Shown here: positions 1 to 64,000 of the stretch, piece by piece
Layout of the letters: each line of letters starts with the position of its first letter
How positions within the stretch are numbered: position 1 is the first letter of the stretch
Source of the DNA: Clostridia bacterium
Lineage (GTDB): Bacteria > Bacillota > Clostridia > CAKSNL01 > HGM11501
Reading direction: 5' to 3'
Assembly: GCA_045545475.1 (NCBI GenBank)
Contig: JAZQAZ010000020.1
Span: 81,618-145,617, forward strand
DNA: 64,000 bases
Notes under the pieces: generated by a model
The model's database searches: none
Told to the model about the DNA's origin: nothing
What the model saw: only the letters and a program-made list of their open reading frames with translations
Translations under genes and position numbers: made by a program

Positions 1-2103
1 GTTTATGCAAAATACGGCGTTACTCCTAAAGAATTTATTGATGTCAAAGGTCTTATGGGAGATACTTCTGACAACATCCCGGGAGTTGCAGGAATTGGTG
101 AAAAAACGGCATTTGCTCTTATAGGCGAATATAAGAGTATTGATGCGGTTTATGAAAATATTGAGACTGCAAAGCTTGGTCCCTCCGCAAAGCAAAAACT
201 TGTTGCGGGTAAGGATATGGCTTATTTGAGTAAGGAACTTGCAACAATTGATATAAATAGCCCTATTGCAGAAACTGTTGATGAGTGTGCGGTTTCAAAA
301 TACAACAACGAAGCTCTTTTGAGCCTGTTTACACGTTTGGAATTTAAGAGCTTTATAGAGCGTTGTAAGGTGGAAACTGTATCTGAGAAAAATCTCATTT
401 CTGCAAAAGAAATTACGGATGAATCGGAACTTAAGGGTATTTTATCAGGTATTGATGAATTTTGCTATTATCTTTTTAAAAGAGATGGGTTGCCTTGTGC
501 AATTGCCTTTTTAAAGGGTGATGAGGTATATTATAGCGAATTTTCTGTTTCTGCATATAAGGATGTTTTTGAAAATGAAAACATTCCTAAAATTTCTCAC
601 GGCATAAAAGAGGATATTGTAATTTTGAATAAGCTTAATGTGGAATATAAAACTTATGCTTTCGATGCCGAAATAGGTGCATATATTTTAGATCCTACGG
701 CATCGGATTATAAGCTTTCACGCCTTTCCATGGCATATCTTTCCCGTCTTACAGAGGATTTTGAAGACAAGAAATCTGTTTTAATTAACGACAATGAAAG
801 AAAGCTTGAGCTATCTGCAGATGCTGTTATGGCAGTAAGAGATTTGAGAAAGACTCTTTTGGAAAAAATAAAGGAAAACGGGCAGGAATTTTTACTTTAC
901 GAGGTGGAACTTCCTTTAATCAGCGTGCTTGCTGATATGGAAATAACAGGCTTCACAGTTGATGCAAAAATGCTTGAGGCTTATGGAAAAGAGCTTGAAC
1001 TTCGTATAAAATCCCTGGAGGACAGCATTTACTTTATGGCAGGAGAGGAGTTTAACATAAACTCTCCCAAGCAGCTTGGAACAGTTCTGTTTGAACATTT
1101 AAGCCTTCCTGTTATAAAGAAGACTAAAACCGGTTATTCCACCGATGCAGAAGTTTTGTCGGAGCTTTCGGGAAAATATCCGATCGTCGAATCGATTCTC
1201 GAATACCGCCAGATGGCAAAGCTTAAAGGAACGTATGTTGACGGAATGCTTCCATTAATCGGTGAGGACGGAAAGATTCATTCGACCTTCAATCAGACCG
1301 TAACCGCAACGGGAAGAATAAGCTCTGCAGAGCCGAATTTACAGAATATACCCGTAAGAATGGAAGAGGGAAGACGTCTTCGTAAAATGTTTACCGCAGA
1401 CAGCGAAAATGAGATTTTAATTGATGCGGACTATTCACAGATTGAGCTTCGTGTGCTTTCACATCTTTCAGGGGACGCTGCGATGCAAAAGGCCTTCCTT
1501 GACGGAACTGACATTCACAAAAGATGTGCATCGGAAATTTTTGGTGTTCCCGAAGATGAGGTTACCGAGTCCATGCGTCGTCGTGCAAAGGCGGTAAACT
1601 TTGGCATAGTTTACGGAATAAGTGAATTCGGTCTCGCAAAGGATATTCACGTTACCCGTGCGGAGGCAAAGCGATACATGGAGGCGTATTTTGCAACCTA
1701 TCCTAAAATAAAAGCCTTCATGGATAACACAGTGGCAGAGGCAAAGGTGGACGGAATAGTTAAAACCATGTTCGGTCGCCGTCGCTATATTCCCGAAATT
1801 TTATCAGGAAACTTCAACACCCGCTCTTTCGGTGAACGTGCGGCAATGAATACTCCGGTTCAGGGTACTGCGGCAGATATAATAAAAATAGCCATGGTAA
1901 GGGTAAGCAAGGCCCTTTCTGAGGAAACGGAAAGATGCCGCCTTATATTGCAGGTACATGACGAATTAATCGTTTCAGCACCCGTTAATGAGGCGGATAA
2001 AGCTGAAGAAATTTTAGTAAGGGAAATGGAAAACGCTGCAAAAATTGCAGTTCCGCTCCTTGCGGATGCGGGCCGCGGCTTTTCCTGGTATGATGCAAAA
2101 TGA
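1..2103 (+). CDS. polA: DNA polymerase I (5' end outside the window)
   Basis: Frame is open from base 1 (VYAKYGVTPKEF..LMGDTSDNIPGVAGIGEKTA, 5'-nuclease HhH). Family A motifs: TGRISSAEPNLQNIP, DADYSQIELR, RRAKAVNFGIVYG, LQVHDEL. Confidence 0.98.
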   Translation, partial: VYAKYGVTPKEFIDVKGLMGDTSDNIPGVAGIGEKTAFALIGEYKSIDAVYENIETAKLGPSAKQKLVAGKDMAYLSKELATIDINSPIAETVDECAVSKYNNEALLSLFTRLEFKSFIERCKVETVSEKNLISAKEITDESELKGILSGIDEFCYYLFKRDGLPCAIAFLKGDEVYYSEFSVSAYKDVFENENIPKISHGIKEDIVILNKLNVEYKTYAFDAEIGAYILDPTASDYKLSRLSMAYLSRLTEDFEDKKSVLINDNERKLELSADAVMAVRDLRKTLLEKIKENGQEFLLYEVELPLISVLADMEITGFTVDAKMLEAYGKELELRIKSLEDSIYFMAGEEFNINSPKQLGTVLFEHLSLPVIKKTKTGYSTDAEVLSELSGKYPIVESILEYRQMAKLKGTYVDGMLPLIGEDGKIHSTFNQTVTATGRISSAEPNLQNIPVRMEEGRRLRKMFTADSENEILIDADYSQIELRVLSHLSGDAAMQKAFLDGTDIHKRCASEIFGVPEDEVTESMRRRAKAVNFGIVYGISEFGLAKDIHVTRAEAKRYMEAYFATYPKIKAFMDNTVAEAKVDGIVKTMFGRRRYIPEILSGNFNTRSFGERAAMNTPVQGTAADIIKIAMVRVSKALSEETERCRLILQVHDELIVSAPVNEADKAEEILVREMENAAKIAVPLLADAGRGFSWYDAK

Positions 2104-2693
2104 GATATGTACTTGGATTAACCGGCGGAACAGGTGCGGGAAAAAGCTTGATAAGTGCAATACTTCAAAAAAAAGGTGCAAAGATAATTGATGCTGATAA
2201 ATTAAGCCGTGAAATAACAAAAAAGGGCGGAATAGCTTTGCCTGAAATAGAAAAAGCTTTTCCCGGTGTTGTCGAAAACGGAATACTTGACAGAAAAGCT
2301 CTTGGGAGAATAGTTTTTTCTGATAAGGAAAAGCTTTTAATATTAAATGAAATTACGCATAAATATATTATTAAGCTTACGAAAGAAGCTATAGAAACAT
2401 CAGATGGTCTTATAGTTCTCGATGCACCGCTCCTTTTTGAAGCAGGCGAGGATAAGCTTTGCGACAAGGTTATTTTCGTGGAGGCTGACGAGGCTCAGAG
2501 GCTTGAAAGAATAGTGAAAAGGGATAATTTAAGTTATGAAGATGCAATGGCAAGAATAAAAGCACGAGATCTTGACATTGTAAAGGCAAAGTGTGACTTT
2601 GTCATAGTGAATGACGGTGATGCAGATAGACTTGAAAAGGAAACAATGGAGAAAGTATTTAAATGTGTCGGAAAGGATATTTTTAATAAATGA
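2100..2693 (+). CDS. coaE: Dephospho-CoA kinase
   Basis: GLTGGTGAGKS P-loop, IIDAD, LDRKALGRIVF, DAPLLFE. Canonical position after polA, with an ATGA overlap. Confidence 0.95.
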   Translation: MRYVLGLTGGTGAGKSLISAILQKKGAKIIDADKLSREITKKGGIALPEIEKAFPGVVENGILDRKALGRIVFSDKEKLLILNEITHKYIIKLTKEAIETSDGLIVLDAPLLFEAGEDKLCDKVIFVEADEAQRLERIVKRDNLSYEDAMARIKARDLDIVKAKCDFVIVNDGDADRLEKETMEKVFKCVGKDIFNK

Positions 2694-3223
2694 AGAAAAT
2701 TTTAAGGCTTTTTATCCTTATTCTTATTGTGGCCGTGGCGTTTTCGTTCCTGCTTGGTAAAATCGAGGTTAAGTATAAGGATGAAATTGATATAATTGCG
2801 AAAGAATATTCTCTTGACAGATTTTTGGTTTATGCCCTTATAATGGCTGAAAGCGGTTTTGAGCCTGAGGCTGAATCTGTAAAAGGAGCATCCGGGCTTA
2901 TGCAGCTTACACCGGATACTGCTCTTTGGTGTGCCGGAAAAGTGGGAGATGAAAATCTCGCAGCTGAAATAACGCTCCCGGAAGTCAACATACGTCTGGG
3001 ATGCTTTTACCTTCGCTATCTTCTGGATAGATATGGAGGGGAGGAAACAAGTGCACTTGCAGCATATAATGCGGGAAGTTCCAATGTTGATGAATGGCTT
3101 GCAGACGGCACTTATTCTCCCGACGGAAAAAGCCTTACGGGAGCACCGTTCCCCGAAACAGATAATTATATTAAGAAAATAGCTTTTTATAAAAAGCTTT
3201 ATACGCTTTTGTACGGAGAATAA
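2690..3223 (+). CDS. Lytic transglycosylase (SLT domain) with N-terminal membrane anchor
   Basis: AESGF (catalytic Glu), GASGLMQL, ALAAYNAG, PFPETDNYI; hydrophobic N-terminus. Confidence 0.92.
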   Translation: MKKILRLFILILIVAVAFSFLLGKIEVKYKDEIDIIAKEYSLDRFLVYALIMAESGFEPEAESVKGASGLMQLTPDTALWCAGKVGDENLAAEITLPEVNIRLGCFYLRYLLDRYGGEETSALAAYNAGSSNVDEWLADGTYSPDGKSLTGAPFPETDNYIKKIAFYKKLYTLLYGE

Positions 3224-3225
3224 AT

Positions 3226-4053
3226 ATGGCAAATATAATTGAAATTACTGATATAAATAATCCTTGCCTGGATGTCTACTGTCGTTTAACTGAAGCACAG
3301 CTTAAAAACAAACTTGACAGAGAAAAAGGACTTTTCATAGCAGAAAGTCCAAATGTTATAAAGTACGCTCTTGAGCGTGGATATGAGCCGGTTTCACTTC
3401 TTATGGAAAGAAAGCGAATTGAGGGAAGCGGAAAAGAAATAGTGGAAAAAGCAGGAGGAATTCCCATATACACGGCAGACGGTGAAATACTTGAAAGTCT
3501 TACAGGTTACCCTCTTACACGGGGAATTTTATGTGCCATGAAGCGTCCGGCCTTGAAGAAGCCTGAAGAAATACTGAAGGGAGCAAGGCGTGTTGCGGTA
3601 TTGGAAGACATTGTTGACACAACGAATGTCGGGGCAATTTTTAGAAGTGCGGCGGCACTTGGAATTGATGCGGTGCTTTTAACGCCTTCATGCTCTGATC
3701 CCTTAAACAGAAGAACGGTGAGAGTCAGTATGGGTACAGTTTTTCAGGTGCCATGGACATACATTGGGGAGGATGCTTCCTCCTGGCCGCAAAAAGGACT
3801 TTCATTCCTTCACGAAAGAGGATTTGCAAGCTGTGCTATGGCTCTTTGGAATAACTCTGTTTCAATTGACGATGAAGGGTTAAAGAAAGAGGACAAGCTT
3901 GCAATAATCTTAGGAACGGAAGGCACCGGACTTAAAACCGAGACAATTGAATTGAGTACATATACTGTAAAAATCCCAATGCAGCACGGCGTTGATTCGC
4001 TTAATGTGGCATCGGCATCTGCGGTTGCCTTCTGGGAACTTAGGAAAAGATAA
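3226..4053 (+). CDS. TrmH/SpoU-family RNA methyltransferase
   Basis: NVGAIFRSAAALG, RVSMG, ILGTEGTGL, IPMQHGVDSLNVA SPOUT motifs. Confidence 0.92.
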   Translation: MANIIEITDINNPCLDVYCRLTEAQLKNKLDREKGLFIAESPNVIKYALERGYEPVSLLMERKRIEGSGKEIVEKAGGIPIYTADGEILESLTGYPLTRGILCAMKRPALKKPEEILKGARRVAVLEDIVDTTNVGAIFRSAAALGIDAVLLTPSCSDPLNRRTVRVSMGTVFQVPWTYIGEDASSWPQKGLSFLHERGFASCAMALWNNSVSIDDEGLKKEDKLAIILGTEGTGLKTETIELSTYTVKIPMQHGVDSLNVASASAVAFWELRKR

Positions 4054-4084
4054 AAGCTTTGGTGCAATGCACCAAAGCTTTTTT
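4052..4084 (+). terminator. Intrinsic terminator of the polA operon
   Basis: AAAAGCTTTGGTGC-AAT-GCACCAAAGCTTTT followed by more T, directly at the stop codon. Confidence 0.85.
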
Positions 4085-4086
4085 AT

Positions 4087-4143
4087 CGGGACATTCGTGA
4101 ATGTCTCCTACATTATTAAGCAGGGGAGATTTGTAATCGCCTG
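4087..4143. repeat. Divergent pair of GTAG-tagged REP-like palindromes
   Basis: 4087-4111 reads GTAGGAGACATTCACGAATGTCCCG on the minus strand. 4120-4143 reads GCAGGGGAGATTTGTAATCGCCTG on the plus strand (degenerate). Both have a tetranucleotide tag followed by a hairpin. Confidence 0.55.
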
Positions 4144-4147
4144 AATT

Positions 4148-4312
4148 TGACATTCTGACGACGGAGTTTATTAAAAACTCCTATGGAAGAATCTTAAAAA
4201 CGAAAACAGCGTGCAGAGATTCTTCGCTCATTTCATTCGCTCAGAATGACAGAGAGGAGAAGGTGCTCAGAATGACTGAGAGGATAAGGTGTTCAAAATG
4301 ACAGAGAGGAGA
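4148..4312. repeat. TGTCATTCTGA...GAAGAATCT palindromic repeat pair followed by a 26-bp tandem repeat
   Basis: Unit 4148-4194 (TGACATTCTGA..GAAGAATCT) and inverted unit 4217-4251 (AGATTCTTC..TCAGAATGACA). Then about three copies of GCTCAGAATGACAGAGAGGAGAAGGT starting at 4239, 4265 and 4291. Same family as 16472-16564 and 32854-32934. Confidence 0.85.
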
Positions 4313-5122
4313 TTATATAAACTTTCTTATAACCTCGGCAACAAAGCCTTCGTTGTTTGTAAGGGGAGAAATATATTTTGCAGTCTTTTTCGCACCCTCG
4401 GTTGCATTTTTCGGGACTGCGGAAAATGCAGCAAAGTTAAGCATTGGATTGTCGTTTTCCGAGTCGCCCATAGCAACGGTTTTTGATAAATCGAGACCAA
4501 AATGCTCGCATACCCATTTTATTCCCTTGTCCTTTCCGTTTGCTTTTAAGGATAAATCGTAATATCCCAGTGTGGAGTGAATGGTGAAAAACTTTGAAAG
4601 CTTCATAAATTCATCCTTGCCGTCTTTTTCGGGGAAGGCAATCATCTTGGATAAGCGGATGTTGTTTTCTCTTATATAATCCTCTCCCGTGATTATGGCA
4701 TCGTCCTTTGAAAAAGCAAGAAGTCTGTCCTTCTGGGTTTTCATTTCGCTTATGGGTACGTGGGTGTTGTTTTCCGGCACATTAAGTTCGTACTTCTGAA
4801 ATTCCGTATCGAAATAAAAATGCCAGCCGCACTTTTTGCATATATTATAAATTTCAATGGTTTCATCTACTGTGGTGTAATTTTCAAAAATCACATTTCT
4901 TCCGTGAAAAATTGTGGCACCGAGACTTGTTATAACTCCGTCAACCCCGGTATCAAAGGAAATCTGGTCGGGAAGGCGGCTTACCGAGCGGCCCGTGTTT
5001 ATAAAAACCATATGCCCCCTGGCACGGGCTTCTTTTATTGCTTTTAAGTTTTCCTCAGGAACCTGCTTTTCATCATTTGCCAATGTCCCGTCAATATCTA
5101 TAAAAAATGTAAATCTATCCAT
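4313..5122 (-). CDS. Cof-type HAD-superfamily hydrolase (subfamily IIB)
   Basis: FIDIDGTL, INTGRS, K..GI, AMGDSENDNPML. Start moved to ATG 5122, behind a GAGGTG RBS. Confidence 0.9.
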   Translation of the reverse strand: MDRFTFFIDIDGTLANDEKQVPEENLKAIKEARARGHMVFINTGRSVSRLPDQISFDTGVDGVITSLGATIFHGRNVIFENYTTVDETIEIYNICKKCGWHFYFDTEFQKYELNVPENNTHVPISEMKTQKDRLLAFSKDDAIITGEDYIRENNIRLSKMIAFPEKDGKDEFMKLSKFFTIHSTLGYYDLSLKANGKDKGIKWVCEHFGLDLSKTVAMGDSENDNPMLNFAAFSAVPKNATEGAKKTAKYISPLTNNEGFVAEVIRKFI

Positions 5123-5175
5123 ACAAACACCTCTTAAGCAGTATAGCATAAAGAAATAGAAATTGCAAATGAAAT

Positions 5176-5200
5176 GTAGTGGAGGGGCTTGCTCCTCCCG
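5176..5200 (+). repeat. GTAG-tagged REP-like palindrome
   Basis: GTAG-T-GGAGGGGC-TT-GCTCCTCC-CG. Confidence 0.55.
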
Positions 5201-5223
5201 TTTATCTTAAAGGAGAAGTGAAT

Positions 5224-5256
5224 AAAAAGGTTCCGATTGAAATAATCGGAACCTTT
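5224..5256 (-). terminator. Intrinsic terminator of the oxidoreductase gene
   Basis: AAAGGTTCCGATT-GAAAT-AATCGGAACCTTT; the A-run on the left is a U-tract on the minus strand. Confidence 0.8.
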
Positions 5257-5261
5257 AATAC

Positions 5262-6572
5262 TTATTTCTTAAGCTTATCCTTGGGAATGTTTACATAGTC
5301 AAATACGTTAACGGGCATACCTGAAGCCATTGACTTATTGGCACAGATACCTGTCATAATACTCATTGCACCGTCGATGTGACTTGCCGCTCTGTGGAGA
5401 GGATCATAAGGAGCATTGGGATTGAAGATATCGTCAAGCATAACGGGATCGCCGCCGCCGTGTCCGCCTTCTATTTTTTTGATCTCAACCTCATAGGGGG
5501 GCTGGAACTGAGGATAAACAACGATGCTTCTACCCTTTACAAGACCTTCCTTTTCGGAAGCATCCTGACCGTTGATATAAATATCCTCAACAACTCTCAT
5601 TTCAACTCGTCCCTTGGTACCGGTGATGCAAACCTTAAGTCCTTCGTAGGGAGAGAAAGCATTTAATGAGTAGCTCATAATTGCGCCGTTTGCATAGTTA
5701 ACAAGTACGTTCATTGTATCTTCAATGCTGATACCGTCGCCGAATACGCTCTGGTCACGAACATAACCGTCGTCCTTTTCAGCCTCCAGATACATGGTAC
5801 GGAGATAGGGGCTTGCCTCCATATTTATTGCAAAGGGATCGCCCTTGGCGTTTTCGGAGCCGTGGCAGCGGGTATAAAACTTTGTGATGCCGCGTTCTTC
5901 CGCATTTTCTCTTCCGTAGAACTTAAGTCCGCCCTGCGCATAAACTTTAACGGGGTAGGAGTTAATCCAGAAGTTTACAAGGTCGAAGTGGTGAGTTGCC
6001 TTATGAACCATAAGACCGCCGGAGTTTCTCTTGTCTCTGTGCCAGCGTCTGAAATAGTCTGCACCGTGAGCTGTGTTTAAGAGCCACTCAAAATGAATCT
6101 GCTTAACGTCACCGATTGTTCCTTCTGCAATAATTTCGCGGAGCTTTGAGTGATGGGGAGCATAACGGTAGTTAAATGAAACTCTTAAGTTTTTGCCTGT
6201 TCTTTCAATGGCATCGAGTATTTCGTTGCACTTATCGTCGTCAACCGTCATGGGCTTTTCGGAAATAACGTCGCAGCCCATTTCCATAGCCTTAACGATG
6301 TAACGGTGGTGCGTTCTGTCGATGGAGGTTACGATGACAACATCGGGCTTTTCTGTTTCAATCATCTTTTCGAACTCATCTGCACCGTAAAGGTTAACAT
6401 CGTGATAACCGAAGTTTTCCATTAAAATTTTTCTGCCAAGCTCAAGTCTTGTTCTGTTGATGTCGCAAAATGCGGTAAGTTCGCAGAGATCTTTGTATGT
6501 TGTGGCAAGTGCATTTGTCCACATTCTGGATCTTCCGCCGATACCCACCTGTACATATCTTTTCTTTTCCAT
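5262..6572 (-). CDS. Gfo/Idh/MocA-family NAD(P)-dependent oxidoreductase (YteT-like, probably sugar or sugar-acid substrate)
   Basis: VGIGGRS Rossmann start, ISEKPM, FNYRY, GADYFRRWHR, GGLMVHKATHHFD, GGHGGGD. Start ATG 6572 behind AGGAGG. Confidence 0.88.
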   Translation of the reverse strand: MEKKRYVQVGIGGRSRMWTNALATTYKDLCELTAFCDINRTRLELGRKILMENFGYHDVNLYGADEFEKMIETEKPDVVIVTSIDRTHHRYIVKAMEMGCDVISEKPMTVDDDKCNEILDAIERTGKNLRVSFNYRYAPHHSKLREIIAEGTIGDVKQIHFEWLLNTAHGADYFRRWHRDKRNSGGLMVHKATHHFDLVNFWINSYPVKVYAQGGLKFYGRENAEERGITKFYTRCHGSENAKGDPFAINMEASPYLRTMYLEAEKDDGYVRDQSVFGDGISIEDTMNVLVNYANGAIMSYSLNAFSPYEGLKVCITGTKGRVEMRVVEDIYINGQDASEKEGLVKGRSIVVYPQFQPPYEVEIKKIEGGHGGGDPVMLDDIFNPNAPYDPLHRAASHIDGAMSIMTGICANKSMASGMPVNVFDYVNIPKDKLKK

Positions 6573-6601
6573 AAAAATTTCCTCCTTAAAGAAATTTATT
6601 A

Positions 6602-6631
6602 TTGACAAACCATTGTCTTCTTTTATATAAT
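6602..6631 (+). promoter_or_regulatory. Sigma-A promoter of the AraC regulator gene
   Basis: TTGACA (6602-6607) - 18 nt - TATAAT (6626-6631). Confidence 0.6.
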
Positions 6632-6715
6632 ACACCTATAAATTTGTTTTTTCTATAAAAATATAACTATTTTTTTTCAAAAAAACAAAAATATTGCACT
6701 TTTTGGGGGGCGCTT

Positions 6716-7534
6716 ATGGATATAATACAAACTTCCGGCAAAAAAATTACTGCCGAGCGCAGCAGCTATGTAAGGCACAAAAGTATGAAATATCTTCAGC
6801 TTCACGATTATTACGAGGGCTATTTTCTTCTGGAAGGCGAAAGAAAATATTTCATTGACAGCAAGCTTTATTCCCTTCAGGCAGGTGATTTTGTTTTGGT
6901 ACCTCCCGATGTGCTTCACAGAAGTGTGGGGGATAATGCCGGCTTTTATTCAAGAGTGCTTTTGACCATTCCGAAAAAGTTTATGGAAAAAGAACTTGTT
7001 ACGGAATTTTATGAAGGAGGCACAGAATACGTGCTTAAAATTCCTGCAAAGCGAAGGAAATATCTTGAATCCATACTTGAAAAAATGGAATATGAAACGG
7101 GAAGAAATGATTCTCACAGCGAGTATCTTTTAAAAAGCTATGCAAATGAGCTTTTCATATTTTTAATAAGAATAAAGGCAAGAACGGACTTTTCAAGGGC
7201 GGACAAGGAAGCAGACCGCGTGATAGGCGAGGCAGCAAGCTTTATAAGGGAAAATTTTGATAAACCGCTTACTCTTGAAATTACGGCAAGGCGTGTCCGA
7301 ATGAGCAAAACCTATTTCTGTAAAATGTTCCGTGAAAAAACGGGCTTCGGCTTTTCCGATTATCTTGCGGGGGTAAGAATAACAGAGGCTGCAAAAATGC
7401 TTACCGATACCGATATGAATATAACGGAAATTGCTACAAAGTGCGGCTTTAATGACAGCTCCTACTTTGCAACGGTGTTCAAAAGAATAAAAGGTGTAAC
7501 ACCCGTTAAGTACAGAAAGTCAAGAGAAATTTAA
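6716..7534 (+). CDS. AraC-family transcriptional regulator (cupin sensor + double HTH), divergent from the oxidoreductase
   Basis: LHDYYEGYFLLEG..VPPDVLH cupin; ITEIATKCGFNDSSYFATVFKRIKGVTPVKYR signature. Confidence 0.93.
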   Translation: MDIIQTSGKKITAERSSYVRHKSMKYLQLHDYYEGYFLLEGERKYFIDSKLYSLQAGDFVLVPPDVLHRSVGDNAGFYSRVLLTIPKKFMEKELVTEFYEGGTEYVLKIPAKRRKYLESILEKMEYETGRNDSHSEYLLKSYANELFIFLIRIKARTDFSRADKEADRVIGEAASFIRENFDKPLTLEITARRVRMSKTYFCKMFREKTGFGFSDYLAGVRITEAAKMLTDTDMNITEIATKCGFNDSSYFATVFKRIKGVTPVKYRKSREI

Positions 7535-7552
7535 TTTTAGTCAATTTGTATA

Positions 7553-7581
7553 TTGAAAAATAACTGATATGATGCTATAAT
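7553..7581 (+). promoter_or_regulatory. Sigma-A promoter of ilvE
   Basis: TTGAAA - 17 nt - TATAAT with extended TG. Confidence 0.7.
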
Positions 7582-7614
7582 CAATCTATATTTAAAAAGA
7601 AAGAGGCGTTTTAA

Positions 7615-8640
7615 ATGGAAAAGAAGAATATTGACTGGCAGAACTTAGGCTTCGGTTATGTAAAGACAGACTACCGCTATGTGTCCGACTTTAAGGACGG
7701 TGCCTGGGACGAAGGCAGACTTACAGAGGATGCAACAATTGCAATAAGCGAATGTGCAGGCGTATTCCAGTATGCTCAGACCTGCTTTGAAGGTCTTAAA
7801 GCATATACAACAGAAGACGGAAAAATTGTTACCTTCCGTCCCGACCTTAATGCACAGAGAATGGCAGACTCCGCAAGAAGACTTGAGATGCCCGTTTTCC
7901 CCGAGGACAGATTTGTTGAAGCTGTAGCCGAGGTAGTAAAAGCAAACGCAGCTTATGTTCCTCCCTACGGAAGCGGTGCGACCCTTTATTTAAGACCCTT
8001 TATGATAGGCTCAAACCCCGTTATCGGTGTTAAGCCTGCAACAGAATATCAGTTCAGAATTTTTGCAACGCCCGTTGGCCCTTACTTCAAGGGCGGCGTT
8101 AAGCCCCTTACACTTAAGGTTGCCGATTTTGACAGAGCTGCTCCCAACGGAACAGGTAACGTTAAGGCAGGTCTTAACTATGCAATGAGCCTGCACGCTA
8201 TCGTAACTGCTCACGACGAAGGCTATGACGAAAATATGTACTTAGATGCCAAGACTCACACAAAGGTTGAAGAAACAGGCGGCGCAAACTTTATTTTCGT
8301 AACAAAGGATAAAAAGGTTGTAACTCCCAAATCAAACAGTATTCTTCCTTCAATTACACGCCGTTCATTAATGGTTGTTGCCAAGGAATATTTAGGTCTT
8401 GAGGCAGAGGAAAGAGAAATCACTTTAGAAGAAGTTAAAGACTTTGCTGAGTGCGGTCTTTGCGGAACAGCAGCTGTTATTTCTCCCGTTGGTAAAATTG
8501 TTGACCACGGCAAGGAAATCGCATTCCCCAGCGGTATGAGCGAAATGGGCGAAATTACAAAGAAGCTTTACGACACATTGACAGGTATCCAGATGGGCAG
8601 AATCGAAGCTCCCAAGGGCTGGATAAAGGAAATTCTTTAA
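7615..8640 (+). CDS. ilvE: Branched-chain amino acid aminotransferase
   Basis: YAQTCFEGLKAY, FRPDLN, LYLRPF, KAGLNYA (PLP lysine), EETGGANF, ILPSITRRS, CGTAAVISP. Confidence 0.95.
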   Translation: MEKKNIDWQNLGFGYVKTDYRYVSDFKDGAWDEGRLTEDATIAISECAGVFQYAQTCFEGLKAYTTEDGKIVTFRPDLNAQRMADSARRLEMPVFPEDRFVEAVAEVVKANAAYVPPYGSGATLYLRPFMIGSNPVIGVKPATEYQFRIFATPVGPYFKGGVKPLTLKVADFDRAAPNGTGNVKAGLNYAMSLHAIVTAHDEGYDENMYLDAKTHTKVEETGGANFIFVTKDKKVVTPKSNSILPSITRRSLMVVAKEYLGLEAEEREITLEEVKDFAECGLCGTAAVISPVGKIVDHGKEIAFPSGMSEMGEITKKLYDTLTGIQMGRIEAPKGWIKEIL

Positions 8641-8653
8641 TAAAAAGTGTGCC

Positions 8654-8678
8654 AAAGGGGCACGGAATGTGCCCCTTT
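8654..8678 (+). terminator. Probable terminator after ilvE
   Basis: AAAGGGGCAC-GGAAT-GTGCCCCTTT. Confidence 0.65.
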
Positions 8679-8709
8679 AAATATTTTTTCAAAAATATAA
8701 AAAAAGTTC

Positions 8710-8738
8710 TTGCATTATTTAAAACTTTGTGTTATAAT
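8710..8738 (+). promoter_or_regulatory. Sigma-A promoter of rpmE
   Basis: TTGCAT - 17 nt - TATAAT with extended TG. Confidence 0.7.
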
Positions 8739-8799
8739 TATGCGGTAATAGGCTGTCGGCAAAATCCGACGGCGCAAAATGAACGAGAGGTGAACGTAA

Positions 8800-9006
8800 A
8801 TGAGAGAAGGAATTCATCCTGATTATAAGCAGACAACAATCAAGTGTGCTTGTGGCGAAGTAATCGAAACAGGTTCCACAAAAGAAAACATCACAGTTGA
8901 AATCTGCTCCAAGTGCCATCCCTTCTACACAGGAAAGCAGAAGCTTGTTGATACAGGCGGTCGTGTAGAAAGATTCAGAAAGAAATTTAATCTTGAAAGC
9001 AAATAA
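8800..9006 (+). CDS. rpmE: 50S ribosomal protein L31, zinc-binding type
   Basis: [39 protein letters not shown]. Confidence 0.98.
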
Positions 9007-9033
9007 AAAAAGTGGGCAACGCCCGCTTTTTTT
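9006..9033 (+). terminator. Intrinsic terminator of rpmE
   Basis: AAAAAAGTGGGC-AAC-GCCCGCTTTTTTT. Confidence 0.85.
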
Positions 9034-9100
9034 GTTTCTATATTGAAATTTTTTTCTATGTGTGGTAATATATAGTAAAAAGAGAAAGGTGGATTGAAAA

Positions 9101-9724
9101 ATGGATTTTGGTGTAATTGTTTTAGGTTTGGTGGTTTTATTAATTTATATCGCTTTATTTGCGTATCTGATTGCTAATTATGTTTTGGAATCTCTTGCTT
9201 TTTATAAGATAGCAAAAGCAAAAGAAATTGAAAACCCCTGGCTTTCATGGATTCCTGTTTGCAACTATTACATAATAGGCCGAATCGCAAACGAATATGA
9301 TAAAGAGAAGGGCTATGACAGAAAGTGGCACAAACCACTTTTGACTTTCGGAATAATTTTTGCAGCTGTTATGTCTGTGGGATATGTTGTATTCATTGCC
9401 GGAACGGTGATTATGAGTATGGACTACGGTTATATGGACTATTCATCAACGCTGGGAGTAAGCCTTTTTGCAATAGGCTATGCAGGAATTTTAGTCGGTG
9501 CTGTTGCGGCGGCGGTAACCAATATACTGCGTGGGATATGTGTATATAAAATATTTGAAGCACTTAATCCTGAAAAGGCTATCAAATATATAATACTTTA
9601 TTTTCTTGTGCCACTTGCAGGTCCGATATGTCTTTTGAAAAACAGCGACAGGGCGTATCCTGAAAAAGTTGAAACACCTATATTTGAATTTACTGAAGAA
9701 TCGGAAAGTCCAGAGGAAAAGTGA
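9101..9724 (+). CDS. Hypothetical multi-pass membrane protein
   Basis: Four to five hydrophobic segments, IAKAKEIENPWLSWIPV motif, GAAAGGTGG RBS, own promoter-like region and terminator. Confidence 0.8.
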   Translation: MDFGVIVLGLVVLLIYIALFAYLIANYVLESLAFYKIAKAKEIENPWLSWIPVCNYYIIGRIANEYDKEKGYDRKWHKPLLTFGIIFAAVMSVGYVVFIAGTVIMSMDYGYMDYSSTLGVSLFAIGYAGILVGAVAAAVTNILRGICVYKIFEALNPEKAIKYIILYFLVPLAGPICLLKNSDRAYPEKVETPIFEFTEESESPEEK

Positions 9725-9734
9725 ATAAAAAGTG

Positions 9735-9768
9735 ACAAGGCATCGAAGCTGTCGCTTCGATGCCTTGT
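9735..9768. terminator. Bidirectional terminator between convergent genes
   Basis: ACAAGGCATCGAAGC-TGTC-GCTTCGATGCCTTGT with A/T-rich flanks. Confidence 0.8.
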
Positions 9769-9787
9769 TTATTTTTTGTGAAGATAT

Positions 9788-10603
9788 TTATTCCGCAAAG
9801 TCAAACAAAAGTTCATCCTTTAGCCATGCGGCGCTTAAATTGGCCCAGCTTGACGCATGAGGCTTTTGGGGTGCAAGCCCCATACCGTGACCGCCTGTGG
9901 GATAGATATGTAATTCAAAGGGAACTTTGTTTTCGGAAAGTGCCTTTGCCATATCAATGCTGTTGGAAACGGGAACCACAGGATCTTCTGCGGTATGCCA
10001 CAAAAATGTGGGCGGGGTTTCAGGATTAACCTGCTTTTCTGCCGATAAAAAGTCCGAAAGTGCCATATATTCGTCACCGGGATAATCGGATAAAAGATTT
10101 TTTCTTGAGCCGATGTGGGTATACTTACTGCTAAATGAAAGCACGCCGTAGCAAAGAATCGCGCCGTTGGGACGGGCGGAAACTTCATCAATTTCATCCT
10201 TTGCCTCAACTTCAAAATCGTAATGGGTGAGTAACGTTGATGCCAGATGACCGCCTGCGGAAAAGCCGAGGATTGCTATCTGGTCTGGATTTACGTTGTA
10301 TTCCTTGGCGTGGTAGCGGACATATCTGATGGCACGAAGGGCATCGTAAAGCATTGCGGGATGGTTGTAGGGGGCAAGGCGGTAGGTTACAACAAAGGCA
10401 TTAAAGCCGTTATTGTTATAAAATTCGGCAATTTTTGAGCCTTCTTTTTCCAGTGATAAATGGTGATATCCTCCGCCGGGGAAAATGATTACGGTGCCAA
10501 GGGGTTTATCTGAATCAATCAAAAACGGCTCCATTGCAGGAATCTGACCAAGTTCTTCTTTATAAAGCGGAATATTTTCCTTTTCCCATAAATTAATCAT
10601 CAT
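9788..10603 (-). CDS. Alpha/beta-hydrolase-fold esterase (BD-FAE/acetylesterase-like)
   Basis: FPGGGY, GFSAGGHL nucleophile elbow, PPTFLWHTAEDPVV, ELHIYPTGGHGMGL. Confidence 0.9.
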   Translation of the reverse strand: MMINLWEKENIPLYKEELGQIPAMEPFLIDSDKPLGTVIIFPGGGYHHLSLEKEGSKIAEFYNNNGFNAFVVTYRLAPYNHPAMLYDALRAIRYVRYHAKEYNVNPDQIAILGFSAGGHLASTLLTHYDFEVEAKDEIDEVSARPNGAILCYGVLSFSSKYTHIGSRKNLLSDYPGDEYMALSDFLSAEKQVNPETPPTFLWHTAEDPVVPVSNSIDMAKALSENKVPFELHIYPTGGHGMGLAPQKPHASSWANLSAAWLKDELLFDFAE

Positions 10604-11841
10604 ACCAAATCCTCCTTTACTGTTCTTCTTATAAGATCGTAAACGTGAAGCATTGCCGAATTTCTCACGCGGTCTCTTGCACCGGGAATGAAAAGCTTAA
10701 AGGCTTTTTCACACTTTTCGGTGGAAATTGCAATCCATACCGTACCTACGGGCTTATCGGGAGTGCCGCCTGTGGGGCCTGCGATACCGCTGGTGGAAAC
10801 GCCGATGTCACTGCCTGCTTTAAGGCGGACACCCTTTGCCATCTGAAGCACGGTCTCTTCCGATACTGCACCGCATTTTTCAAGTGTTTCGGGAGAGACA
10901 CCCAAGGCATTTACCTTGGCGGAATTTGCATAGGTAACGGCACCGTATAAAAACACCTCGGAGGAGCCTGAAAGGTCTGTTATAGCCGAGGCAATCATAC
11001 CGCCGGTACAGCTTTCAGCCGATGCAAAGGTAAGCTTTTTTTCGCGGAGCAAATCAAGAACGCATTGAGGCAGGGAATAGGTGAGCCCTTCGCCGTAAAT
11101 TAAATCGCCGAAAATTTCGTAAATTTCCTTCTTTACGGGAGCGATTAAAGCTTCGGCTTCGTCCTTGGTTTTTGCCCTTGCACTTATTCTTAAGGAAAGT
11201 TCCCCGGGATTTACATAGGGTGCAACGGTGGGATTGCTTGATGATGTCAAGTGAGCGATTTTTTTCTCTGCCTCAGCTTCGCCCATACCGAAAATTCTTA
11301 TAAAGTCCGACTTTACGGTAACGCCGCTCTTTTCCTCGAAGAAAGGAATTAAATATTCCGTAAACATAGGCTTCATTTCGCGGGGAGGACCGGGCATCAT
11401 AACAGCAATTTTGCCGTCCTTTTCAATCAGTACACCCGGGGCGGTGCCGAACTTGTTATATAAAGTAACTGCACCTTCGGGGATAAGTGCCTGTTTTGTG
11501 TTTGAAGGTGTCATTTCCCGTCCGCGGCTTTTGAAATATTCCGTAATCTGAGAAAGTGCCGCTTCATCCATCTTAAGGGGCATATTAAAATATTCTGCCA
11601 CGGTTTCCTTTGTCATATCGTCATATGTGGGACCAAGACCGCCTGTCATAATAACACAGTCGCTTCTTTTAAAAGCAAGGTCAAGGGATTCCTTCAATCT
11701 TTCTGCATTGTCGCCCACAACCGTGTGATAGTGGACATTCAATCCAAGCTCGGAAAGCCTTGCTGTGATAAACTGGGCATTGGTGTTTGCAATTTGCCCC
11801 ATTAAAAGCTCGGTTCCGATTGCGAGTATTTCAGCGTTCAC
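10600..11841 (-). CDS. cinA: Competence/damage-inducible protein CinA (MoCF domain + NMN deamidase PncC domain)
   Basis: EILAIGTELLMG, TGGLGPTYDD, MPGPPREM, SAESCTGG, SGIAGPTGG. Likely GTG start at 11841 behind GAGGA. Confidence 0.95.
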   Translation of the reverse strand: MNAEILAIGTELLMGQIANTNAQFITARLSELGLNVHYHTVVGDNAERLKESLDLAFKRSDCVIMTGGLGPTYDDMTKETVAEYFNMPLKMDEAALSQITEYFKSRGREMTPSNTKQALIPEGAVTLYNKFGTAPGVLIEKDGKIAVMMPGPPREMKPMFTEYLIPFFEEKSGVTVKSDFIRIFGMGEAEAEKKIAHLTSSSNPTVAPYVNPGELSLRISARAKTKDEAEALIAPVKKEIYEIFGDLIYGEGLTYSLPQCVLDLLREKKLTFASAESCTGGMIASAITDLSGSSEVFLYGAVTYANSAKVNALGVSPETLEKCGAVSEETVLQMAKGVRLKAGSDIGVSTSGIAGPTGGTPDKPVGTVWIAISTEKCEKAFKLFIPGARDRVRNSAMLHVYDLIRRTVKEDLV

Positions 11842-11861
11842 GTAAGTCAATCCTCTCAAGA

Positions 11862-13034
11862 TTAATATTTTCTTATGTTTATCGTCTCAATTCCTTCGAT
11901 GGCTTTCTGACAAAGCTCGTCAAAGGGAATGTGGCTTTCGCTCTTTAATATATTTTCAATGTTGGGACGTGTTGTTGGGTGCTTGGGTGTAAACACCGTA
12001 CAGCAATCCTCATAGGGAAGAATGGAGGTTTCGAAGGTGTCGATTTTTCTTGCAATCTGAACAATTTCATCCTTGTCCATACCTATGCAGGGACGGAAAA
12101 CGGGAATATCCGTAACCGAATCTGTAACGCCCAGTGCCCAAACCGTCTGGCTTGCAACCTGGCCGATGGATTCGCCTGTGATAAGACCCTGACACTCTCT
12201 CTTTTTAGCAACCTCGTTTGCTATTTTCATCATCATTCTTCGCATGATTAATGTCATGTGCTCAGAAGGACAGTTATCACGGATGGCAAGCTGTGCTTCG
12301 GTGAAGGGAACAATGTGAAGAGGCATACTTCCTGTATAGTCCGCAATGCGGTCAGCTAAGGTTAAAACCTTTTCCTTTGCCTTTTCGCCTGTATAAGGAT
12401 AGCTGAAGAAGTGTATTCCCTCAACGTAAACGCCGCGCTTTGCAATCATATGTCCTGCGACGGGGCTGTCAATACCGCCTGATAAAAGAAGCATTGCTCT
12501 TCCGTTTGTGCCTGTGGGCATACCGCCTGCAGCCTTTATTCTTCCGGCGTAAACGAAGGCATCGGTATCTCTTATTTCAACACGGACAACAACGTCAGGG
12601 TTTATTACATCAACTGTTAAATGGGGGAAGGCTTCAAGAAGTGCACCGCCCACCATTGCGGAAATTTCAGGAGACTTATAGGGAAAAGATTTGTCCGCAC
12701 GGCGTGACTCAACCTTGAAAGTGTTAACGCCCGTAAGGGCATCGCTCAAATACTCGGGAGCAAAGTTCATAATCTTTTCCATATCCTTTTCGATTATGCC
12801 TGCTCGGGAAAGATTTACAATTCCGAAAACTTTTGAAAGGCGGCCTACCATTTCGTCAATGTCATCTTCCTTTTCGGGAAGAACATAAACCGTTGCCTGC
12901 TGATCGTAAATCTTAAAGTCACCCACGGTTTTCAGGCTACGCTTCATATTACCCTTAAGCATATCCTGAAAACGACGGCGGTTTCCGCCCTTTAATATAA
13001 GTTCGCCTGTCTTGGCAAGTATCATTTCTCTCAT
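11862..13034 (-). CDS. thiI: tRNA 4-thiouridine synthase ThiI
   Basis: THUMP region (TFKVESRRADK), LLLSGGIDSPVA PP-loop, TGESIGQVASQT, PYEDCC. Confidence 0.96.
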   Translation of the reverse strand: MREMILAKTGELILKGGNRRRFQDMLKGNMKRSLKTVGDFKIYDQQATVYVLPEKEDDIDEMVGRLSKVFGIVNLSRAGIIEKDMEKIMNFAPEYLSDALTGVNTFKVESRRADKSFPYKSPEISAMVGGALLEAFPHLTVDVINPDVVVRVEIRDTDAFVYAGRIKAAGGMPTGTNGRAMLLLSGGIDSPVAGHMIAKRGVYVEGIHFFSYPYTGEKAKEKVLTLADRIADYTGSMPLHIVPFTEAQLAIRDNCPSEHMTLIMRRMMMKIANEVAKKRECQGLITGESIGQVASQTVWALGVTDSVTDIPVFRPCIGMDKDEIVQIARKIDTFETSILPYEDCCTVFTPKHPTTRPNIENILKSESHIPFDELCQKAIEGIETINIRKY

Positions 13035-14146
13035 CTTAATATCTCCAGTTTCTTTAGTATAGTTTGATATGTTTCTTCAAGTTCCTCGGCAGTTGTGTGC
13101 TTTGAAAAGCTGAAACGTATTGCGTTATCCGGGAAGGGTACGTTCATGGCGGCCAAAGTGGAACTGCCCTTTGCACCCTTTGCACATGCGGAACCCGAGC
13201 TTACATAAATGCCTTCTTCGGAAAGTGCATTAAGCATTATTTCCGAGCGGATTCCCTTAAAGGATACGTTTAATACATAGGGAACAGAAGAAACGAGGTT
13301 TCCGTTTAAGTATACATCGGGGAGACTTAAAAGTTTTTCTGCAAAGTCTTTTTTTAGCTGTGCCATACGCTCGTAATGCTCACCGGGATTGATTTCCTTT
13401 GCCGCAGCACCAAAGCCTGCAATTCCTATCATATTTTCTGTGCCGGAGCGAATGTTTCCCTCCTGTCCGCCGCCGAAAACGATGGACCTAAGACTTGTAA
13501 CCTTGTCACCTTTATATAATGCACCAACGCCCTTTGGGCCGTGTACCTTGTGACTGCTTACGGTAAGTAAGTCAATGCCCCACTTTGCAGGATAAAGGTC
13601 GATTTTTCCGTAGGACTGCACCGCATCCACATGGAAAAGTGCCCTCGGTGCTTTACGCTTTATCATAGGAGCCAGCTTTTCTATTGGGAGAATAGCTCCC
13701 GTTTCGTTGTTGACGTGCATAACGCTGACAAGTGATGTCTTGTCGTTAACGGCATCTAATATTTTTTCAGCTTTCACGCTTCCGTCTTCTTCGGGAGATA
13801 CGAAGAGCACTTCAAAGCCAAGGGTTTCAAGATGCATAAATGCATTTTTCACAGCATCGTGCTCAATCGCCGTAGTTACAATTCTTTTTCCCGCCTTTAT
13901 GTTTGCACCGCCTAAGATGGCAAGATTATCGCTTTCGGTTCCTCCTGAGGTGAAAATTATATTTTTCGCATTGGTGTGAAGTGATGAGGCAACAGATGCC
14001 CTTGCTTCATTAAGTATACGCTCAGACGAAAGCCCCAAAGTATAGCGGGAGGAGGGGTTTCCAAATTCCTCTTCCATCATACGGATGGAAGCTTTTACGG
14101 CTGATTCCGTCGGCTTTGTCGTAGCACTGTTATCAAGATAAATCAA
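13031..14146 (-). CDS. iscS: Cysteine desulfurase (IscS/NifS family), partner of ThiI
   Basis: IYLDNSATT, FTSGGTESDN, MHVNNETG, HVDAVQ, SSHKVHGPKG, SSGSAC. Likely TTG start at 14146 behind GAAAGGA. Confidence 0.92.
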   Translation of the reverse strand: MIYLDNSATTKPTESAVKASIRMMEEEFGNPSSRYTLGLSSERILNEARASVASSLHTNAKNIIFTSGGTESDNLAILGGANIKAGKRIVTTAIEHDAVKNAFMHLETLGFEVLFVSPEEDGSVKAEKILDAVNDKTSLVSVMHVNNETGAILPIEKLAPMIKRKAPRALFHVDAVQSYGKIDLYPAKWGIDLLTVSSHKVHGPKGVGALYKGDKVTSLRSIVFGGGQEGNIRSGTENMIGIAGFGAAAKEINPGEHYERMAQLKKDFAEKLLSLPDVYLNGNLVSSVPYVLNVSFKGIRSEIMLNALSEEGIYVSSGSACAKGAKGSSTLAAMNVPFPDNAIRFSFSKHTTAEELEETYQTILKKLEILR

Positions 14147-14287
14147 AGGAAACATCCTTTCTTTTTGCATTACCTTATATTATAACATCAGAAATGAAGA
14201 ATTTCAATAAATATATTAAGTTAATTTTATCTTTACAAAAATAACTTTGTATGATAAAATTAAAAATACGTTAAAGGAGGAATAAAT

Positions 14288-15523
14288 ATGAAAAAAATTT
14301 TGGCTCTTGCTATGGCTCTTGCAATTGTTGCAACACTTGTGGGCTGCGGCGGAACGGTAACTTTCAATACAGAAGACTGGGCAGATATGAACATCCGTGT
14401 TGCAGGTTACAGAAACTTCAACGACGATCCGCTTAACTACGAATTTGCAGAAGGAGCAAAGAAATTTGCAGAGGAATACGGTACAACTGTGGAATTCCTT
14501 GTCGGCGGTAAGGACGGTATGGGAGATGACCTTGTTGCAGGTATCGTTGCAGGTGACCCCTGGGAAATTCAGTATTGCTTCGGTATTTCTGTTTTCCCCA
14601 CAACCTTTGCTGAAGAGCTCTATACACCCATCACAGATTATATCGATTATGAAAACAACGATATGATTGACAAGATTATGGTTGAAGGCTCTGCTTGGCG
14701 CGGTGAATATTACGGCGTAAGCTCCCTTCCTATGCAGGAAATCTGGTACATTGCATACAACGAAACCTGGATGAAGGAGCTTGGTATTAAGACTCCTCAC
14801 GAGTATCTTGCAGAAGATAATTGGACAATGGATGCTTATAAAGAAATAAACGAAAAGGCATTTGCTCTCGGTGCAAAGTCTGCGAGTGCAACCACAAGAC
14901 CTCATGTGAGCGGTAAATATCTTGCATCCTGGGATGAGGAGACAGGCACAGTTACATCTACATATGACAGCCCTGAAAATGTGGCATGGCTTTCCTTCTG
15001 GGAAGACCTTCTTGCTGATGGCAGATATTGCGTCACAGGAAGCGGACTTGCATCTGCAAGAAGTGTAATTATGCGTGACGAAGTTATGCCCAATCTTATA
15101 AAGGGAGAACTTGCTCAGGAAACAACAGATACCATAAGATACATCCATTTCCCAAACGAGGACGGAGGATACGGTTCTTACCTTACAGACTCTTACTTCC
15201 TTTTCCCGATGGGAGTATCTGAAGAAAAGCTTCCCTGTGCATTTATGCTTGCCTGCTATATGACGGATATGAAGTCCAAGATTGTAACGGAAGAAGTTTA
15301 TAAGGCCAATATGACAGAGGAAGACTTTGCTATATGGGAAAAGAACCTTGAAAACGTATATTATCTTCCCAGATATTTCTTCCCTGAATCAGATATGGGT
15401 GCTATTCGTTCTCAGTTCAGAAAGGATATATCCGGAGGTAAGTCTGTTGCAACTCACATTGCGGAAAATGCTGAAATGCTCCGCACAAAGGCAGAGGACT
15501 TTAACGCAAAGTACAGCGAATAA
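14288..15523 (+). CDS. Extracellular solute-binding lipoprotein (carbohydrate ABC-type, family 1-like)
   Basis: AAGGAGG RBS, signal peptide with LVGC lipobox, YYGV..IAYNETWMKELGIKTPHE...NWTMD pattern of sugar-binding proteins. Confidence 0.8.
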   Translation: MKKILALAMALAIVATLVGCGGTVTFNTEDWADMNIRVAGYRNFNDDPLNYEFAEGAKKFAEEYGTTVEFLVGGKDGMGDDLVAGIVAGDPWEIQYCFGISVFPTTFAEELYTPITDYIDYENNDMIDKIMVEGSAWRGEYYGVSSLPMQEIWYIAYNETWMKELGIKTPHEYLAEDNWTMDAYKEINEKAFALGAKSASATTRPHVSGKYLASWDEETGTVTSTYDSPENVAWLSFWEDLLADGRYCVTGSGLASARSVIMRDEVMPNLIKGELAQETTDTIRYIHFPNEDGGYGSYLTDSYFLFPMGVSEEKLPCAFMLACYMTDMKSKIVTEEVYKANMTEEDFAIWEKNLENVYYLPRYFFPESDMGAIRSQFRKDISGGKSVATHIAENAEMLRTKAEDFNAKYSE

Positions 15524-15533
15524 TAAAATTTAT

Positions 15534-15561
15534 AAAAGCCGCCCGTCGGGTGGCTTTTTTT
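15534..15561 (+). terminator. Intrinsic terminator after the solute-binding protein gene
   Basis: AAAAGCCGCCC-GTC-GGGTGGCTTTTTTT. Confidence 0.85.
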
Positions 15562-15619
15562 CTTGCAAAAATTCTTTTTCCGTGCTATACTTGATAAAAA
15601 CAGGGAAAGGATTGATTTT

Positions 15620-16429
15620 ATGATATACGAAAAGATAGCACTTTCAGAAAGTGATGAAAACATATATTTGGAGGTTTACGCTCCCGAAAAGCTTCAGGGC
15701 TTTGTCCGTGATGCGATTTTGGTAATTCCCGGAGGCGGGTATGCCTGCGTCTGCTATGACAGAGAGGGAGAGCCCATTGCTCTTGACTTTGTGGCAAAGG
15801 GACTTTGTGCATTTGTTCTTCATTATTCGGTTGGGGAAAATGCAAAATTCCCCCGTCCGTTAATCGAAGCATCAAAGGCAATGAAATACATAAAGGAACA
15901 CGCTGACCTTTACGGACTTAACCCCGATAGAGTTTTTGCAACCGGCTTTTCTGCAGGAGGTCACCTTTGTGCTTCTCTTGGCACACTCTGGCATATGAAC
16001 GAAATCTATGAGGAAATTGATATGCCCTATGGCTTTAATAAGCCCACAGGTATCATCCCCGTATACCCCGTAATTTCAGCCCTCGTGCCAACACACAAGG
16101 GCTCATTCCAGAACCTTACGGGAAGTTTAGAGCCTACGGAAGCAGAGCTTGCCGAGTACTCACTTGAAACAAGGGTTGACGAAAGGTCCGTTCCTGCATT
16201 TATTGTGCATACATCAACGGATCAGGCGGTGCCTGTATATAATGCCCTCGCCTTTGCAAAGGCGTATGCCGATGCGAAAATGCCTTTTGAGCTTCACATT
16301 TTCAAGGAAGCACCTCACGGAATGGCACTTGCAACAAAAATTACCGAGGTTGGAAACCCCGGCTGGGTAAATGAATCTGCGGCAGAGTGGACGCACCTTG
16401 CGTATCTTTGGATGAAGGGAATAAAGTAA
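15620..16429 (+). CDS. Alpha/beta-hydrolase-fold esterase (BD-FAE/acetylesterase-like)
   Basis: IPGGGY, REGEPIA, GFSAGGHL, HTSTDQAV, ELHIFKEAPHGMAL. Start ATG 15620 behind GAAAGGA. Confidence 0.9.
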   Translation: MIYEKIALSESDENIYLEVYAPEKLQGFVRDAILVIPGGGYACVCYDREGEPIALDFVAKGLCAFVLHYSVGENAKFPRPLIEASKAMKYIKEHADLYGLNPDRVFATGFSAGGHLCASLGTLWHMNEIYEEIDMPYGFNKPTGIIPVYPVISALVPTHKGSFQNLTGSLEPTEAELAEYSLETRVDERSVPAFIVHTSTDQAVPVYNALAFAKAYADAKMPFELHIFKEAPHGMALATKITEVGNPGWVNESAAEWTHLAYLWMKGIK

Positions 16430-16432
16430 GAT

Positions 16433-16458
16433 AAAGCCTCCCCATGGGGAGGCTTTTT
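16433..16458 (+). terminator. Intrinsic terminator
   Basis: AAAGCCTCCCC-AT-GGGGAGGCTTTTT. Confidence 0.8.
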
Positions 16459-16471
16459 GTGTGGGAAAAAT

Positions 16472-16564
16472 AGATTCTTCGCCCTTCGGACTCAGAAAGA
16501 CAGAGCGGGGAATGTTAAACTGATACATCTGTCATTCTGAGTGAACGTAGTGAGCGAAGAATCT
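16472..16564. repeat. Pair of TGTCATTCTGAG...GAAGAATCT palindromic repeats
   Basis: AGATTCTTCGCCCTTCGGACTCAGAAAGACA (16472-16502) and TGTCATTCTGAGTGAACGTAGTGAGCGAAGAATCT (16530-16564), between convergent genes. Confidence 0.85.
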
Positions 16565-16578
16565 CTGCCGACACTTTT

Positions 16579-17508
16579 TTATTTTATCGTTTCAATTTCA
16601 ACACCATTATAGTAATGTTTTAATATTTCATCATAGGTTTTTCCTTCTTTAGCAAGGATGTTTGCACCGTGTTGACTCATACCTACGCCATGGCCGTAGC
16701 CCTTTACAGAGAAGGTTACAAGCTCTTCATCGGCAGAAATGGTGAAGGCGGAAGAACGCAGGGAAAAAAGGCTTCTTATTTCGCTTCCCTTAAAGCTGTG
16801 AGCACCTATTGTTATAGATTTTACATATCCGGCATCGGTAAGTTCTGCTTTTCCTATGTCGGAAGGGGAATTTACGGATGCTCCCATAGAATTCAACTTG
16901 CTTTTAAATTCGGTAAAGCTTATGGTTAAAGTCGATTCAAAACGGTCAACCTCCTCTTCGCCAAAGCTTTCTGCGGATTTTAAGTAGGGGACGGAACTGC
17001 CCCATACATTTTCGGCATCTTCGGTTTTTCCTGCACTCATGGAGTGAAAAACGGCCAGAACGGGTTCATCTTTATACGTCATTATTTCGCCTCTTGTTTC
17101 GTCGACAGCTTTTTTTACTTTGGCAAGACTTACGTCATCTCCTTCGTATAAGTCCGGGAAAATATAGGCTTGACAGCAGGAGGCAGCCATGCAAATATCT
17201 GCATTTTCGTGGGTGGGGGAGCTAAGCTTCTTTTGGGTGTAAGTTCTTGCCGCAACGCTTTGTGCTTTTAAGGCTTCGTCTTGGAATGATGCGGGCATTT
17301 CCGCAAGGACAACGCCCAGCAGATACTCTTCCATGGGAAGGGTAAATACGCTTCCGTCGTATACGTTAAGGACTGAAACGCTTGGCTCTTCGTATATTAT
17401 TTCTTCCGTCAGAGCAACTGGTTCCGGCTTTTTCGGTAACCCTGACAGGCATGGCGTAAAGACCATGACGGAAAAAATGATGGATGCACATATAAGTTCG
17501 GTTTTCAT
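16579..17508 (-). CDS. spoIID: Stage II sporulation protein D
   Basis: MEEYLLGVVLAEMPASFQDEALKAQSVAARTY, CQAY, FHSMSAGKTE..VWG..PYL, GYGHGVGMSQHGA, ILKHYY. Start ATG 17508 behind AAAGGA. Confidence 0.93.
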   Translation of the reverse strand: MKTELICASIIFSVMVFTPCLSGLPKKPEPVALTEEIIYEEPSVSVLNVYDGSVFTLPMEEYLLGVVLAEMPASFQDEALKAQSVAARTYTQKKLSSPTHENADICMAASCCQAYIFPDLYEGDDVSLAKVKKAVDETRGEIMTYKDEPVLAVFHSMSAGKTEDAENVWGSSVPYLKSAESFGEEEVDRFESTLTISFTEFKSKLNSMGASVNSPSDIGKAELTDAGYVKSITIGAHSFKGSEIRSLFSLRSSAFTISADEELVTFSVKGYGHGVGMSQHGANILAKEGKTYDEILKHYYNGVEIETIK

Positions 17509-17521
17509 AATAAATCCTTTC

Positions 17522-17558
17522 ATTATGCTTTGTTATAATAATATGAAAAACTTGTCCC
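17522..17558 (-). promoter_or_regulatory. Possible sigma-E promoter with an adjacent SpoIIID-like site for spoIID
   Basis: Minus strand reads GGGACAAG-TTTT-TCATATT-12nt-CATAAT, resembling sigma-E -35/-10 elements and a GGACAAG SpoIIID box. The -10 sits unusually close to the RBS. Confidence 0.3.
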
Positions 17559-17576
17559 GAAAATTACTATTAATAC

Positions 17577-17605
17577 TTTACAAATTTGTATTTTTGTGGT
17601 AAACT
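17577..17605 (+). promoter_or_regulatory. Sigma-A promoter of trpS
   Basis: TTTACA - 17 nt - TAAACT with extended TG. Confidence 0.55.
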
Positions 17606-17667
17606 ATGAGAGTATGCAGATTAAAATGAGAAAGTATGCGAACTTTTATACATAAAGGAGGCTCATT

Positions 17668-18663
17668 ATGAGCGAAGAAAGAAAACAAAGAGTATTTTCA
17701 GGCATTCAGCCATCAGGTGCGCTGGGCCTTGGCGGATATATCGGTGCGGTTAAAAACTGGCTTAAAATGCAGGAGGAATATGATTGCTGTTTTTGCGTTG
17801 TGGACGAGCATTGCATAACGGTAAGGCAGGATCCTAAGGAACTTCGTGCAAGAAGTATGGAGTTTCTGGCACTTTACATTGCCTGCGGACTTGATCCGGA
17901 AAAAAGCCTTATTTATTTTCAGAGTCATGTGCCTCAGCATGCACAGCTTGCATGGGTGCTTAATTGCTATACCTACATGGGTGAGCTTTCCAGAATGACA
18001 CAGTTTAAGGATAAATCGGCTAAGCACGCTGACAATATAAACGCAGGTCTTTTCACATATCCCGTTTTGATGGCGGCAGACATTTTATTGTATCAGACAG
18101 ACAAGGTGCCGGTAGGAATTGACCAGAAGCAGCATTTAGAGCTTGCACAGACAATTGCGGCAAGATTCAATGGAGTATACGGAGAGACATTTAAGGTTCC
18201 CGAGGCTGTTATTGCCAAGGTTGGAGCAAAGGTAATGAGTTTAGCTGATCCCACAAGCAAAATGAGTAAATCCGATCCCAAGGGAAACATAGGAATTCTT
18301 GATGCTCCTGAAGTCATTATGAAAAAGTTCAAGAGTGCAGTTACGGATTCGGATGCTAAAATTGAATATAAAGAAGGCAAGGACGGAATCAATAACCTTC
18401 TTTCAATTTACTCCATTGCAACCGGAGAAAGCATTGAAGATGCAGTTAACCGTTTTTCAAATACCGGATACGGTGAGTTTAAGGTAAAGACAGCTGAAGC
18501 TGTAATTGAAATGCTTCGTCCCGTAAGAGAAAAATACGAAGACATTTCAAAAAATAAAGATTATATCGAAAGCGTTTATAAAAACGGTGCGGAAATTGCC
18601 GGAAGAGTGGCAAGTAGAACTCTTGACAAAGTTTATAAAAAGATTGGCTTTGTTGCAAGATAG
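17668..18663 (+). CDS. trpS: Tryptophanyl-tRNA synthetase
   Basis: VFSGIQPSG, RMTQFKDK, GLFTYPVLMAADILLY, VPVGIDQKQHLE, KMSKS. Confidence 0.97.
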   Translation: MSEERKQRVFSGIQPSGALGLGGYIGAVKNWLKMQEEYDCCFCVVDEHCITVRQDPKELRARSMEFLALYIACGLDPEKSLIYFQSHVPQHAQLAWVLNCYTYMGELSRMTQFKDKSAKHADNINAGLFTYPVLMAADILLYQTDKVPVGIDQKQHLELAQTIAARFNGVYGETFKVPEAVIAKVGAKVMSLADPTSKMSKSDPKGNIGILDAPEVIMKKFKSAVTDSDAKIEYKEGKDGINNLLSIYSIATGESIEDAVNRFSNTGYGEFKVKTAEAVIEMLRPVREKYEDISKNKDYIESVYKNGAEIAGRVASRTLDKVYKKIGFVAR

Positions 18664-18674
18664 GAGGTATCGCT

Positions 18675-19766
18675 TTGACAGATACAGTTAAAATAATACT
18701 TTCGTTTGTGGTTTCGTTTGTGGTGGCTTTTGCCACAACTCCTCTGGCAAAAAAATTTGCTGTTAAAATCGGAGCGATAGACGTTCCCAAGGAAGGTAGA
18801 AGAGTGCATAAAGAACCCACTCCGCTGATCGGAGGGCTTGCAATATTCCTTGGATTTCTGTCTTCACTTCTTGCTTTCGGAAAGATTGATGCAGAAATCG
18901 TAGGCATGTTGGCAGGTGCTGTTATAATGGTGGTTCTGGGAATATTTGACGATAAGTATAATCTTCCTGCTAAGTTTAAGTTTGTGATTCAGATTATTGC
19001 GGCGATAATCCCCGTAGCTTTGGGCGCGAAAATTGAAAGAATAATATTTCCGTTTTCTGAATACACCGGAATTACAGGTATTGAATTCGGATGGCTTTCT
19101 TATCCCATTACAATACTCTGGATTGTGGGACTTACCAATGCGGTAAATTTGATTGACGGACTTGACGGCCTGGCTGCCGGGGTTTCGGCCATTGCATCAT
19201 TCTCTGTTTTCTGCGTTGCTCTTATGCAGGGCGAATACGGAATCGCAATTGTTACAGCGGCATTGGTTGGTTCGTGTTTTGGATTTTTGCCATACAATTT
19301 CAATCCGGCATCTATCTTTATGGGGGATACAGGGTCAACGTTTTTAGGTTATGTAATGGCAGTAGTATCCGTTATGGGATTGTTTAAGATTCATGCCATA
19401 ATTTCCTTTGCAGTTCCCTTTATCGCATTCGGAATTCCGATTTTCGATACCAGCTTTGCGATATTCAGAAGAATAAAAAATCATCGTCCCATCATGTCGC
19501 CGGACAGGGAACATCTTCATCACAGACTTATAGACAGTGGTCTTAGTCAGAAGCAGGCAGTCTTGGCGATTTATGCAATATGTGTTGTACTTGGTGCCGT
19601 AGCGGTTATGTGTTTCAGAAATAAAATATGGGCACTTGCCATTGCAATGCTGGGCATTCTGGGTGCTTTGGTATTCCGCTATTGGGGAAGAGTCGGCAAG
19701 GACGGAAATGCCGAAAATAATGAAAATGCATCTGCAGAAAACGAAAATAAAAACACCGAAGAGTAA
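18675..19766 (+). CDS. tagO: Undecaprenyl-phosphate GlcNAc-1-phosphate transferase (TagO/WecA family)
   Basis: RRVHKEPTPLIGGLAI, GIFDD, NAVNLIDGLDGLAAG, NFNPASIFMGDTGS, DREHLHHRL. TTG start behind AGGAGG. Confidence 0.88.
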   Translation: MTDTVKIILSFVVSFVVAFATTPLAKKFAVKIGAIDVPKEGRRVHKEPTPLIGGLAIFLGFLSSLLAFGKIDAEIVGMLAGAVIMVVLGIFDDKYNLPAKFKFVIQIIAAIIPVALGAKIERIIFPFSEYTGITGIEFGWLSYPITILWIVGLTNAVNLIDGLDGLAAGVSAIASFSVFCVALMQGEYGIAIVTAALVGSCFGFLPYNFNPASIFMGDTGSTFLGYVMAVVSVMGLFKIHAIISFAVPFIAFGIPIFDTSFAIFRRIKNHRPIMSPDREHLHHRLIDSGLSQKQAVLAIYAICVVLGAVAVMCFRNKIWALAIAMLGILGALVFRYWGRVGKDGNAENNENASAENENKNTEE

Positions 19767-19767
19767 T

Positions 19768-19793
19768 AAAAAAGCTGCCACGGCAGCTTTTTT
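19768..19793 (+). terminator. Intrinsic terminator
   Basis: AAAAAAGCTGCC-AC-GGCAGCTTTTTT. Confidence 0.8.
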
Positions 19794-19807
19794 CATAAGG
19801 AGATACT

Positions 19808-21364
19808 ATGGACAAGCTTCAAAGACTTATTAACAACTGTAATTATATAGTGTTTTTCGGAGGAGCCGGTGTCAGTACCGAATCCGGTCTTAAGGATTTC
19901 AGGAGCAAGGACGGACTTTATAACGAAAAGAGCGATGTTCCCCCGGAAATGATTTTAAGCCACGGCTATTTTGAAAAGCACACCGAAGAATTTTTTGACT
20001 TTTATAAAAATAAAATGATAGATCTTGATATACTGCCCAATAAGGCACATAAAAAGCTTGCCGAATTGGAAAAATCAGGAAAACTTAAGGCTGTAATAAC
20101 TCAGAATATTGACGGTCTTCATCAGGCTGCCGGAAGCGTAAATGTATTGGAGCTTCACGGAAGTGTCCACAGAAACTACTGCACTGAGTGCAACAAGTTT
20201 TACGATGCAAAATTTATAAAAGAATCAAAAGGAGTTCCTGTCTGCTCCTGCGGTGGAATTATAAAACCTGATGTTGTGCTTTATGATGAAGCATTATCGG
20301 ATGATGTGATATCGAAGGCGGTAGCTCATATTTCTAAAGCAGACTTACTTATAATTGCGGGAACCAGCCTTATGGTTTATCCTGCGGCAGGATTGCTCAG
20401 GTATTTCCACGGACAGTACCTTGCACTTATAAATAAAGAAGAGACAAGCGTTGACAGGCTTGCAAATTATGTATCACATGAAAAAGTTGGGGAGGTTTTG
20501 GGAAGAATGGCAGTAGGAGTTACAATTAAAAATGAATTTATAGAAATGAAGTTCACTTCAAAGGGTGCACAGTGCGAGAGCCTTATGTTCAATGGAGAAG
20601 AACAGCTCTGGCAGGATAACGGAAGACTTATATGGGAAGACCATTCGCCTGTGCTTTTCCCCATATGCTCAAGTCTTAAGGACGGCAAATACCATTATGA
20701 CGGTAAATGGTATGAAATGCCTCAGCACGGCTTTTCCAAAGGGGCGATTTTCGAGGTTGAAGAGCTCGCAGGCGACAGAGTTGTATTCTGCCTTAAGGAA
20801 AATGATGAAACCTTGAAAATGTATCCATTCCTTTTCTCGTTCCGTGTGGAATATAAGCTATCGGGCAATAAGGTCATTACAACCTACAGTGTTGAAAACA
20901 GGGATGAAAAAATTCTTCCTGCATCCTTCGGGAGCCATGAGGCTTACGCACTTCCCGACGGAATTGAAAATTATGAAATTGTGTTCCCTGAAGACGATTT
21001 TCTTATGCATCAGGTTATGGACGGAAGACTTGTTAACGGAGAGACAAAAAAGATTGAACTTGAAGGAAGGACTCTGCCACTTACACGTGGCGTATTCGGA
21101 ACGGATTCTTATGTAATAAAAGACCATAAATCAAGAAGTGTTACCTTACGAAGAAAGACGGGCGGCAGAGAAATTAAGATAGATTTTCCCGGAATTGACT
21201 ATCTTGTCCTCTGGCATAAGGAAGATGCCGATTATGTTTGCATAGAGCCATGGTGCAGTTTTATCGACCGTACAGATTCTGACGGAGACATCACAAAGCG
21301 TGAGGGAATTATTCTTGTAGAACCCGGAAAAACAGTTGAAAAAACGCACACAATAACATTCTGA
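19808..21364 (+). CDS. Fusion: Sir2/CobB NAD-dependent deacylase + aldose 1-epimerase (LacX-like) domain
   Basis: aa 1-233: GGAGVSTESG, TQNIDGLHQ, ELHGS, CTEC..CSC, AGTSL. aa 234-518: PVLFP, MPQHGF, YPFLF, VCIEPW. No stop codon between the two. Confidence 0.88.
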   Translation: MDKLQRLINNCNYIVFFGGAGVSTESGLKDFRSKDGLYNEKSDVPPEMILSHGYFEKHTEEFFDFYKNKMIDLDILPNKAHKKLAELEKSGKLKAVITQNIDGLHQAAGSVNVLELHGSVHRNYCTECNKFYDAKFIKESKGVPVCSCGGIIKPDVVLYDEALSDDVISKAVAHISKADLLIIAGTSLMVYPAAGLLRYFHGQYLALINKEETSVDRLANYVSHEKVGEVLGRMAVGVTIKNEFIEMKFTSKGAQCESLMFNGEEQLWQDNGRLIWEDHSPVLFPICSSLKDGKYHYDGKWYEMPQHGFSKGAIFEVEELAGDRVVFCLKENDETLKMYPFLFSFRVEYKLSGNKVITTYSVENRDEKILPASFGSHEAYALPDGIENYEIVFPEDDFLMHQVMDGRLVNGETKKIELEGRTLPLTRGVFGTDSYVIKDHKSRSVTLRRKTGGREIKIDFPGIDYLVLWHKEDADYVCIEPWCSFIDRTDSDGDITKREGIILVEPGKTVEKTHTITF

Positions 21365-21370
21365 TTACGA

Positions 21371-21410
21371 AAAAATGCAGAGCGAAAAGTCACTTTCGCT
21401 CTGCATTTTT
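21371..21410 (+). terminator. Intrinsic terminator
   Basis: AAAAATGCAGAGCGAAA-loop-TTTCGCTCTGCATTTTT. Confidence 0.85.
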
Positions 21411-21436
21411 ATTTTTATGCAAGAAAAATAAACAAA

Positions 21437-21539
21437 AATGTAAGATTATGCATAAAGAAATTGTTAAAATGCATAAATATTAAAAAATAATGTAAAAAAG
21501 CCTTGATTTTTCCTATGGCTGATGCTATAATTATGCAAA
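21437..21539 (+). promoter_or_regulatory. arg operon promoter with ARG-box-like operators
   Basis: TTGATT (21503-21508) - 17 nt - TATAAT (21526-21531) with extended TG. ARG-box-like AATGTAAGATTATGCATA (21437-21454) and AATGCATAAATATTAAAA (21468-21485), plus a half site ATAATTATGCA over the -10. Confidence 0.7.
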
Positions 21540-21561
21540 ATGATAAAATGCGGTGATATTT

Positions 21562-22494
21562 ATGTGCGACAAAAAAACTAAAATATTTATAGACGGCTCT
21601 GCAGGAACAACGGGCCTTCGTATATATGAAAGGCTCGGGGCGATGGAGGATATCGAATTAATCCGTTTGCCCGAGGAGGAAAGGAAAAGTCCCGAAGCGA
21701 GAAAAAGGGCTATTAACGAAAGTGATGTAACCTTTTTGTGTCTTCCTGACGATGCGGCAAGAGAGTCCGTTTCCTTGGCGGGAGATGATGTTATTATAAT
21801 TGATACATCAACGGCCCACAGAACAGAAAGTGATTTTGCCTACGGTTTTCCGGAGCTTTCGGAAGAACACCGTGAAAAGATTAAAAACTCCAAAAGAATT
21901 GCGGTTCCGGGCTGTCATGCAGGAGGATTTATTGCACTTTTATATCCTTTAATAGAAAATGGATTTTTATCGCCCGACGCACATCTTTCTTGCCATTCAT
22001 TGACGGGATATTCAGGCGGCGGAAAGAAAATGATTGCAGAGTATGAAGCGGGAGAAAATCAGCTTCTTAAAGGTCCGAGACAGTACGGTCTTTCGCAGAA
22101 TCATAAGCACCTTAAGGAAATGGTTAAAATAACAGGACTTTCCGTTGCTCCTGTGTTCTGCCCGATAGTCGGAGATTTTTACAGCGGTATGGAAGTGACG
22201 GTTCCTCTTTTCGCAAGCGATTTATTAAAGGGCGGAATAGAGGATATAAAAAATCTGTACAAAGAAAAGTACAATTCTGACATTGTGAAATATGTTGAGG
22301 ATGACGAGGAAGGCTTCTTGTCCTCTGTTAAATATTCAAATAAGGACTTTATGAGAATTTCCGTTTACGGAAACGAGGATAGAATAATCCTTGTTGCAAG
22401 ATATGATAATTTAGGTAAGGGTGCATCAGGTGCGGCAATTCAGTGTATGAATATAGCCATAGGAAAAGACGAAAAATGCTCACTTGAGTTATAA
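21562..22494 (+). CDS. argC: N-acetyl-gamma-glutamyl-phosphate reductase (type 2)
   Basis: IFIDGSAGTTGLRI, FLCLPD, IDTSTAHR, VPGCH, GYSGGGK, YDNLGKGASGAAIQ. Confidence 0.96.
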   Translation: MCDKKTKIFIDGSAGTTGLRIYERLGAMEDIELIRLPEEERKSPEARKRAINESDVTFLCLPDDAARESVSLAGDDVIIIDTSTAHRTESDFAYGFPELSEEHREKIKNSKRIAVPGCHAGGFIALLYPLIENGFLSPDAHLSCHSLTGYSGGGKKMIAEYEAGENQLLKGPRQYGLSQNHKHLKEMVKITGLSVAPVFCPIVGDFYSGMEVTVPLFASDLLKGGIEDIKNLYKEKYNSDIVKYVEDDEEGFLSSVKYSNKDFMRISVYGNEDRIILVARYDNLGKGASGAAIQCMNIAIGKDEKCSLEL

Positions 22495-22506
22495 GGAGAA
22501 GAAAAA

Positions 22507-23727
22507 ATGAGTGAAATTAAGTTAATTGAAGGCAGTGTTTGTGCGGCAAAGGGTTTTAAGGCGTCGGGCATTCATTGCGGAATAAGAAAAAATAAAGTGA
22601 AAAAAGACCTTGCTTTAATCGTAAGTGAGAAAAGAGCAACTGCTGCGGCTGTTTATACCACCAATCTTGTAAAGGGTGCACCTTTAACGGTAACGAAAAA
22701 GCATTTGTCCGACGGTTATGCACAGGCGGTTATCTGTAACAGCGGAAACGCCAATACCTGTAACGCAGACGGTATCGAAGTTGCAGAAAAGATGAGTGCA
22801 ATACTTGCCGAAGAGCTTAAGATAAATAAGGATGATATAATTGTTGCATCCACCGGCGTTATCGGTCAGAAGCTTGATATAACTCCCATAAAGGAAGGAA
22901 TCCCTTCTCTTTGTGCTAATCTTAAGTGCGACGGACTTGATGCGGCAGAAGGTATCATGACAACAGATACTGTTAAAAAGGAAGTTGCCGTAAGCTTCTG
23001 TATAGGCGGAGTAGAATGCAAAATGGGCGGTATCGCAAAGGGAAGCGGTATGATTCATCCCAATATGGCGACAATGCTTGTGTTTATCACAACAGATGCT
23101 GCAATAAGTGCTGAAATGCTTAAGAAGGCACTTTCCGGCGATATAACAGAAACCTTTAATATGTTAAGCATTGACGGTGATACATCCACAAACGATATGG
23201 TTGCGGTTATGGCAAACGGTATGGCAGGAAATAAGGAAATCACAGAAGATGGTGAAGACTTTGCTACCTTCTGTAAGGCACTTAATACTTTGACCGTACA
23301 GCTTTGCAGAATGATTGCAGGTGACGGTGAAGGTGCAACAAAGCTTCTTCAGTGTATCGTAACAGGTGCAAAGACCAAGGATGCTGCAAAGACTGCCGCA
23401 AAGAGCGTTATCTGCTCATCCCTCACAAAGGCGGCAATGTTCGGTGCAGATGCTAACTGGGGAAGAGTGCTTTGTGCTTTAGGCTACAGCGGTGCTGATA
23501 TTGATGTGAATAAGGTTGATGTTCACTTTTCCTCTCCCAAGGGCAAAATCCTTGTTTGCAAGGATGGTGCGGGAGTTGACTTTTCCGAAGAAATTGCAAA
23601 GGAAATTCTTTTAGAGAAGGAAATCGACATTTTAGTTGACTTAAACGACGGAGAAGCCGATTCTGTTGCATGGGGATGCGACCTTACATACGATTACGTT
23701 AAAATAAACGGCGACTACAGAACCTGA
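22507..23727 (+). CDS. argJ: Ornithine acetyltransferase / N-acetylglutamate synthase
   Basis: NSGNAN, STGVIG, IMTTDT, KGSGMIHPNMATML, DGDTSTND, DGEGATK, WGCDLTYDYVKINGDYRT. Confidence 0.98.
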   Translation: MSEIKLIEGSVCAAKGFKASGIHCGIRKNKVKKDLALIVSEKRATAAAVYTTNLVKGAPLTVTKKHLSDGYAQAVICNSGNANTCNADGIEVAEKMSAILAEELKINKDDIIVASTGVIGQKLDITPIKEGIPSLCANLKCDGLDAAEGIMTTDTVKKEVAVSFCIGGVECKMGGIAKGSGMIHPNMATMLVFITTDAAISAEMLKKALSGDITETFNMLSIDGDTSTNDMVAVMANGMAGNKEITEDGEDFATFCKALNTLTVQLCRMIAGDGEGATKLLQCIVTGAKTKDAAKTAAKSVICSSLTKAAMFGADANWGRVLCALGYSGADIDVNKVDVHFSSPKGKILVCKDGAGVDFSEEIAKEILLEKEIDILVDLNDGEADSVAWGCDLTYDYVKINGDYRT

Positions 23728-23746
23728 TAAAGATAGGGGATTTTAT

Positions 23747-24628
23747 ATGGAACTTAAAGTAACAAACGCCCAGAGGGCTGAAATATTAACTCAGGCACTT
23801 CCTTATATTCAGCAGTATTACGGCAAAATCGTTGTGGTTAAATACGGCGGAAACGCCATGATAAATGAAGAACTTAAAGAGCAGGTTATGGAAGACATCG
23901 TTCTTCTTCACTTAATCGGCGTAAAGGTTGTTGTGGTTCACGGCGGCGGCCCCGAAATAAGTGATATGCTTAAGAAAGTCGGAAAAGAATCCGTATTCTT
24001 GGACGGTCTTCGTGTTACTGATAAGGAAACCGTTGATATTGTGCAGATGATTCTGGCCGGGAAAATCAATAAAAATCTTGTAAGCCTTATTGAACAGAAG
24101 GGCGGCAAGGCTATGGGCATTTCCGGTATTGACGGTCATATGATCGAGGCAGAAATGAAGGACGAACGCTACGGCTATGTGGGAACAATAACAAAGGTTA
24201 ATACAGAGCCTGTCTGCGATTTAATAGAAAAAGGCTATATTCCCATCGTTTCCACGGTAGGATGCGACATGGAGGGTAATACATACAACATAAATGCAGA
24301 TACAGCGGCGGCATTCATTGCAGGTGCCTTAAAGGCTGAGCGTCTTATTTCAATGACTGATATAACCGGCGTTCTCCGTGATAAGGACGATCCCGACTCT
24401 GTTATCCACTGCATGGATATAGCCGAGGCAAAAACCTTATTTGCCAACGGAATTATCTGCGGCGGAATGATTCCGAAGGTTGAATGCTGTATCGAGGCAA
24501 TCAATATGGGCGTTGAAAGAGTTACCATTCTTGACGGAAGAGTGCCCCATGCACTGCTTTTGGAAACTCTTACGGACGAAGGTGCGGGAACAATGGTTAT
24601 CCGCGATAAAAGTGAGGCAGGATTATGA
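23747..24628 (+). CDS. argB: Acetylglutamate kinase
   Basis: VVKYGGNAM, VHGGGPEI, GLRVTD, NINADTAA, GGMIPKV. Confidence 0.97.
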   Translation: MELKVTNAQRAEILTQALPYIQQYYGKIVVVKYGGNAMINEELKEQVMEDIVLLHLIGVKVVVVHGGGPEISDMLKKVGKESVFLDGLRVTDKETVDIVQMILAGKINKNLVSLIEQKGGKAMGISGIDGHMIEAEMKDERYGYVGTITKVNTEPVCDLIEKGYIPIVSTVGCDMEGNTYNINADTAAAFIAGALKAERLISMTDITGVLRDKDDPDSVIHCMDIAEAKTLFANGIICGGMIPKVECCIEAINMGVERVTILDGRVPHALLLETLTDEGAGTMVIRDKSEAGL

Positions 24629-25779
24629 GCATTATAAACGATGACAGTAAATACATTGCAAATACCTATGCACGTTTCCCTCTTGCAATAGTAAGGGGAA
24701 AGGGTGCTCTTTGCTATGACGAAGAGGGAAAAGAGTACATCGACCTCGGAAGCGGAATTGCTGTAAACGCCTTCGGATACTCCGATGACGAGTGGGTTAA
24801 GGCGGTAACGAGCCAGCTTTCAAAGGTTCAGCATACTTCAAATCTTTATTACACCGAGCCTTGTACACGCCTTGCTAAAATGCTTTGCGAAAAAACAGGT
24901 GCGAAAAAGGTGTTTTTCGGAAACTCCGGTGCCGAGGCAAATGAATGTGCCATAAAGGTTGCAAGAAAATATGCCGAGGATAAGGGCATCGAGGGTGCAA
25001 AAATCATAACCCTTAATAACAGCTTTCACGGAAGAACTTTAGCGACGCTTGCCGCAACAGGACAGGATGTTTTCCATAAGTCATTTTTGCCCCTTCCCGA
25101 CGGCTTCTGTCATATAGATGCGGGGGATGTTGATGCATTTAAGGCACTTGTCGAAAAGGAAAATATCGCTGCAATTATGATGGAAATGGTGCAGGGCGAA
25201 GGCGGAGTTATGCCTCTTTCGGAAGATTTCGTAAAAGAGGTTTGCCGCATCGCAAAGGAAAAGGACATCCTTGTAATTGTTGATGAGGTGCAGACCGGTA
25301 ACGGAAGATGCGGTGCACTTTATGCATATATGAATTACGGAATCAAGCCGGATGTTGTAACCACCGCAAAAGGACTTGGCGGCGGCCTTCCCATCGGATG
25401 CTGTATGATGTTTGAAAAAACGGAAAATGTGTTAAAGAGTGGCGATCACGGCTCAACCTTTGGCGGAAACCCCGTTGCATCTGCAGGAGCGGTGAGCATA
25501 ATTGAAAGAATAGATGAAGCACTTTTATCCGAAGTAAAGGAAAAATCCGAAATGATTTTTTCATCTCTTAAGGGAGCAAAAGGCGTTAAGAGCGTTTCTG
25601 GTCAGGGACTTATGATTGGAATAGAAACCGAAAAGGATGCAGGCGAAGTAATTAAAGAATGTATGGGAAAAGGTGTTCTTGTAATAAAGGCTAAAAACAA
25701 GGTAAGACTTCTTCCTCCGCTTAACATAAAGAAGGAAGAACTTAAAAAAGCACTTGATATAATTTTGTCCTGCCTTTAA
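24625..25779 (+). CDS. argD: Acetylornithine aminotransferase
   Basis: HTSNLY, NSGAEANE, SFHGRTL, VQGEGG, DEVQTG, AKGLGGG, HGSTFGGNP. Confidence 0.95.
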   Translation: MSIINDDSKYIANTYARFPLAIVRGKGALCYDEEGKEYIDLGSGIAVNAFGYSDDEWVKAVTSQLSKVQHTSNLYYTEPCTRLAKMLCEKTGAKKVFFGNSGAEANECAIKVARKYAEDKGIEGAKIITLNNSFHGRTLATLAATGQDVFHKSFLPLPDGFCHIDAGDVDAFKALVEKENIAAIMMEMVQGEGGVMPLSEDFVKEVCRIAKEKDILVIVDEVQTGNGRCGALYAYMNYGIKPDVVTTAKGLGGGLPIGCCMMFEKTENVLKSGDHGSTFGGNPVASAGAVSIIERIDEALLSEVKEKSEMIFSSLKGAKGVKSVSGQGLMIGIETEKDAGEVIKECMGKGVLVIKAKNKVRLLPPLNIKKEELKKALDIILSCL

Positions 25780-25786
25780 TAAAAAT

Positions 25787-25829
25787 AAAACAAGACATTT
25801 ATTTAAATAAATGTCTTGTTTTTATTTTT
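25787..25829 (+). terminator. Terminator of the arg operon (perfect 36-bp AT-rich palindrome)
   Basis: AAAACAAGACATTTATTT/AAATAAATGTCTTGTTTT (25787-25822) followed by a T-rich tail. Confidence 0.7.
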
Positions 25830-25878
25830 GAGTTGTGCTATAATATCAAGGATTGAGTTATAAAGTGAGGCAGTTTTT

Positions 25879-27348
25879 ATGATGAGGAAAATTGGCTTTG
25901 ACAACGAAAAATACATAAAGATGCAGTCTGAACACATCGGAAAGCGTGTTGAGGAGTTCGGCGACAAGCTTTACTTGGAGCTTGGCGGTAAGCTTTTTGA
26001 TGACTATCACGCATCCCGAGTGCTTCCCGGTTTTCAGCCTGACAGTAAAATGAAGATGCTTATGCACTTATCGGACAAGCTTGAAATCGTCATCGTTATA
26101 AGTGCCATCGACATTGTGAAAAACAAGGTGAGAAGCGACTATAACATAACCTATGACCTTGATACAATCCGCCTTATTGAAGCATTCAAAGGCCTCGGTC
26201 TTATGGTGGGAAGCGTTGTTATAACTCAGTATAGCTCTCAGGCAGCGGCAGACGTTTTTAAGAAAAGGCTTGAAAATATGGGAATGAAGGTATTTCTTCA
26301 CTATCCCATTGAAGGTTACCCATCAAATGTGGAACTGATTGTAAGTGACGAAGGCTACGGCAAAAACGATTATATCGAAACCGAGCGGCCCATCGTTGTC
26401 GTAACCGCACCGGGTCCCGGAAGCGGAAAAATGGCAACCTGCTTATCTCAGCTCTATCACGAAAACAAGAGGGGAGTGAAGGCGGGCTACGCCAAGTTTG
26501 AAACCTTCCCCATATGGAACCTTCCCTTAAAGCATCACGTAAATCTGGCGTATGAAGCTGCAACGGTGGACTTAAATGACGTCAACATGATTGACCCGTT
26601 CCATCTTGAAGCATACGGTGAAACAGCCGTAAATTATAACAGAGACATTGAAATTTTCCCTGTGCTTAATGCTATGTTTGAAAAGATAATGGGGACGAGC
26701 CCTTATAAGTCACCTACGGATATGGGCGTTAATATGGCGGGAAATTGCATAATCGACGACGAGGTTGTCCGTCAGGCATCAAAGGAAGAAATTGTAAGAA
26801 GATACTACCAGGTATTAAAAGATAAAACCAACGGAAAATGCGACATTGACGTGATAAGGAAAATGGAGCTTATCATGAAGCAGGCAGAGGTAAGTACCCT
26901 TGACCGTAAGGTTGCAGAGGCGGCACTTAAAAAAGCGGAAACTGCTAAGGGCCCCGTGTGTGCAATCCAGCTTCCCGACGGCAAGATAGTAACGGGAAAA
27001 ACCTCCTCGCTTCTTGGTGCATCCAGTGCGGCACTCCTTAATGCACTTAAGGAAATAACGGGAATCGAGGATGATGTTCATCTTATATCACCGGAGGTTA
27101 TTGAGCCTCTTCAGAACCTTAAAATAAATCATCTGGGAAGCAAAAACCCGAGAATACATATGGATGAAACATTGGTTGCTCTTTCAATCTGTGCGGCAAG
27201 TGATCCTTTAGCGAAAAAGGCACTCGAAGGCATAAGTGAGCTTAAGGGTGCGGAAGCACACTCAACCGTAATTTTATCACAGGTAGATGAAAATATGTTC
27301 AAAAAGCTTGGCATAAATTTAACATGCGAAGCAACATATAATAAATAA
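25879..27348 (+). CDS. Conserved P-loop protein of unknown function (DUF1846/UPF0371-like)
   Basis: KIGFDNEKY, LYLELGGKLFDDYHASRVLPGF, VVTAPGPGSGKMATCLSQLYHE, YAKFETFPIWNLPLKH. Confidence 0.88.
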   Translation: MMRKIGFDNEKYIKMQSEHIGKRVEEFGDKLYLELGGKLFDDYHASRVLPGFQPDSKMKMLMHLSDKLEIVIVISAIDIVKNKVRSDYNITYDLDTIRLIEAFKGLGLMVGSVVITQYSSQAAADVFKKRLENMGMKVFLHYPIEGYPSNVELIVSDEGYGKNDYIETERPIVVVTAPGPGSGKMATCLSQLYHENKRGVKAGYAKFETFPIWNLPLKHHVNLAYEAATVDLNDVNMIDPFHLEAYGETAVNYNRDIEIFPVLNAMFEKIMGTSPYKSPTDMGVNMAGNCIIDDEVVRQASKEEIVRRYYQVLKDKTNGKCDIDVIRKMELIMKQAEVSTLDRKVAEAALKKAETAKGPVCAIQLPDGKIVTGKTSSLLGASSAALLNALKEITGIEDDVHLISPEVIEPLQNLKINHLGSKNPRIHMDETLVALSICAASDPLAKKALEGISELKGAEAHSTVILSQVDENMFKKLGINLTCEATYNK

Positions 27349-27354
27349 TTCTGT

Positions 27355-27388
27355 GGCAGCTGTAAACTTATGTTTACAGCTGCCTTTT
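27355..27388 (+). terminator. Intrinsic terminator insulating the recombinase locus
   Basis: GGCAGCTGTAAAC-TTAT-GTTTACAGCTGCC-TTTT. Confidence 0.88.
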
Positions 27389-27397
27389 ATTTTGCGC

Positions 27398-27426
27398 TTG
27401 CAATTCTTTACAAAATATGTAATAAT
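27398..27426 (+). promoter_or_regulatory. Probable promoter of the recombinase gene
   Basis: TTGCAA - 17 nt - AATAAT with extended TG. Confidence 0.5.
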
Positions 27427-27481
27427 AAATCCGGATGCCGGACAGAATAATACAGCCTTAATAAAAATAAGGAGGTTTATT

Positions 27482-28312
27482 ATGGATTTTTTATCTGAAT
27501 TCAGAGAAAGGCTTGTAAATGATGAGAAGGCAAAACTTACTGTGGAAAAATATGTAAGAGACTGCAGGGCGTTTTTAGCATGGGTTTCGGAAAGCGGGAG
27601 AACGCTGGATAAAGAGGCGGTGCTTTGCTATAAGGAGCTTATTTCAAAGAAACACAAAACTGCCGGAGCGAATTCTATACTGTCATCTCTGAATGCATAT
27701 TTTTCATATATAGGGAGAGATGAGCTTAAGGTAAAAATATTAAAGAGACAAATGACTACCTTCAGAAACGAAGAGAAAGAACTTACGAGAGACGAATATG
27801 TAAGGCTGCTTAATGCCGCAAAGGAGCGTAAAAACAGAAAGCTTTATTATATTATGATGACTGTATGCCGCACAGGGATAAGAATTTCGGAGCTTTCTTA
27901 TATTACGGTGGAAGCGGCAAGAAAAAAGGAGGCGGTTATAGGAAATAAGGGGAAGATAAGAATTATCCTGCTTCCGGAAAAGCTTTGCAGAGAGCTTCTT
28001 TGTTATGCTTCTGAAGAAAAAATAAAAAGCGGCCCCCTGTTTGTAACAAAAAACGGGAATCCGCTTGACCGATCAAATATATGGAAAATGATGAAATCTC
28101 TTTGCGAAAGTGCGAATGTGGAAAGGGAAAAGGTTTTTCCGCATAATTTAAGGCATCTTTTTGCGGTAACCTTTTACAGTGTCCATAAAGATATTGTGCA
28201 TCTGGCAGATATTTTAGGACATTCTACGGTTTCCACTACAAGAATTTATACACTGGAAAGCAGCGGGGCACATAGAAAACAGATGGAACAACTAACAGGT
28301 CTTTTGATTTAA
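27482..28312 (+). CDS. Tyrosine site-specific recombinase (probable DNA invertase), 276 aa
   Basis: AAGGAGG RBS before ATG 27482. Complete catalytic set: TGIRISE (R), GNKGK (K), FPHNLRH (HxxR), ILGHS (H), TTRIY (Y). N-terminal SAM-like region (TVEKYVRD); no arm-binding domain is evident. Confidence 0.93.
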   Translation: MDFLSEFRERLVNDEKAKLTVEKYVRDCRAFLAWVSESGRTLDKEAVLCYKELISKKHKTAGANSILSSLNAYFSYIGRDELKVKILKRQMTTFRNEEKELTRDEYVRLLNAAKERKNRKLYYIMMTVCRTGIRISELSYITVEAARKKEAVIGNKGKIRIILLPEKLCRELLCYASEEKIKSGPLFVTKNGNPLDRSNIWKMMKSLCESANVEREKVFPHNLRHLFAVTFYSVHKDIVHLADILGHSTVSTTRIYTLESSGAHRKQMEQLTGLLI

Positions 28313-28321
28313 AAATAAAAA

Positions 28322-28347
28322 TACCACATAATGCCGATTATGTGGTA
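28322..28347. repeat. Left recombination site (inverted repeat IRL)
   Basis: TACCACATAA-TGCCGA-TTATGTGGTA: palindromic 10-bp arms around an asymmetric 6-bp core, 9 nt after the recombinase stop. Confidence 0.92.
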
Positions 28348-28367
28348 AAAAGAATTATTACATAAAG

Positions 28368-28396
28368 ATTATAACATCAGGGAAGCGGTTTGTCAA
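28368..28396 (-). promoter_or_regulatory. Perfect-consensus sigma-A promoter inside the invertible segment
   Basis: Minus strand TTGACA (28396-28391) - AACCGCTTCCCTGATGT (17 nt, extended TG) - TATAAT (28373-28368). No minus-strand gene lies immediately downstream in this orientation. Confidence 0.88.
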
Positions 28397-28450
28397 TAGT
28401 TTTTTATCAATGGAAAAATAAAACTTTGCAAAAATCAGACATAATGAAGC

Positions 28451-28487
28451 GACCGATGAGGCAGAATTTTACATCGGTCTTTTTTTT
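28451..28487 (+). terminator. Unidirectional intrinsic terminator inside the invertible segment
   Basis: GACCGATG-13nt-CATCGGTC-TTTTTTTT; no A-run on the left side. Confidence 0.8.
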
Positions 28488-28550
28488 GCGCACATTTTTT
28501 GGGAAAAATTTCTTTTTATAAAATCCGTATGGCAGATGAGAAGGAGAGAT

Positions 28551-28576
28551 TACCACATAATCGGCATTATGTGGTA
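28551..28576. repeat. Right recombination site (inverted repeat IRR)
   Basis: TACCACATAA-TCGGCA-TTATGTGGTA, the exact reverse complement of 28322-28347 (27 bp with one flanking base). Confidence 0.92.
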
Positions 28577-28612
28577 GAAAATTATGAGTGGTTTTTTGAA
28601 AGGAAGGATTTT

Positions 28613-31600
28613 ATGAAAAAGGAGTTTTTGCACATTTTCAGCTTCGTTATGATTGCAATTTTCACATTCTCTTGTATCGGGGCTGTAAGTGCGGAAGAAA
28701 CCTTCGATATTCCCGTAATTGAGGAAGTATCGGAGGAGGAGCTTGCAGAGGTTCTCCCGGAAGAGGCAGACGTGGAGATGATGGAGGAAGAAACGGAAAT
28801 CGCTAAGGAAGAAGCATATTTTGAAATACGTGACGGAAAAGGAAATCATGTATGGTTTTTTGCTGATTTGAAGGAGGCACTTTCCTCAGATAAATTACAA
28901 AACGGCTATACACTTTTGATGCTGAAAGACTACACTTGGGATTATACTCTGGCAGATGTATCCAAGGGCGAAATCAGCGGAATAGATATGCCGGGAAGTA
29001 AAACCTTCACATGGGACGGCGACGGTCATACCATTACCGACAAATTTGACAGAAGCAAGTATACGAGAATGACTCAAAAAGACGGTGTATGGACTACGGA
29101 GTTGGGAGGCCATGATGACAGAGCTTCCTACAATCTTGGTAGTGCAAAAGTAACTGCGAAAAACATAACATTTTCGGGAAATCCGCAAAATACGATTAAT
29201 AAACAGGGACATACAAATGGCTGTTTTAATATCGGTAACGGTCAGCTTACATTGAAGGATGTTAAATTTATAAACTATTTCGGATGGAACGGCAGCGTTT
29301 GTTGGATGCAGGGAACAGGCAAGCTGGTTATGGTTGAAAATGTAACTGCCGAAAACTGTTCAGTGCAATACCACGGTCTTATAGGGATAAATAAAGGAAC
29401 TGCTGAAATAAGCGGATTCACTATGAAAAACTGTAAAGGAACTGCTGCTATCGGTGTAGGTACAGTTGCTTCCGAGGCAAGCCTTAACATAGAAAACAGC
29501 ACTATAACAAATTGTTCAACCGGAATACTTGTAGGAGCTTCTGGTGAGTCTGGTAATCAGGGTGTTGCTAATATTGGAGACAATGTGACTATATCCGGTT
29601 GTTCATATGGTATATCTGTTCATACTGGTGCTACAGTCAATGTGACAGGCTTAAACGTTAATATTAACAGAAATACCGAAAGTGGTATAGTTCTTTACAA
29701 CAAAAAGGAAGCTGAAATTGGCTCAACATTAAATGCAACTGGTGGAATGAATATAACAGAAAACCAGAACGCCGGTATTGATATTGCTGAAAACTCAATA
29801 GTTATATTAAATGGCAATGTCAATGTTACAGAAAATACAAATGCTGATATCAGAATGGAAGTAGCTGACGCACTTGAGGTTGGCGAAGGCTTTACTGGAA
29901 CGGCAGGAGTTAGTGTTGTTTCAAACGATATCTGGTTCGGACATCTGGCAGAAGGGGTAGAAACACTTAATGGAACAATATACGAGGGAATTGATCCCAA
30001 CGGACATAAAGGTGCTGTATATGAAAGCCTGATTGGTTCGGGAACGGTAACCCATAACGGAAAAACATATTCTCTTAAAAAGCCTGTAACAAGAGACCTT
30101 GACGATAATGCTCTTGTAATTGGCTACAAAATGTATAAAAAAACAGGCTCCGATGCGGCGGGATACAAGAGAGTCGGAGCGGATGCTGCCATAGGTACAA
30201 GTATGCTCAGCGGTGGAGAAATTTATCTTCTTTCGGATATAACTTTGGCAGGAGATATCAAGTGCGATAAGGATAGCTCTACTATTGACGACCACTTTGA
30301 CTTTACCGGAAGCACAGCTGTTGCAAATATATACGGAAATGGTCACACAATAAGCATTCATGATGATTATACAAAGGGGCATTTTTTCGCAGTTTACCAG
30401 GATGCGACCATGAATTTCCACGACGTTATTTATAACGGAAAAGGAAGGACGACTTTTGCCTATATACACTGCTCGGAAGACCCTAAGGGTGGCGGTGCAA
30501 TAAGTGCAGACAATGTTATATATTATAATGGTAAGCATACTACCTATGCCGGCGGTATTTATAACTCAGGAGAAGCCTATGCCGGTACAATAAATGTAAA
30601 AGACTGTAAGTTTATAGCATGCAAAGGTGCAAACGGCGGTGCATTATATTCTACAGGACTCGGCGTGCTCAATGTATCTGATACAGACTTTATAGATTGT
30701 GCGGCTACAAGTAACGGAGGTGCAGTTTATCTCACCAATAATCATACAATGACTATGTCTGGAGAAATCAATGCTACAGGCAATAAGCGTGGAAGCAAGG
30801 AAAACAATGTGTACCTTTCAAGCGGAGCGAAAATAAACATAGCAGGAAACATAACAGGTGAAATAGGTCTTACTATGGCACAGTCAGGTGCAACCTTCGG
30901 AACTGTTGCAGATACCAATATCACAGGTCTTGATTGCTTCTATGCAGATGGTGCAGAGATAAGATATTATACAGCAATCGGCACCGAACCTGTCATTGAA
31001 AAGGTTAAAGGTACCTTGTTCCCGGAAACTGTGGGAACAGGTGAACTTAACGGTGAGGTTGTTATCGATATGCAGGATGTTGCATCAAGAAAAGAGGGAA
31101 GAGAAAAGGATGCAGTTTTGCACTGGCCCTGGATTGTAGTAAAAGAAGACGAAACCAGATACGGATATGTAAGCCTTAACTCGGCGTATTCAAACCTTGC
31201 GGCAACTTCATTCATATATGCTCAGAAGGACATAACAATTCAGCATTTGTGGGATAAAGCTATAACAACTGAAACAACAAGCGAGGAAAGAAAAGAAATC
31301 TATGCACACGTAGAATTTCCTCTTCCGGGTTCTGGAGATAGGCTTAACCATATAAATACGGGAGCAAATGTAAACATCGACGGAAACGGACACGTGATAA
31401 CGGTAGATAAATCTGATAGTAACTATATGTTTGTTATATACGGCAATAACAAGAGCTTGCAACTTAAAAACTTTATTTATAACGCCGATAAGCCTATGGC
31501 ACATATACATAAAGACCAGGCAAACGGAACAGAAGCGATTATCATAAATAACAGTTATTTCAACAGTCCGAACAGAAATGTTATAGGTGCATTTAAGGGA

Positions 31601-32446
31601 GGAACGGTCACTGTCAATGACAGCACAGTGATTGGAACTTTCGATATAGGATCAGGAGCTAAGCTTATACTTTCTGATACGGCAGTTTCAAAACCGAGCG
31701 GAAAGAGTGTGGTTCTTACCGGTGTTGCACCTGTTGAAGCAAGCGGCGAAACAGCGGCAGTTCCTGCGGTAATTACAAAAGTAACGGTAAAGGGTGATAC
31801 GACGATTTCAGCAGGTAATGGCCTTTATGCAAATAATAAGTATGTCGAAGTTATAATAGACGAAAGCTTTACCGGTTCAATTGAGGTAAATGAGGCGAAC
31901 GGCTGTATAGATAATGTTAAAGCAGGCGAAGGCTTTACTTCCTTAGAGTCTGTAAAGAGCATTACTAAAGCAGGTTCAAACGGCGAAACATTTGCATATT
32001 ATGACGAAGCAAATGAAAAGTTTGCGTGGACTATGGCACCTGAGCTTACACGTACGACAGATTCGGGTAAGTATAGTGACGGGTACGGAACAATAAGATT
32101 TCTGACAACATTTAAAACTGTTGACTCTGCTGCCGTTGCAAGTTATGGAACCTATGCGGTGGGAGAAAGCAGCTTTGTTGAGAATGCAGAGTGGGAAGAA
32201 ACAGAGTTCATAAAATTTGACAAGACACCGGAAGCTGATAAGGTATATTATGTTGATGTTATAAAAATTCCCGCGGAGCATTTTGATACAAAAATTAAGG
32301 CACTCAGCTTTGTAAAGATTAAAGGAATAAAAACCCCCATTTATTACGATTTCAATTTGGCAAGTGTAAATAAAAATGACACAGAAACAGGCGAGGGAAC
32401 ACTGAAGAACTTAGGCAAGCCAACATATGCCGAAGCAGAAGCATGA
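28613..32446 (+). CDS. Large secreted/surface protein, ~1277 aa, predicted beta-helix (pectate-lyase-like/Pmp-like) repeats; possible adhesin
   Basis: GAAAGGAAGG RBS before ATG 28613. Signal peptide MKKEFLH..GAVSA, Glu-rich linker, three D/Y-G-x-GH-x-I modules (DGDGHTI, YGNGHTI, DGNGHVI), GGAI/GGIY/GGALY/GGAVY motifs, Asn/Gly/Thr-rich strands. Confidence 0.8.
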   Translation: MKKEFLHIFSFVMIAIFTFSCIGAVSAEETFDIPVIEEVSEEELAEVLPEEADVEMMEEETEIAKEEAYFEIRDGKGNHVWFFADLKEALSSDKLQNGYTLLMLKDYTWDYTLADVSKGEISGIDMPGSKTFTWDGDGHTITDKFDRSKYTRMTQKDGVWTTELGGHDDRASYNLGSAKVTAKNITFSGNPQNTINKQGHTNGCFNIGNGQLTLKDVKFINYFGWNGSVCWMQGTGKLVMVENVTAENCSVQYHGLIGINKGTAEISGFTMKNCKGTAAIGVGTVASEASLNIENSTITNCSTGILVGASGESGNQGVANIGDNVTISGCSYGISVHTGATVNVTGLNVNINRNTESGIVLYNKKEAEIGSTLNATGGMNITENQNAGIDIAENSIVILNGNVNVTENTNADIRMEVADALEVGEGFTGTAGVSVVSNDIWFGHLAEGVETLNGTIYEGIDPNGHKGAVYESLIGSGTVTHNGKTYSLKKPVTRDLDDNALVIGYKMYKKTGSDAAGYKRVGADAAIGTSMLSGGEIYLLSDITLAGDIKCDKDSSTIDDHFDFTGSTAVANIYGNGHTISIHDDYTKGHFFAVYQDATMNFHDVIYNGKGRTTFAYIHCSEDPKGGGAISADNVIYYNGKHTTYAGGIYNSGEAYAGTINVKDCKFIACKGANGGALYSTGLGVLNVSDTDFIDCAATSNGGAVYLTNNHTMTMSGEINATGNKRGSKENNVYLSSGAKINIAGNITGEIGLTMAQSGATFGTVADTNITGLDCFYADGAEIRYYTAIGTEPVIEKVKGTLFPETVGTGELNGEVVIDMQDVASRKEGREKDAVLHWPWIVVKEDETRYGYVSLNSAYSNLAATSFIYAQKDITIQHLWDKAITTETTSEERKEIYAHVEFPLPGSGDRLNHINTGANVNIDGNGHVITVDKSDSNYMFVIYGNNKSLQLKNFIYNADKPMAHIHKDQANGTEAIIINNSYFNSPNRNVIGAFKGGTVTVNDSTVIGTFDIGSGAKLILSDTAVSKPSGKSVVLTGVAPVEASGETAAVPAVITKVTVKGDTTISAGNGLYANNKYVEVIIDESFTGSIEVNEANGCIDNVKAGEGFTSLESVKSITKAGSNGETFAYYDEANEKFAWTMAPELTRTTDSGKYSDGYGTIRFLTTFKTVDSAAVASYGTYAVGESSFVENAEWEETEFIKFDKTPEADKVYYVDVIKIPAEHFDTKIKALSFVKIKGIKTPIYYDFNLASVNKNDTETGEGTLKNLGKPTYAEAEA

Positions 32447-32455
32447 GGAGGGATA

Positions 32456-32668
32456 ATGATGAACGATAAAATGAATATAACGCAAGAAAATCCCTTTTCC
32501 GAGAACGAGAAAGTAAACAAGGAAAAAAAGAAAAAGGTATATGAAAGCCCCGAAATTACGGTGATAGAAATCGAAACAAAGGATGTCATAAACGCCAGCA
32601 CTTTAATCGGATTCGATGCAGGTGAAAACCTTCTGGGTTCCGGTCAGATAGAGTTTGACTTGAAATAA
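32456..32668 (+). CDS. Small protein with a YxxP leader-like motif
   Basis: GAGGAGG RBS overlapping the upstream stop; KKVYESPEITVIEIETKDVINAS motif. The start could be 32456 or 32459. Confidence 0.75.
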   Translation: MMNDKMNITQENPFSENEKVNKEKKKKVYESPEITVIEIETKDVINASTLIGFDAGENLLGSGQIEFDLK

Positions 32669-32711
32669 TTAATAATCGCGGAAATCGGACCGCATAAAAT
32701 ATGTCTGAAAT

Positions 32712-32812
32712 GCAGAAACAGTGCAACAGCTTGTTGTAAATACAACTGCTTTCTGCTTTTTAGAGAACCACTTCTATGCGAAAAGACGGCTAGCACCGTC
32801 TTTTTGCATTTT
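32712..32812 (+). terminator. Two tandem terminator-like hairpins after the switch-controlled operon
   Basis: GCAGAAA...TTTCTGC-TTTTT (32712-32761) and ATGCGAAAAGACGG-CTAGCA-CCGTCTTTTTGCAT-TTT (32776-32812). Confidence 0.7.
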
Positions 32813-32853
32813 AAATTTTTGCAGCCGGCAATCTGAACTCATCCGCCTTTTGG

Positions 32854-32934
32854 TGTCATTCTGAGTCCGAAGGACGAAGAATCCCGCGCAAAAAAGATTC
32901 TTCACTCCGCCTGACGGCTCTGCTCAGAATGACA
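32854..32934. repeat. Pair of TGTCATTCTGAG...GAAGAATC palindromic repeats
   Basis: TGTCATTCTGAGTCCGAAGGACGAAGAATC (32854-32883) and inverted AGATTCTTC..GCTCAGAATGACA (32895-32934). The first unit is nearly the reverse complement of 16472-16502. Confidence 0.85.
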
Positions 32935-33073
32935 GGTGGGAATATAAATAAAACAGAAAAGTTTTAAGAAAATAACAATTTCCCCTTGTTTTAATTTCTT
33001 TTTAGTGATATAATAATTAATTAATAATATAATCGGAGAAATTGTGTCTTTTTGTGAAAGGAAAGAGCAAATT

Positions 33074-33607
33074 ATGAAGATAAAAGTTGATAAACTTACA
33101 TATAAAGAGTTTACTGAATATGCGGATTCCACCGTGGCAAAGCCTATAAAAATGACTCTGGCGTTTTTCATCGGCGTGGCAATAATTTTAATCATTATCG
33201 CAATGAGCAAGCCTTCATTTGAAGGTGCTGTTACACCACTTTTCTGGTGCGTGGGAATTCTTGCGTTCCTTCTTGTGGCATCAAATGCAAGCGTAAATAC
33301 TGCATTTAAAAAATCGGGGCTAGCATCAACTAATTGCAGTTACACCTTTATGGAAGACGGTATGAAAATCGCCATGGGGAAATTAAAGGGCGACCTTGAG
33401 TGGAAATATGTCAAATATGTAAAAGAAACCAAAAATCTCTGGATTATGAGAGTGCCCAACAGCCAGTTTATAATCCCTAAAAGATGTATGAACGAAGAAG
33501 AGTGGGAAAGTCTTATAGATACATATATTCCCGAAGATAAAATAAAGCGGATGAAGTATAAGAGAAGCAACCCTGAAAGGACGAAGGACGATGACAGTGA
33601 AGACTGA
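33074..33607 (+). CDS. YcxB-like membrane protein
   Basis: Two transmembrane segments, then YTFMEDGM..LEWKYVKYVKETKNLWIM..FIIPKR. Start ATG 33074 behind GAAAGGA. Confidence 0.7.
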   Translation: MKIKVDKLTYKEFTEYADSTVAKPIKMTLAFFIGVAIILIIIAMSKPSFEGAVTPLFWCVGILAFLLVASNASVNTAFKKSGLASTNCSYTFMEDGMKIAMGKLKGDLEWKYVKYVKETKNLWIMRVPNSQFIIPKRCMNEEEWESLIDTYIPEDKIKRMKYKRSNPERTKDDDSED

Positions 33608-34973
33608 GAAAAAAGAAATTTTAAGACAGAAGGACTTTGCCGAAAAGGTTAAAAATATAATTGGCGAAGGGAAAAAATATCTTTTAATAACACTTGGCTG
33701 TCAGCAAAACGAGAGCGACTCTGAAAAGCTTCACGGTATGCTTGGGAAAATGGGCTACACCGAAACAGAAAGCTTAGATGATGCCGACCTTATTTTATAT
33801 AACACCTGTGCGGTAAGGGAAAATGCGGAGAAAAAGCTTTTCGGAAGAATAGGTGCATTAAAACCCTATAAGGAAAAAAATCCCGACCTTATAATAGGTG
33901 TGTGCGGTTGTATGACACAGCAAAAGGGGATGGATGAACGTTTTCGTCGCTATTATAAATACGTTGATATGGTTTTCGGAACCCATAGTTTATACGCCTT
34001 TCCGGAGATTTTGTATAAGGCGATAGAAGATAGATTGCAGGTTCGTGACATAAGAGATATTGACGGAGAGGTTACAGAAGGTATTCCGATAAAAAGGCAG
34101 AGCAACGTAAAGGCCTACCTTTCTGTTATGTATGGCTGTAACAACTTCTGCAGCTACTGCGTTGTGCCCTATGTAAGGGGCAGGGAGCGAAGCCGTGAAT
34201 ATAAGGATGTATTGGATGAAGCAAAGTCAATTGCGTCCTCCGGCATAAAGGAAATTATGCTCCTTGGACAGAACGTAAACTCCTACAATGGGGGCTTAAG
34301 CTTTGCAGAGCTTGTGGCGAAGGTCAGCGAAATTGACGGGATTGAGCGAATCCGCTTTATGTCATCCCACCCCAAGGATATTGGAAGTGAGCTTATCGAC
34401 GTTATGGCACAGCGTAAAAATGTGTGTAATCAGCTTCATCTTCCCGTACAGTCGGGAAGCGACCGTATACTAAAGATTATGAACCGTCGCTACACGGTTG
34501 AAAAATATATGGGAATAATTGACGAGGTTAAGCGAAAAATTCCCGATGTTACCCTTACAACCGACATAATCGTGGGCTTCCCCGGTGAAACCAACGAGGA
34601 TTTTTATAAGACTATGGAGCTTTTAAGAAAAGTACGCTATGACAGCATTTTCTCATTTATCTACTCAAAGAGAAAAGGCACGCCTGCCGCAGTTATGGAA
34701 GATTGCCTGACAGAGGAAGAAAAGCACATTAATTTTGACAGGATGTTAAAGCTTCAGAACGATATTTCCCTGGAAAAGAACAAAGCAATGATAGGCTCTG
34801 TTCAGTCTGTTTTAGTGGAAGGCGAAAGCAAAACAGACAAGCTGCGTCAGTGCGGAAGATCGGAAGGCGGAAAATTAGTGCATTTTGCTTCCGATAAGGA
34901 TTTGACCGGCGAAATAGTTAAAGTGAAAATTACGGATGTCAACACCTGGACGCTTTCCGGTGATATGATATAA
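33591..34973 (+). CDS. miaB: tRNA methylthiotransferase MiaB
   Basis: TLGCQQNESDSE, NTCAVRENAE, GCNNFCSYCVVPYVRGRERSR (radical SAM), LLGQNVNSY, TDIIVGFPGET, TRAM-like C-terminus. Confidence 0.96.
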   Translation: MTVKTEKKEILRQKDFAEKVKNIIGEGKKYLLITLGCQQNESDSEKLHGMLGKMGYTETESLDDADLILYNTCAVRENAEKKLFGRIGALKPYKEKNPDLIIGVCGCMTQQKGMDERFRRYYKYVDMVFGTHSLYAFPEILYKAIEDRLQVRDIRDIDGEVTEGIPIKRQSNVKAYLSVMYGCNNFCSYCVVPYVRGRERSREYKDVLDEAKSIASSGIKEIMLLGQNVNSYNGGLSFAELVAKVSEIDGIERIRFMSSHPKDIGSELIDVMAQRKNVCNQLHLPVQSGSDRILKIMNRRYTVEKYMGIIDEVKRKIPDVTLTTDIIVGFPGETNEDFYKTMELLRKVRYDSIFSFIYSKRKGTPAAVMEDCLTEEEKHINFDRMLKLQNDISLEKNKAMIGSVQSVLVEGESKTDKLRQCGRSEGGKLVHFASDKDLTGEIVKVKITDVNTWTLSGDMI

Positions 34974-34988
34974 GAAAGGCTTGATTAA

Positions 34989-37595
34989 ATGATCGAGGAC
35001 AGAAGCAAATTATCTGCTATGATGAGGCAGTATCTTGCTACAAAGGACGAATATCCCGATGCGATACTTATGTACCGTGTGGGTGACTTTTATGAAATGT
35101 TTTTTGACGATGCAAAAACCGCATCCGCAGCACTTGACCTGGTTTTAACAGGAAAGGACTGCGGCCTTAGTGAGCGTGCACCCATGTGCGGTGTGCCCTT
35201 TCATGCGGCTGATAACTATATAGCACGTCTTGTTTCAAAGGGCTTCAAGGTTGCTATCTGTGAGCAGGTTGAAGACCCGAAAGAGGCAAAAGGACTTGTT
35301 AAGCGTGACGTAATAAGGGTGGTAACACCGGGAACCATAACAGACGAAGCAGTTTTAGATTCCCGACCAACAAACTATATGTGTGCCATAAATAAGTCGG
35401 AGGAGGTAACGGCTCTTGCCATTGCCGATGTTTCAACCGGTGAGGTTTTGGTAACGGAATTTACAAAGGACGAATTTAATTCCGAGCTTATAAGCGAACT
35501 TGACCGTTTTTCACCTGTTGAAATATTGCTGGGACAGGGTGCAGTTTCCGATTCGGAATTAGTTTCCTACATAAACGATAAGACAAAGGCACTTTGCTTC
35601 TCCTGCGACGAAAGCTATTTCGACTACGACAACGCCCTTGCAATAATCGGTGAGCAGTTCGGAAAAGAAGGGGACAAGCTTAAGGGTAAAAAGGAACTTT
35701 CCGGTGCTCTTTCTGCACTTTTATCCTACATTATGGAAACCCAGAAGGTTGAACTTTCCCATATGAAAGAAATTGAATTTTTCACCACCAACCGCTATAT
35801 GGAAGTGGGAAGTGTGGCTCAGAAAAATTTAGAGCTGGTTGAAAATATGCAGGATAAGACAAAGCGTGGCACTCTTTTAAGCATCCTTGATAAAACCTGC
35901 ACAACAATGGGAAGAAGAACCGTTAAAAGCTGGATTTTAAGGCCACTCATTGATACAGTGAAAATTAAAAACAGACTTGATGCCGTTGGTGAAGCATCTG
36001 AAAAGCTTCAGGCAAGAACCAACCTTCGTGATTTAATGGCATCGGTAAACGATATTGAAAGAATTGTAAGCCGTGTTTCCCTTGGGACGGTTAACCCAAG
36101 AGACTTGGTTGCACTTAAAACATCCCTTATGATGCTTCCTGCCATAAAGGAAGAAAGCGGAAAATTTACTTCCGACTTTATGAAAAAACAGTGCGGTGAC
36201 ATAGAAATATTAAATGATTTGACTATGCTCATCGATATGGCGATAGTTGATAAGGACACACCCATAACCGTAAGAGAAGGAAAAATCATAAAGGAAGGCT
36301 TTTCCGAGGAAATAGACTACTTGAATAAGCTTATGTCTGACAGCAAGGGAATCATTGCAGGCATCGAGGCAAGGGAAAGGGAAAGAACGGGAATTCCCAA
36401 GCTTAAGGTGGGCTATAACAAGGTGTTCGGATACTACATCGAGGTTTCAAATGTACATAAGGACAAGGTACCGGAAGACTATATAAGAAAGCAGACTCTT
36501 ACAAACGGAGAAAGATACATAACAGAAGAGCTTAAAGAGGTTGAAAAGGACGTTTTAAGTGCTTCTGAAAAGGTTATCCGCCTTGAATACGAGGCATTTA
36601 TGAAGGTGGTTTCAGCCGTAAAGGAAAAAATCGGAAGCATACAGAAAATCTCCCATGCCATCGGTGTAATGGACGTTATATGCTCCTTTGCTCATGTGGC
36701 TGTGAAAAATTCCTACTGTATGCCGATAGTTGATACATCGGACAATCTTGAAATCAAGGACGGTCGCCATCCCGTGGTTGAGCAGATAAACGAAAAAGAG
36801 CTTTTTGTTCCCAATGATACAAACCTTTCGGGCAAGGGCGACTCAATGGCGATAATCACAGGTCCTAATATGGCGGGTAAATCCACATATATGCGTCAGG
36901 TTGCCTTAATCTCTCTTATGGCACAGATTGGTTCATTTGTTCCTGCAAGCTTCTGCCACGTCGGCGTGGTTGACAAGATATTCACCCGTGTTGGTGCGTC
37001 CGACGATTTATCCTCGGGCAGAAGTACATATATGGTTGAAATGAGCGAGGTAGCGGAAATCGTAAACAATGCAACTAAAAAGAGCCTTATTATCTTAGAT
37101 GAAATAGGAAGAGGTACAAGCACCTTTGACGGACTTTCCATGGCGTGGTCAATTGTTGAATACTGTGCGGAAAAAATAAAGGCGAGAACACTTTTCGCCA
37201 CCCACTATCACGAGCTTACGGAGCTTGAAAGCACGCTCCCCGGCGTTAAGAATTACTGCATTGCAGTTAAAAAGAGGGGCGACGACATAATTTTCCTCCG
37301 CAAGATAATAAGAGGCGGAGCGGACGAAAGCTACGGTATAGAGGTTGCCCGTCTTGCAGGCATAAAGGACAGTATAATAAAGCGTGCCAAGGAAATTCTT
37401 GCCAAGGTGGAAAACGAAAACCCCAGAGAAAGAAAGACGGCTATAAGGGCGGAAGCGGACACTCAGCTTGATATGTCGGGAATGGTTAAGGATACCATCG
37501 TTGACCGCCTTCGTATGATTGACATAACAACAATTTCGCCCTTGGAGGCACTTAACATATTAAACGAACTTAAAAACAAGGCTGACGAAGCATAA
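34989..37595 (+). CDS. mutS: DNA mismatch repair protein MutS
   Basis: GDFYEMF, PMCGVPFH, ITGPNMAGKSTYMRQ, ILDEIGRGTSTFDG, FATHYHEL, SYGIEVARLAG. Confidence 0.99.
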   Translation: MIEDRSKLSAMMRQYLATKDEYPDAILMYRVGDFYEMFFDDAKTASAALDLVLTGKDCGLSERAPMCGVPFHAADNYIARLVSKGFKVAICEQVEDPKEAKGLVKRDVIRVVTPGTITDEAVLDSRPTNYMCAINKSEEVTALAIADVSTGEVLVTEFTKDEFNSELISELDRFSPVEILLGQGAVSDSELVSYINDKTKALCFSCDESYFDYDNALAIIGEQFGKEGDKLKGKKELSGALSALLSYIMETQKVELSHMKEIEFFTTNRYMEVGSVAQKNLELVENMQDKTKRGTLLSILDKTCTTMGRRTVKSWILRPLIDTVKIKNRLDAVGEASEKLQARTNLRDLMASVNDIERIVSRVSLGTVNPRDLVALKTSLMMLPAIKEESGKFTSDFMKKQCGDIEILNDLTMLIDMAIVDKDTPITVREGKIIKEGFSEEIDYLNKLMSDSKGIIAGIEARERERTGIPKLKVGYNKVFGYYIEVSNVHKDKVPEDYIRKQTLTNGERYITEELKEVEKDVLSASEKVIRLEYEAFMKVVSAVKEKIGSIQKISHAIGVMDVICSFAHVAVKNSYCMPIVDTSDNLEIKDGRHPVVEQINEKELFVPNDTNLSGKGDSMAIITGPNMAGKSTYMRQVALISLMAQIGSFVPASFCHVGVVDKIFTRVGASDDLSSGRSTYMVEMSEVAEIVNNATKKSLIILDEIGRGTSTFDGLSMAWSIVEYCAEKIKARTLFATHYHELTELESTLPGVKNYCIAVKKRGDDIIFLRKIIRGGADESYGIEVARLAGIKDSIIKRAKEILAKVENENPRERKTAIRAEADTQLDMSGMVKDTIVDRLRMIDITTISPLEALNILNELKNKADEA

Positions 37596-37619
37596 TTTTT
37601 CGGAAAGGATGGATTTTTC

Positions 37620-39503
37620 ATGGGAAAAATTCATGTACTTGATAAATCGGTATCCAATAAAATTGCGGCAGGCGAGGTGGTTTCCCGCCCTGCATCGGCC
37701 GTGAAGGAATTAATCGAAAACTCCCTTGATGCCGGAGCAAAATCCATTACCGTTGAAATCAAAAACGGCGGTATCGGATATATAAGGGTTACGGATGACG
37801 GCTCGGGAATTGAAGAGGACGATATTTTAACGGCCTTTTTGCCCCATGCCACAAGCAAAATCCATACGGCGGAGGATCTTTATGCCATCGGCACCTACGG
37901 ATTTAGAGGAGAGGCACTTGCATCGATTGCTTCTGTTTCAAAGCTTGAACTTATAACAAAAACTGCCGATGCCGAAATGGGAGTTAAAATTTTAGTTGAA
38001 GGCGGCGAATACGGCGAGAGCGAATGCGTCGGTGCAAAAAGTGGCACAACCATTACGGTAAAGGAGCTTTTTTACAACACTCCCGCAAGATTCAAATTCC
38101 TTAAAAAAGACAGTGCGGAAACCGCAGCTGTGACGGACGTGTGCCAGAAGGCGGCACTTTCCCGTCCCGATGTTTCATTTAAGTACATAGCTTCGGGAAA
38201 AGAGGTTTTCTTCACTCCCGGGGACGGTGTTCTCCTCAATGCGATTTTTGCTGTATTCGGCAAGGATTTTGCGAAAAATATGATGCCGTTGAGCTATGAA
38301 AATGAAGGCGTAAAGGTTACGGGGTACATCGGAAGTGCGGCGGTGGCCCGCCCCAACCGTAACATGCAGATTTTCTTTGTAAACGGAAGAAGTGTAGTAA
38401 GCCGCATAATGTCCTTTGCACTTTCTGAAAGCTATAAAAATCAGCTTACCGTAGGAAAGTTCCCTGCGGCGGTATTAAACGTGGAAATTGCAAATGACAA
38501 GGTGGATGTAAATGTCCATCCTTCAAAGACCGAGGTTAAGTTTATTGACGAAAAAGAAATTTACGACGGCATTTACTGGGGCTGCAAAAATACCCTTTAT
38601 GAAAAGCCCTATGTACCCTCGGTTACGGCATCCAACGAAAGAACACCGGATGTAAAAATAGCTCCCGAAAAGGTGGAAACGGTTAAAGAACGTGTGTTTA
38701 TTCCTTCGGTTAAAACGGAAACACCCTTTAAGCCGATGATAAAAGAAGAGGCGAAGGCGGAAGAAAAGAAGACAGGCGGCTTTACAAAAATAGAGCCCGT
38801 AAAAGCAATGGATGAAAAAATAACCCACGCGGCGGAGCCTTCCGTTAAATATGACCTTACGCCAAAGGCGGAGATAAAGGACGAAAAAACTAAAGAGGAA
38901 ATTCAGCAGGAAATGGAAATCCCGAAGGAAGCTGAAGTAAGGGTAATCGGTCAGGTATTTGAAACCTATATACTTGCAGAGTCCGAAGGAGAAATGTTGA
39001 TAATTGACCAGCACGCTGCCCATGAAAGGCTGAATTATGAGGAACTTAAGAAAAGAAGGGATAAAAACGAAGCAGAAAGTCAGATGCTTATGATTCCCGA
39101 AATGGTTTCCTTGAGTCCTTCGGAGATGGCTCTGTGGGAAGATAATAAAGAATTTTTCGAATCCATTGGCTTTGAAACTGAAGCCATGGGCGAAAAGGAT
39201 ATAATGGTAAGATGTGTTCCCACGGGAACAGAGGACGGAGACATAAAGGATACAGTAATTGAAATGCTTGATATCCTTTCTGATTCAAAGCACGATAAAA
39301 GAACGTTTTTAGAGGAGCGGGCAATGTATTCCGTTTCCTGTAAATCAGCCATAAAGGCAAATAAAAGCTTAAGCTTGCAGGAACAAAAAGACTTGGTTGT
39401 GAGAGTGTTGGCACTTCCCGGTATCAACACCTGCCCTCACGGAAGACCTCTTTGCATCAAGCTTACAAAGGATAAAATAGAAAAGGAATTTAAACGTATA
39501 TGA
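37620..39503 (+). CDS. mutL: DNA mismatch repair endonuclease MutL
   Basis: KIAAGEVV, KELIENSLDAG, GFRGEALASI, DVNVHPSK, DQHAAHER, CPHGRP. Confidence 0.99.
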   Translation: MGKIHVLDKSVSNKIAAGEVVSRPASAVKELIENSLDAGAKSITVEIKNGGIGYIRVTDDGSGIEEDDILTAFLPHATSKIHTAEDLYAIGTYGFRGEALASIASVSKLELITKTADAEMGVKILVEGGEYGESECVGAKSGTTITVKELFYNTPARFKFLKKDSAETAAVTDVCQKAALSRPDVSFKYIASGKEVFFTPGDGVLLNAIFAVFGKDFAKNMMPLSYENEGVKVTGYIGSAAVARPNRNMQIFFVNGRSVVSRIMSFALSESYKNQLTVGKFPAAVLNVEIANDKVDVNVHPSKTEVKFIDEKEIYDGIYWGCKNTLYEKPYVPSVTASNERTPDVKIAPEKVETVKERVFIPSVKTETPFKPMIKEEAKAEEKKTGGFTKIEPVKAMDEKITHAAEPSVKYDLTPKAEIKDEKTKEEIQQEMEIPKEAEVRVIGQVFETYILAESEGEMLIIDQHAAHERLNYEELKKRRDKNEAESQMLMIPEMVSLSPSEMALWEDNKEFFESIGFETEAMGEKDIMVRCVPTGTEDGDIKDTVIEMLDILSDSKHDKRTFLEERAMYSVSCKSAIKANKSLSLQEQKDLVVRVLALPGINTCPHGRPLCIKLTKDKIEKEFKRI

Positions 39504-40435
39504 AAATCCCTCTTATAGTGGTGGCAGGGCCGACGGCATCGGGTAAAACGGCCATGGCAATTCACCTTGCGGAAAAATTCGGAGGAGAAATTGTATCTGC
39601 CGATTCCATGCAGATTTATAAAAAACTCAATATCGGAACGGCAAAACCCACCAAAGAGGAACTAAAAAAAGCTCCTCATCATTTGATTGACATTCTGGAT
39701 ATCAACGAGAGTTTTTCGGTGGTGGATTACTGCGAAAAGGCTCACAGCGTAATTTCAGACATACATGAAAGAGGACATCTTCCCATAGTTGCGGGCGGAA
39801 CAGGGCTTTATATAGATTCTTTAGTAAATGATGAAGACTTTTCAAATGCAGGAGAAGATAAAGATCTAAGGGAAAGCCTTACATCCATTGCGGAAAAAGA
39901 GGGTAACGAAGCGGTTTATGAAATTCTAAAGGAGCTTGATCCCGTCGCGGCAAATAGTCTTCATCCAAACAATTTAAAGAGAGTAATAAGAGCAATCGAA
40001 ATAATAAAAACCACAGGGAAAAGTCTGGAGGAGTCAATAAAGAGGGAAAAGGCAGAATCCAGATACGACGTCTTATATCTGGTGCTTTCCCACGACCGTG
40101 GAATTTTATATGACCGTATAGAAAAAAGAGTTGATATCATGATGGAAGAAGGGCTTTTAGATGAAGCCAAGTGGCTTTTTGAAAATATTGATAACAAAGA
40201 TGCAACATGCCTTCAGGCCATAGGATACAAAGAATTTAAGGGGTATTTTGACGGTAAAATAAATGTTTCAGAAGCAGTGGAAGAACTGAAAAAAGATACC
40301 AGGCACTACGCAAAAAGGCAGATGACCTGGTTTAGAAGAAATAAGGATGCTAGAATAATAAACTGCGGGGATAACCCTTTTAATCAGGCGGAAGATTTAG
40401 TTGCAAAATTTCTGTCAGAGAGGACTAATGTATGA
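39500..40435 (+). CDS. miaA: tRNA dimethylallyltransferase
   Basis: GPTASGKT, SADSMQIYK, IGTAKP, GGTGLY, QAIGYKE, YAKRQMTWFR. Confidence 0.98.
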   Translation: MKIPLIVVAGPTASGKTAMAIHLAEKFGGEIVSADSMQIYKKLNIGTAKPTKEELKKAPHHLIDILDINESFSVVDYCEKAHSVISDIHERGHLPIVAGGTGLYIDSLVNDEDFSNAGEDKDLRESLTSIAEKEGNEAVYEILKELDPVAANSLHPNNLKRVIRAIEIIKTTGKSLEESIKREKAESRYDVLYLVLSHDRGILYDRIEKRVDIMMEEGLLDEAKWLFENIDNKDATCLQAIGYKEFKGYFDGKINVSEAVEELKKDTRHYAKRQMTWFRRNKDARIINCGDNPFNQAEDLVAKFLSERTNV

Positions 40436-41601
40436 AAAGAAAAGTTTTATTTAGTGTGATTATAATGATTCTGGTAACAGCGATTTTCGCAGGTACCTAT
40501 CTTTATATCAATCTCGGCTCGGATAAATATGTAACTGTGACTGTGCATACACTCACCGATTCTGAAACAGTTACGGGATATATCGTAAAAAATGAATCGG
40601 TAATCAATTTGTCCGGCGGAAACTTCGTACGCTTTTATTGCGAAGACGGAGAAAAGGTTTCGGCTAAAAGTTATGTGGCATCTGTATATGATAAAGAGTC
40701 TGACGGAAACATTTTATCAGAGATTGATGCGATTGATGAAAAGCTGAAAAATCTGAGCGACGAATATGTGAGCCTTACAATTAACGACATCCTGAAAATT
40801 GAATCGTTAATTGATACGGATATAGATAAATACTTCGATTCAGTGTACAGCGGAAATGCTGCAGATGCGGCACTTGCCACGGGAAGGCTTACCGGACTTT
40901 TCAATATAAAACATTCGGGAAAAAGCAGCAGCGAAAACGAGGAAAAGGAATTGCTTAAGGAGCGAACTGCACTTGAGGCCAGACTTTCTTCTGCGAAATA
41001 TGATATAAAAACTCCCATGGGAGGTATATTTACAAGTCAGACCGACGGATTTGAAGGCGTAACCGATTTTGAAAAGGCTACACGAATTACAGTGGGAGAG
41101 TTTGACGAGCTTATGGAACTTAAGCCTGAAAAGAAAGACAACGAATGTAAGGTTGTTGACAATTATAAATGGCTTTTTATGTGTAAGGTTCCTTCCGACT
41201 ATGCTGCAGTATCTGCTGTTTCTAAAAAGGTTGAGATAATAACTGATAAAGGTGAAAATATATCGGGGACCATAGAATACATTTCCCAGCCTGAAGAGGG
41301 AGAATGCGTCATGACAATTTCCTCTGACAGGGATTTTTCGGGAATAGGCAAAAGCAGAAAGATAGAAGCAACGGTTACGTTTAATAAGTATACAGGTTAT
41401 GTGATTCCTACAGAAGCATTTCATATGTATGAAAATAAATACGGAGTATTCGTAGAGTCGGGAAACAAACTTAACTTCAAGGAAACAGAAGTAATTTACT
41501 CCGATGATGAATTCACCGTTGTTGCAACATCCGGAAGAACAGAACTTAAGCTTTACGACAACGTTTTGGTGGAGGGTGATTTAAGTGAACTCTATGATTG
41601 A
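40432..41601 (+). CDS. Membrane-anchored HlyD/membrane-fusion-like protein of unknown function
   Basis: N-terminal TM segment, DGEKVS lipoyl-like half, coiled coil, TPMGGIF..DGFE, KVVDNYKW, GYVIP. Confidence 0.65.
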   Translation: MKRKVLFSVIIMILVTAIFAGTYLYINLGSDKYVTVTVHTLTDSETVTGYIVKNESVINLSGGNFVRFYCEDGEKVSAKSYVASVYDKESDGNILSEIDAIDEKLKNLSDEYVSLTINDILKIESLIDTDIDKYFDSVYSGNAADAALATGRLTGLFNIKHSGKSSSENEEKELLKERTALEARLSSAKYDIKTPMGGIFTSQTDGFEGVTDFEKATRITVGEFDELMELKPEKKDNECKVVDNYKWLFMCKVPSDYAAVSAVSKKVEIITDKGENISGTIEYISQPEEGECVMTISSDRDFSGIGKSRKIEATVTFNKYTGYVIPTEAFHMYENKYGVFVESGNKLNFKETEVIYSDDEFTVVATSGRTELKLYDNVLVEGDLSELYD

Positions 41602-42280
41602 GGAAAACATTAAAACGATAAAAGAAAAAATAGCAGAAGCGGCACTGCGTGCAGGAAGAAATCCTCTTGACGTTAATCTTATGGCGGTATCGAAGACTAA
41701 ACCTTTGGAGGAAGCTGTTCTTGCGGCTTCCTGCGGAGTTTTACTTGGTGAAAACTATGTGCAGGAGTTTAAGGATAAGTTTGACATAAGACCTGATTTG
41801 CCCTGGCATTTCATAGGCCATCTGCAAAAAAACAAGGTAAAATATGTGGTACCGAGAGCATTGATGATCCATTCTGTGGACAGCTTTGAACTGGCAGAAA
41901 AAATAAGTATCGAAGCAGTAAAGAAAGAAAAAGAGGTATCTTGTCTTTTGGAAATTAATTCCGGGGATGAGGAGAACAAATTTGGTTTGACAATTGGAGA
42001 TTCAGCATATATAATAGAAATGATAAAGAAAATCATGGAACTTCCGAATATTAAAGTGCGTGGACTTATGACGGTTGCTCCTTTCGTTGAAAACGGAGAG
42101 GAAAACAGGGAAATATTCAAAAGAATGAAGAACTGTTTTGACGAGGTAAGGTCTGTTTGCAAAACGGCTGACACGTTATCTATGGGAATGAGCGGAGATT
42201 TTGAAGTGGCGGCTGAAGAAGGGGCCACAATCGTAAGGGTAGGCACCAAGATATTCGGAGAAAGAAATTATAATAAATAG
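41585..42280 (+). CDS. yggS: PLP homeostasis protein (YggS/YlmE)
   Basis: MAVSKTK, GENYVQE, WHFIGHLQKNK, IHSVDS, GLMTVAP, LSMGMSGDFE, VRVGTKIFGER. Confidence 0.96.
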   Translation: MNSMIEENIKTIKEKIAEAALRAGRNPLDVNLMAVSKTKPLEEAVLAASCGVLLGENYVQEFKDKFDIRPDLPWHFIGHLQKNKVKYVVPRALMIHSVDSFELAEKISIEAVKKEKEVSCLLEINSGDEENKFGLTIGDSAYIIEMIKKIMELPNIKVRGLMTVAPFVENGEENREIFKRMKNCFDEVRSVCKTADTLSMGMSGDFEVAAEEGATIVRVGTKIFGERNYNK

Positions 42281-42294
42281 AAGGGAAGATTGTT

Positions 42295-42774
42295 ATGGGA
42301 ATACTTAATAAAATAGGAGATATGATATTCGGGCCTGAAGAATATGATACTGAGTCTGAAGTTGAAGAGGTTGCCGAAATAAAAGAGGAGAGAAGAGAAA
42401 GCTCATCACGCCGTGAAGATACAAAACGTGATGAAGACAGAGATGTTTTCAGAAGCAGAAAGAGCAAGGTTGTAAATATTACATCCACAACACAGTTTAA
42501 GGTTGTGGTAGTACAGCCTGAAACCTTTGAAGAAGCAAGAGAAATTGCTGAAAATTTAAAGTCTAATAAACCTGTAATCGTAAATCTTGAAAAGCTTGAA
42601 AAAGAACAGGCAAGACGCATGGTGGACTTTGTGTCCGGTGCATCATATGCTTTGGGCGGCGATATTCAGAAAATATCAAATATGATTTTTCTTGTGACAC
42701 CCTATAACGTTGGAATCTTGGGAGACTTTAAGGACGAGCTTAAGAATAAGGGAATCTTTCCCTGGAGTTATTGA
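42295..42774 (+). CDS. sepF: Cell division protein SepF
   Basis: PETFEEAREIAENLK..PVIVNLE..ARRMVDFVSGASYALGG..IFLVTP. Confidence 0.95.
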   Translation: MGILNKIGDMIFGPEEYDTESEVEEVAEIKEERRESSSRREDTKRDEDRDVFRSRKSKVVNITSTTQFKVVVVQPETFEEAREIAENLKSNKPVIVNLEKLEKEQARRMVDFVSGASYALGGDIQKISNMIFLVTPYNVGILGDFKDELKNKGIFPWSY

Positions 42775-43040
42775 TAATGGATTTATTGATATATTTGCTT
42801 TACCGACTTCTTGAAATATACGAATACGTATTACTTGCAAGATGCATTATGTCATTTTTCGGCTATAATAAGGTATATGAAGTTCTTTGTATGTTGACAG
42901 AACCTGTGCTAAGGCCTATAAGAGAACTTTTGAGAAAAACACCTCTTGGCAATATGCCCTTTGATTTTTCGGTGGTATTTGCCATGATTTTGATAGGAGT
43001 TGCTGAAAATTGCCTTGCATACTTAAGCAGGATATTATAA
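42771..43040 (+). CDS. ylmG: YggT/YlmG-family membrane protein
   Basis: LTEPVLRPIRELL..FDFS motif; position after sepF. Confidence 0.88.
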   Translation: MIMDLLIYLLYRLLEIYEYVLLARCIMSFFGYNKVYEVLCMLTEPVLRPIRELLRKTPLGNMPFDFSVVFAMILIGVAENCLAYLSRIL

Positions 43041-43774
43041 TCCACGGAAAAAGCGAAGAAGAAAAGCTTATGCTGGCAAAGGCTTATGATACATATACTT
43101 TTGCCGAAAAAAGAAACATTCCTTGCTTTACAGGCTTTTTATCTCCGGCAGATAAAGCTTTAGCGGAAATTGCCTTCAAGGGAGCAAATATGACCTTTTA
43201 CGGAGGTTTTTTGGAAGCTGAAAGAAGCGTGTTGGGTTTCGGAGTAGAGGATACGAGTGATTTTCCTGTATGTGTAATAAAGTCAGAGGGGGATTTTTCT
43301 TCTCTTTCCCACAGGGATTTTCTTGGTAGCCTGATGGGACTTGGGATAACCCGTGAAAATGTGGGAGATATAGTTAAAAAGGATGATTGCTGTTATATAT
43401 TTGTGCTACGGAAGATGGCAGGGTATATCAGCGAAAATTTACTGCAGGTTAAAAAAAGTAATGTCAAAAACCAGATATGCGAATGCGACTGCGTGGTAGT
43501 GGAAAAGGAATTCGAAATTGTTAAAAAGAGTGTGGCATCTTTAAGAGCGGATGCGTATATAGCTGCGGCATTCAATCTTTCCAGGGCAGACGCAGCAGAA
43601 GCTATTAAAAGAGGACTCGTGACCGTCAACTATCGTATTTTGGAATCAGCTGATAAAAAACTTTCAGAAGGAGATACAGTTTCTTTAAGGGGAAAGGGAA
43701 AGACGGTCATTGAACGGCTCGGAGACTTAAGCAAAAAAGGCAGACTGTTTATAGAAATAAAGAAATATAAGTAG
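43010..43774 (+). CDS. ylmH: YlmH-family S4-domain RNA-binding protein
   Basis: TGFLSP, FYGGFLEAER, LSHRDFLGSLMGLGITRENVGDI, VASLRAD, SLRGKGK. Start codon uncertain (TTG 43010). Confidence 0.9.
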   Translation: MPCILKQDIIIHGKSEEEKLMLAKAYDTYTFAEKRNIPCFTGFLSPADKALAEIAFKGANMTFYGGFLEAERSVLGFGVEDTSDFPVCVIKSEGDFSSLSHRDFLGSLMGLGITRENVGDIVKKDDCCYIFVLRKMAGYISENLLQVKKSNVKNQICECDCVVVEKEFEIVKKSVASLRADAYIAAAFNLSRADAAEAIKRGLVTVNYRILESADKKLSEGDTVSLRGKGKTVIERLGDLSKKGRLFIEIKKYK

Positions 43775-43787
43775 GAGGGATAGTTTT

Positions 43788-44231
43788 ATGTATTCACCTT
43801 TGGAACTTGAACAGATAGAATTCGAGAAAAAGACTTTCGGAGGATACAATGTTGAGGAAGTAGATGCTGTTTTTGAAGATCTTAAAAAGGATTACGGAAC
43901 GCTTTACATAGAAAATGCGGATATGAAAAAGAGAATAAGAGAACTGGAAGCGAAATTGTCCGAAAGTGATGAAATGACAGAAACATTAAAGACAGTTTTG
44001 GTATCGGCTCAGAAAACCGGAGAAGAAATCCGTGAGAATGCACAGGTTGAAGCTGACCTTATAAAGAAGAGTGCTGAGGCAGAGGCGAAAGAAATACTTC
44101 GCAAAGCTGAATTTGAACTTGAAGCTATCAATCGTAAAAAAGAAGAAATCAAAAGTGAAGTTGATGTATTTATCACAAAAATGAGTGCACTTTTTGAAGC
44201 ACAGATAAAATACCTTAATAAGACAGAATAA
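43788..44231 (+). CDS. divIVA: DivIVA-domain cell division protein
   Basis: YSPLELEQIEFEKKTFGGYNVEEVD followed by coiled coils; position after ylmH. Confidence 0.9.
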   Translation: MYSPLELEQIEFEKKTFGGYNVEEVDAVFEDLKKDYGTLYIENADMKKRIRELEAKLSESDEMTETLKTVLVSAQKTGEEIRENAQVEADLIKKSAEAEAKEILRKAEFELEAINRKKEEIKSEVDVFITKMSALFEAQIKYLNKTE

Positions 44232-44283
44232 AAGAGCGGCAGAATCCGGAAAACGGATTCTGTTATCATTTTCGGAAAGGACG

Positions 44284-44784
44284 ATGAAAATGTATTTATT
44301 GCCATGGGGAATTTTAAGCTTGCTGATTATTGCAATAGATGCCTTGAGCAAATATATAGTTTCTTCTAATATGAACCTTTATCAGTCCATCCCGCTGATA
44401 AAAGGTGTATTTTCCATAACATTCGTTAAAAATACGGGGGCCTCTTTCGGTGTATTTCAAGGAGGCAGATGGTTTTTTATAGCAATTACATTGCTTATGA
44501 TGGGATTTATCGTGGGCTATACTATAAAGAAGAAAGAAAAAAATAAGCTTTACCTTCTGTCGGCATCCTTTATTGTGGGCGGAGGAATAGGAAATCTTAT
44601 AGACAGAATTATCACAGGCGAAGTTGTGGACTTTTTTGATTTCTGCCTTATTAATTTTGCGATATTCAACGTGGCGGATTGTTTCATAGTGGTTGGTGTT
44701 ATCTTAATGCTGATATATTGCATACTGGAAGAAATAAAAGAAAAAAAGGCAAAAAGAGACGGTGAGACCGATGGAGACATTTGA
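44284..44784 (+). CDS. lspA: Lipoprotein signal peptidase II
   Basis: KNTGASFG, GGIGNLIDR, VVDF, IFNVAD. Confidence 0.96.
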   Translation: MKMYLLPWGILSLLIIAIDALSKYIVSSNMNLYQSIPLIKGVFSITFVKNTGASFGVFQGGRWFFIAITLLMMGFIVGYTIKKKEKNKLYLLSASFIVGGGIGNLIDRIITGEVVDFFDFCLINFAIFNVADCFIVVGVILMLIYCILEEIKEKKAKRDGETDGDI

Positions 44785-45688
44785 ATTTACAGCGGAGGAA
44801 AAAAAGAGAATAGATGTCCTGGTTTCAGAAAAATACACTTCAATATCACGTTCCTATGCAAAAAGACTTATTGAAGAAGGAAATATTTTAGTTAACGGAA
44901 ATGAAATAAAAAGTAACTATAAGACCAGAGAAGGTGACGTTATTTCTGTTACAGAGGAAGAACCTTCTCCGATTGAGGCGGAGCCTGAAGATATTCCGCT
45001 CGACATAGTTTATGAGGATAATTCCGTTTTGGTTGTAAATAAAAAGCGTGGAATGGTGGTTCATCCTGCAGTTGGAAATGAAAGAGGAACCCTTGTGAAT
45101 GCGGCTCTTTTTCATTGTATGGGAACACTGTCCGGAATAAACGGAAAATTTCGTCCGGGTATTGTTCACAGAATAGATAAAGACACAACGGGACTTTTGG
45201 TGATAGCTAAGAATGACGAGGCACATAAATGCCTTACAGAACAGCTTTCAGACCGTTCCTTATCAAGAATATACTATTGCCTTGTAAACGGTAATATTAA
45301 AGAGGATGAAGGAAAAATCGACGCTCCAATCGGGAGAAATCCTAAGGACAGAAAACAGATGGCTGTTGTTAAGGACGGAAGATATGCAGCCACTCACTTT
45401 TGGGTTGAAGAGCGTTTTTTTGGATATACACTTCTTAAATGCAAGCTTGAAACAGGAAGGACTCATCAGATAAGAGTTCATATGAAACATATAGGGCACA
45501 GCATCGTTGGGGATAAAACTTACGGAATAAAAAATGAAAAATTCACCCTTGAAGGGCAACTTCTTCATGCAGGCGGAATAATGTTCCGCCATCCGGAAAC
45601 AGGGGAGAACGCCTATTTTTCCTGTCCTATTCCCGAGGATTTTGCCCATGTGCTTGAGGTTTTGAGAAAGCAAAGCGGTGTAATATGA
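44771..45688 (+). CDS. rluD: RluA/RluD-family pseudouridine synthase
   Basis: S4 N-terminus, VNKKRGMVVHP, RPGIVHRIDKDTTGLL, LETGRTHQIRVH, QLLHA. Confidence 0.9.
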   Translation: METFEFTAEEKKRIDVLVSEKYTSISRSYAKRLIEEGNILVNGNEIKSNYKTREGDVISVTEEEPSPIEAEPEDIPLDIVYEDNSVLVVNKKRGMVVHPAVGNERGTLVNAALFHCMGTLSGINGKFRPGIVHRIDKDTTGLLVIAKNDEAHKCLTEQLSDRSLSRIYYCLVNGNIKEDEGKIDAPIGRNPKDRKQMAVVKDGRYAATHFWVEERFFGYTLLKCKLETGRTHQIRVHMKHIGHSIVGDKTYGIKNEKFTLEGQLLHAGGIMFRHPETGENAYFSCPIPEDFAHVLEVLRKQSGVI

Positions 45689-45930
45689 TTTATTTTGCAA
45701 TATGGAATATTTTAGTATTTTTCTTATACGGATGGGATAAGCTGATGGCAAAAAGAAAGGGCTGGAGAATTCCGGAAAGCTGCCTTTTGGCTACTGCTTT
45801 TATTGCAGGCGGAATTGGTGCTGCCTGCGGCATGACGGTGTTTAACCATAAAACAAAAAAATGGCTTTTCCGTTTTATGATTCCGCTTTCTCTTTTATTA
45901 ACTGTCTGTTTTATTAAATATGTAATATGA
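45685..45930 (+). CDS. DUF1294-like small membrane protein
   Basis: YGWDKLMAKRKGWRIPE..GGIGAACGM..FNHKTKK..F. Confidence 0.85.
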   Translation: MIYFAIWNILVFFLYGWDKLMAKRKGWRIPESCLLATAFIAGGIGAACGMTVFNHKTKKWLFRFMIPLSLLLTVCFIKYVI

Positions 45931-45964
45931 AAACTTCGGGGAAAACTTCGCTCTGAAGTTTTTT
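45930..45964 (+). terminator. Probable terminator of the miaB-rluD gene run
   Basis: AAAACTTCGGG...CTCTGAAGTTTTTT. Confidence 0.6.
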
Positions 45965-45968
45965 CTTT

Positions 45969-46032
45969 AGTAGAAAAAGTCAATTTTTCAGTAGTAAAAG
46001 CTATTTACAGAAATGATTGTTTAATGTAATAT
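45969..46032 (+). promoter_or_regulatory. GH2 promoter with direct repeats 21 bp apart (AraC-type activator site)
   Basis: AGTAGAAAAAGTCA (45969) and AGTAGTAAAAGCTA (45990) abut TTTACA (46004-46009) - 17 nt - TAATAT (46027-46032). Confidence 0.45.
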
Positions 46033-46054
46033 AAGATTAAAAGGAGGCGTTTTT

Positions 46055-47785
46055 ATGAATATACCAAGAAATGACTATCCAAGACCGCAGATGGTGAGAG
46101 ACAGCTTTATTTGCCTGAACGGAGAGTGGGATTTTGAAATTGATAACGCCAAGGTTGGCGAGGAAAAAGAGTTTTTTTTAAGAGAGTCACTGAATGAAAA
46201 GATAATTGTACCTTTCTGCCCCGAAAGCGAGCTTTCCGGAATTGGCAACAAAGACTTTATGAATGCCGTGTGGTACAGAAGAAATTTTGATCTTCCGGAA
46301 AATCATAAGGAAAGAGTGCTTCTTCATTTCGGTGCGGTTGACTACCGTGCAATAGTTTATGTAAACGGAATCAAAGTGGGCGAGCATAAGGGCGGCTATT
46401 CTTCATTTTACTTTGATATAACAAAGGCTCTTAAGGAAGAAGGAAACTACATAACAGTTCTTGCCTATGACGATGTAAGATCCGGAAAGCAGTGTGCGGG
46501 AAAGCAGTCTGAAAGGCTTGAATCCTACGGTTGTATGTATACAAGAACAACGGGAATATGGCAGACAGTATGGATTGAGTGTGTGGATGCGTGCCATATT
46601 AAAAACATAAGAACCGTGACGGATATTGAAAAGCCATCAGTAAATTTTACAATTAAGACGGAAAATACTATCGGAGCAGAAATTTCTGCAGTTGTTACCT
46701 ACGAAGGAAAAGAGGTTGGCAGAGGAAGTGCTAAGTCAACGGGCAATGTTTCAACCCTTAACATAAACCTTTCCGAAAAGCATTTGTGGGAGCTTGGCGA
46801 AGGCAGACTATACGATGTTTCCTTTACCGTGACAAAGGACGGAAAAACAAGGGACGAGGTAAAAAGCTATTTCGGTCTTCGAAGTGTTGCTCTTTCTGGT
46901 AAAAAGTTTTTGCTTAACGGAAAAAGTGTATTCGGCCGCTGGGTGCTTGACCAGGGCTTTTATCCCGACGGAATTTACACCGCACCCACAGATGAAGCAT
47001 TGAAAAACGACATAATATACGGCATGAAGCTTGGTTTTAACGGTGCAAGGCTTCATGAAAAAATGTTTGAAGAACGGTTTTTATATTGGGCGGACCGCCT
47101 GGGCTATATGGTATGGGGAGAACACGCCAACTGGGGACTTGACATAACGGAAATGGAAGCGATAGATAACTTCCTTCCCGAATGGATGGAAACTCTGGAA
47201 CGGGATTTTTCTCACCCTTCCATAATAGGCTGGTGTCCTTTCAACGAAACATGGGACCGTAAGGGAAGAAAGCAGTGCGACGGTGTTATAAGAATGGTTT
47301 ACGAGGTAACAAAGGCGATAGATCCAACTCGTCCCTGCATAGATACAAGCGGAAACTTCCACGTTGTGACAGACATTTTTGACGTTCACGATTATTGGCA
47401 GAATCCGAAGGAATTTGCCGAATTTTATAAGGACGGAAAGCTTAACTGTCAGGTGCAGAGAAATCCCGCTCAGAAATTCCGCCAGACATATGATGGAGTA
47501 CTTCCTGCATTCATAAGCGAATACGGTGGAGCGAGATGGTCTGGACAAGACAACAACAGCTGGGGTTACGGAAACGCCCCAAAAACTGAAGAGGAATTTA
47601 TTGAGCGATATAAGGGACTTACTGAAGCTATTTTAAAATGTGAGCACATTATGGGCTTTTGCTACACACAGCTCTATGATGTGGAGCAGGAGGTAAACGG
47701 CCTTATGACCTACGACCGTAAATTTAAGTTTGATCCTGAGGTATTTAAGAAAATCAATACTCAAAAGGCGGCAATTGAGGATTGA
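46055..47785 (+). CDS. Glycoside hydrolase family 2 (beta-galactosidase/beta-glucuronidase-like), cytoplasmic
   Basis: YPRPQ, LNGEWDF, LHFGAVDY, TGIWQTVW, LDQGFYPDG, HPSIIGWCPFNETW (acid/base), ISEYGG (nucleophile); no signal peptide. Confidence 0.92.
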   Translation: MNIPRNDYPRPQMVRDSFICLNGEWDFEIDNAKVGEEKEFFLRESLNEKIIVPFCPESELSGIGNKDFMNAVWYRRNFDLPENHKERVLLHFGAVDYRAIVYVNGIKVGEHKGGYSSFYFDITKALKEEGNYITVLAYDDVRSGKQCAGKQSERLESYGCMYTRTTGIWQTVWIECVDACHIKNIRTVTDIEKPSVNFTIKTENTIGAEISAVVTYEGKEVGRGSAKSTGNVSTLNINLSEKHLWELGEGRLYDVSFTVTKDGKTRDEVKSYFGLRSVALSGKKFLLNGKSVFGRWVLDQGFYPDGIYTAPTDEALKNDIIYGMKLGFNGARLHEKMFEERFLYWADRLGYMVWGEHANWGLDITEMEAIDNFLPEWMETLERDFSHPSIIGWCPFNETWDRKGRKQCDGVIRMVYEVTKAIDPTRPCIDTSGNFHVVTDIFDVHDYWQNPKEFAEFYKDGKLNCQVQRNPAQKFRQTYDGVLPAFISEYGGARWSGQDNNSWGYGNAPKTEEEFIERYKGLTEAILKCEHIMGFCYTQLYDVEQEVNGLMTYDRKFKFDPEVFKKINTQKAAIED

Positions 47786-47822
47786 TGTCAATAAAAATCA
47801 ATTAATTTTTAATATTTGCATC

Positions 47823-47860
47823 AAAGAGTCATTGAAAGTCAATGACTCTTTTGTTATAAT
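47823..47860 (+). promoter_or_regulatory. 13-bp inverted repeat (terminator or operator) overlapping a sigma-A promoter
   Basis: AAAGAGTCATTGA-AAG-TCAATGACTCTTT (47823-47851) contains TTGAAA (47832-47837); TATAAT (47855-47860) follows 17 nt later. Confidence 0.6.
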
Positions 47861-47970
47861 GATAATGAGGGGGCGGAGTCGCTTTTGTGCAAGAAAAAGT
47901 CGCTTCGGTGTATTGATGAAATTAAATGAAAATGATATACTTATATTATAAAATTAAGGGGGAATAAAAA

Positions 47971-50715
47971 ATGAAAAGAGTATCGGCACTTTTTATCGCA
48001 CTCAGCATGCTTTTGTCATTTGCTATCTGCGTTTCGGCAAATGAAACGCTTTTTACCGTGAGTGACATTGATGTAATGTCCGAAACCGGTGTTACGGTAG
48101 CATCAGGCAAAGCGGGAAAATGGTCAGAGGGAGGGTATATCGGATTCAAGGACGTGGATTTTACAGGCATTAAATCCGTAAGAATTTCCGTAAGCAACAT
48201 CCTTATGTACGGTGAAAACGGCGAAACCTTCCGTGTATATATTGACGATCCTTTAAAGGGAAAGTGCATAGGCTATATTGTTACAAACGATGAAACAAGT
48301 ACGCCTATAATTTACGGCACCAATATAGAGCCAATATCCGGCAAGCATGACTTATATATAAAGCATAACTATTCAAGGTCCGATCATATTTACCTTCACG
48401 ATGTGAGAGTTTCGAAGGAAGAATGGGTAGACCCCAAGGCGGTTACTCCGGTTCCCGATTCTCGTATTATTGATGTTTATGCAGACACCTGGGTAGCTAC
48501 GGATGCTGCAGGACACAAGGTGGCGGATTATGAAGAAGCAGGCGATGTAAAAGAGGGCAAGCACGAGGTTGTTATGTTCTATCATGACTGGCATATTCAT
48601 GATACAAAGGCATATATCGCTACGGATATTATATCAAAATATCCTGAGGCTAAGGACGACTTCTATCACTCTGCATGGCCCACAAACGGTCCTGCATTCT
48701 GGGGAGAATCTGTTTACGGCTTTTACACAGGTACAGACTACTGGCACTACAGGAAGGCTGCAGAACTTATGGCTGCAAGCGGAGTTGATGCAGTTTTTCT
48801 TGACTACACCAATGGAGATGCAGCGTATGTGAAAGCTCTTGATGTAATGCTTAGGGCATATCACGATGCCAGAGCTGACGGCGTTGATGTTCCGAAAGTT
48901 ACCTGCTATATGCAGATGGGATCAACACCCGAACTTAGATGGAATCTCCTTGAAGCAATTTATTTCAATCTTTGTTACAATGAATATTATAAGGATTTGT
49001 GGTACTATCTTGACGGAAAGCCTATGCTTGTATGCAGTGAGCCTGGAAGCTTTTCTAAGGCAACCAATCCCGAAGATACCGAAGAAGTGGCACTGGCACA
49101 TAAGCTTACAGACTTTTTCACGTTCCGTGAAACCGGAAGCAGAGAAACAGGAGCATATAACGAAACAGGTAAGTACTGGCACTGGCTCTTAAACTATCCT
49201 CAGCACGAATGGGGAATTACCGAGTCAGGCAGAGTTGAAATGGTAAATCTGGGCATGGCGATAAATCACTCTTATGTGTATAACTATGCTGGTACAGGTG
49301 TATTTTCAGATAAATATACCAAGGGTAAAAATTACACCGAAGCCTTCGGCGAAGACTACCGTTCCGAAGCACTTCTTGAAGGATACTTTATGAGAGAACA
49401 GGCATCAAAGGTTCTTTCTGTTGATCCGGAAATTGTGTTCGTTGACGGATGGAATGAAATGAATACGGCAAGGGCCAAGGATTATTATGGATTCCCCAAT
49501 GCTTTTATTGACCTTTATGATGACGAAAACAGCCGAGACTTTGAGCCTTATAAGGGAGCACTTAAGGACACATATTACATGCTCCTCACAGACTTTGTCA
49601 GAAAATATAAGGGTGTAAGGCCGACGCCTGTTGCAAGTGCTAAGGTATCCGGTGATATGATGAATGAAGAGGCATGGGATAGCGTTGAGCCCACATTCTA
49701 TAATTATTTCGGAGATTATGAGCGTGATGCCTTAGGCTACAGGAACTACGAAACAAACGAGCATTATCACTATACAACAGAGGTTGTGAATTCGATTGCG
49801 TCATCCAAGGTGGCACGTGACGGCGAAAACTTCTATTTCTATATCAAGTGCGAAAATGCAGTAGATGATACAAATAGCGGTTTTATGAACATTTATATCA
49901 ACTCAGACAGAAACTATGCTACAGGCTGGGAAGGCTATGACTATGCGGTAAACGTATCGGGAAAGGGCAAGGTTTCATCATTCAGCGGAAGTGAATATAA
50001 ACTTTCCGACATCGGAAGTGCGGAAATAAAAATCTTAGGAGATAAGGTTATAATGAAGGTTTCAAAAGCATTAATCGGTGAAACGGATGTCTCTGACTTT
50101 GAATTTAAGATAACCGATAACATCCTTTGCGAGGGGGATTTGCTCCTTTTCTATACCGAAGGAAATTCCGCTCCTGTTGGAAGATTCAACTATCTTTATA
50201 CAGAAATTCAGGCTAAAGCTTTAACAAAGGAAGAAAGAGCGGCACTTTCCGATACCACTGTGCTTAAAGCAGGAAGCAACAAAATGATAGTTGACGGAGC
50301 TAAGATGGATGTTTACGGGAAGGATACTAATGTTAAAACCTTCACCGAAAACGGAACGCTTTATATACCGCTTGTAGCACTTGACGATATTATGGGTTGG
50401 GGTGAAACGAAGGCAACGTATGATTACAAGAAAAATGTTGTTTACATAAAAACCCACGAGCTTACAAATAACGAGATAACCGATTATCAGTGGATTTATA
50501 CTTATCTTGGCACAAATATGGCATCAATTGACGGAGAAGATAAAGTGATTTTAAATCCGACAAAGGCAGTAGACGGAGTAGTTTATGTGCCGGTTACAAT
50601 ACTTTCAGAATGCTTCGGATGGAGCGTAAACGATTTGGGCGACGGTGCTTTTGCCATAAGCCAGAGAACAGCAAACGTTGATGCGGCAAAAGCCGTATTA
50701 AGCCATTTTAATTAA
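47971..50715 (+). CDS. Secreted modular putative glycoside hydrolase (CBM6-like + GH99-like barrel + copper-amine-oxidase-N-like C-terminus), copy 1
   Basis: Signal peptide; FKDVDFTG..SGKHDLY CBM6-like; FYHDWH, WGESVYGFY, GVDAVFLDYTN, DGKPML, FVDGWNEM; C-terminal NGTLYIPL and DGVVYVPV..ECFGWSV. Confidence 0.65.
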   Translation: MKRVSALFIALSMLLSFAICVSANETLFTVSDIDVMSETGVTVASGKAGKWSEGGYIGFKDVDFTGIKSVRISVSNILMYGENGETFRVYIDDPLKGKCIGYIVTNDETSTPIIYGTNIEPISGKHDLYIKHNYSRSDHIYLHDVRVSKEEWVDPKAVTPVPDSRIIDVYADTWVATDAAGHKVADYEEAGDVKEGKHEVVMFYHDWHIHDTKAYIATDIISKYPEAKDDFYHSAWPTNGPAFWGESVYGFYTGTDYWHYRKAAELMAASGVDAVFLDYTNGDAAYVKALDVMLRAYHDARADGVDVPKVTCYMQMGSTPELRWNLLEAIYFNLCYNEYYKDLWYYLDGKPMLVCSEPGSFSKATNPEDTEEVALAHKLTDFFTFRETGSRETGAYNETGKYWHWLLNYPQHEWGITESGRVEMVNLGMAINHSYVYNYAGTGVFSDKYTKGKNYTEAFGEDYRSEALLEGYFMREQASKVLSVDPEIVFVDGWNEMNTARAKDYYGFPNAFIDLYDDENSRDFEPYKGALKDTYYMLLTDFVRKYKGVRPTPVASAKVSGDMMNEEAWDSVEPTFYNYFGDYERDALGYRNYETNEHYHYTTEVVNSIASSKVARDGENFYFYIKCENAVDDTNSGFMNIYINSDRNYATGWEGYDYAVNVSGKGKVSSFSGSEYKLSDIGSAEIKILGDKVIMKVSKALIGETDVSDFEFKITDNILCEGDLLLFYTEGNSAPVGRFNYLYTEIQAKALTKEERAALSDTTVLKAGSNKMIVDGAKMDVYGKDTNVKTFTENGTLYIPLVALDDIMGWGETKATYDYKKNVVYIKTHELTNNEITDYQWIYTYLGTNMASIDGEDKVILNPTKAVDGVVYVPVTILSECFGWSVNDLGDGAFAISQRTANVDAAKAVLSHFN

Positions 50716-50724
50716 GGAGGGGTA

Positions 50725-53652
50725 ATGATGAAGAAAATATTAACACTTGTACTTGCCCTTTTAATGGCATTTTCTGTTACTTCCTTTGCAGAAGAGTTTA
50801 TTGATAAAGACGGTATGACAGCCTCAGCCTCCAGCGTATGGAGAGATCTTAATGCAGCATCGAAAGCCGTTGACGGAAAGCTGGATGCCTCCTGGCATTC
50901 TCATCCCGATGACAAGGATAAGTTCCCCGTTACACTGGATGTTAATTTCGGAAGTGAAAAGACAGTATCGGGAATCCGCTATTATGCGAGAGTTGACGCT
51001 GAAGGAAGCATCAACGGCGTATGGACAAATTTTGATGTGGAAATAAGTAATGACGGTGTAAACTTTGAAAAAGCGGTAACGGGGCTTTCTGTTAGTGCTG
51101 TGAAGGAACCCCAGGATGTTCCTTTCGGTAAAAGCGTAAGCGCAAAATATATGCGCTTTACCGTAAACGAGGGAAGCAAGGGCTATGCAACCTGCCTTGA
51201 GCTTGAATTTATGAAGGGCGACGAAGCAGGAGCGCAGACGACGGCACCCGCTGCTGCGGGAACTTCAGTCAATAAAGAAGCGATTAAGGCTTCTGCCTCC
51301 AGCGTATGGAGAGACCTTAATGCGGCATCGAAAGCCGTTGACGGAAAGACGGATACCTCCTGGCACTCTCATCCCGATGATAAGGATAAGTTTCCCGTTA
51401 ACTTTGATATAGACTTCGGAAACGAAGTAACCTTAAGCGGAATAGTTTATCACACAAGAGTGGATGCTGAAGGAAATATCAACGGCGTATGGTCAGATTT
51501 CGACGTTGAGATAAGTAAGGACGGGGTTAATTACGAAAAGGCGGTAACGGGCCTTTCGGCAAATGTACAAAAAGAGCCCCAGGAGATTTTATTCGGCAAA
51601 AATATAACTGCAAGATATGTCCGCTTTACCATAAACGAAGGAAGTAAGGGCTATGCTACATGCATGGAACTTGATTTCCTGGAGGGCGAAGGACAGGGCG
51701 AAAAGCCTTCGGGTAATATATCTTCTGCTCCTGCTGCATCGGAGTATGTCAGCAAAAAAGACTGGAAGGTTTATTGCTCCAGTTCATTTGCAGGTAAAAA
51801 AGCAGAAAATATGATTGACGGAAACGCCAATACTTTCTGGCACTCAAATTATTATACTGCGGATAATAAAACCATTGACGGAAAGGATGAGCCACCGTAT
51901 TACATAAGCTTCATTCTTCCGTCGGAAACTGTAATTTCAGGATTTTCCTACGTTCCGAGACAGGATGCAATTGATACAGGTAAAGTACAGGCGTATGAAA
52001 TCTATGCATCCTCAGGAAAAGAGGGAGAAGCGGTTAAAATAAGTGAAGGCGAATTGAGTGTCGGCAAAGAAGAAATTAAGGTAGATTTCGGATTTTCGGT
52101 AAAGGCACAAAGCATTATTTTCGTAATAAAGGAAAGTGTTTCTTCCTTCGGTACATGTGCGGAATTTAATCTGATAAATGGAAATGCTTCATCCGCCAAA
52201 GCACCCTCCGATGTAAAAATCGGCGATGCTAAACTTAAGGTGGGGTACGGAACAGCTTACGGTGCAGAAGAGGTTAAAAAGGAAAGCGAATATTATGAGG
52301 ATAAAAACCTCTGGAAGATAGAAGCATCTTCTCAGAGACTTCCTCACTATCCCGCAACCAAGGCGATTGACGGAAACGAATCAACCTACTGGCATTCTGA
52401 CTTCACCGATGACGGCGGAGCAAAGGTTGTGAGTATGGTTAAAGGCCCTCACACCCTTGATATAACCTTCCCGGATTTAAGAGCGGTTTCCGGCGTTACC
52501 TACACACCCCGAAAGGGACACAGCGCAGGCATAATAACCGGCTATGAGATTTATGCTGCGGAAAGCGACAATTCCGAATGGATAAAAATTGAAGAAGGAA
52601 GCTTCAAAAACGATTCTGCGGTAAAAGAAGTTCATTTTTCAGCCAACGTAAAAATGAAAAAGTTAAGGTTCAAGTCTGTAACATCCGTAAGCGATTATGG
52701 TGTATGTGCCGAGCTTGATGTAAGACCCGAAAATAAAACCCTTAAGACAATGGAAAGCATAAATGAGTTTGTTTCCTACAATAAGGAAAATAAGCTTATC
52801 AAAATCCCCGAAACGGCAATTATAAGTGCAGATGCATCGAGCATATGGAACGAAAATAACGGCACCAACTTCCTTTTTGACGGGGCGCCCTCCCGTGCGT
52901 GGCACTCATCACCGGGAGATAAAGGAAAATTCCCCATAACGCTTTATCTTGAACTTGACAATGTATACGAAATTCCTGCCATGGATTACTATGCAAGAGT
53001 TGACGGTGAAGGAAACATCAACGGCGTATGGCTCTCCTACAGTATCTGGACAAGTGAAGACGGCGAGGAATACATTCCTGCGGCGGAAAACCTAAGCTTT
53101 GAAATTACAGATAAAGTTCAGCGTGTTAATTTTGATGTGCCCTTAAAGGCAAAGTTTATTGAAATTGAAATAAACGAAGGAAGCAAGGGCTATGCAACCT
53201 GCGGTGAGCTTGTTCTTTACGAAAAGTCAGGAAGTATGGAAGATAGAAAGAGCAGTAACTACTATACTCTTCAAATCGGAAATAATACGGTTACAAGCGT
53301 TAAGGACGGCGAAGAATCCTTTAAGGAGATAGACGTAGCACCTTTCATTGACGACGGCAGAACAATGATTCCCTTAAGAGGATTACTTGAGGAAATGGGT
53401 GCTGAAATCACATGGGACGCTGCAAAGAAAAAAATTGGTATAACTACGGACAAGGTTAAGATAGAGCTTCAGATAATGAATGATCTTTGTTATGTTACCG
53501 ATGCGAAATACGGCCGTGTACGTTATACATTGGATGTACCTCCGATCATAAAGGATTCAAGAACCTTTATTCCGGTAAGATTCATTACCGAACAGCTTGG
53601 TTATAAAGTTACCTGGGACGGCGAAACTCAGACAGTAAAAATTTCAGAATAA
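50725..53652 (+). CDS. Secreted protein with five F5/8 type C (CBM32/discoidin) domains and a C-terminal copper-amine-oxidase-N-like domain
   Basis: Signal peptide; five A-x-DG-x4-WHS...E-l-x-f modules; C-terminal DVAPFIDDGRTMIPLR..GAEITWD and PPIIKDSRTFIPVRFITEQLGYKVTWD. Confidence 0.82.
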   Translation: MMKKILTLVLALLMAFSVTSFAEEFIDKDGMTASASSVWRDLNAASKAVDGKLDASWHSHPDDKDKFPVTLDVNFGSEKTVSGIRYYARVDAEGSINGVWTNFDVEISNDGVNFEKAVTGLSVSAVKEPQDVPFGKSVSAKYMRFTVNEGSKGYATCLELEFMKGDEAGAQTTAPAAAGTSVNKEAIKASASSVWRDLNAASKAVDGKTDTSWHSHPDDKDKFPVNFDIDFGNEVTLSGIVYHTRVDAEGNINGVWSDFDVEISKDGVNYEKAVTGLSANVQKEPQEILFGKNITARYVRFTINEGSKGYATCMELDFLEGEGQGEKPSGNISSAPAASEYVSKKDWKVYCSSSFAGKKAENMIDGNANTFWHSNYYTADNKTIDGKDEPPYYISFILPSETVISGFSYVPRQDAIDTGKVQAYEIYASSGKEGEAVKISEGELSVGKEEIKVDFGFSVKAQSIIFVIKESVSSFGTCAEFNLINGNASSAKAPSDVKIGDAKLKVGYGTAYGAEEVKKESEYYEDKNLWKIEASSQRLPHYPATKAIDGNESTYWHSDFTDDGGAKVVSMVKGPHTLDITFPDLRAVSGVTYTPRKGHSAGIITGYEIYAAESDNSEWIKIEEGSFKNDSAVKEVHFSANVKMKKLRFKSVTSVSDYGVCAELDVRPENKTLKTMESINEFVSYNKENKLIKIPETAIISADASSIWNENNGTNFLFDGAPSRAWHSSPGDKGKFPITLYLELDNVYEIPAMDYYARVDGEGNINGVWLSYSIWTSEDGEEYIPAAENLSFEITDKVQRVNFDVPLKAKFIEIEINEGSKGYATCGELVLYEKSGSMEDRKSSNYYTLQIGNNTVTSVKDGEESFKEIDVAPFIDDGRTMIPLRGLLEEMGAEITWDAAKKKIGITTDKVKIELQIMNDLCYVTDAKYGRVRYTLDVPPIIKDSRTFIPVRFITEQLGYKVTWDGETQTVKISE

Positions 53653-53653
53653 T

Positions 53654-53697
53654 AAAAATGATGCAGGCAAAGGGCACCCTTTGCCTGCATCATTTTT
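53654..53697. terminator. Bidirectional terminator
   Basis: AAAAATGATGCAGGCAAAGGG-CA-CCCTTTGCCTGCATCATTTTT between convergent genes. Confidence 0.9.
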
Positions 53698-54490
53698 ATT
53701 TCATTACTTTCCTGTAGTTCTTGGGAGAAAAATTAAAGTGTTTTTTAAAAAGTCTGTTAAAGTATGTTACGTTGTTAAAGCCCGATTTTGATGAAATTTC
53801 CGTAATGGAAAGCTTTGTGTTACGTAAGAGCTGTTCTGCCGTGTCGAGTCTTCTTCTGTTTAAGTATTCTTTTACGGTAAACCCGGTCTGTGCCTTAAAT
53901 AGCTTTCCGATATATTTTTCATTATAGTTAAAAAGCAATGCGATTTCTTTTACGGAAATGTCGGAATATAAACTCTCTTCAATATAGTTTCTTATGTTTC
54001 TTACAAGCGGGGAATAAGAGCTTCCGACCTTTGCATATTCGGACAATAAAAGCTTTATATGTCCGCTTGTTACAGATGCAATTTTTTCCAGTATATAATC
54101 CGGAATATCTTTTGCGAAGCTGTCGTAAAAAAATTCCATTTCGTGACAACAATTTCCTCTTAATATGTTTCCGAGGAAAATTACGGCGACAACTTCGTCT
54201 TCATAAATTACGGGATGACAATATTCATAAATTCCGTTAACGCAAAAGTGGCCAAAGGCTTTTCTTTCGGAAACGGCTTTGTTTAAAGCGAAATTTCTGC
54301 ATACAAAACATTTTTCATATCCTTCAGGGGTTCTTTTCATATGGACACAGAAAGGTTTTGTATGATAAGAAAAGTTTTCGGGAAGCTCGGTTTTGACATT
54401 CCCCGAATCCCGCAAAAAGACCACCGCAATATGTAAATTACTGTCAAAGGTGAGACAGGTAAGTAAATCATTTAAACTGCTGTATTCCAT
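53696..54490 (-). CDS. AraC-family regulator with a PocR-like N-terminal sensor
   Basis: HTKPFCVHMK..YEKC..CVNGIYEYCHPV..VAVIFLG (PocR-like); ITEISSKSGFNNVTYFNRLFKKHFNFSPKNYR. Confidence 0.88.
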   Translation of the reverse strand: MEYSSLNDLLTCLTFDSNLHIAVVFLRDSGNVKTELPENFSYHTKPFCVHMKRTPEGYEKCFVCRNFALNKAVSERKAFGHFCVNGIYEYCHPVIYEDEVVAVIFLGNILRGNCCHEMEFFYDSFAKDIPDYILEKIASVTSGHIKLLLSEYAKVGSSYSPLVRNIRNYIEESLYSDISVKEIALLFNYNEKYIGKLFKAQTGFTVKEYLNRRRLDTAEQLLRNTKLSITEISSKSGFNNVTYFNRLFKKHFNFSPKNYRKVMK

Positions 54491-54514
54491 AAAAACACCT
54501 CCGAAACTAAAACA

Positions 54515-54543
54515 ATTATAACATAAATGTTTCTTTTGTTCAA
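54515..54543 (-). promoter_or_regulatory. Sigma-A promoter of the PocR-AraC gene
   Basis: Minus strand TTGAAC - 17 nt - TATAAT with extended TG. Confidence 0.65.
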
Positions 54544-54631
54544 GTATTGTGCAGTAATTTTTATAGTTAATCGGATATAAGTGTTGTATAATATATATAA
54601 CTTGTTTTAGTTCATGAAGGAGGAATAAAAA

Positions 54632-57388
54632 ATGAAGAGATTTACAGCAATTGTTCTTGCAGTTTTTATGATGCTCTGCTCATTAAATTTAAGCTTTGCA
54701 TCAGGCGACTTAAAGCTGGATTTTAATAATGCTCAGCTTTCAGGTCTTACGCTGGAAGGCGGAGAAATAAAAAATATAGAAAGAAAAAATTATCTGTACT
54801 TTCCGGGAGTTGACCTTACAGGAATAAATTCCGTAACGGTAAGAGCGTATAATAAAATTTCCGGAAATGTAAACGGAGAAACTCTTCTTGTATTGATTGA
54901 CAGCCATACGGATGGTAAAATGATAGGAAGTGTTACGCTTTCCGAAGTGGGTGAGGATGTTTCTGTAACTGCATCACTTACGCCCACATCAGGAAAACAT
55001 GATCTCTATTTTTACTGTCTTTACGGCAAGGGGACGAGGAATGAGTGCAGCATAAAAGAAATAACTCTTTCGGAAAATACATACAATCATGATAATAAAA
55101 GTATGCAGGTTTCCGATTCCTTTATAATTGACAATTATTCCGACACCTGGGTAGCGGTTGACGATATGGGAAGAGCGGTTGCAACTTACGAAGAAGTCGG
55201 CGGCGTTAAAACTGACGGACGTACAGTCGGTATGCTTTACTGGAACTGGTTCCATGATGCTAAAAACACAAAGCGTGCTCATGTAATATCGGATGTAATA
55301 GCTGAAAAGCCTGGGGCAAAGGAAATTTACACGGACCCGGTATGGGATGTACGCGGAAGATTTTACTGGGCAGAACCGCTTTTCGGATTTTACAACTCCT
55401 ATGACTACTGGGTATATAAAAAGCATGCGGAAATGCTGGCAATTGCAGGCGTTGACGTAATATTCTTTGACTATACAAACGGCGGAAGAGATTATATTCC
55501 TACATTAAACGTACTTGCTGAAGCATTCAGGGAAATAAAGGCTAAGGGAGTAAAGGTTCCTAAAATAAGTGCCATGATGACATTGAGCGGTGATAAATCG
55601 GATGCATTCCGTGGACTTAGTGCAATTTATTATAATTGCTTCAAGTTAAATGATTATTCGGATTTATGGTATATGAAGGATGGAAAGCCTTTCCTTTATG
55701 CAAATGCAAACTACGAAAATGCCGTTCCTGATGTGGAGGAAGGCAACAATTTTGAAGGAAACCTTATAAAGGAAATAGGCGATTTCTTTACTGTAACACC
55801 TCATGGCTCGAGAGATAAAGATAGCGGAGATGATTCCTGGATGTGGCTTGAAAATTACCCTCAGGTACTTCGTGATGTGGATAAGGAAACGGGAAGAGTG
55901 GGATTTGTTGCAGTGGGATGTGCAATAAATGAATCTACAGTATTCGGCGGAAGCGTAACAGGCGTATTTTCCGATCCTTATAATAAGGGAAGAGGCTATT
56001 CCGAAGCCTTTGGTGAAGATTATTCTGAGAACGGAAAACGCATGGCTTATTTCTTCCGTGAGCAGAGTGCTCTTGCTCTTATGGCAGAACCTGAATTTAT
56101 GATGGTTGACGGTTGGAACGAGTGGACAGCTGAGCGTAATCCTACATGGGGAACTTTTACTAATGCTTTCTGCGATTGCTTTGACGAGGAAAACAGCCGC
56201 GACTTTGAGCCTACCAAGGGAAGTCTTAAAGATGACTATTACCTTCTTTTGTGCGACCTTGTGAGAAAGTACAAGGGGGTAAGACCTGCTCCTGTTGCGT
56301 CGGGAATGAAAACAATTGATATATCAGGAAATATAAATGAGTGGGACGGCGTTTTACCTTACTTTATAAACTCATATCAGGATTATGAGCGTGATGCCGA
56401 TGGCTACGGAAAGGCAAAAACTGACGAAACATGGCATTACACCACAAAGGTGGTAAACTCCATAAAAGGTGCAAAGGTTTCCTTTGACGGGGAAAAGCTT
56501 TACTTTATGGTTGAGTGTGAAAAGGATATTGTAAAAGAAACAGAAAATCTTCTGACACTTTATATAAACTCTGACCGTAATGCAGTAACCGGATGGGAAG
56601 GATACGACTATGCCGTAAACTTAGACGGAATAGGAAAGGTATCAAAGTTTGCAGAAGGTGTATGGGAAAAGACCTTAGTTGGGGATGCGGCGTATTCTGT
56701 TGACGGAAAGTATTTAAAAGTTGCAGTTGACAGAAACCTGATAGGAGAAACAGCAACTGTTGACCTTGAGTTCAAGTGGACAGATTCCATGAAGACAGAA
56801 GGAAATATACTCTCCTGGTATCAGGATGGATCGGTTGCACCTTACGGACGTTTCAATTATCTTTATACAGAAATTGCTCAGAGTGCACTTACACCTTCTG
56901 AAAGTGCAGCACTTTCGGAAACATCGGTTCTCAAGGCCGGAAGTGCGAAGATGATTGCAAACGGAGATAAAATGTATGTATATGAAGATGATATAAGGGT
57001 TACACCTTTTGAGATGAACGGTACTCTTTATATTCCGGAACAGGCATATAACGAGGTTATGGGTTACGGATTTTCAAAGACCAGATATGTAAGTGCCGAC
57101 AACAATTTCTTCACCTACCATTTTGAATTAAATGACGACCTTACCGAAATTATAAATTACACATGGACATATTCTATGCTTGAATCACTTGATGCAAGGG
57201 TTAACGGAAAGGTTAAAAAGCTTTCCGCACCTGTAAAATATGTAAACGGAATGTTTTATATCCCTCTGTCATTGATAGCAGAATGCTATGGATATGAGGT
57301 AAAGGCTTTGGGCAACGGGGTTTATACCGTAAGCCTTGGAACTACGCCAATCGACACCGTAAATGCCGTAGTTTCTCATCTTAACTAA
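54632..57388 (+). CDS. Secreted modular putative glycoside hydrolase (CBM6-like + GH99-like barrel + copper-amine-oxidase-N-like C-terminus), copy 2
   Basis: Full-length paralog of 47971-50715: YSDTWVAVD, YWAEPLFGFY, AGVDVIFFDYTNG, MVDGWNEW, DEENSRDFEP, VRKYKGVRP, LYINSDRN..TGWEGYDYAVN; both end V-x-SH-x-N. Confidence 0.65.
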   Translation: MKRFTAIVLAVFMMLCSLNLSFASGDLKLDFNNAQLSGLTLEGGEIKNIERKNYLYFPGVDLTGINSVTVRAYNKISGNVNGETLLVLIDSHTDGKMIGSVTLSEVGEDVSVTASLTPTSGKHDLYFYCLYGKGTRNECSIKEITLSENTYNHDNKSMQVSDSFIIDNYSDTWVAVDDMGRAVATYEEVGGVKTDGRTVGMLYWNWFHDAKNTKRAHVISDVIAEKPGAKEIYTDPVWDVRGRFYWAEPLFGFYNSYDYWVYKKHAEMLAIAGVDVIFFDYTNGGRDYIPTLNVLAEAFREIKAKGVKVPKISAMMTLSGDKSDAFRGLSAIYYNCFKLNDYSDLWYMKDGKPFLYANANYENAVPDVEEGNNFEGNLIKEIGDFFTVTPHGSRDKDSGDDSWMWLENYPQVLRDVDKETGRVGFVAVGCAINESTVFGGSVTGVFSDPYNKGRGYSEAFGEDYSENGKRMAYFFREQSALALMAEPEFMMVDGWNEWTAERNPTWGTFTNAFCDCFDEENSRDFEPTKGSLKDDYYLLLCDLVRKYKGVRPAPVASGMKTIDISGNINEWDGVLPYFINSYQDYERDADGYGKAKTDETWHYTTKVVNSIKGAKVSFDGEKLYFMVECEKDIVKETENLLTLYINSDRNAVTGWEGYDYAVNLDGIGKVSKFAEGVWEKTLVGDAAYSVDGKYLKVAVDRNLIGETATVDLEFKWTDSMKTEGNILSWYQDGSVAPYGRFNYLYTEIAQSALTPSESAALSETSVLKAGSAKMIANGDKMYVYEDDIRVTPFEMNGTLYIPEQAYNEVMGYGFSKTRYVSADNNFFTYHFELNDDLTEIINYTWTYSMLESLDARVNGKVKKLSAPVKYVNGMFYIPLSLIAECYGYEVKALGNGVYTVSLGTTPIDTVNAVVSHLN

Positions 57389-57401
57389 GGAGGCATGAAG
57401 T

Positions 57402-59846
57402 ATGAAAAAAATAATATCTTTAATTATCGCAATATTAATGGTTTTCTCCTTATGCCTCTGTGTATCGGCTGAAAACACCATTGAGCCTGAAAGCTCATGG
57501 AACATAAAAGTATCAAGCCAGCTTGGAACGTCGGGACAAAACCTCTTTGATGGAAATACATCAACAAACTGGCACTCTGCATATACAGTGGAAGACGGAA
57601 ATATCGCAAGCTCGGACAGTGCCCCATTCATAATTACCGTTGAATTCGGAAAGGAAATGGAAGTGTCAGGTTTTATCTACACACCAAGAACTAATGACAG
57701 ATCCGGTGCGATTAAAACATTTAACGTATATGCATCTGATGGCAGCGATTATAAAAAGATTTACGAAGGCGAATTTCTCTACGATGACGGACTTTCCGGC
57801 TTAGTTCCTCAGACTGCAAGCTGGGGTAATGTAAAAATGAGCGGTATAAAAATTGAGATAACAGAAGGCATCGGTGGTTTTGGTGCAGGCTCCGAAATTA
57901 CATTTATCGAAGGAGCCGGGGGCTATGCCATAAAGGACGGAGAAGCTTTTTCAGGCCCAACGGAAGAAGATGAAGAAACAGAAGAAGCAACCGTGGATGG
58001 AACAAAGCTTAAGAAAACCGATGCGTGGATAATTACTGCATCCTCTCAGCAAAACAATGAGGGTTATTCCATATTAAGTGCCTTTGACGGAAATGAAAAG
58101 ACCATATGGCATACGGCGTATAAGGCTGAGAACGGGAATGTGGTAAGCCAAGATGAATGTCCGCATATAATTACAGTTACTTTCCCTGAAAAAACAAAGG
58201 TTTCGGGATGGCGTTATGTACCTAGAAGTGACAATGCTTCGGGAACAGTCCTTGAATACAATATTTATATATCGGAAGACGGTAGCAATTTTGAAAAAAT
58301 CTATGAAGGAAGCTTCCCCTATATAGCAGGTGACGCCGCACTCTATAAGCCTTCCGACGCCTCCTGGGGGGATAAGGAAGCGAAGAGTGTAAGAATTGAA
58401 ATAACAAAGTCCTTGGGCGGATTTGGTACAGCTAAGGAGATAGAATTTTACACAGGCAGTAATGCAGGATCGGGAGAAAAGACGGACACCACGCCTAAAG
58501 ATGATAAGGCGACTAATTCAAAGGGATGGAAGATTTCCGTGAATTCTGAGATGTGGGGTTCCGGTGCAAAGCTGATTGACGGTGACAGAACTACAAACTG
58601 GCACTCATACTATAAGGCAGAAGGTTCTGACATAGTTGACCAGGATGTGCCGCCTTACGAAATTGAAGTAATTCTTCCGTCAGTTACGGAAATTTCGGGA
58701 GTAACTTTAGTTCCCAGAACCGAGGTTACGGGACTGTTTCTTGAGGTTGACCTCTATGTTTCGGATTCCGATGAAGGAGAATATTTCCTTATTAAGGATG
58801 GAATGATTTTTGAAAACAGAATATATGACAGAGAAATTCCGTTTACTGCAAATATCGGAGTAAAGAAAATAAAAATCGTTGCAACTTCAACGGTTGGCGG
58901 TTTTGGTACACTTTCTGAAATTGAGCTCATGGAAAAGGATTTATCCAAAGAATTGGTAAGCTTTGATGAGTATGCAGCAAATGAAGAGGCCAACAGAATG
59001 TACAAGGTGGATACATCAAATGCTGAGGCAATTTACGATGGTGAAAACTGGTTTAGTCACACTCCGGATTTGGCGATAGACGGAGCATCCTCCACCTACT
59101 GGCAGTCGGAAGAACTTCAAAAGGGCTTTGCGGCGGTGCTTGATGTAGATTTGCAAAAGGTGTACAGAATAAAGGAAATTGACTATACACCAAGACAGTC
59201 TGATGATCTTCACGGTCACTGGCTGGGAGTGGGAATTTACACAAGTAAAGATGGCGTAAACTGGACAATGGTTAAAAATGTAACCTTTGAAAAAGATCTT
59301 TCGGTGAAAAAAATAGTTTTCGATGAAGAAATAGAAACAAGATATTTTGAGTTTGAAATTTACGACTATTTTGCATCCAGAGTTTCTGCTGCGGAAATCT
59401 CTTTCCTTCAGACCAAAGAAGGAAAGGACGCTTCTCTCATGGCGAATACGGAAAAATATATTCTTAAGATAGGATCAAAGGAAATTGCCTACGAAAAGGG
59501 AACAGATAAAGGTGTTAAGGAAATTGACGTCGCTCCTTTTATCACAAACGGTTCTACAATGATTCCTTTAAGAGGATTGATTGAAGAAATGGGTGGGAAA
59601 ATCACCTGGGACGGAGAAACACAGACGATAGGAGTGGATAACGGAAAGTATAAAATCACACTTCAGATATGTAATCACCTTGTGTATGTGGAAGATCCCG
59701 TATACGGAAGTGTCAGGTATACTCTTTTGAACTATCCGATTATATCGGAAAACCGTACTTTCATTCCGGTAAGGTTTGTATCCGAACAGCTTGGATACAA
59801 TGTTTTATGGGATGGAGCAACCGGCACGGTTACAATAAGTAAATAA
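57402..59846 (+). CDS. Secreted protein with four F5/8 type C (CBM32/discoidin) domains and a C-terminal copper-amine-oxidase-N-like domain
   Basis: Signal peptide; LFDGNTSTNWHS, AFDGNEKTIWHT, LIDGDRTTNWHS, AIDGASSTYWQS; C-terminal EIDVAPFITNGSTMIPLRGL..RTFIPVRFVSEQLGYNVLWDG. Confidence 0.82.
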   Translation: MKKIISLIIAILMVFSLCLCVSAENTIEPESSWNIKVSSQLGTSGQNLFDGNTSTNWHSAYTVEDGNIASSDSAPFIITVEFGKEMEVSGFIYTPRTNDRSGAIKTFNVYASDGSDYKKIYEGEFLYDDGLSGLVPQTASWGNVKMSGIKIEITEGIGGFGAGSEITFIEGAGGYAIKDGEAFSGPTEEDEETEEATVDGTKLKKTDAWIITASSQQNNEGYSILSAFDGNEKTIWHTAYKAENGNVVSQDECPHIITVTFPEKTKVSGWRYVPRSDNASGTVLEYNIYISEDGSNFEKIYEGSFPYIAGDAALYKPSDASWGDKEAKSVRIEITKSLGGFGTAKEIEFYTGSNAGSGEKTDTTPKDDKATNSKGWKISVNSEMWGSGAKLIDGDRTTNWHSYYKAEGSDIVDQDVPPYEIEVILPSVTEISGVTLVPRTEVTGLFLEVDLYVSDSDEGEYFLIKDGMIFENRIYDREIPFTANIGVKKIKIVATSTVGGFGTLSEIELMEKDLSKELVSFDEYAANEEANRMYKVDTSNAEAIYDGENWFSHTPDLAIDGASSTYWQSEELQKGFAAVLDVDLQKVYRIKEIDYTPRQSDDLHGHWLGVGIYTSKDGVNWTMVKNVTFEKDLSVKKIVFDEEIETRYFEFEIYDYFASRVSAAEISFLQTKEGKDASLMANTEKYILKIGSKEIAYEKGTDKGVKEIDVAPFITNGSTMIPLRGLIEEMGGKITWDGETQTIGVDNGKYKITLQICNHLVYVEDPVYGSVRYTLLNYPIISENRTFIPVRFVSEQLGYNVLWDGATGTVTISK

Positions 59847-59876
59847 ATAAAAAGCGGAGTTTTCTCCGCTTTTTAT
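59847..59876 (+). terminator. Intrinsic terminator
   Basis: ATAAAAAGCGGAG-TTTT-CTCCGCTTTTTAT. Confidence 0.85.
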
Positions 59877-59906
59877 CGTTTTAAGGCATAAAAGCTTTGG
59901 AAAACA

Positions 59907-59935
59907 TTGACTTTAAGCCGTAGGTGTAATATAAT
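59907..59935 (+). promoter_or_regulatory. Sigma-A promoter of the HAD-SGNH-GH3 operon
   Basis: TTGACT - 17 nt - TATAAT. Confidence 0.7.
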
Positions 59936-59995
59936 AATTTTATTGGAAATACAATGGATTATTTAATTGGAACATGCAAGGGAGGAGACGACAAA

Positions 59996-60664
59996 ATGAT
60001 AAAAGGACTTAAAGGCGCAATATTTGATATGGACGGAACACTGATAGATTCCCTGATGCTGTGGGACATAATCTGGAAAGATTTTGGAGATGTCTTTTTA
60101 GAAGGCAGAGACTTTTCTCCTTCAAAGGCCGATGATAAAAAAGTCAGGACAATGACTCTGAAAGATGCCATGAATTATATTCACGATGAGTACGGCATAG
60201 GAAAAAACGGAGAAGAATTGCTGGAAGAGACCAACAGAATAATGACGGAATTTTATTCTGAGAGGGTAGAACTTAAAGATGGAGTATATGAATTCTTGGA
60301 ATATTGCCATAACAGCGGAATAAAAATGTGCATAGCTTCTGCAACAGATATAAATCTGATAAATATAGCAGTTAAGCATTGTAACATAGAAAAGTATTTT
60401 GAAAATATTCTTTCCTGTGCGGAAATCGGGAAAGGGAAGGATCAGCCTGACATATACATAAAAGCCATGGAGAGTCTAGGCACAAAAACAGAAGATACAT
60501 GTGTATTTGAAGATTCACATGTTGCGATAGAAACAGCGGACAAATTGGGAATTAAAACAGTAGGTATTTATGATAAGTATAATTACGGCCACGATATAAT
60601 TAAAAAAGTTGCAACAGTTTACATAGACGATGGTGAGTCGCTGAAAAAGCTCATTACTGAATAA
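59996..60664 (+). CDS. HAD-superfamily phosphatase (subfamily IA)
   Basis: IFDMDGTLIDS, IASAT, GKDQPDIY, VFEDS. Start ATG 59996 behind GGAGG. Confidence 0.9.
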   Translation: MIKGLKGAIFDMDGTLIDSLMLWDIIWKDFGDVFLEGRDFSPSKADDKKVRTMTLKDAMNYIHDEYGIGKNGEELLEETNRIMTEFYSERVELKDGVYEFLEYCHNSGIKMCIASATDINLINIAVKHCNIEKYFENILSCAEIGKGKDQPDIYIKAMESLGTKTEDTCVFEDSHVAIETADKLGIKTVGIYDKYNYGHDIIKKVATVYIDDGESLKKLITE

Positions 60665-60683
60665 ATGGTGAGGAGACAGAATT

Positions 60684-61649
60684 ATGATTATAAAATGCAA
60701 CAGCGATAAAATCCGCTATACGGGAAGATGGAATGTTAATGAAAAATCCGCAACTTCGACAGCCAATGGAAACTATTTTGAATTTATGTATTTTGGGGAG
60801 TGTGCAGTAATCGGATTTGATACATCATATGCAAGGGTTCCGTTTCCGCATATTTATATAAGTGTTGACGGTGGAGCAAATGTGGAGGTTTCCATCGACA
60901 GATTTATAAGGATTTGTGCAGAAGAAGGTAAGCACACGGTTCGTGTGGTTTTAAAAGGTTCTGTGGAAAGTCAGCACAGATGGTTTGCCCCCATTGAAGC
61001 AAAGGTTTCGCTTCTTGAAATTGAAGCTGACGACTTTTTGGATATGCCGGAAGATACACGACCGATTATAGAATTTATCGGAGACTCAATAACAGAGGGA
61101 ATCTCCATTGATGTGGGATATTCAAATTACAAAAACGATGGCGATATGGTTTATTGGGACGATTCCCTGGCGGGATATGCCTGGCGTACAGCAAAGGCGT
61201 TAAACTTCAGACCGGTTACCATGGGGTACGGCTGTCTCGGAACAACAAGAGGCGGTGCAGGCGGCATACCTCCAGTGGCGGAGTCCTATAAATATTACAG
61301 TGACGGATACATAATGGAAAGTCAGAAGGCTGATTATATCGTTATAAACCATGGCACAAATGACCGCTATGCCGACAGGGAACTTTTTAAAGAAAAATAT
61401 TTTGAGTTTTTGTGTGTTGTGAGAAAGCGTAATCCCGATTCGAAAATAATTTCTCTTACGCCTTTTTCGGGTTGTCTTGCCAAAGAAATAAAAGATGCGG
61501 TTGAAAAGTATAATAACGAGAAAAACGATTCTGTTTTCTATATTGATACTACAGGATGGATAGAGCCTGAGCCTATTCACCCATTGAGAGACGGGCACAA
61601 AACCGTAAGCGAAAAATTGTCAAAAATAATTAGAGAAAAATTGATGTGA
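60684..61649 (+). CDS. SGNH/GDSL esterase with N-terminal beta domain (CE2-like)
   Basis: IRYTGRW N-terminus, IEFIGDSITEG (block I), VINHGTND (block III), EPIHP (block V). Confidence 0.8.
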   Translation: MIIKCNSDKIRYTGRWNVNEKSATSTANGNYFEFMYFGECAVIGFDTSYARVPFPHIYISVDGGANVEVSIDRFIRICAEEGKHTVRVVLKGSVESQHRWFAPIEAKVSLLEIEADDFLDMPEDTRPIIEFIGDSITEGISIDVGYSNYKNDGDMVYWDDSLAGYAWRTAKALNFRPVTMGYGCLGTTRGGAGGIPPVAESYKYYSDGYIMESQKADYIVINHGTNDRYADRELFKEKYFEFLCVVRKRNPDSKIISLTPFSGCLAKEIKDAVEKYNNEKNDSVFYIDTTGWIEPEPIHPLRDGHKTVSEKLSKIIREKLM

Positions 61650-61701
61650 TGACTCACGTGGTCGGGTTTGCTGACTAATAAATCTAAGAGGAGATATTCC
61701 T

Positions 61702-63849
61702 ATGGAAAAAGAAATAAGAAAAAGAATTGATGCGTTGCTTTCCGTAATGACGCTTAAGGAAAAAATAGGGCAGCTCAATCAGGAGGCTCTTAGTCCTAAG
61801 GATCTTGAAGAAATTAAAAAGCGTGTAAAAAAAGGAGAGCTTGGCTCGATAATTCTGGCAAATTCCGCAACGGCGGGAAATGATAAGCAGGATAAAGTAT
61901 ATTATGAGATAATTGATGAAATTCAGAAAACAGCGGTGGAGGAGAGCAGCACAGGAATCCCGGTTCTTTTCGGGAGGGATATTATCCATGGCTATAACAC
62001 TATTTTCCCAATACCTCTGGCACTGGCTGCGTCCTTTAATCCCGATATTATAAAAACGGCATATTCTCACATGGCAAAGGAAGCAAGAAACAACGGCGTA
62101 AACTGGACGTTTGCTCCGATGATTGACCTTTCCAGGGACCCAAGATGGGGAAGATGTATAGAGGGGATCGGAGAAGATCCTTATGTTGGAGGATGTGTGG
62201 CAGAAGCAATGGTTAAAGGAATCCAGGGGGAGGAGCTTTCGCCCGATTCATCCATGGCGGCAACAGCAAAGCATTTCATTGGATATGGTGCTGTTGAGGG
62301 CGGCAGAGACTATGATAAAACTGAAATTTCAGATTATACATTGAGAAATTTCTATCTTCCGCCATTCAGAAAAGCAATCGACGCAGGATGCTTAACAGTG
62401 ATGAACTCTTTTAACGAAATAAACGGAACATCTACTGCCGCAAGTAAAAAGCTTTTGAGGGGCATGCTTAAGGATGAGCTTTCTTTTGAAGGCTTTGTAA
62501 TAAGCGACTGGGGCTCTGTGCAGAAGCTTACTTTTTCTGGGCAGGCAAAGGATATGAAGGATGCGGCGAAAATATCAATCAATGCCGGAATTGATATGGA
62601 TATGGTATGCCGTGCCTTTATGGATAATCTGGAAGAGCTTGTAAAGGAAGGAAAGGTTTCCCAAGAAACCATAGATGATGCGGTTTCAAGAATTCTGTAT
62701 GTTAAACTTAAGATGGGACTTTTTGAAAAGCCATATACGGAACATAAGGAAATCGACACAGAAGAAATTGAAAAAATCGCTGAAATATGTGCAAACGAAT
62801 CAATGGTGCTTCTTAAGAATGATGAGGGAACGCTTCCTCTTAAAAAGGAAGAACCTGTACTCTATGTAGGGCCGATGCTGCACGAAAAACATTCGCACTT
62901 AGGCTCCTGGAGTGCCGACGGTGATGCCTCAAGGGTTAAGAGCATAGCAGAGGTTGTCAAGGAAAGAAAAGTTAATGCTCTTTTTGCGGAAAGTGACTAT
63001 CTGTGGGACGGAGTGCTTCCTTTTGTTAGGGCGGCCTCTGCTGTGGTTGTAGCTTTGGGCGAAAGCAGAAAAGTTACAGGAGAAATGAACAGCCTGGCTA
63101 AAATAGAGCTTCCCGGAGAACAACTGGAATTTATTAAAAAAGTACACGGCCTCGGAGTTAAAGTTATTGGTGTCATGGCTTTCGGTCGTCCCATAGCACT
63201 TTCGGACGCAGAACCTTATCTTGACGCAATACTTTACACCTGGCATTCCGGAACAAAGGCTCCCGAAAGTATTGTTTCAGCACTTTACGGAGACGTTAAT
63301 CCCTCAGGTAAGCTCCCGATGACATTTCCTCGCTTTACCGGACAAATTCCTATCTATTATAATCGAGACAAGGGCGGTATTCCGCTTGATTCTTATTACG
63401 GAGAATCAAATAAAAGGGTACACTCTTATCACGATGCCCTTGCAACGCCCATGTATCCATTCGGATATGGCCTTTCATATACCGAATTTTCATACGGAGA
63501 GATTACGGCGGACAAGACTGAAATTGCATTGGAAGATTTGAAATCCGGTGATGGATTTTCTGTAAGCATTACTGTCAAAAATGCAGGAAACAGGGAAGGT
63601 GCCGAGGTAAGCCAGCTTTATATAACAGATAAGGTTTCTTCAATGGTAAGGCCGATGAAGGAACTTAAAGGCTTTTCGAAGAACAGTTTAAAACCCGGAG
63701 AAGAGATAAAACTAAACTTCTTCATTGACTATGAAAAGCTGGGATATTATAACGACGAGGGAATCTTTACTGTTGAGGAAGGCGATTTTGATATCTATAT
63801 CGGAAAAGATTCTTATGTGAAAGAAAAAATCACCGTTAAGGTAGAGTGA
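61702..63849 (+). CDS. Glycoside hydrolase family 3 (BglX-like beta-glucosidase), cytoplasmic
   Basis: MTLKEKIGQL, RDPRWGR..EGIGED, AKHF, FVISDW (nucleophile), SMVLLKN, NPSGKLP, YPFGYGLSYT, ELKGF. Confidence 0.95.
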   Translation: MEKEIRKRIDALLSVMTLKEKIGQLNQEALSPKDLEEIKKRVKKGELGSIILANSATAGNDKQDKVYYEIIDEIQKTAVEESSTGIPVLFGRDIIHGYNTIFPIPLALAASFNPDIIKTAYSHMAKEARNNGVNWTFAPMIDLSRDPRWGRCIEGIGEDPYVGGCVAEAMVKGIQGEELSPDSSMAATAKHFIGYGAVEGGRDYDKTEISDYTLRNFYLPPFRKAIDAGCLTVMNSFNEINGTSTAASKKLLRGMLKDELSFEGFVISDWGSVQKLTFSGQAKDMKDAAKISINAGIDMDMVCRAFMDNLEELVKEGKVSQETIDDAVSRILYVKLKMGLFEKPYTEHKEIDTEEIEKIAEICANESMVLLKNDEGTLPLKKEEPVLYVGPMLHEKHSHLGSWSADGDASRVKSIAEVVKERKVNALFAESDYLWDGVLPFVRAASAVVVALGESRKVTGEMNSLAKIELPGEQLEFIKKVHGLGVKVIGVMAFGRPIALSDAEPYLDAILYTWHSGTKAPESIVSALYGDVNPSGKLPMTFPRFTGQIPIYYNRDKGGIPLDSYYGESNKRVHSYHDALATPMYPFGYGLSYTEFSYGEITADKTEIALEDLKSGDGFSVSITVKNAGNREGAEVSQLYITDKVSSMVRPMKELKGFSKNSLKPGEEIKLNFFIDYEKLGYYNDEGIFTVEEGDFDIYIGKDSYVKEKITVKVE

Positions 63850-63942
63850 AAAAGGTGCGGCAACGGCGGTACTTCTTAGGGATAAATCGCCCAAAATCCA
63901 CGATTTTGGCACATTACTGTGTCAAAAAGCCTTGCAATAATT

Positions 63943-63973
63943 AAAAAACTCCAACATCGAGTTGGAGTTTTTT
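63943..63973. terminator. Bidirectional intrinsic terminator
   Basis: AAAAAACTCCAAC-ATCGA-GTTGGAGTTTTTT. Confidence 0.85.
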
Positions 63974-64000
63974 GTTCAAGAGCAAAAGGCTCTTTTCACA

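Follow-up and report, generated by a model that had tools for sequence, protein, structure and literature searches.

Invertible promoters are well studied in Bacteroides, Escherichia coli and Clostridioides difficile, and much less so in the uncultured Clostridia that dominate the gut. In the fimS system of E. coli, a short invertible segment flanked by 9-bp repeats carries the promoter of a surface structure and adjoins the tyrosine recombinase gene(s) FimB/FimE. The C. difficile switch of cwpV relies on RecV, a recombinase that is not known to be encoded next to cwpV. In that switch, inverted repeats flank 195 bp located upstream of cwpV that are inverted by the site-specific recombinase; the invertible region is described as devoid of any promoter, the OFF state resulting from the formation of a terminator in the transcript (PMC2784873). 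In Mycoplasma agalactiae, inversions involving the recombinase Xer1 are reported to shift expression among six vpma genes (PMC2268961). More recently, a group of invertons (group 139), almost all of which have a tyrosine-type recombinase in their vicinity, was reported from the class Clostridia (Microbiome 2025, PMC11892184). According to the same article, one example from Clostridium sp. D5 displays 26-nt repeats and, by its coordinates, a 205-nt interior, and another one from Intestinimonas displays 14-nt repeats and a 227-nt interior; the orientation of group-139 invertons of Clostridia that have a tyrosine recombinase nearby shifts over culture passages, and the recombinase group linked to these invertons, 'invertase group 35', is also reported in Bacteroidia (PMC11892184).

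The locus addressed here lies in a window of 64,000 nt, the whole stretch of DNA that was analysed (contig JAZQAZ010000020.1, positions 81,618 to 145,617, of the Clostridia bacterium assembly GCA_045545475.1, hereafter G000; all coordinates are those of the window). It is very probably a working invertible-promoter phase switch, or inverton, and this switch is one of a family widespread among Clostridia of the gut. The switch is part of a unit (27349..32978, plus strand) that comprises the recombinase gene, the switch itself, a cargo gene, a small peptide gene and terminators, and whose limits were drawn by blastn against genus members having an empty site. Indeed, the homology of positions 25801-35100 with the genomes G006, G003 and G004 ends at 27344-27348 and returns at 32979-32999. 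Two genomes of the genus display the gene order DUF1846 - YcxB - MiaB-like, with 657-812 nt between the outer two genes and no cassette, and the unit is missing at the same spot in G003 and G006. The empty site of these genus members bears out the insertion proposed by the first-pass annotation. The two terminators that it had placed around the unit are also recognized: one plus-strand terminator-like hairpin follows the DUF1846 gene (27355..27384; 13 pairs, tail TTTTATTTTG) and another one closes the unit (32776..32809; 14 pairs, tail TTTAAATTTT).

The unit encodes a 276-aa Xer-like tyrosine recombinase (P0002; 27482..28312, plus strand) that is intact, as had been claimed: it harbours a Phage_integrase domain (Pfam, 2.2e-24) and all the catalytic residues, the RKHRHY-type residues R134, K156/158, H221, R224, H247 and Y256 being aligned with those of XerA 4a8e. 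Its best sequence relatives are Xer recombinases (XerA, XerD and XerH; 4a8e, 5hxy, 1a0p and 5jjv), and the closest ones in the PDB are XerA 4a8e (3.2e-23) and 5hxy (1.3e-20). The protein scores under every NCBIfam Xer cut-off, with 133.2 bits against 220 for XerA, 120.9 against 329.6 for XerD, 101.3 against 335 for XerC and 59 against 267 for XerS. Its scores with the FimB/FimE-type models NF007370 and NF007371 (33.7 and 23.9 bits) are far under the cut-offs (221 and 222), and it is therefore outside the family of fimS-type invertases. The 9 pattern matches obtained in IMG/VR viral contigs, with patterns that detect close relatives only, include none related to this recombinase. The enzyme encoded by 27482-28312 would catalyse the inversion described below.

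The recombinase gene ends 9 nt upstream of a site, L, that is repeated in inverted orientation further downstream as site R. A repeat search retrieved a perfect inverted repeat of 27 nt (100% complementary), located at 28322-28348 and 28550-28576 with 201 nt between its arms, in agreement with the inverted pair that the first-pass annotation had recognized downstream of the recombinase. Site L (28322..28348) reads TACCACATAAT-GCCG-ATTATGTGGTA(A), and its minus strand reads as a hairpin followed by TTTTTATTTT; together with the adjacent T-rich sequence, L scores as a minus-strand terminator. Site R (28550..28576) is the exact reverse complement of L and is not followed by any T-run on the plus strand. 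Within each site, palindromic arms of 11 bp surround an asymmetric centre of 4 nt, which reads GCCG at L and CGGC at R. In the window, the 26-nt site sequence was found at two places only with up to 3 mismatches (shuffled sequences: mean 0.00, at least 2 matches in 0/100). In the whole assembly (2.74 Mb, 50 contigs), a search for the arms around a free centre with up to 2 mismatches also retrieved only L and R. Inspection of the sequence revealed no target duplication at the edges of L and R, and the exact 27-mer gave 0 matches in JGI metagenome contigs.

The invertible interior (28349..28549, 201 nt) carries a TTGACA-17-TATAAT promoter on the minus strand (28368..28396) that matches the consensus at 12/12 positions, includes the TG of an extended -10 box and faces the recombinase gene, which corresponds to the OFF state in the genome as assembled. 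This sequence, read from 28396 to 28368, is the sole 12/12 promoter-like site within 27000-33200. Both statements made earlier about transcription of the cargo gene thus hold: the interior promoter is directed away from it, and no other promoter is apparent, the plus strand from the recombinase gene to ATG 28613 showing consensus matches of at most 9/12. One weak promoter-like site (27398..27426, plus strand; 9/12 with a TG before the -10 box), which is a consensus match only, is located ahead of the recombinase gene. The interior also includes a terminator-like hairpin on the plus strand (28451..28487), made of an 8-bp stem followed by T8 (fold -12.6 kcal/mol, z -1.74), which in its present orientation would stop read-through from the recombinase gene.

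Inversion at this locus is observed between related genomes. The recombinase of the sister genome G001 (locus L035) is 97% identical to that of G000 and the flanks of the two loci are about 95% identical. The left flank is identical at 2233/2340 positions and the sites at 27/27, and the interior aligns at 196/201 positions as reverse complement versus 59/201 in direct orientation. Likewise, blastn matches 28322-28576 in reverse at 98%, between flanks that match in direct orientation at 95-97%. In this flipped copy, the same promoter faces the cargo gene and its -10 box is 82 nt from the ATG, exactly the distance that had been predicted for the inverted state. The ON junctions predicted from the sequence of G000 are found there too, the left one being reproduced exactly and the right one being identical except for 3 strain differences. 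By inference, switching would also take place inside one clone.

The association of the recombinase with a repeat pair is a conserved, family-wide architecture. Among the 92 recombinase homologues that have at least 450 nt downstream (from two genome collections, not fully deduplicated), 88 precede a pair of inverted repeats that begins at most about 100 nt past the stop codon, versus 5/76 control windows and 4/76 shuffled sequences. The site consensus, aACCACATAAT-NNNN-ATTATGTGGTa, is present in 80/88 sites, with 48 different centres. The question raised by the first-pass annotation, whether homologous recombinases have the same sites downstream and which cargo follows, receives an answer: the sites are shared and the cargo differs. 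Family interiors range from 155 to 415 nt. A promoter match of at least 11/12 is found near one site in 62/88 of them, the median distance from the -10 box to the nearer site being 38.5 nt. When orientation is assigned from consensus promoter scores, 56 loci are OFF, 26 are ON and 6 are ties. A terminator-like site is found on the strand opposite to the promoter in 47/82 interiors, as detected by a crude finder that also marks the promoter strand in 22/82. An A-rich stretch occupies the 12 nt ahead of L in 39/88 loci, and a T-rich one the 12 nt past R in 2/88.

The recombinase family was detected in 97/401 sampled genomes of the class Clostridia, i.e. about a quarter, and one family match comes from a Rikenellaceae MAG (L083). 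The site sequence had initially been considered as matching no recognized system; this view does not stand, and the recombinase is not unique either, given the abundance of the family in sampled Clostridia genomes and its probable inclusion in the 2025 catalogue (PMC11892184). The main text of that article includes no repeat motif, and no site anatomy, mechanism or cargo analysis was found in it. A literature search on the family and the site motif retrieved nothing beyond this article, DeepInverton (PMC11602134), as far as its accessible text goes, not treating the family; no printed description of the site anatomy was thus found, and the motif may be given in the supplements of PMC11892184.

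The family also displays multiplicity within genomes, up to 10 paralogues being found per genome, with their own site pairs. The recombinase gene and the switch together form a unit of about 1.3-1.4 kb that recurs in G007/G008 at 90-94% identity ahead of unrelated genes, and the identity among the repeated units stops 10-25 nt past site R. The arm variants do not co-vary with the recombinase tree (21 changes versus 17-21 in the 10 listed of 200 shuffles; 75 rows and a quick tree). A private centre for each cassette is ruled out as a rule: the loci L032, L033 and L034 of G008 share ATAC and three Lapin-022 loci share CAGC. Since the arm variants do not follow the tree and centres are shared in G008, there is no sign of a one-to-one specificity between a recombinase and the sites next to it. 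The centres of two other loci of G008, L027 and L029, look like ATAC by eye and are misregistered in the alignment. The cargo genes of the family are diverse and encode large secreted proteins, ResIII/HA helicases, and TetR and Rrf2 regulators. In a PADLOC analysis, three helicase cargos matched models of type IV restriction and PbeA in their helicase cores; as these matches are only partial, the helicase cargos cannot be called defence genes.

Could the segment have inverted once or rarely and now be fixed, so that the difference between G000 and G001 is an old rearrangement and no phase variation is going on? The direct differences do lie only between assemblies, and a single orientation is seen in X1, X2 and X8, gut metagenome runs of three different studies: their contigs bridge the switch in the OFF orientation only and the ON junction is absent among the loose contig ends listed, although contigs, the only material used here, lose rare variants and are therefore silent on a minor ON fraction. 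However, neither 27-nt site has decayed: both remain perfect and do not differ between G000 and G001, and they lie next to an intact recombinase. Furthermore, among 30 pairs of loci with homologous interiors, 12 show opposite orientations, including L072/L073, whose flanks are 100% identical and whose interior is 100% identical but flipped. In contigs of a public run, X19, the contigs end at 28347, one 255-nt contig corresponds exactly to 28322-28576 and the next one starts at 28550. Such breaks exactly at the repeat edges are what, by our reasoning, a k=31 assembly graph would give for a sample with the two orientations, which is suggestive, and no more, of their coexistence. As a family that is probably identical is reported to flip during culture passages (PMC11892184), a fixed inversion appears quite improbable. 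A different question is whether, as in cwpV, the main control is exerted by the orientation of the internal terminator, which would act on read-through from the recombinase promoter, the internal promoter being secondary. The plus-strand hairpin and T8 of the OFF interior, the opposite-promoter terminator-like sites of 47/82 family interiors, the shared strand of the recombinase and cargo genes and the lack of a terminator past L all speak for such control. We nevertheless hold it to be unlikely, given the 12/12 internal promoter with its TG, the matches of at least 11/12 that 62/88 family members have, always near one site, and a recombinase promoter that reaches only 9/12. The terminator and promoter mechanisms are not mutually exclusive.

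Two further readings dispense with a switch altogether. The recombinase might be the integrase of a mobile element and the repeats the ends or attachment sites used for moving the 5.6-kb insert, with no role in gene control. That G003 and G006 lack the unit at this position and that the 1.3-1.4 kb unit recurs before unrelated genes in G007/G008 (at 90-94% identity) would fit this scheme. However, L and R are inverted, and recombination between them therefore inverts DNA and cannot excise it; they enclose 201 nt only, not the insert; no target duplication is seen at the site edges, and the patterns used retrieved no relative in viral contigs. Taken together, these points make a mobile-element integrase very improbable. 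Alternatively, L and R might be ordinary hairpin terminators or a repeated palindromic element that undergo no recombination, each site being a hairpin and L with its T-rich sequence scoring as a minus-strand terminator. Against this, the sequence occurs only twice in the genome, its copies differ solely by the inverted asymmetric centre, and a repeat pair follows 88/92 homologous recombinases. The interior is flipped in the sister genome, and the reading is contradicted both by this G000/G001 inversion and by the locus pairs in opposite orientations, so that it is hardly conceivable.

In the preferred reading of the locus, an invertible-promoter phase switch, the recombinase would bind the palindromic 11-bp arms of L and R, presumably as two subunits per site, and strand exchange would occur within the asymmetric centre. 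As the centres of L and R are in inverted orientation, the 201-nt interior would be flipped. In the OFF state, the consensus promoter would aim at the 3' end of the recombinase gene and its transcripts would reach L, which on that strand forms a putative hairpin followed by a U-run, while the internal plus-strand terminator would keep transcription of the recombinase gene from continuing into the cargo gene. In the ON state, the promoter would lie 82 nt upstream of ATG 28613 and transcription would pass through R, a hairpin without U-run, into the operon of the cargo and the 70-aa peptide. The position of strand exchange, the roles of the terminators and the activity of the promoter are all predicted from the sequence.

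The cargo gene (P0001; 28613..32446, plus strand) is preceded by the ribosome-binding site AAGGAAGG (28600..28607, plus strand), located 5 nt before ATG 28613. Its 1277-aa product carries a Sec-type signal peptide and an acidic stretch, together with predicted beta-helix modules and a C-terminal domain that is predicted to be Ig-like. This protein has no Pfam match, a sole NCBIfam match that is a chance one (E 0.0027), no sequence relative in the PDB (best E 0.91) and just 2 relatives in 5.8 billion clustered proteins. In the Protein Atlas, the clusters at 0.92-0.94 were all unnamed, and beta-helix families came up as leads at scores below 0.9. Residues 60-700 are modelled by AF2 (pLDDT 81.7) as short strands throughout, and Foldseek retrieved for this part beta-helix proteins only (PL6 lyases, the Ag43-like 4kh3, PfbA, SRRP and tailspikes), but with a best E of 6.8e-5 and TM values of 0.14-0.33. 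The C-terminal domain, i.e. the last 238 aa (31730..32443, plus strand), is rare and always C-terminal, with 48 representatives at E<=1e-3 among 1.84 billion; AF2 models it as a beta-sandwich (pLDDT 83.8) and the fold search gave generic Ig-like matches only (best Foldseek E 1.3e-3). The protein had been called a surface protein, a location that is putative: it is predicted to be secreted and beta-helical, but searches by motif, Pfam and NCBIfam found no LPXTG-like motif and no SLH or other known anchor module that would attach it to the wall. The 70-aa peptide (P0006; 32456..32668, plus strand) belongs to a family found after genes with the C-terminal domain of the cargo, and a prediction of the complex has it binding this domain.

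More broadly, it is tentatively proposed, as a possibility rather than a probability, that the recombinase and the switch constitute a portable phase-variation module of about 1.3-1.4 kb and, separately, that the cargo operon is an undescribed two-part system. The module may derive from a Xer-type recombinase whose dif-like site was converted to two inverted copies framing a promoter and a terminator, and it may multiply within genomes (at least 10 copies in one), landing ahead of unrelated genes; any gene could thereby become phase-variable. As the sites vary in their 4-nt centre and hardly at all in their arms, a recombinase could act on the sites of other cassettes. If so, an exchange of cargo or a rearrangement of the chromosome could occur between cassettes with the same centre. 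In the two-part system, variable beta-helix proteins may end in the rare Ig-like domain, which the co-encoded peptide of about 50-70 aa may complete or cap via edge-strand pairing; a function exposed to the host or to phages would suit a cargo that is hypervariable but has conserved ends.

The locus provides a fully annotated example, with its recombinase, 26-nt core sites, promoter and two terminator elements that would insulate each state, and related genomes provide a record of both switch states. More important than the single locus is the family: with one conserved site motif, such switches can be located from sequence, no reads being needed, in roughly one in four of the Clostridia genomes sampled, which offers a simple route to annotating phase-variable genes in MAGs. 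Furthermore, a compact inversion system made of one protein and 26-bp sites is a candidate genetic tool.

Among described systems, fimS likewise combines a short promoter segment with an adjoining recombinase, whereas the present switch uses 26-nt dif-like palindromic sites. As in Xer/dif, two palindromic arms of about 11 bp surround a short centre, and the inner arm halves of L and R may resemble those of dif sites; here, however, two inverted sites lie beside a gene instead of one chromosomal dif, and the outcome is inversion, not dimer resolution. From its published description (PMC2268961), the Xer1/vpma system also places a Xer-like recombinase gene beside the surface-protein genes that it switches by DNA inversion, but one promoter segment and one operon are involved here. 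The likeness to cwpV, as reported, extends to a Firmicute host, a segment of about 200 bp upstream of a gene for a large secreted or wall protein and a terminator in the OFF state; the difference is that the only strong promoter is inside the invertible segment here and outside of it in cwpV (PMC2784873). The reported group 139 shares a Clostridia host, a recombinase within 5 kb (9 nt here) and similar sizes, with 26-nt repeats and a 205-nt interior versus 27 and 201 nt here (PMC11892184); the occurrence of its recombinase group in Bacteroidia is paralleled here by the match in a Rikenellaceae MAG (L083). The family described here is probably this Clostridia inverton group 139, to which the recombinases of 'invertase group 35' are linked.

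The recombinase gene (27482–28312) encodes a protein of 276 aa that matches Pfam Phage_integrase (2.2e-24) and retains R134, K156/158, H221, R224, H247 and Y256, in agreement with the intact tyrosine recombinase announced by the first-pass annotation. Its closest solved structures are those of XerA (4a8e, 3.2e-23; 5hxy, 1.3e-20), followed by those of XerD and XerH. Nevertheless, classification as a true Xer (XerA, XerD, XerC or XerS) or as a FimB/E-type invertase was rejected, the protein scoring far below the corresponding NCBIfam cut-offs; it reaches no NCBIfam cut-off at all and misses every one of them by far.

Downstream of this gene, the repeat search detects a 27-nt inverted repeat, 100% complementary, whose copies L (28322–28348) and R (28550–28576) are separated by 201 nt. 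Allowing up to 3 mismatches, the 26-mer site has no further match in the window (shuffled sequence: mean 0.00 matches, two or more in 0/100 shuffles), and a search with its arms around any centre likewise returned just L and R across the whole assembly of the window's genome, G000 (2.74 Mb, 50 contigs). Within each site, 11-bp palindromic arms flank an asymmetric centre of four bases, which reads GCCG in L and CGGC in R. As each site is palindromic apart from this centre, L and R differ in centre polarity only. Judged from its sequence, this anatomy would be that of a tyrosine-recombinase core site, with two identical arms and a centre whose asymmetry determines the polarity. The two arms of each site would serve two recombinase subunits, and the inverted polarity of the centres in L and R would lead to inversion.

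The segment between the sites contains, on the minus strand, a 12/12 promoter match (28396..28368) with a TG before the -10 box, the only 12/12 match in 27000–33200. The repeat and promoter searches thus confirm the repeat pair and the interior promoter facing away from the cargo gene (28613–32446, 1277 aa), i.e. the OFF state. The first-pass annotation saw no other promoter for this gene, and the best plus-strand match ahead of ATG 28613 is 9/12. On the minus strand, a hairpin of 11 bp forms at L, with UUUUUAUUUUU after it (-12.4 to -12.6 kcal/mol, z -3.72), and R on the plus strand forms a hairpin without a U-run. The interior also carries a plus-strand hairpin of 8 bp plus U8 (z only -1.74), lying in the OFF state downstream of the recombinase gene and ahead of the cargo gene. 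Transcripts from the OFF-state promoter would stop at the L hairpin instead of continuing antisense through the recombinase gene; the predicted folding supports such insulating roles of the hairpins.

Inversion itself is visible between related genomes. The family search found an orthologous locus (L035) in the sister genome G001, a goat-colon Clostridia MAG, with a recombinase 97% identical. The left flanks are identical at 2233/2340 positions and both sites at 27/27, while the interiors are 196/201 identical as reverse complements versus 59/201 in the same orientation; blastn gives the agreeing pattern direct, reversed, direct. In L035 (6800–7160), the promoter faces the cargo gene, the ON state, and the 82 nt between -10 box and ATG are those predicted for the window after inversion. 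Of the two predicted ON junctions, the left one is present exactly, and the right one is found with three strain differences. Among pairs of loci with homologous interiors, 12/30 are in opposite orientation; in L072 and L073, the flanks are identical and the 229-nt interior is identical but flipped. These last two loci belong to chicken-gut Mediterraneibacter MAGs and have an Rrf2-type regulator gene downstream of the switch.

Public sequencing runs were examined as assembled contigs, in which rare variants are invisible. Three gut-metagenome runs, each from a different study (X1, X2 and X8), contain single contigs that cross the switch in the OFF orientation. In another run, X19, contigs stop at 28347, a contig of 255 nt corresponds exactly to 28322–28576 and the next starts at 28550, a break pattern expected of a k=31 graph with both orientations present. 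This is suggestive only, because a polymorphism at 28317 accounts for part of the left break. The 3' end of the recombinase gene (28238–28347) occurs in X19 in two versions (depths 13.9 and 4.3), one of which lacks a single nucleotide at 28317, past the stop codon and before site L; two strains thus coexist in this run.

The cassette was proposed to be inserted between genes and bounded by terminators, and the insertion is borne out. The distance from the DUF1846 gene to the MiaB-like gene is 812 nt in the related genome G006 and 657 nt in G003, with only a YcxB-like gene between them, versus 6.1–6.2 kb in G000 and G001; homology of the window to these empty sites ends at 27344–27348 and restarts at 32979–32999. 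Terminator-like hairpins lie at 27355–27384 and 32776–32809. In G004, another related genome, the same DUF1846/YcxB intergenic spot is occupied by an unlike insert of roughly 3 kb (L117, G004:C12, 1700–4700). It comprises an opposite-strand ORF of 250 aa, which looks DeoR-like from its N-terminus, and two further ORFs. This spot may be an insertion hotspot. The recombinase-plus-switch unit also occurs as paralogues in G007 and G008 (L023, L026–L034), sharing 90–94% nucleotide identity over a stretch that starts about 120–260 nt ahead of the recombinase gene and stops 10–25 nt past R, with unrelated genes beyond; G008 has at least 10 recombinase matches.

Recombinase homologues (44–69% identity) are present in 11/14 genomes of the GTDB family to which the window belongs, a single genome giving as many as 10 matches, and class-wide sampling found them in 97/401 genomes and 58/217 genera (E<=1e-60). 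The species-representative collection yielded 82 stretches, mainly from MAGs labelled Clostridia, Oscillospiraceae, Lachnospiraceae, Mediterraneibacter and Erysipelotrichaceae but also from isolates, e.g. Faecalicatena contorta. One member at 46% identity (L083), with its site, is on a contig from a MAG with the label Rikenellaceae (Bacteroidia), reflecting either interphylum transfer or a binning error.

Both genome collections were pooled without the duplicates L001, L002 and L006, other overlaps being left in, and searched for a 16-nt inverted repeat (at most 2 mismatches) starting near the stop codon, with its partner 100–450 nt further on. Such a pair follows 88 of the 92 copies having at least 450 nt downstream, versus 5/76 equal-sized upstream windows and 4/76 shuffled windows, which answers positively the question of whether homologous recombinases are followed by such sites. 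The consensus aACCACATAAT-NNNN-ATTATGTGGTa fits 80/88 sites; there are 48 different centres, with 2 palindromic 4-nt centres and none at 6 nt. The interior promoter matches at 11/12 or better in 62/88 loci (12/12 in 37), with a median of 38.5 nt from the -10 box to the nearer site; by the better-scoring strand, 56 are OFF, 26 ON and 6 tied. Relative to the promoter, a terminator-like site is found on the opposite strand in 47/82 interiors and on the same strand in 22/82. The 12 nt before L are A-rich (at least 8 A) in 39/88 loci and the 12 nt after R T-rich in 2/88. Arm variants do not co-vary with the recombinase tree (21 changes versus 17–21 in the shuffles listed), and one centre can be common to several cassettes of a genome, such as ATAC in L032, L033 and L034 of G008; together, these data speak against the strict form of the idea that each recombinase has its own site. 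A third site copy was seen near L or R in L007 (2590–2640), L008 (2593–2643), L009 (2324–2384) and L015 (2323–2392); it could permit alternative inversions or more than two states.

The genes behind the switches, also to be checked according to the first-pass annotation, are varied. Domain scanning of the first ORF after R at 83 loci found, among others, ResIII (13), Helicase_C (12), HA (11), the regulators Rrf2 (7) and TetR (6), and the surface-protein domains SLH, Flg_new, Big_2, fn3, VWA, SdrD_B, BspA-type LRR, Cna_B and sortase. The 13 ResIII/Helicase_C proteins, 11 of them with the helicase-associated HA domain, are encoded at L011, L044, L080, L081, L087, L090, L093, L097, L100, L101, L104, L107 and L113. 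They may be phase-variable nucleic-acid enzymes; PADLOC, run on three of them, matched restriction-type models only in part, at the helicase cores.

The 1277-aa cargo of the window has a Sec-type signal peptide, no LPXTG-like motif, no family in Pfam or NCBIfam and only two relatives in 5.8 billion clustered proteins. An AF2 model of residues 60–700 (12-row alignment; pLDDT 81.7) has short strands throughout, and all of its matches are right-handed beta-helix proteins (PL6 lyases, an Ag43-like self-associating protein, PfbA, SRRP adhesins and phage tailspikes; best E 6.8e-5, TM-scores low). Because of the signal peptide and these exclusive matches, the cargo is called a secreted, putatively beta-helical protein; as a surface protein, the wording of the first-pass annotation, it is only a candidate. 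Compared between G000 and G001, the cargo locus is 92–97% identical in the signal-peptide region (to 28769) and again from 31917 onwards, a stretch that takes in the last ~175 codons and downstream sequence; the middle 3.1 kb (28770–31917) is only patchily alignable and the whole protein 42–47% identical. This pattern suggests allele replacement or strong diversification of a part that would be exposed.

The 238 residues at the end of the cargo constitute a domain for which 48 representatives were found in 1.84 billion proteins, nearly always C-terminal. AF2 (38 rows; pLDDT 83.8) models it as a beta-sandwich with generic Ig-like matches only. The 70-aa ORF that follows belongs to a family of 45–71-aa peptides with a basic N-terminus, a Y-E-S/A-P motif, an acidic strand and a C-terminal I-E-x-D-L; its gene lies directly downstream of the domain-bearing gene in 10/14 loci inspected. 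The conserved pair (window 31730–32668; L119–L132) involves secreted proteins of very different lengths ending in this rare Ig-like domain of about 200 aa. Complex prediction scored 0.72 for domain and peptide (best of 3 controls 0.00), with at least 35% contact agreement between runs and a partner pLDDT of at least 44; the score mark, reached by 58/80 solved complexes and 2/110 mismatched pairs, is only rough here, own alignments having been used. Peptide residues 49–69 are predicted to pair with domain strand 170–181, which supports binding of the peptide to the C-terminal domain.

Globally, the switch is confirmed as an observation and its interpretation supported. An invertible promoter with a tyrosine recombinase next door is a known kind, of which this locus is a member rather than a new system. 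PMC11892184 describes an inverton group 139, whose repeat motif is termed 'previously unpublished' and 32/33 of which come from Clostridia; the group is most significantly linked to tyrosine recombinase group 35, its examples having 26-nt repeats around 205 nt or 14-nt repeats around 227 nt, with orientations that shift across culture passages. The present family is probably this group, likened by description and not by repeat motif. The literature search returned no printed account of the site anatomy, promoter-terminator layout, repeated module or domain-peptide pair. The value of the locus lies in its clean anatomy, two documented states and family-wide motif, and the modular spread of the unit and the domain-peptide pair of the cargo could be new. 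The promoter of the cwpV switch (PMC2784873) lies outside the invertible segment, whereas that of the window lies inside, and Mycoplasma Xer1 (PMC2268961) is likewise a neighbouring Xer-like recombinase but switches among several genes.

Follow-up and report, generated by a model that had tools for sequence, protein, structure and literature searches.

What does a pair of identical, dif-like palindromes do when it stands in inverted orientation just downstream of a gene for a Xer-like tyrosine recombinase, and which of its parts could give the outcome a direction? The question is raised by a locus in a 64,000-nucleotide stretch of the genome of a Clostridia bacterium (the whole stretch is referred to here as the window), for which the original prediction, made from the letters alone, proposed a recombination switch with fully symmetric 10-6-10 sites whose cores dictate inversion. 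The reading developed here is that of a phase-variation switch, or inverton, in which the adjacent Xer-like recombinase would invert a 201-bp segment between symmetric sites, and to this reading we assign a probability of roughly 0.85. Its parts, in window coordinates, are the following.

27482..28312, plus strand: gene (P0003) for a 276-aa Xer-like tyrosine recombinase (Pfam Phage_integrase, 2.2e-24).
28310..28321, no strand assigned: stop codon and A-rich spacer TAAAAATAAAAA, which on the minus strand reads as a U-run after the IRL hairpin.
28322..28347, no strand assigned: proximal site, IRL, TACCACATAA-TGCCGA-TTATGTGGTA, which equals TACCACATAAT-GCCG-ATTATGTGGTA; the 27-nt repeat extends to 28348.
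28349..28549, no strand assigned: invertible segment of 201 bp, bounded by the arms of the 27-nt repeat.
28368..28396, minus strand: predicted sigma-70-type promoter, TTGACA-17-TATAAT with a TG extension, 12/12 matches, facing the recombinase gene (OFF).
28451..28487, plus strand: terminator-like hairpin GACCGATG / CATCGGTC (13-nt loop) with T8 after it, facing rightward only when OFF.
28551..28576, no strand assigned: distal site, IRR, TACCACATAA-TCGGCA-TTATGTGGTA, which equals TACCACATAAT-CGGC-ATTATGTGGTA; the 27-nt repeat begins at 28550.
28613..32446, plus strand: switched gene, 1277 aa, with a signal-peptide-like N-terminus and its ATG at 28613.

Both sites lie exactly where they had been placed, at 28322-28347 and 28551-28576, within a perfect 27-nt inverted repeat (28322-28348 and 28550-28576) that leaves 201 nt between its arms. 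A scan of the window allowing up to three mismatches returned these two matches as against none in 100 dinucleotide-preserving shuffles, and the genome-wide scan for further sites that had been proposed as a check found, at the same tolerance, only the window's two in the source genome (2,739,205 bases in 50 contigs, 95% complete); the exact 26-mer matched no stretch in the metagenome contig collection. The site sequences and the perfect repeat bear out the claim that the arms are symmetric and that polarity resides in the core alone, but the dyad symmetry runs one base further on each side than the 10-6-10 of the original prediction, giving 11-4-11, with asymmetry confined to the central 4 bp, GCCG in one site and CGGC in the other. 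The functional parse is, even so, more likely to be 10-6-10, because in a paralogous switch of a sister genome (locus L031 of genome G002) the site TACCACATAA-TTTGCC-TTATGTGGTA is paired with a GGCAAA site, the two being exact reverse complements whose asymmetry spans 6 bp. One recombinase, symmetric arms and an asymmetric spacer that sets polarity are, at the level of sequence, the design of a Cre/loxP-type system.

The recombinase gene, whose stop codon falls 9 nt ahead of the proximal site, is the sole member of its family in the source genome, in keeping with the expectation of a single recombinase gene adjoining the sites. Its catalytic RKHRHY residues are intact (R134, K156, H221, R224, H247 and Y256) and invariant in 25 paralogues. 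That the enzyme is Xer-related, as had been proposed, holds insofar as XerA and XerD are its top models and XerA, XerD and XerH its best PDB matches, with XerA in first place, no Cre chain occurring among its seven PDB sequence matches; what does not hold is its placement as a bona fide Xer protein, as it reaches the curated score of no Xer model, its NCBIfam scores and the respective cut-offs being 133 and 220 bits for XerA, 121 and 330 for XerD, 101 and 335 for XerC, and 59 and 267 for XerS, while the Xer subfamily model, with 111 bits, likewise remains far below its cut-off. Judged by these profiles, the protein is Xer-related yet outside every named Xer family.

The kinship of the sites with dif can be followed base by base. 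The sequences of dif from E. coli, GGTGCGCATAATGTATATTATGTTAAAT, and B. subtilis, ACTTCCTAGAATATATATTATGTAAACT, and the predicted one of F. alni, CACGCCGATAATGCACATTATGTCAAGT, have been compiled (Kono et al. 2011, PMC3025954), the first in the same version that the original prediction had quoted. A by-eye alignment of the window site with E. coli dif gives 16 identities over 28 positions, concentrated in CATAAT and ATTATGT. All three dif sites carry ATTATGT on one side and, four bases away, ATAAT (E. coli, F. alni) or GAAT (B. subtilis) (PMC3025954), and the proposed dif-likeness is confirmed in that ACATAAT-N4-ATTATGT matches the E. coli and F. alni sites at their inner palindrome, and B. subtilis dif on the ATTATGT arm. 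Both arms of the switch site appear to resemble this ATTATGT, or XerD-side, arm, which fits the use of a single recombinase. Arms of about 11 bp, a central region of 6-8 bp and the dif inner palindrome are those of a Xer site, whereas the single-copy state of a dimer-resolution site is replaced here by two inverted copies round a promoter. We take the likeness to dif to reflect common descent with Xer/dif rather than chance; a chromosome-resolution system would then have become a gene switch, its arms made alike, its site duplicated in inverted orientation and only its core left free to vary. In the source genome, exact ATAAT-N4-ATTATGT occurs at both switch sites and at C23:47454 only, the last being rejected as a dif candidate as it lies inside an ORF.

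A site that shares the dif inner palindrome might be served by the chromosomal Xer protein of the host, here the product of a XerS-like gene on contig C8 (347 aa; 151 bits with the XerS model, below its cut-off), and rearrangement by host XerCD at dif-like sites of Acinetobacter plasmids has indeed been reported (PMC9947245, PMC5790767). This gene, however, is preceded by a palindrome of its own, TTCAGATAAAT-AACT-ATTTATCTGAA, with arms unlike those of the switch sites, which occurs in single copy in 8 of 14 family genomes (6 of the 7 high-quality ones), always beside the XerS-like gene, and is preserved in two genomes by a symmetric change in its arms. The gene and its palindrome match, as far as their sequences go, the “single module” arrangement described for XerS/difSL (PMC5357621), and the possession of a conserved site of its own argues against its acting at the switch. 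No canonical XerC/XerD pair is present among the five Phage_integrase matches of the source genome, and switch sites lie directly downstream of a family recombinase gene in every one of the 36 related loci found by protein homology. Action of a host Xer protein on the switch is, on this evidence, improbable, and the adjacent recombinase is retained as the presumed catalyst.

That the segment inverts is seen by comparison with the sister genome, where the locus recurs and its recombinase is 97% identical to that of the window. The two loci (L006, the window; L007, G002) are collinear over the flanks and the two sites, base for base, but do not align directly over the interior; reverse-complemented, the window segment together with both sites matches its counterpart at 250 of 255 positions. 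The sequence-predicted promoter is directed in the window at the recombinase gene, which defines the OFF state, and after inversion its -10 hexamer ends 20 nt from IRR and faces the large gene, as it does in G002. G002 is ON and the window OFF, and both orientations exist in nature.

Coexistence of the two within one sample rests on the pattern of contig breaks in four public runs (X1, X3, X6 and X17), examined as Logan contigs. In X1 and X17, contigs end at 28348, one 255-nt contig corresponds exactly to 28322-28576, and contigs restart at 28550, while in X3 and X6 a single contig crosses the whole switch in the OFF orientation. Since the repeat measures 27 nt and k is 31, k-mers that lie wholly within the site-segment-site unit are shared by the two orientations and those reaching into the flanks are not, so that breaks at the repeat borders are expected if both are present, which suggests that the X1 and X17 samples hold both orientations. 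The contigs listed for the four runs include no ON junction, and a joint in one X1 contig from 28346 to 28548, with 29 nt on one side, is left over by this reading and counts against it. The flipped segment with its collinear flanks in G002, together with the breaks in two of four runs, upholds the prediction that the arrangement leads to inversion. Inverted repeats round a short segment, a catalytically intact recombinase at the locus, a predicted promoter that points to the neighbouring gene in one orientation, and the finding of both orientations make up the profile of a phase-variation inverton, and by this profile the locus is a real promoter inverton, an on/off flip switch for a large, predictedly secreted protein.

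The switch is one of many. A protein search over 41 genomes for relatives of the recombinase recovered close paralogues (45-60% identity) in 15 genomes besides G000 (16 with G000), ten from the same family, nine of these from the same genus, and five from other families of the class. In all 36 loci found in this way a site, whole or cut by a contig end, stands next to the recombinase stop codon, which is mostly -15 to +29 nt from it, and their 136 half-sites yield the consensus TACCACATAAT, identical to the window half-site, with positions 5-11 (ACATAAT) kept in 118-136 of the 136. Species-representative genomes scanned with CACATAAT-N4-ATTATGTG gave at least 121 stretches; among the matches listed, a family recombinase adjoins the site in 53 of 80 loci, and these loci, by their record titles, come mostly from gut Clostridia (Lachnospiraceae, Oscillospiraceae, Faecousia, Blautia, Anaerotruncus and others), while 16 of the 80 are lone palindromes from other phyla that lack the family recombinase. 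Pooling gave 86 unique loci, in which the family motif ACATAAT-N4-ATTATGT recurs directly downstream of the recombinase gene; 50 were gathered with a pattern that fixes 16 site positions and are biased to that extent, the 36 homology-found loci forming the unbiased set. In public protein data, a word-index search scored 7,998 candidates and placed 7,995 clusters at E <= 1e-30, the few names given being “tyrosine-type recombinase/integrase” or “XerD”.

The architecture recurs across the pooled set. At least two sites are present in 70 of the 86 loci, with a partner of reverse-complementary core in 69 of these 70; a third site occurs in seven of the 86, in tandem and 32-44 bp from start to start, and four loci (L013, L040, L054 and L108) have a single site despite more than 1.2 kb of room. 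Sites are spaced 190-326 bp apart in 68 of 69 paired loci (median 253), one locus standing at 821. One clear promoter (at least 10/12 matches) lies near one end of the segment and faces outward in 60 of the 69 paired loci, toward the recombinase in 47 and away from it in 13, and is absent or tied in the other nine. The genes next to the switches are mostly those of surface, polysaccharide or regulatory functions (SLH, BspA-LRR, subtilase, Wzz, Wzy, acyltransferase, TetR and helicase types).

The core is the part that varies, with 41 distinct versions among the pooled 86 loci. Two switches in the sister genome have the same arms and different cores, and the cores of that genome (GCCG, CGAA and TTGC) differ from one another. 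A core unique to each switch of a genome is not the rule, since seven paired paralogous switches in G008 share ATAC/GTAT. No palindromic core was found in the 69 paired loci (37 distinct cores) as against about 6% expected, which, the loci not being independent, is at most a hint of depletion.

These family data weigh on two further explanations. Each site forms an 11-bp hairpin, and IRL looks like a terminator on the minus strand, so the palindromes could be mere terminators or operators and the flip in G002 a rare product of illegitimate or homologous recombination between the 27-nt repeats. That account would leave aside the strict linkage of the sites to a neighbouring gene for a recombinase whose catalytic residues are intact, the reverse-complementary cores in 69 of 70 multi-site loci, the recurrence of both promoter orientations across the family and the contig breaks at the repeat borders in two of four runs; moreover, a published survey saw switches of this geometry flip in culture (PMC11892184), and we regard the account as scarcely credible. 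The prospects are no better for the proposal of a mobile element whose integration/excision module would consist of the recombinase and of the sites, acting as dif-like att sites. A cassette set between housekeeping genes (those for an amino-acid kinase, a class-III aminotransferase and a DUF1846 protein, the genes ahead of the cassette being housekeeping ones) and a family that is multi-copy in some genomes (up to 11 recombinase matches in G008, one in the source genome) would agree with it, but the sites are inverted rather than direct, stand about 200 bp apart and enclose a promoter rather than cargo, and the change observed is an inversion, with the same locus and flanks present in G002.

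How would the inverton work? The 276-aa recombinase would bind, as identical subunits, both symmetric arms of each 26-bp site, synapse the two sites and exchange strands across their central region. The role of the adjacent enzyme as catalyst, its action as a homotetramer and the place of cleavage are inferred parts of this scheme. As asymmetry is limited to the central 4-6 bp, which are reverse-complementary between the sites, inversion of the 201-bp segment would be the productive outcome, with both sites regenerated unchanged, and it would turn the promoter from the recombinase gene (OFF) to the gene for the 1277-aa secreted protein (ON).

Sites that are identical before and after inversion cannot themselves favour one direction, and the statement in the original prediction that any directional bias must come from outside them is logically right. 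The candidate source is the asymmetry of the flanks, namely the A-run before the proximal site and the terminator-like hairpin within the segment. On the minus strand, IRL is flagged as terminator-like (11 pairs, tail TTTTTATTTT), its 11-bp hairpin having a fold of -12.4 kcal/mol (z = -5.8) and being followed by UUUUUAUUUU; that its stem contains just three G-C pairs counts against the terminator idea. IRR is followed by no T-run. The internal hairpin at 28451-28487 folds at -12.6 kcal/mol with a weak z of -1.7 and keeps its stem in G002, but was missed by a strict terminator scan owing to its loop of more than 8 nt; across the family, the same scan picked up forward terminators at 7 of the 47 OFF loci as well as at L113, a locus without a clear promoter. 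The 10 nt upstream of the proximal site are 68% A across 69 related loci, with at least seven A in 48 of them, while a T-rich (or A-rich) stretch beyond the distal site is found in only four of 69. The remaining 21 of the 69 have no A-run, and the bases upstream of the site are coding where the recombinase gene overlaps it.

From these features a division of labour can be proposed, at what we judge to be about even odds, in which the proximal site serves as a one-way terminator, the distal site lets ON transcripts through and the internal hairpin blocks read-through. The A-run would make of the proximal site an intrinsic terminator, hairpin plus U-run, at which OFF transcripts are stopped short of entering the recombinase gene in antisense; the distal site, lacking the U-run, would let ON-state transcripts pass; and in the OFF state the internal hairpin with its T8 would halt transcription reading through from the recombinase gene. 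If the proximal site does double as a one-way terminator shielding the recombinase gene, the perfect symmetry of the arms would acquire a functional reason.

Whether the switch needs anything more is a separate matter. It may be the same switch yet not a minimal one, efficient or directional inversion requiring accessory factors such as nucleoid proteins, interior sequences or extra binding sites. There are precedents in FimB/E, with IHF and Lrp, and in XerCD at cer and psi. At cer, XerCD requires ArgR and PepA (PMC5357621). In the family itself, the narrow spacing (190-326 bp, with a single exception among the 69 paired loci) and the third sites (tandem, 32-44 bp, seven of 86 loci) leave room for architectural requirements, a conserved A-run stands beside the proximal site, and the reference assemblies are skewed, 47 OFF to 13 ON. 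The narrow spacing is, however, equally well explained by a minimum DNA loop size plus room for one promoter; a comparison of paralogous switches that took in the sites, their flanks and the promoters showed nothing to recur beyond the sites, one promoter and the A-run; and archaeal XerA, the best-scoring relative, acts on dif independently of FtsK (PMC5357621). A requirement for such factors is conceivable, although we lean away from it. More tentative still, and somewhat doubtful, is the strongest form of the inverton reading, a self-contained minimal module derived from Xer/dif: a small recombinase acting as identical subunits on a 26-bp symmetric site, its freely variable 4-6-bp core the sole determinant of polarity and partner choice, with no host factors and with the proximal site doubling as a one-way terminator.

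The protein under control offers some hints of its own. The 1277-aa product matches no Pfam family; in the atlas it falls nearest to clusters of Bacillota hypothetical proteins and gives weak leads (0.82-0.83) toward pectate-lyase-like, Chlam_PMP and Beta_helix entries, and together with its signal-peptide-like start these make it probably a surface or secreted protein of beta-helix type. The switch would then confine expression of such a protein to part of the population, which bears on gut colonisation. It also bears on metagenome assembly, where such loci may break contigs, at least five of the 36 related recombinase genes being found at contig ends. Were the minimal-module reading true, the more than 7,900 public recombinase clusters would amount to a natural library of largely orthogonal recombinase/site pairs, and if the enzymes work on bare 26-bp sites, these would be ready-made pairs for engineering Gram-positive anaerobes.

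Set against what has been described, the window switch belongs to a known and very common kind of switch in gut Clostridia. A survey of the hCom2 community (Microbiome 2025, PMC11892184) defined inverton group 139, comprising 33 invertons, 32 of them from Clostridia, linked to a tyrosine “invertase group 35”, with a tyrosine recombinase beside nearly every inverton and flipping seen in culture passages. Its geometry is like that of the window switch: repeats of 26 nt enclose 205 nt in Clostridium sp. D5, and in Intestinimonas butyriciproducens the whole measures 255 nt, as compared to 26/27-nt repeats and 255 nt here. The present family is probably this group, catalogued in 2025, a match made on geometry, host class and adjacent recombinase. 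The main text of the survey contains neither “xer” nor “palindrom”, and the dif-likeness, 11-4-11 symmetry and variable core are undescribed there (PMC11892184). Literature searches on invertons with dif-like, Xer or Xer-like returned no description of dif-like inverton sites, and the motif strings retrieved only unrelated primer matches among the matches listed.

Xer systems with one recombinase, as reviewed in PMC5357621, include XerA/dif of archaea, XerS/difSL and XerH/difH, often with the recombinase gene adjacent to the site, and XerA works on an 11-6-11 dif independently of FtsK. They resemble the window switch in using a single recombinase on both arms of a near-palindromic site next to its gene, but theirs are single-copy sites for chromosome resolution, whereas the window has two inverted copies round a promoter; moreover, the arms of difSL and difH are unequal and those of the window perfectly symmetric (PMC5357621). 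XerCD/dif, with two different arms for two recombinases, departs from the window, where the arms are alike, and also in its outer arm positions, while sharing the inner palindrome and the spacing (PMC3025954). Phase variation of surface proteins by inversion, with a Xer-named or tyrosine recombinase encoded at the locus or close by, links the window to vpma of Mycoplasma agalactiae (PMC2268961) and cwpV of C. difficile (PMC2784873). With Xer1/vpma, sites in the 5' UTRs of several genes allow one promoter to be shuffled among them and, unlike in the window, no dif-like symmetric site is described in the available text of that report (PMC2268961).

Similar to the window switch in general plan is E. 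coli fimS with FimB and FimE, where a promoter segment of a few hundred bp is likewise flipped by neighbouring tyrosine recombinases and, with the gene abutting the switch, orientation-dependent control is possible. The repeats of fimS are short, without likeness to dif, and the system needs IHF and Lrp; the Fim-type invertase models, for their part, score only 34 and 24 bits on the window recombinase. In Cre/loxP and FLP/FRT, one recombinase acts on symmetric arms, an asymmetric spacer sets polarity, and inverted sites lead to inversion. Their sites are 13-8-13 and that of the window, by its sequence, 10-6-10 or 11-4-11, but arm symmetry and a polarity set by the spacer are common to all.

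A recombinase subfamily in one of the searched genomes, G008, is 46-48% identical to the query, the 276-aa Xer-like tyrosine recombinase encoded beside the window switch (loci L038, L039, L041, L043, L044 and L045, together with L040), and two loci of another genome, G005, are grouped with it (L036 and L042). The switches of this subfamily have lower arm symmetry and all carry the core ATAC/GTAT, and the core therefore does not separate these copies from one another. At L040 there is a lone site whose core, ATAT, is a 4-bp palindrome, and a search for a partner within 1.5 kb found none.

In other family members, a third site stands in tandem with one end of the switch, 32-44 bp from its neighbour (start to start) and with an identical core. 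Of the six loci with three sites each, L008, L009 and L121 have the tandem pair at the end distal to the recombinase gene, and L010, L017 and L019 have it at the proximal end, as does L026, where two tandem sites are followed by the contig end. Inversion between the outermost sites would interconvert the distal-tandem and proximal-tandem layouts, giving up to four states. TetR-family regulators lie downstream of several of these tandem-site switches.

Contigs end at many family recombinase genes (L011, L016, L018, L027, L034 and others), with the break inside or shortly past the switch, a pattern that mixed orientations would be expected to cause in assemblies from short reads. In one public run, X1, a single Logan contig joins window position 28346 to 28548, omitting 201 nt, with a shorter side of 29 nt; this joint fits neither switch orientation nor a simple excision product. 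In metagenomes, the site is shared with many other contigs whose flanks differ.

Beyond the switches, the exact string ATAAT-N4-ATTATGT has a sole further copy in the source genome G000, at position 47454 of contig C23 (locus L167, about 2951-2970). This copy falls inside a 194-aa ORF, in its 3' portion, and the match is probably due to chance. Other sites adjoin Xer-like genes:

L124:1315-2325, Xer-like gene in an archaeal record titled Candidatus Argoarchaeum ethanivorans
L124:1198-1223, lone site CTGCACATAAT-TTAC-ATTATGTGCTG, about 95 bp beyond the stop codon of that gene
G000 C8:170792-170817 (about 2293-2318 in locus L003), 11-4-11 palindrome TTCAGATAAAT-AACT-ATTTATCTGAA, not part of the window, immediately 5' of a XerS-like gene

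The XerS-like gene encodes 347 aa, and of 14 genomes in the family, 8 have its palindrome as one copy adjoining the same gene; a XerC/XerD pair was not observed in G000. Gene and palindrome are a probable host chromosome-resolution module. The archaeal protein scores 190 bits with the XerD model and 160 with XerA, both under the cut-off, and its site has the inner motif of the switch sites; gene and site may form a module of the xerA/dif type, one of the known single-recombinase chromosome-resolution systems, as is XerS/difSL.

Follow-up and report, generated by a model that had tools for sequence, protein, structure and literature searches.

Parts of the locus analysed here recall several described recombination systems. 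As in Escherichia coli fimS, an invertible promoter lies directly 3′ of a tyrosine recombinase gene, and as in XerCD/dif and XerA the recombination sites carry a CATAA-6nt-TTATG core, which the dif consensus resembles. Recombination at cer and psi is controlled by accessory sequences, the accessible accounts of Hin/Fis likewise describe an accessory element controlling recombination, and those of fimS name IHF and Lrp, whose accessory sites are located inside the element; to our knowledge, neither IHF nor Fis is expected in Clostridia. Termination can also depend on orientation: the accessible passages on fimE report orientation-dependent termination of the recombinase mRNA (PMC2784873, PMC5386303), and those on C. 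difficile cwpV (Emerson et al. 2009, PMC2784873) describe a ~200-bp inversion before a surface gene, similar to the present one, with an intrinsic terminator at the repeat junction in the OFF state. Inverton group 139 with invertase group 35, as presented in the available text of Jin et al. 2025 (PMC11892184), comprises Clostridia invertons with an adjacent tyrosine recombinase, as found here. The working parts of these Clostridia switches are not described in the accessible literature that was searched.

An invertible promoter between dif-like sites

The window, a 64,000-nucleotide stretch of a Clostridia bacterium contig, contains two 27-nt perfect inverted repeats, site L (28322-28348) and site R (28550-28576), with 201 nt between them. 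Each repeat is a dif-like palindrome of the form ACCACATAA-6nt-TTATGTGGT, and the two spacers (TGCCGA at 28332-28337 in site L and TCGGCA in site R) are mutually inverted; the repeat pattern has two matches in the window against 0.02 expected, and a search at up to two mismatches gave no further copy in the genome. The invertible interior (28349-28549), OFF in the assembled state, holds a minus-strand promoter with an extended –10 aimed at site L (28368-28396; TTGACA-17-TG-TATAAT), whose hexamers at 28396-28391 and 28373-28368 match the consensus at 12 of 12 positions. This anatomy of inverted recombination sites flanking a promoter is of the fimS type, whereas the absence of a promoter inside the invertible segment, which characterizes the cwpV type, does not apply. 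The promoter occupies the same position class in the family loci as in the window, and an Rfam scan of 27300-28700 gave nothing near a gathering score.

The adjacent plus-strand gene (27482-28312) encodes a 276-aa Xer-like tyrosine recombinase with intact R134, H221-R224, H247 and Y256 motifs, a Pfam match to Phage_integrase, archaeal XerA and XerD as its nearest solved structures, and no second close copy in the genome. It fell below every NCBIfam cut-off, including those of the XerA, XerC, XerD and XerS equivalogs (best 133 bits against 220), and is not FimB or FimE, since models NF007370 and NF007371 gave 33.7 and 23.9 bits against a cut-off of ~221. Upstream, the strong predicted intrinsic terminator of a DUF1846 gene (27355-27394, plus strand; fold z –6.9) would insulate the recombinase gene, and is followed by a candidate weak recombinase promoter (27398-27426, plus strand; TTGCAA-17-AATAAT with TG) whose 9/12 consensus match is at chance level for such matches. 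The recombinase leader includes a small GC-rich hairpin (27429-27443) that is terminator-like on the minus strand. Where the recombinase mRNA crosses site L, a U-tract follows in 1/63 and 2/63 loci in the two states, and site L therefore does not end this mRNA.

Relatives were compared in two sets. The first comprised 217 sequences plus the window, of which 150 had a site pair, 134 lay beside a recombinase gene and 131 were without N or short flanks; removal of near-copies left 90 loci, 63 of them with a confident promoter call. The second set followed the same rules and started from 88 loci (28 given and 60 from the upper part of the match list), yielding 65 with a site pair, 52 new and non-redundant, and 45 confident, for a combined 142 loci and 108 with a confident promoter. 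The recombinase was present in 72 of 301 class genomes sampled. Spacers across the 142 loci are highly variable and palindromic in none (0/142), with T as the first base in 130 and A as the last in 127.

Evidence of inversion comes from a relative and from sequencing runs. In locus L001, whose recombinase shares 97% amino acid identity, the interior is reversed and the flanks are unchanged. Contigs of metagenome run X1 break exactly at the repeats (27665-28348, 28322-28576 and 28550 onward), the second spanning 255 nt from repeat to repeat; since 31-letter words would otherwise span the 27-nt repeat, these breaks point to the presence of both orientations, and X1 may hold two strains instead of one switching strain. 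Runs X3 and X5 are continuous through the repeats in the assembled orientation. With its sites, consensus promoter, Xer-like recombinase, reversed relative and X1 breaks, the switch is real, and both orientations occur in nature. Assemblies across the 108 family loci are OFF in 77 and ON in 31, which fits the population bias towards OFF proposed in the initial annotation of this DNA, but fits selection against costly surface proteins equally well.

Several loci depart from the simple two-site arrangement. Extra site copies with the same spacer occur in eleven loci (L002, L018, L033, L037, L063, L066, L203, L231, L244, L280 and L289), mostly 32–34 bp from the neighbouring site and once 53 bp, and three or four sites are present in 15/52 second-set loci; extra-copy loci are possibly multi-state switches. 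One genome (G008) has at least eight recombinase copies, and distinct spacers could block cross-recombination between copies in such a genome. The switch in a Rikenellaceae (Bacteroidota) assembly (L049) closely resembles the one in Bengtsoniella (L035), as a result of transfer or mis-binning. Among the viral contigs searched, palindrome plus site gave 0 matches and the site alone one locus; a viral-collection contig (L219) has one site pair, 230 bp apart.

Site L and the OFF transcript

On the OFF transcript, site L folds into an 11-bp hairpin with a 4-nt loop, directly followed by UUUUUAUUUUU (28311-28321, minus strand), which is the stable short-loop hairpin and U-tract of an intrinsic terminator. 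A first terminator scan of the window (loop limit 3–8 nt) listed it at 28347-28322, its fold stands out from shuffles (z –3.6), and the RNA, predicted to end near 28314, would stop just short of the recombinase stop codon. In ON, the transcript has the same hairpin at site R, but with AGAAAATT afterwards instead of a U-tract, and is therefore predicted to pass. Under a scoring rule for intrinsic terminators modelled on that of de Hoon et al. (PMC1187862; lambda, but not the coefficients, taken from the paper; ViennaRNA at 25 °C), the window scores +4.4 for site L in OFF and –0.3 for site R in ON, and across the 108 family loci the rule passes 77 for L/OFF versus 15 for R/ON, with 31/108 site L junctions not scoring as terminators. 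At least six U at positions 2–10 past the arm were present for L/OFF in 50/90 first-set and 39/52 second-set loci, versus 10/90 and 1/52 for R/ON. Control counts were 3/90 and 3/52 for A after site R and 5/90 and 0/52 for U at positions 13–21, and the U signal past site L was at background level beyond position 11. Hairpin strength showed no difference between site L and site R (–10.7 versus –10.1, p = 0.36), so the asymmetry resides in the tail; promoter score and site L terminator score were not significantly correlated (rho 0.16, p = 0.10).

The A-tract beside site L could instead be a DNA-level part of the site (a recombinase contact or a bend) or A-rich post-stop sequence, and no terminator tail. 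The site lies within 12 nt of the stop codon in most loci, which partly confounds the two anchors, and where an extra site copy is present, the tract adjoins the outermost copy, which fits either role. Against this reading, at stop-to-site gaps of 13–19 nt the tract tracks the site in 8/10 loci and the stop codon in 2/10, and site R serves the same recombinase and is without the tract on either strand. At gaps of at least 20 nt, six U occur at the active site in just 8/28 loci, as a reading without a terminator would allow, but among 15 loci with such gaps and a site L lacking U, 8 have another minus-strand terminator before the gene, where 1.25 would be expected. Of 11 such upstream terminators, most are site copies with their own tract and four are unrelated to the site (L021, L026, L032 and L041), filling the same interval by other means, and we consider a tract with no part in termination very doubtful. 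Judged from these comparisons, selection appears to act to stop the OFF RNA ahead of the recombinase gene.

The initial annotation had transcription from the promoter pass site L, enter the recombinase gene from its 3′ end and lower its expression by antisense feedback. However, site L and the ten bases beyond it are terminator-like on that strand, and because the predicted OFF transcript meets a terminator there that is conserved in the family, antisense feedback is contradicted at the level of prediction; a promoter aimed at its own recombinase gene does not imply such feedback. Intrinsic terminators leak, and the OFF RNA may still overlap the recombinase 3′ UTR by ~48 nt and read through to some extent. 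The annotated distance of ~15 nt between transcript start and recombinase site is present, with the predicted start near 28361 lying 13–15 nt from a site in both states; bound recombinase had also been suggested as a roadblock. The polymerase footprint reaches to about +20, and polymerase and recombinase could plausibly overlap here, where the –10 to arm distance of 21 belongs to the shortest class (median 35). Distances of 26 or less are found in 13/108 loci, a minority, and a start-to-site distance that is equal in both states cannot itself bias direction. Should the site indeed act as a terminator too, recombination and tight one-way output would come from a single element of 24 bp, which would be of use in building compact switches for Gram-positive hosts.

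The central palindrome

The interior also contains a hairpin-forming palindrome, GACCGATG-13nt-CATCGGTC (28451-28479; –10.4 kcal/mol), followed on the plus strand by T8 (28480-28487), which had been annotated as a one-way terminator that would stop read-through from the recombinase promoter in OFF. Hairpin and T8 are present as described, the opposite strand is indeed without a U-tract, and the terminator rule gives +2.5 in OFF and –0.8 in ON. The 13-nt loop exceeds the limit of the first scan, in whose listing the hairpin is absent, and the plus-strand fold is moderately above shuffles (z –1.9, 6/200). The polarity seen in the window does not extend to 42 palindromes of the same class, of which 10 pass the rule in OFF and 16 in ON, 20 score in at least one direction and 6 in both, and U-tails with at least six U of nine are evenly divided (9/42 versus 9/42). 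T8 is the most T-rich tail of the class and a family extreme, with 8 U on the OFF side in 1/42, and L001 has a mismatch on the OFF strand in place of the stem pair adjoining the T-run (–8.2 versus –10.4). Whole-interior scans of the 108 loci at four cut-offs returned OFF and ON terminators in ratios of 37/38, 29/16, 37/31 and 53/63; the cut-off of at least six U gave an OFF bias (29 versus 16, p = 0.04). Plain p-values for the family sets overstate significance in general, because kin loci are not independent. Strong separate OFF-only terminators lie near the distal site in seven loci (L046, L047, L063, L064, L066, L068 and L073), so flip-out terminators do exist in the family. At the window locus a flip-out terminator is plausible, and T8 may give a weak OFF-direction terminator in this lineage, but it is not a family design, and one-way termination is improbable as the main role of the palindrome.

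Spacing and conservation point to a DNA element. An inverted repeat lies 50–100 bp upstream of the –35 in 42/63 loci versus 6.2 expected, for an interval chosen after earlier inspection, and palindromes of the AGACCRAT class, 29–34 bp in length, occur in 18/90 first-set loci, in 23/45 new loci searched with a predefined pattern, and in 47/142 with a widened one. The palindrome of the window has its centre at 98.5 bp from site R and at 130.5 bp from site L, and the two distances fit the family grid of ~10.5 bp. Site-to-site distances have this period (R 0.37, reached by 1/2000 jittered sets, with 85/90 loci in range; R 0.62 for the 52 second-set loci), and palindrome-to-distal-site distances fall near 78, 89, 99, 110, 120 and 130 (R 0.85, n = 42; second set, R = 0.90 at 10–10.5 bp). 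Promoter-to-site distance is likewise phased (R 0.78), and some palindrome phasing could therefore be a by-product; a pure by-product is made less likely by the parts themselves, whose phasing is tighter (R 0.85 and 0.74) than that of the total (R 0.60) and whose residuals are not anti-correlated (rho 0.11). The recombinase tree yielded 21 disjoint nearest pairs, and of their 16 differences of at least 4 bp in palindrome-to-distal-site distance, 15 come to within 2 bp of some multiple of 10.5, where 40–50% would be expected by chance. Also conserved in both palindrome halves are non-pairing outer motifs, a CA and an A-tract. The helical register is that of recombination accessory sites of the cer/psi or Hin enhancer type.

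The arms nevertheless covary (position +4 is symmetric in 46/47 versus 54% expected, with at least nine changes on a weakly resolved tree), which suggests base-pairing or template-switch correction and suits pairing better than plain protein recognition. The palindrome could thus be an orientation-independent RNA hairpin, acting as a weak two-way terminator, pause or 3′ stabiliser that equalises recombinase levels, with phasing arising from loop-length selection. Besides the strict symmetric covariation, this would account for G·U wobbles split 8 versus 9 between strands, for terminator-like calls that are balanced in the two directions (37 versus 38, with 1 each in shuffles), for the six palindromes scoring both ways, and for other clades having different arm sequences in a similar place. 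However, median terminator scores are negative in both directions, and the loops are mostly 11–22 nt, whereas ~70% of B. subtilis terminator loops are 4 ± 1 nt according to the accessible part of PMC1187862. Template switching, in the accounts available, can also generate arm symmetry, and loop-length selection is at odds with the tighter phasing of the parts and the behaviour of their residuals. We regard a two-way RNA hairpin as unlikely, and one that equalises recombinase levels, with phasing from its loop, as rather more so.

The initial annotation joined central hairpin and antisense into a double lock, in which the hairpin stops read-through, the promoter lowers recombinase in OFF and the population is biased towards OFF. 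Terminators are known to leak, the promoter is a perfect consensus and a ~48-nt 3′ UTR overlap would remain; the opposed OFF and ON scores of hairpin plus T8 in the window, the 77/108 OFF assemblies and the seven loci with OFF-only terminators near the distal end are also in its favour. A precedent exists in fimE, within the accessible passages of PMC2784873. Even so, site L lies in the transcript path and outscores the central hairpin, the L/R tail asymmetry is family-wide and the polarity of the central hairpin is not conserved, which makes a double lock decidedly improbable. We lean instead, with reserve, towards the palindrome (28451-28479, on neither strand in particular) being a DNA accessory site, putatively protein-bound.

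Against such a site, the full palindrome motif occurs once in the genome, indicating no host regulon, and a search for a cognate accessory gene upstream gave no cluster above 4/66 loci. TetR was rejected as the binder, being found in only 10/27 palindrome-class loci and having no homologue in the 95% complete genome. A putative partner could be the recombinase, an architectural factor of the host, or a protein that recognises the hairpin once extruded. Should the palindrome prove to be an accessory site, it would serve as direct bait for the factor tuning phase variation in bacteria that lack IHF and Fis; it would then be a Gram-positive counterpart of the Fis enhancer or of the IHF/Lrp sites, possibly tying switching rate to a physiological signal.

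Targets, mechanism and known systems

The plus-strand target gene (28613-32446) encodes a 1277-aa protein with a signal-peptide-like N-terminal segment, and its ribosome-binding site AAGGAAGGA (28600-28608, plus strand), read directly from the sequence, lies outside the invertible segment. The protein gave no Pfam, NCBIfam or PDB sequence match; its top Atlas matches are unnamed clusters, named leads score below 0.9, and beta-helix/adhesin leads are weak. Directly 3′ is a 70-aa ORF (32456-32668, plus strand), probably co-transcribed with the target gene, with a KKVYESPEITVIEIETKDVI stretch that we take to resemble small leader-type peptides. By motif reading, a helicase-like gene follows site R in nine loci (L010, L046, L047, L056, L063, L066, L068, L073 and L243), and most loci with a strong extra OFF-only terminator belong to this group, which suggests that helicase-like targets need tighter silencing. 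A TetR-family-like gene, likewise by motif, is the first after the switch in 20/97 loci with downstream sequence (e.g. L002, L004 and L008), where the switch would control a regulator. Such switches are common in gut Clostridia, driving surface proteins, TetR regulators and helicase-like genes.

On balance, we find it somewhat probable that the locus combines a fimS-like flip, a terminator at site L and a phased palindrome acting as a DNA element. The adjacent Xer-like recombinase would flip the promoter at the two dif-like sites. In ON, transcription from the promoter would continue past site R, where no U-tract follows, and reach the gene for the secreted protein. In OFF, it is predicted to yield an RNA of ~48 nt ending at site L, since the palindromic site would fold into the hairpin and the U-tract comes from the outer flank, which does not invert, an arrangement whose conservation is described above; termination there would shield the recombinase gene from antisense. 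The palindrome would serve mainly as a double-stranded DNA element, helically phased with the promoter and with both sites; its most likely ligand is a putative accessory or architectural protein that helps to close the 229-bp recombination loop. In this lineage T8 may add a secondary lock by weakly terminating read-through from the recombinase gene in OFF. We propose only tentatively that this widespread Clostridia invertase family uses a site that doubles as OFF terminator and carries a phased, self-symmetric element for a putative protein partner.

The switch probably belongs to inverton group 139, an assignment made by host, recombinase and size and not by repeat motif: like the members of groups 139 and 35, it has a Clostridia host, an adjacent tyrosine recombinase and a similar size. 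In the available text (PMC11892184), the repeat centres of the group 139 examples are 231 and 241 bp apart, spacing classes also found in the present family, and one member lies outside Clostridia, as does L049 here. The accessible passages on this group mention no dif-like anatomy, site terminator or phasing and name terminators as future work; the group 139 motif listing might already include the palindrome. Our literature search, which covered few subscription papers, found neither a site acting as terminator nor a phased palindrome described for the family. Judged by its sequence, the switch is not a FimB/FimE, Xer or cwpV-type member. It differs from fimS in having one recombinase, dif-like palindromic sites and intrinsic instead of Rho-dependent signals, and from XerCD/dif in having two inverted sites 229 bp apart with variable spacers that serve promoter inversion and not dimer resolution. 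In cwpV, according to the accessible descriptions, no promoter lies inside the segment, the terminator stops an upstream promoter and RecV is encoded remotely, whereas here the promoter itself flips and the site terminator would act on RNA started at that same promoter. Termination at a repeat junction is already known from cwpV, and, relative to the sources accessible to us, the switch adds two testable features, the predicted site terminator for the flipped promoter and the phased palindrome.
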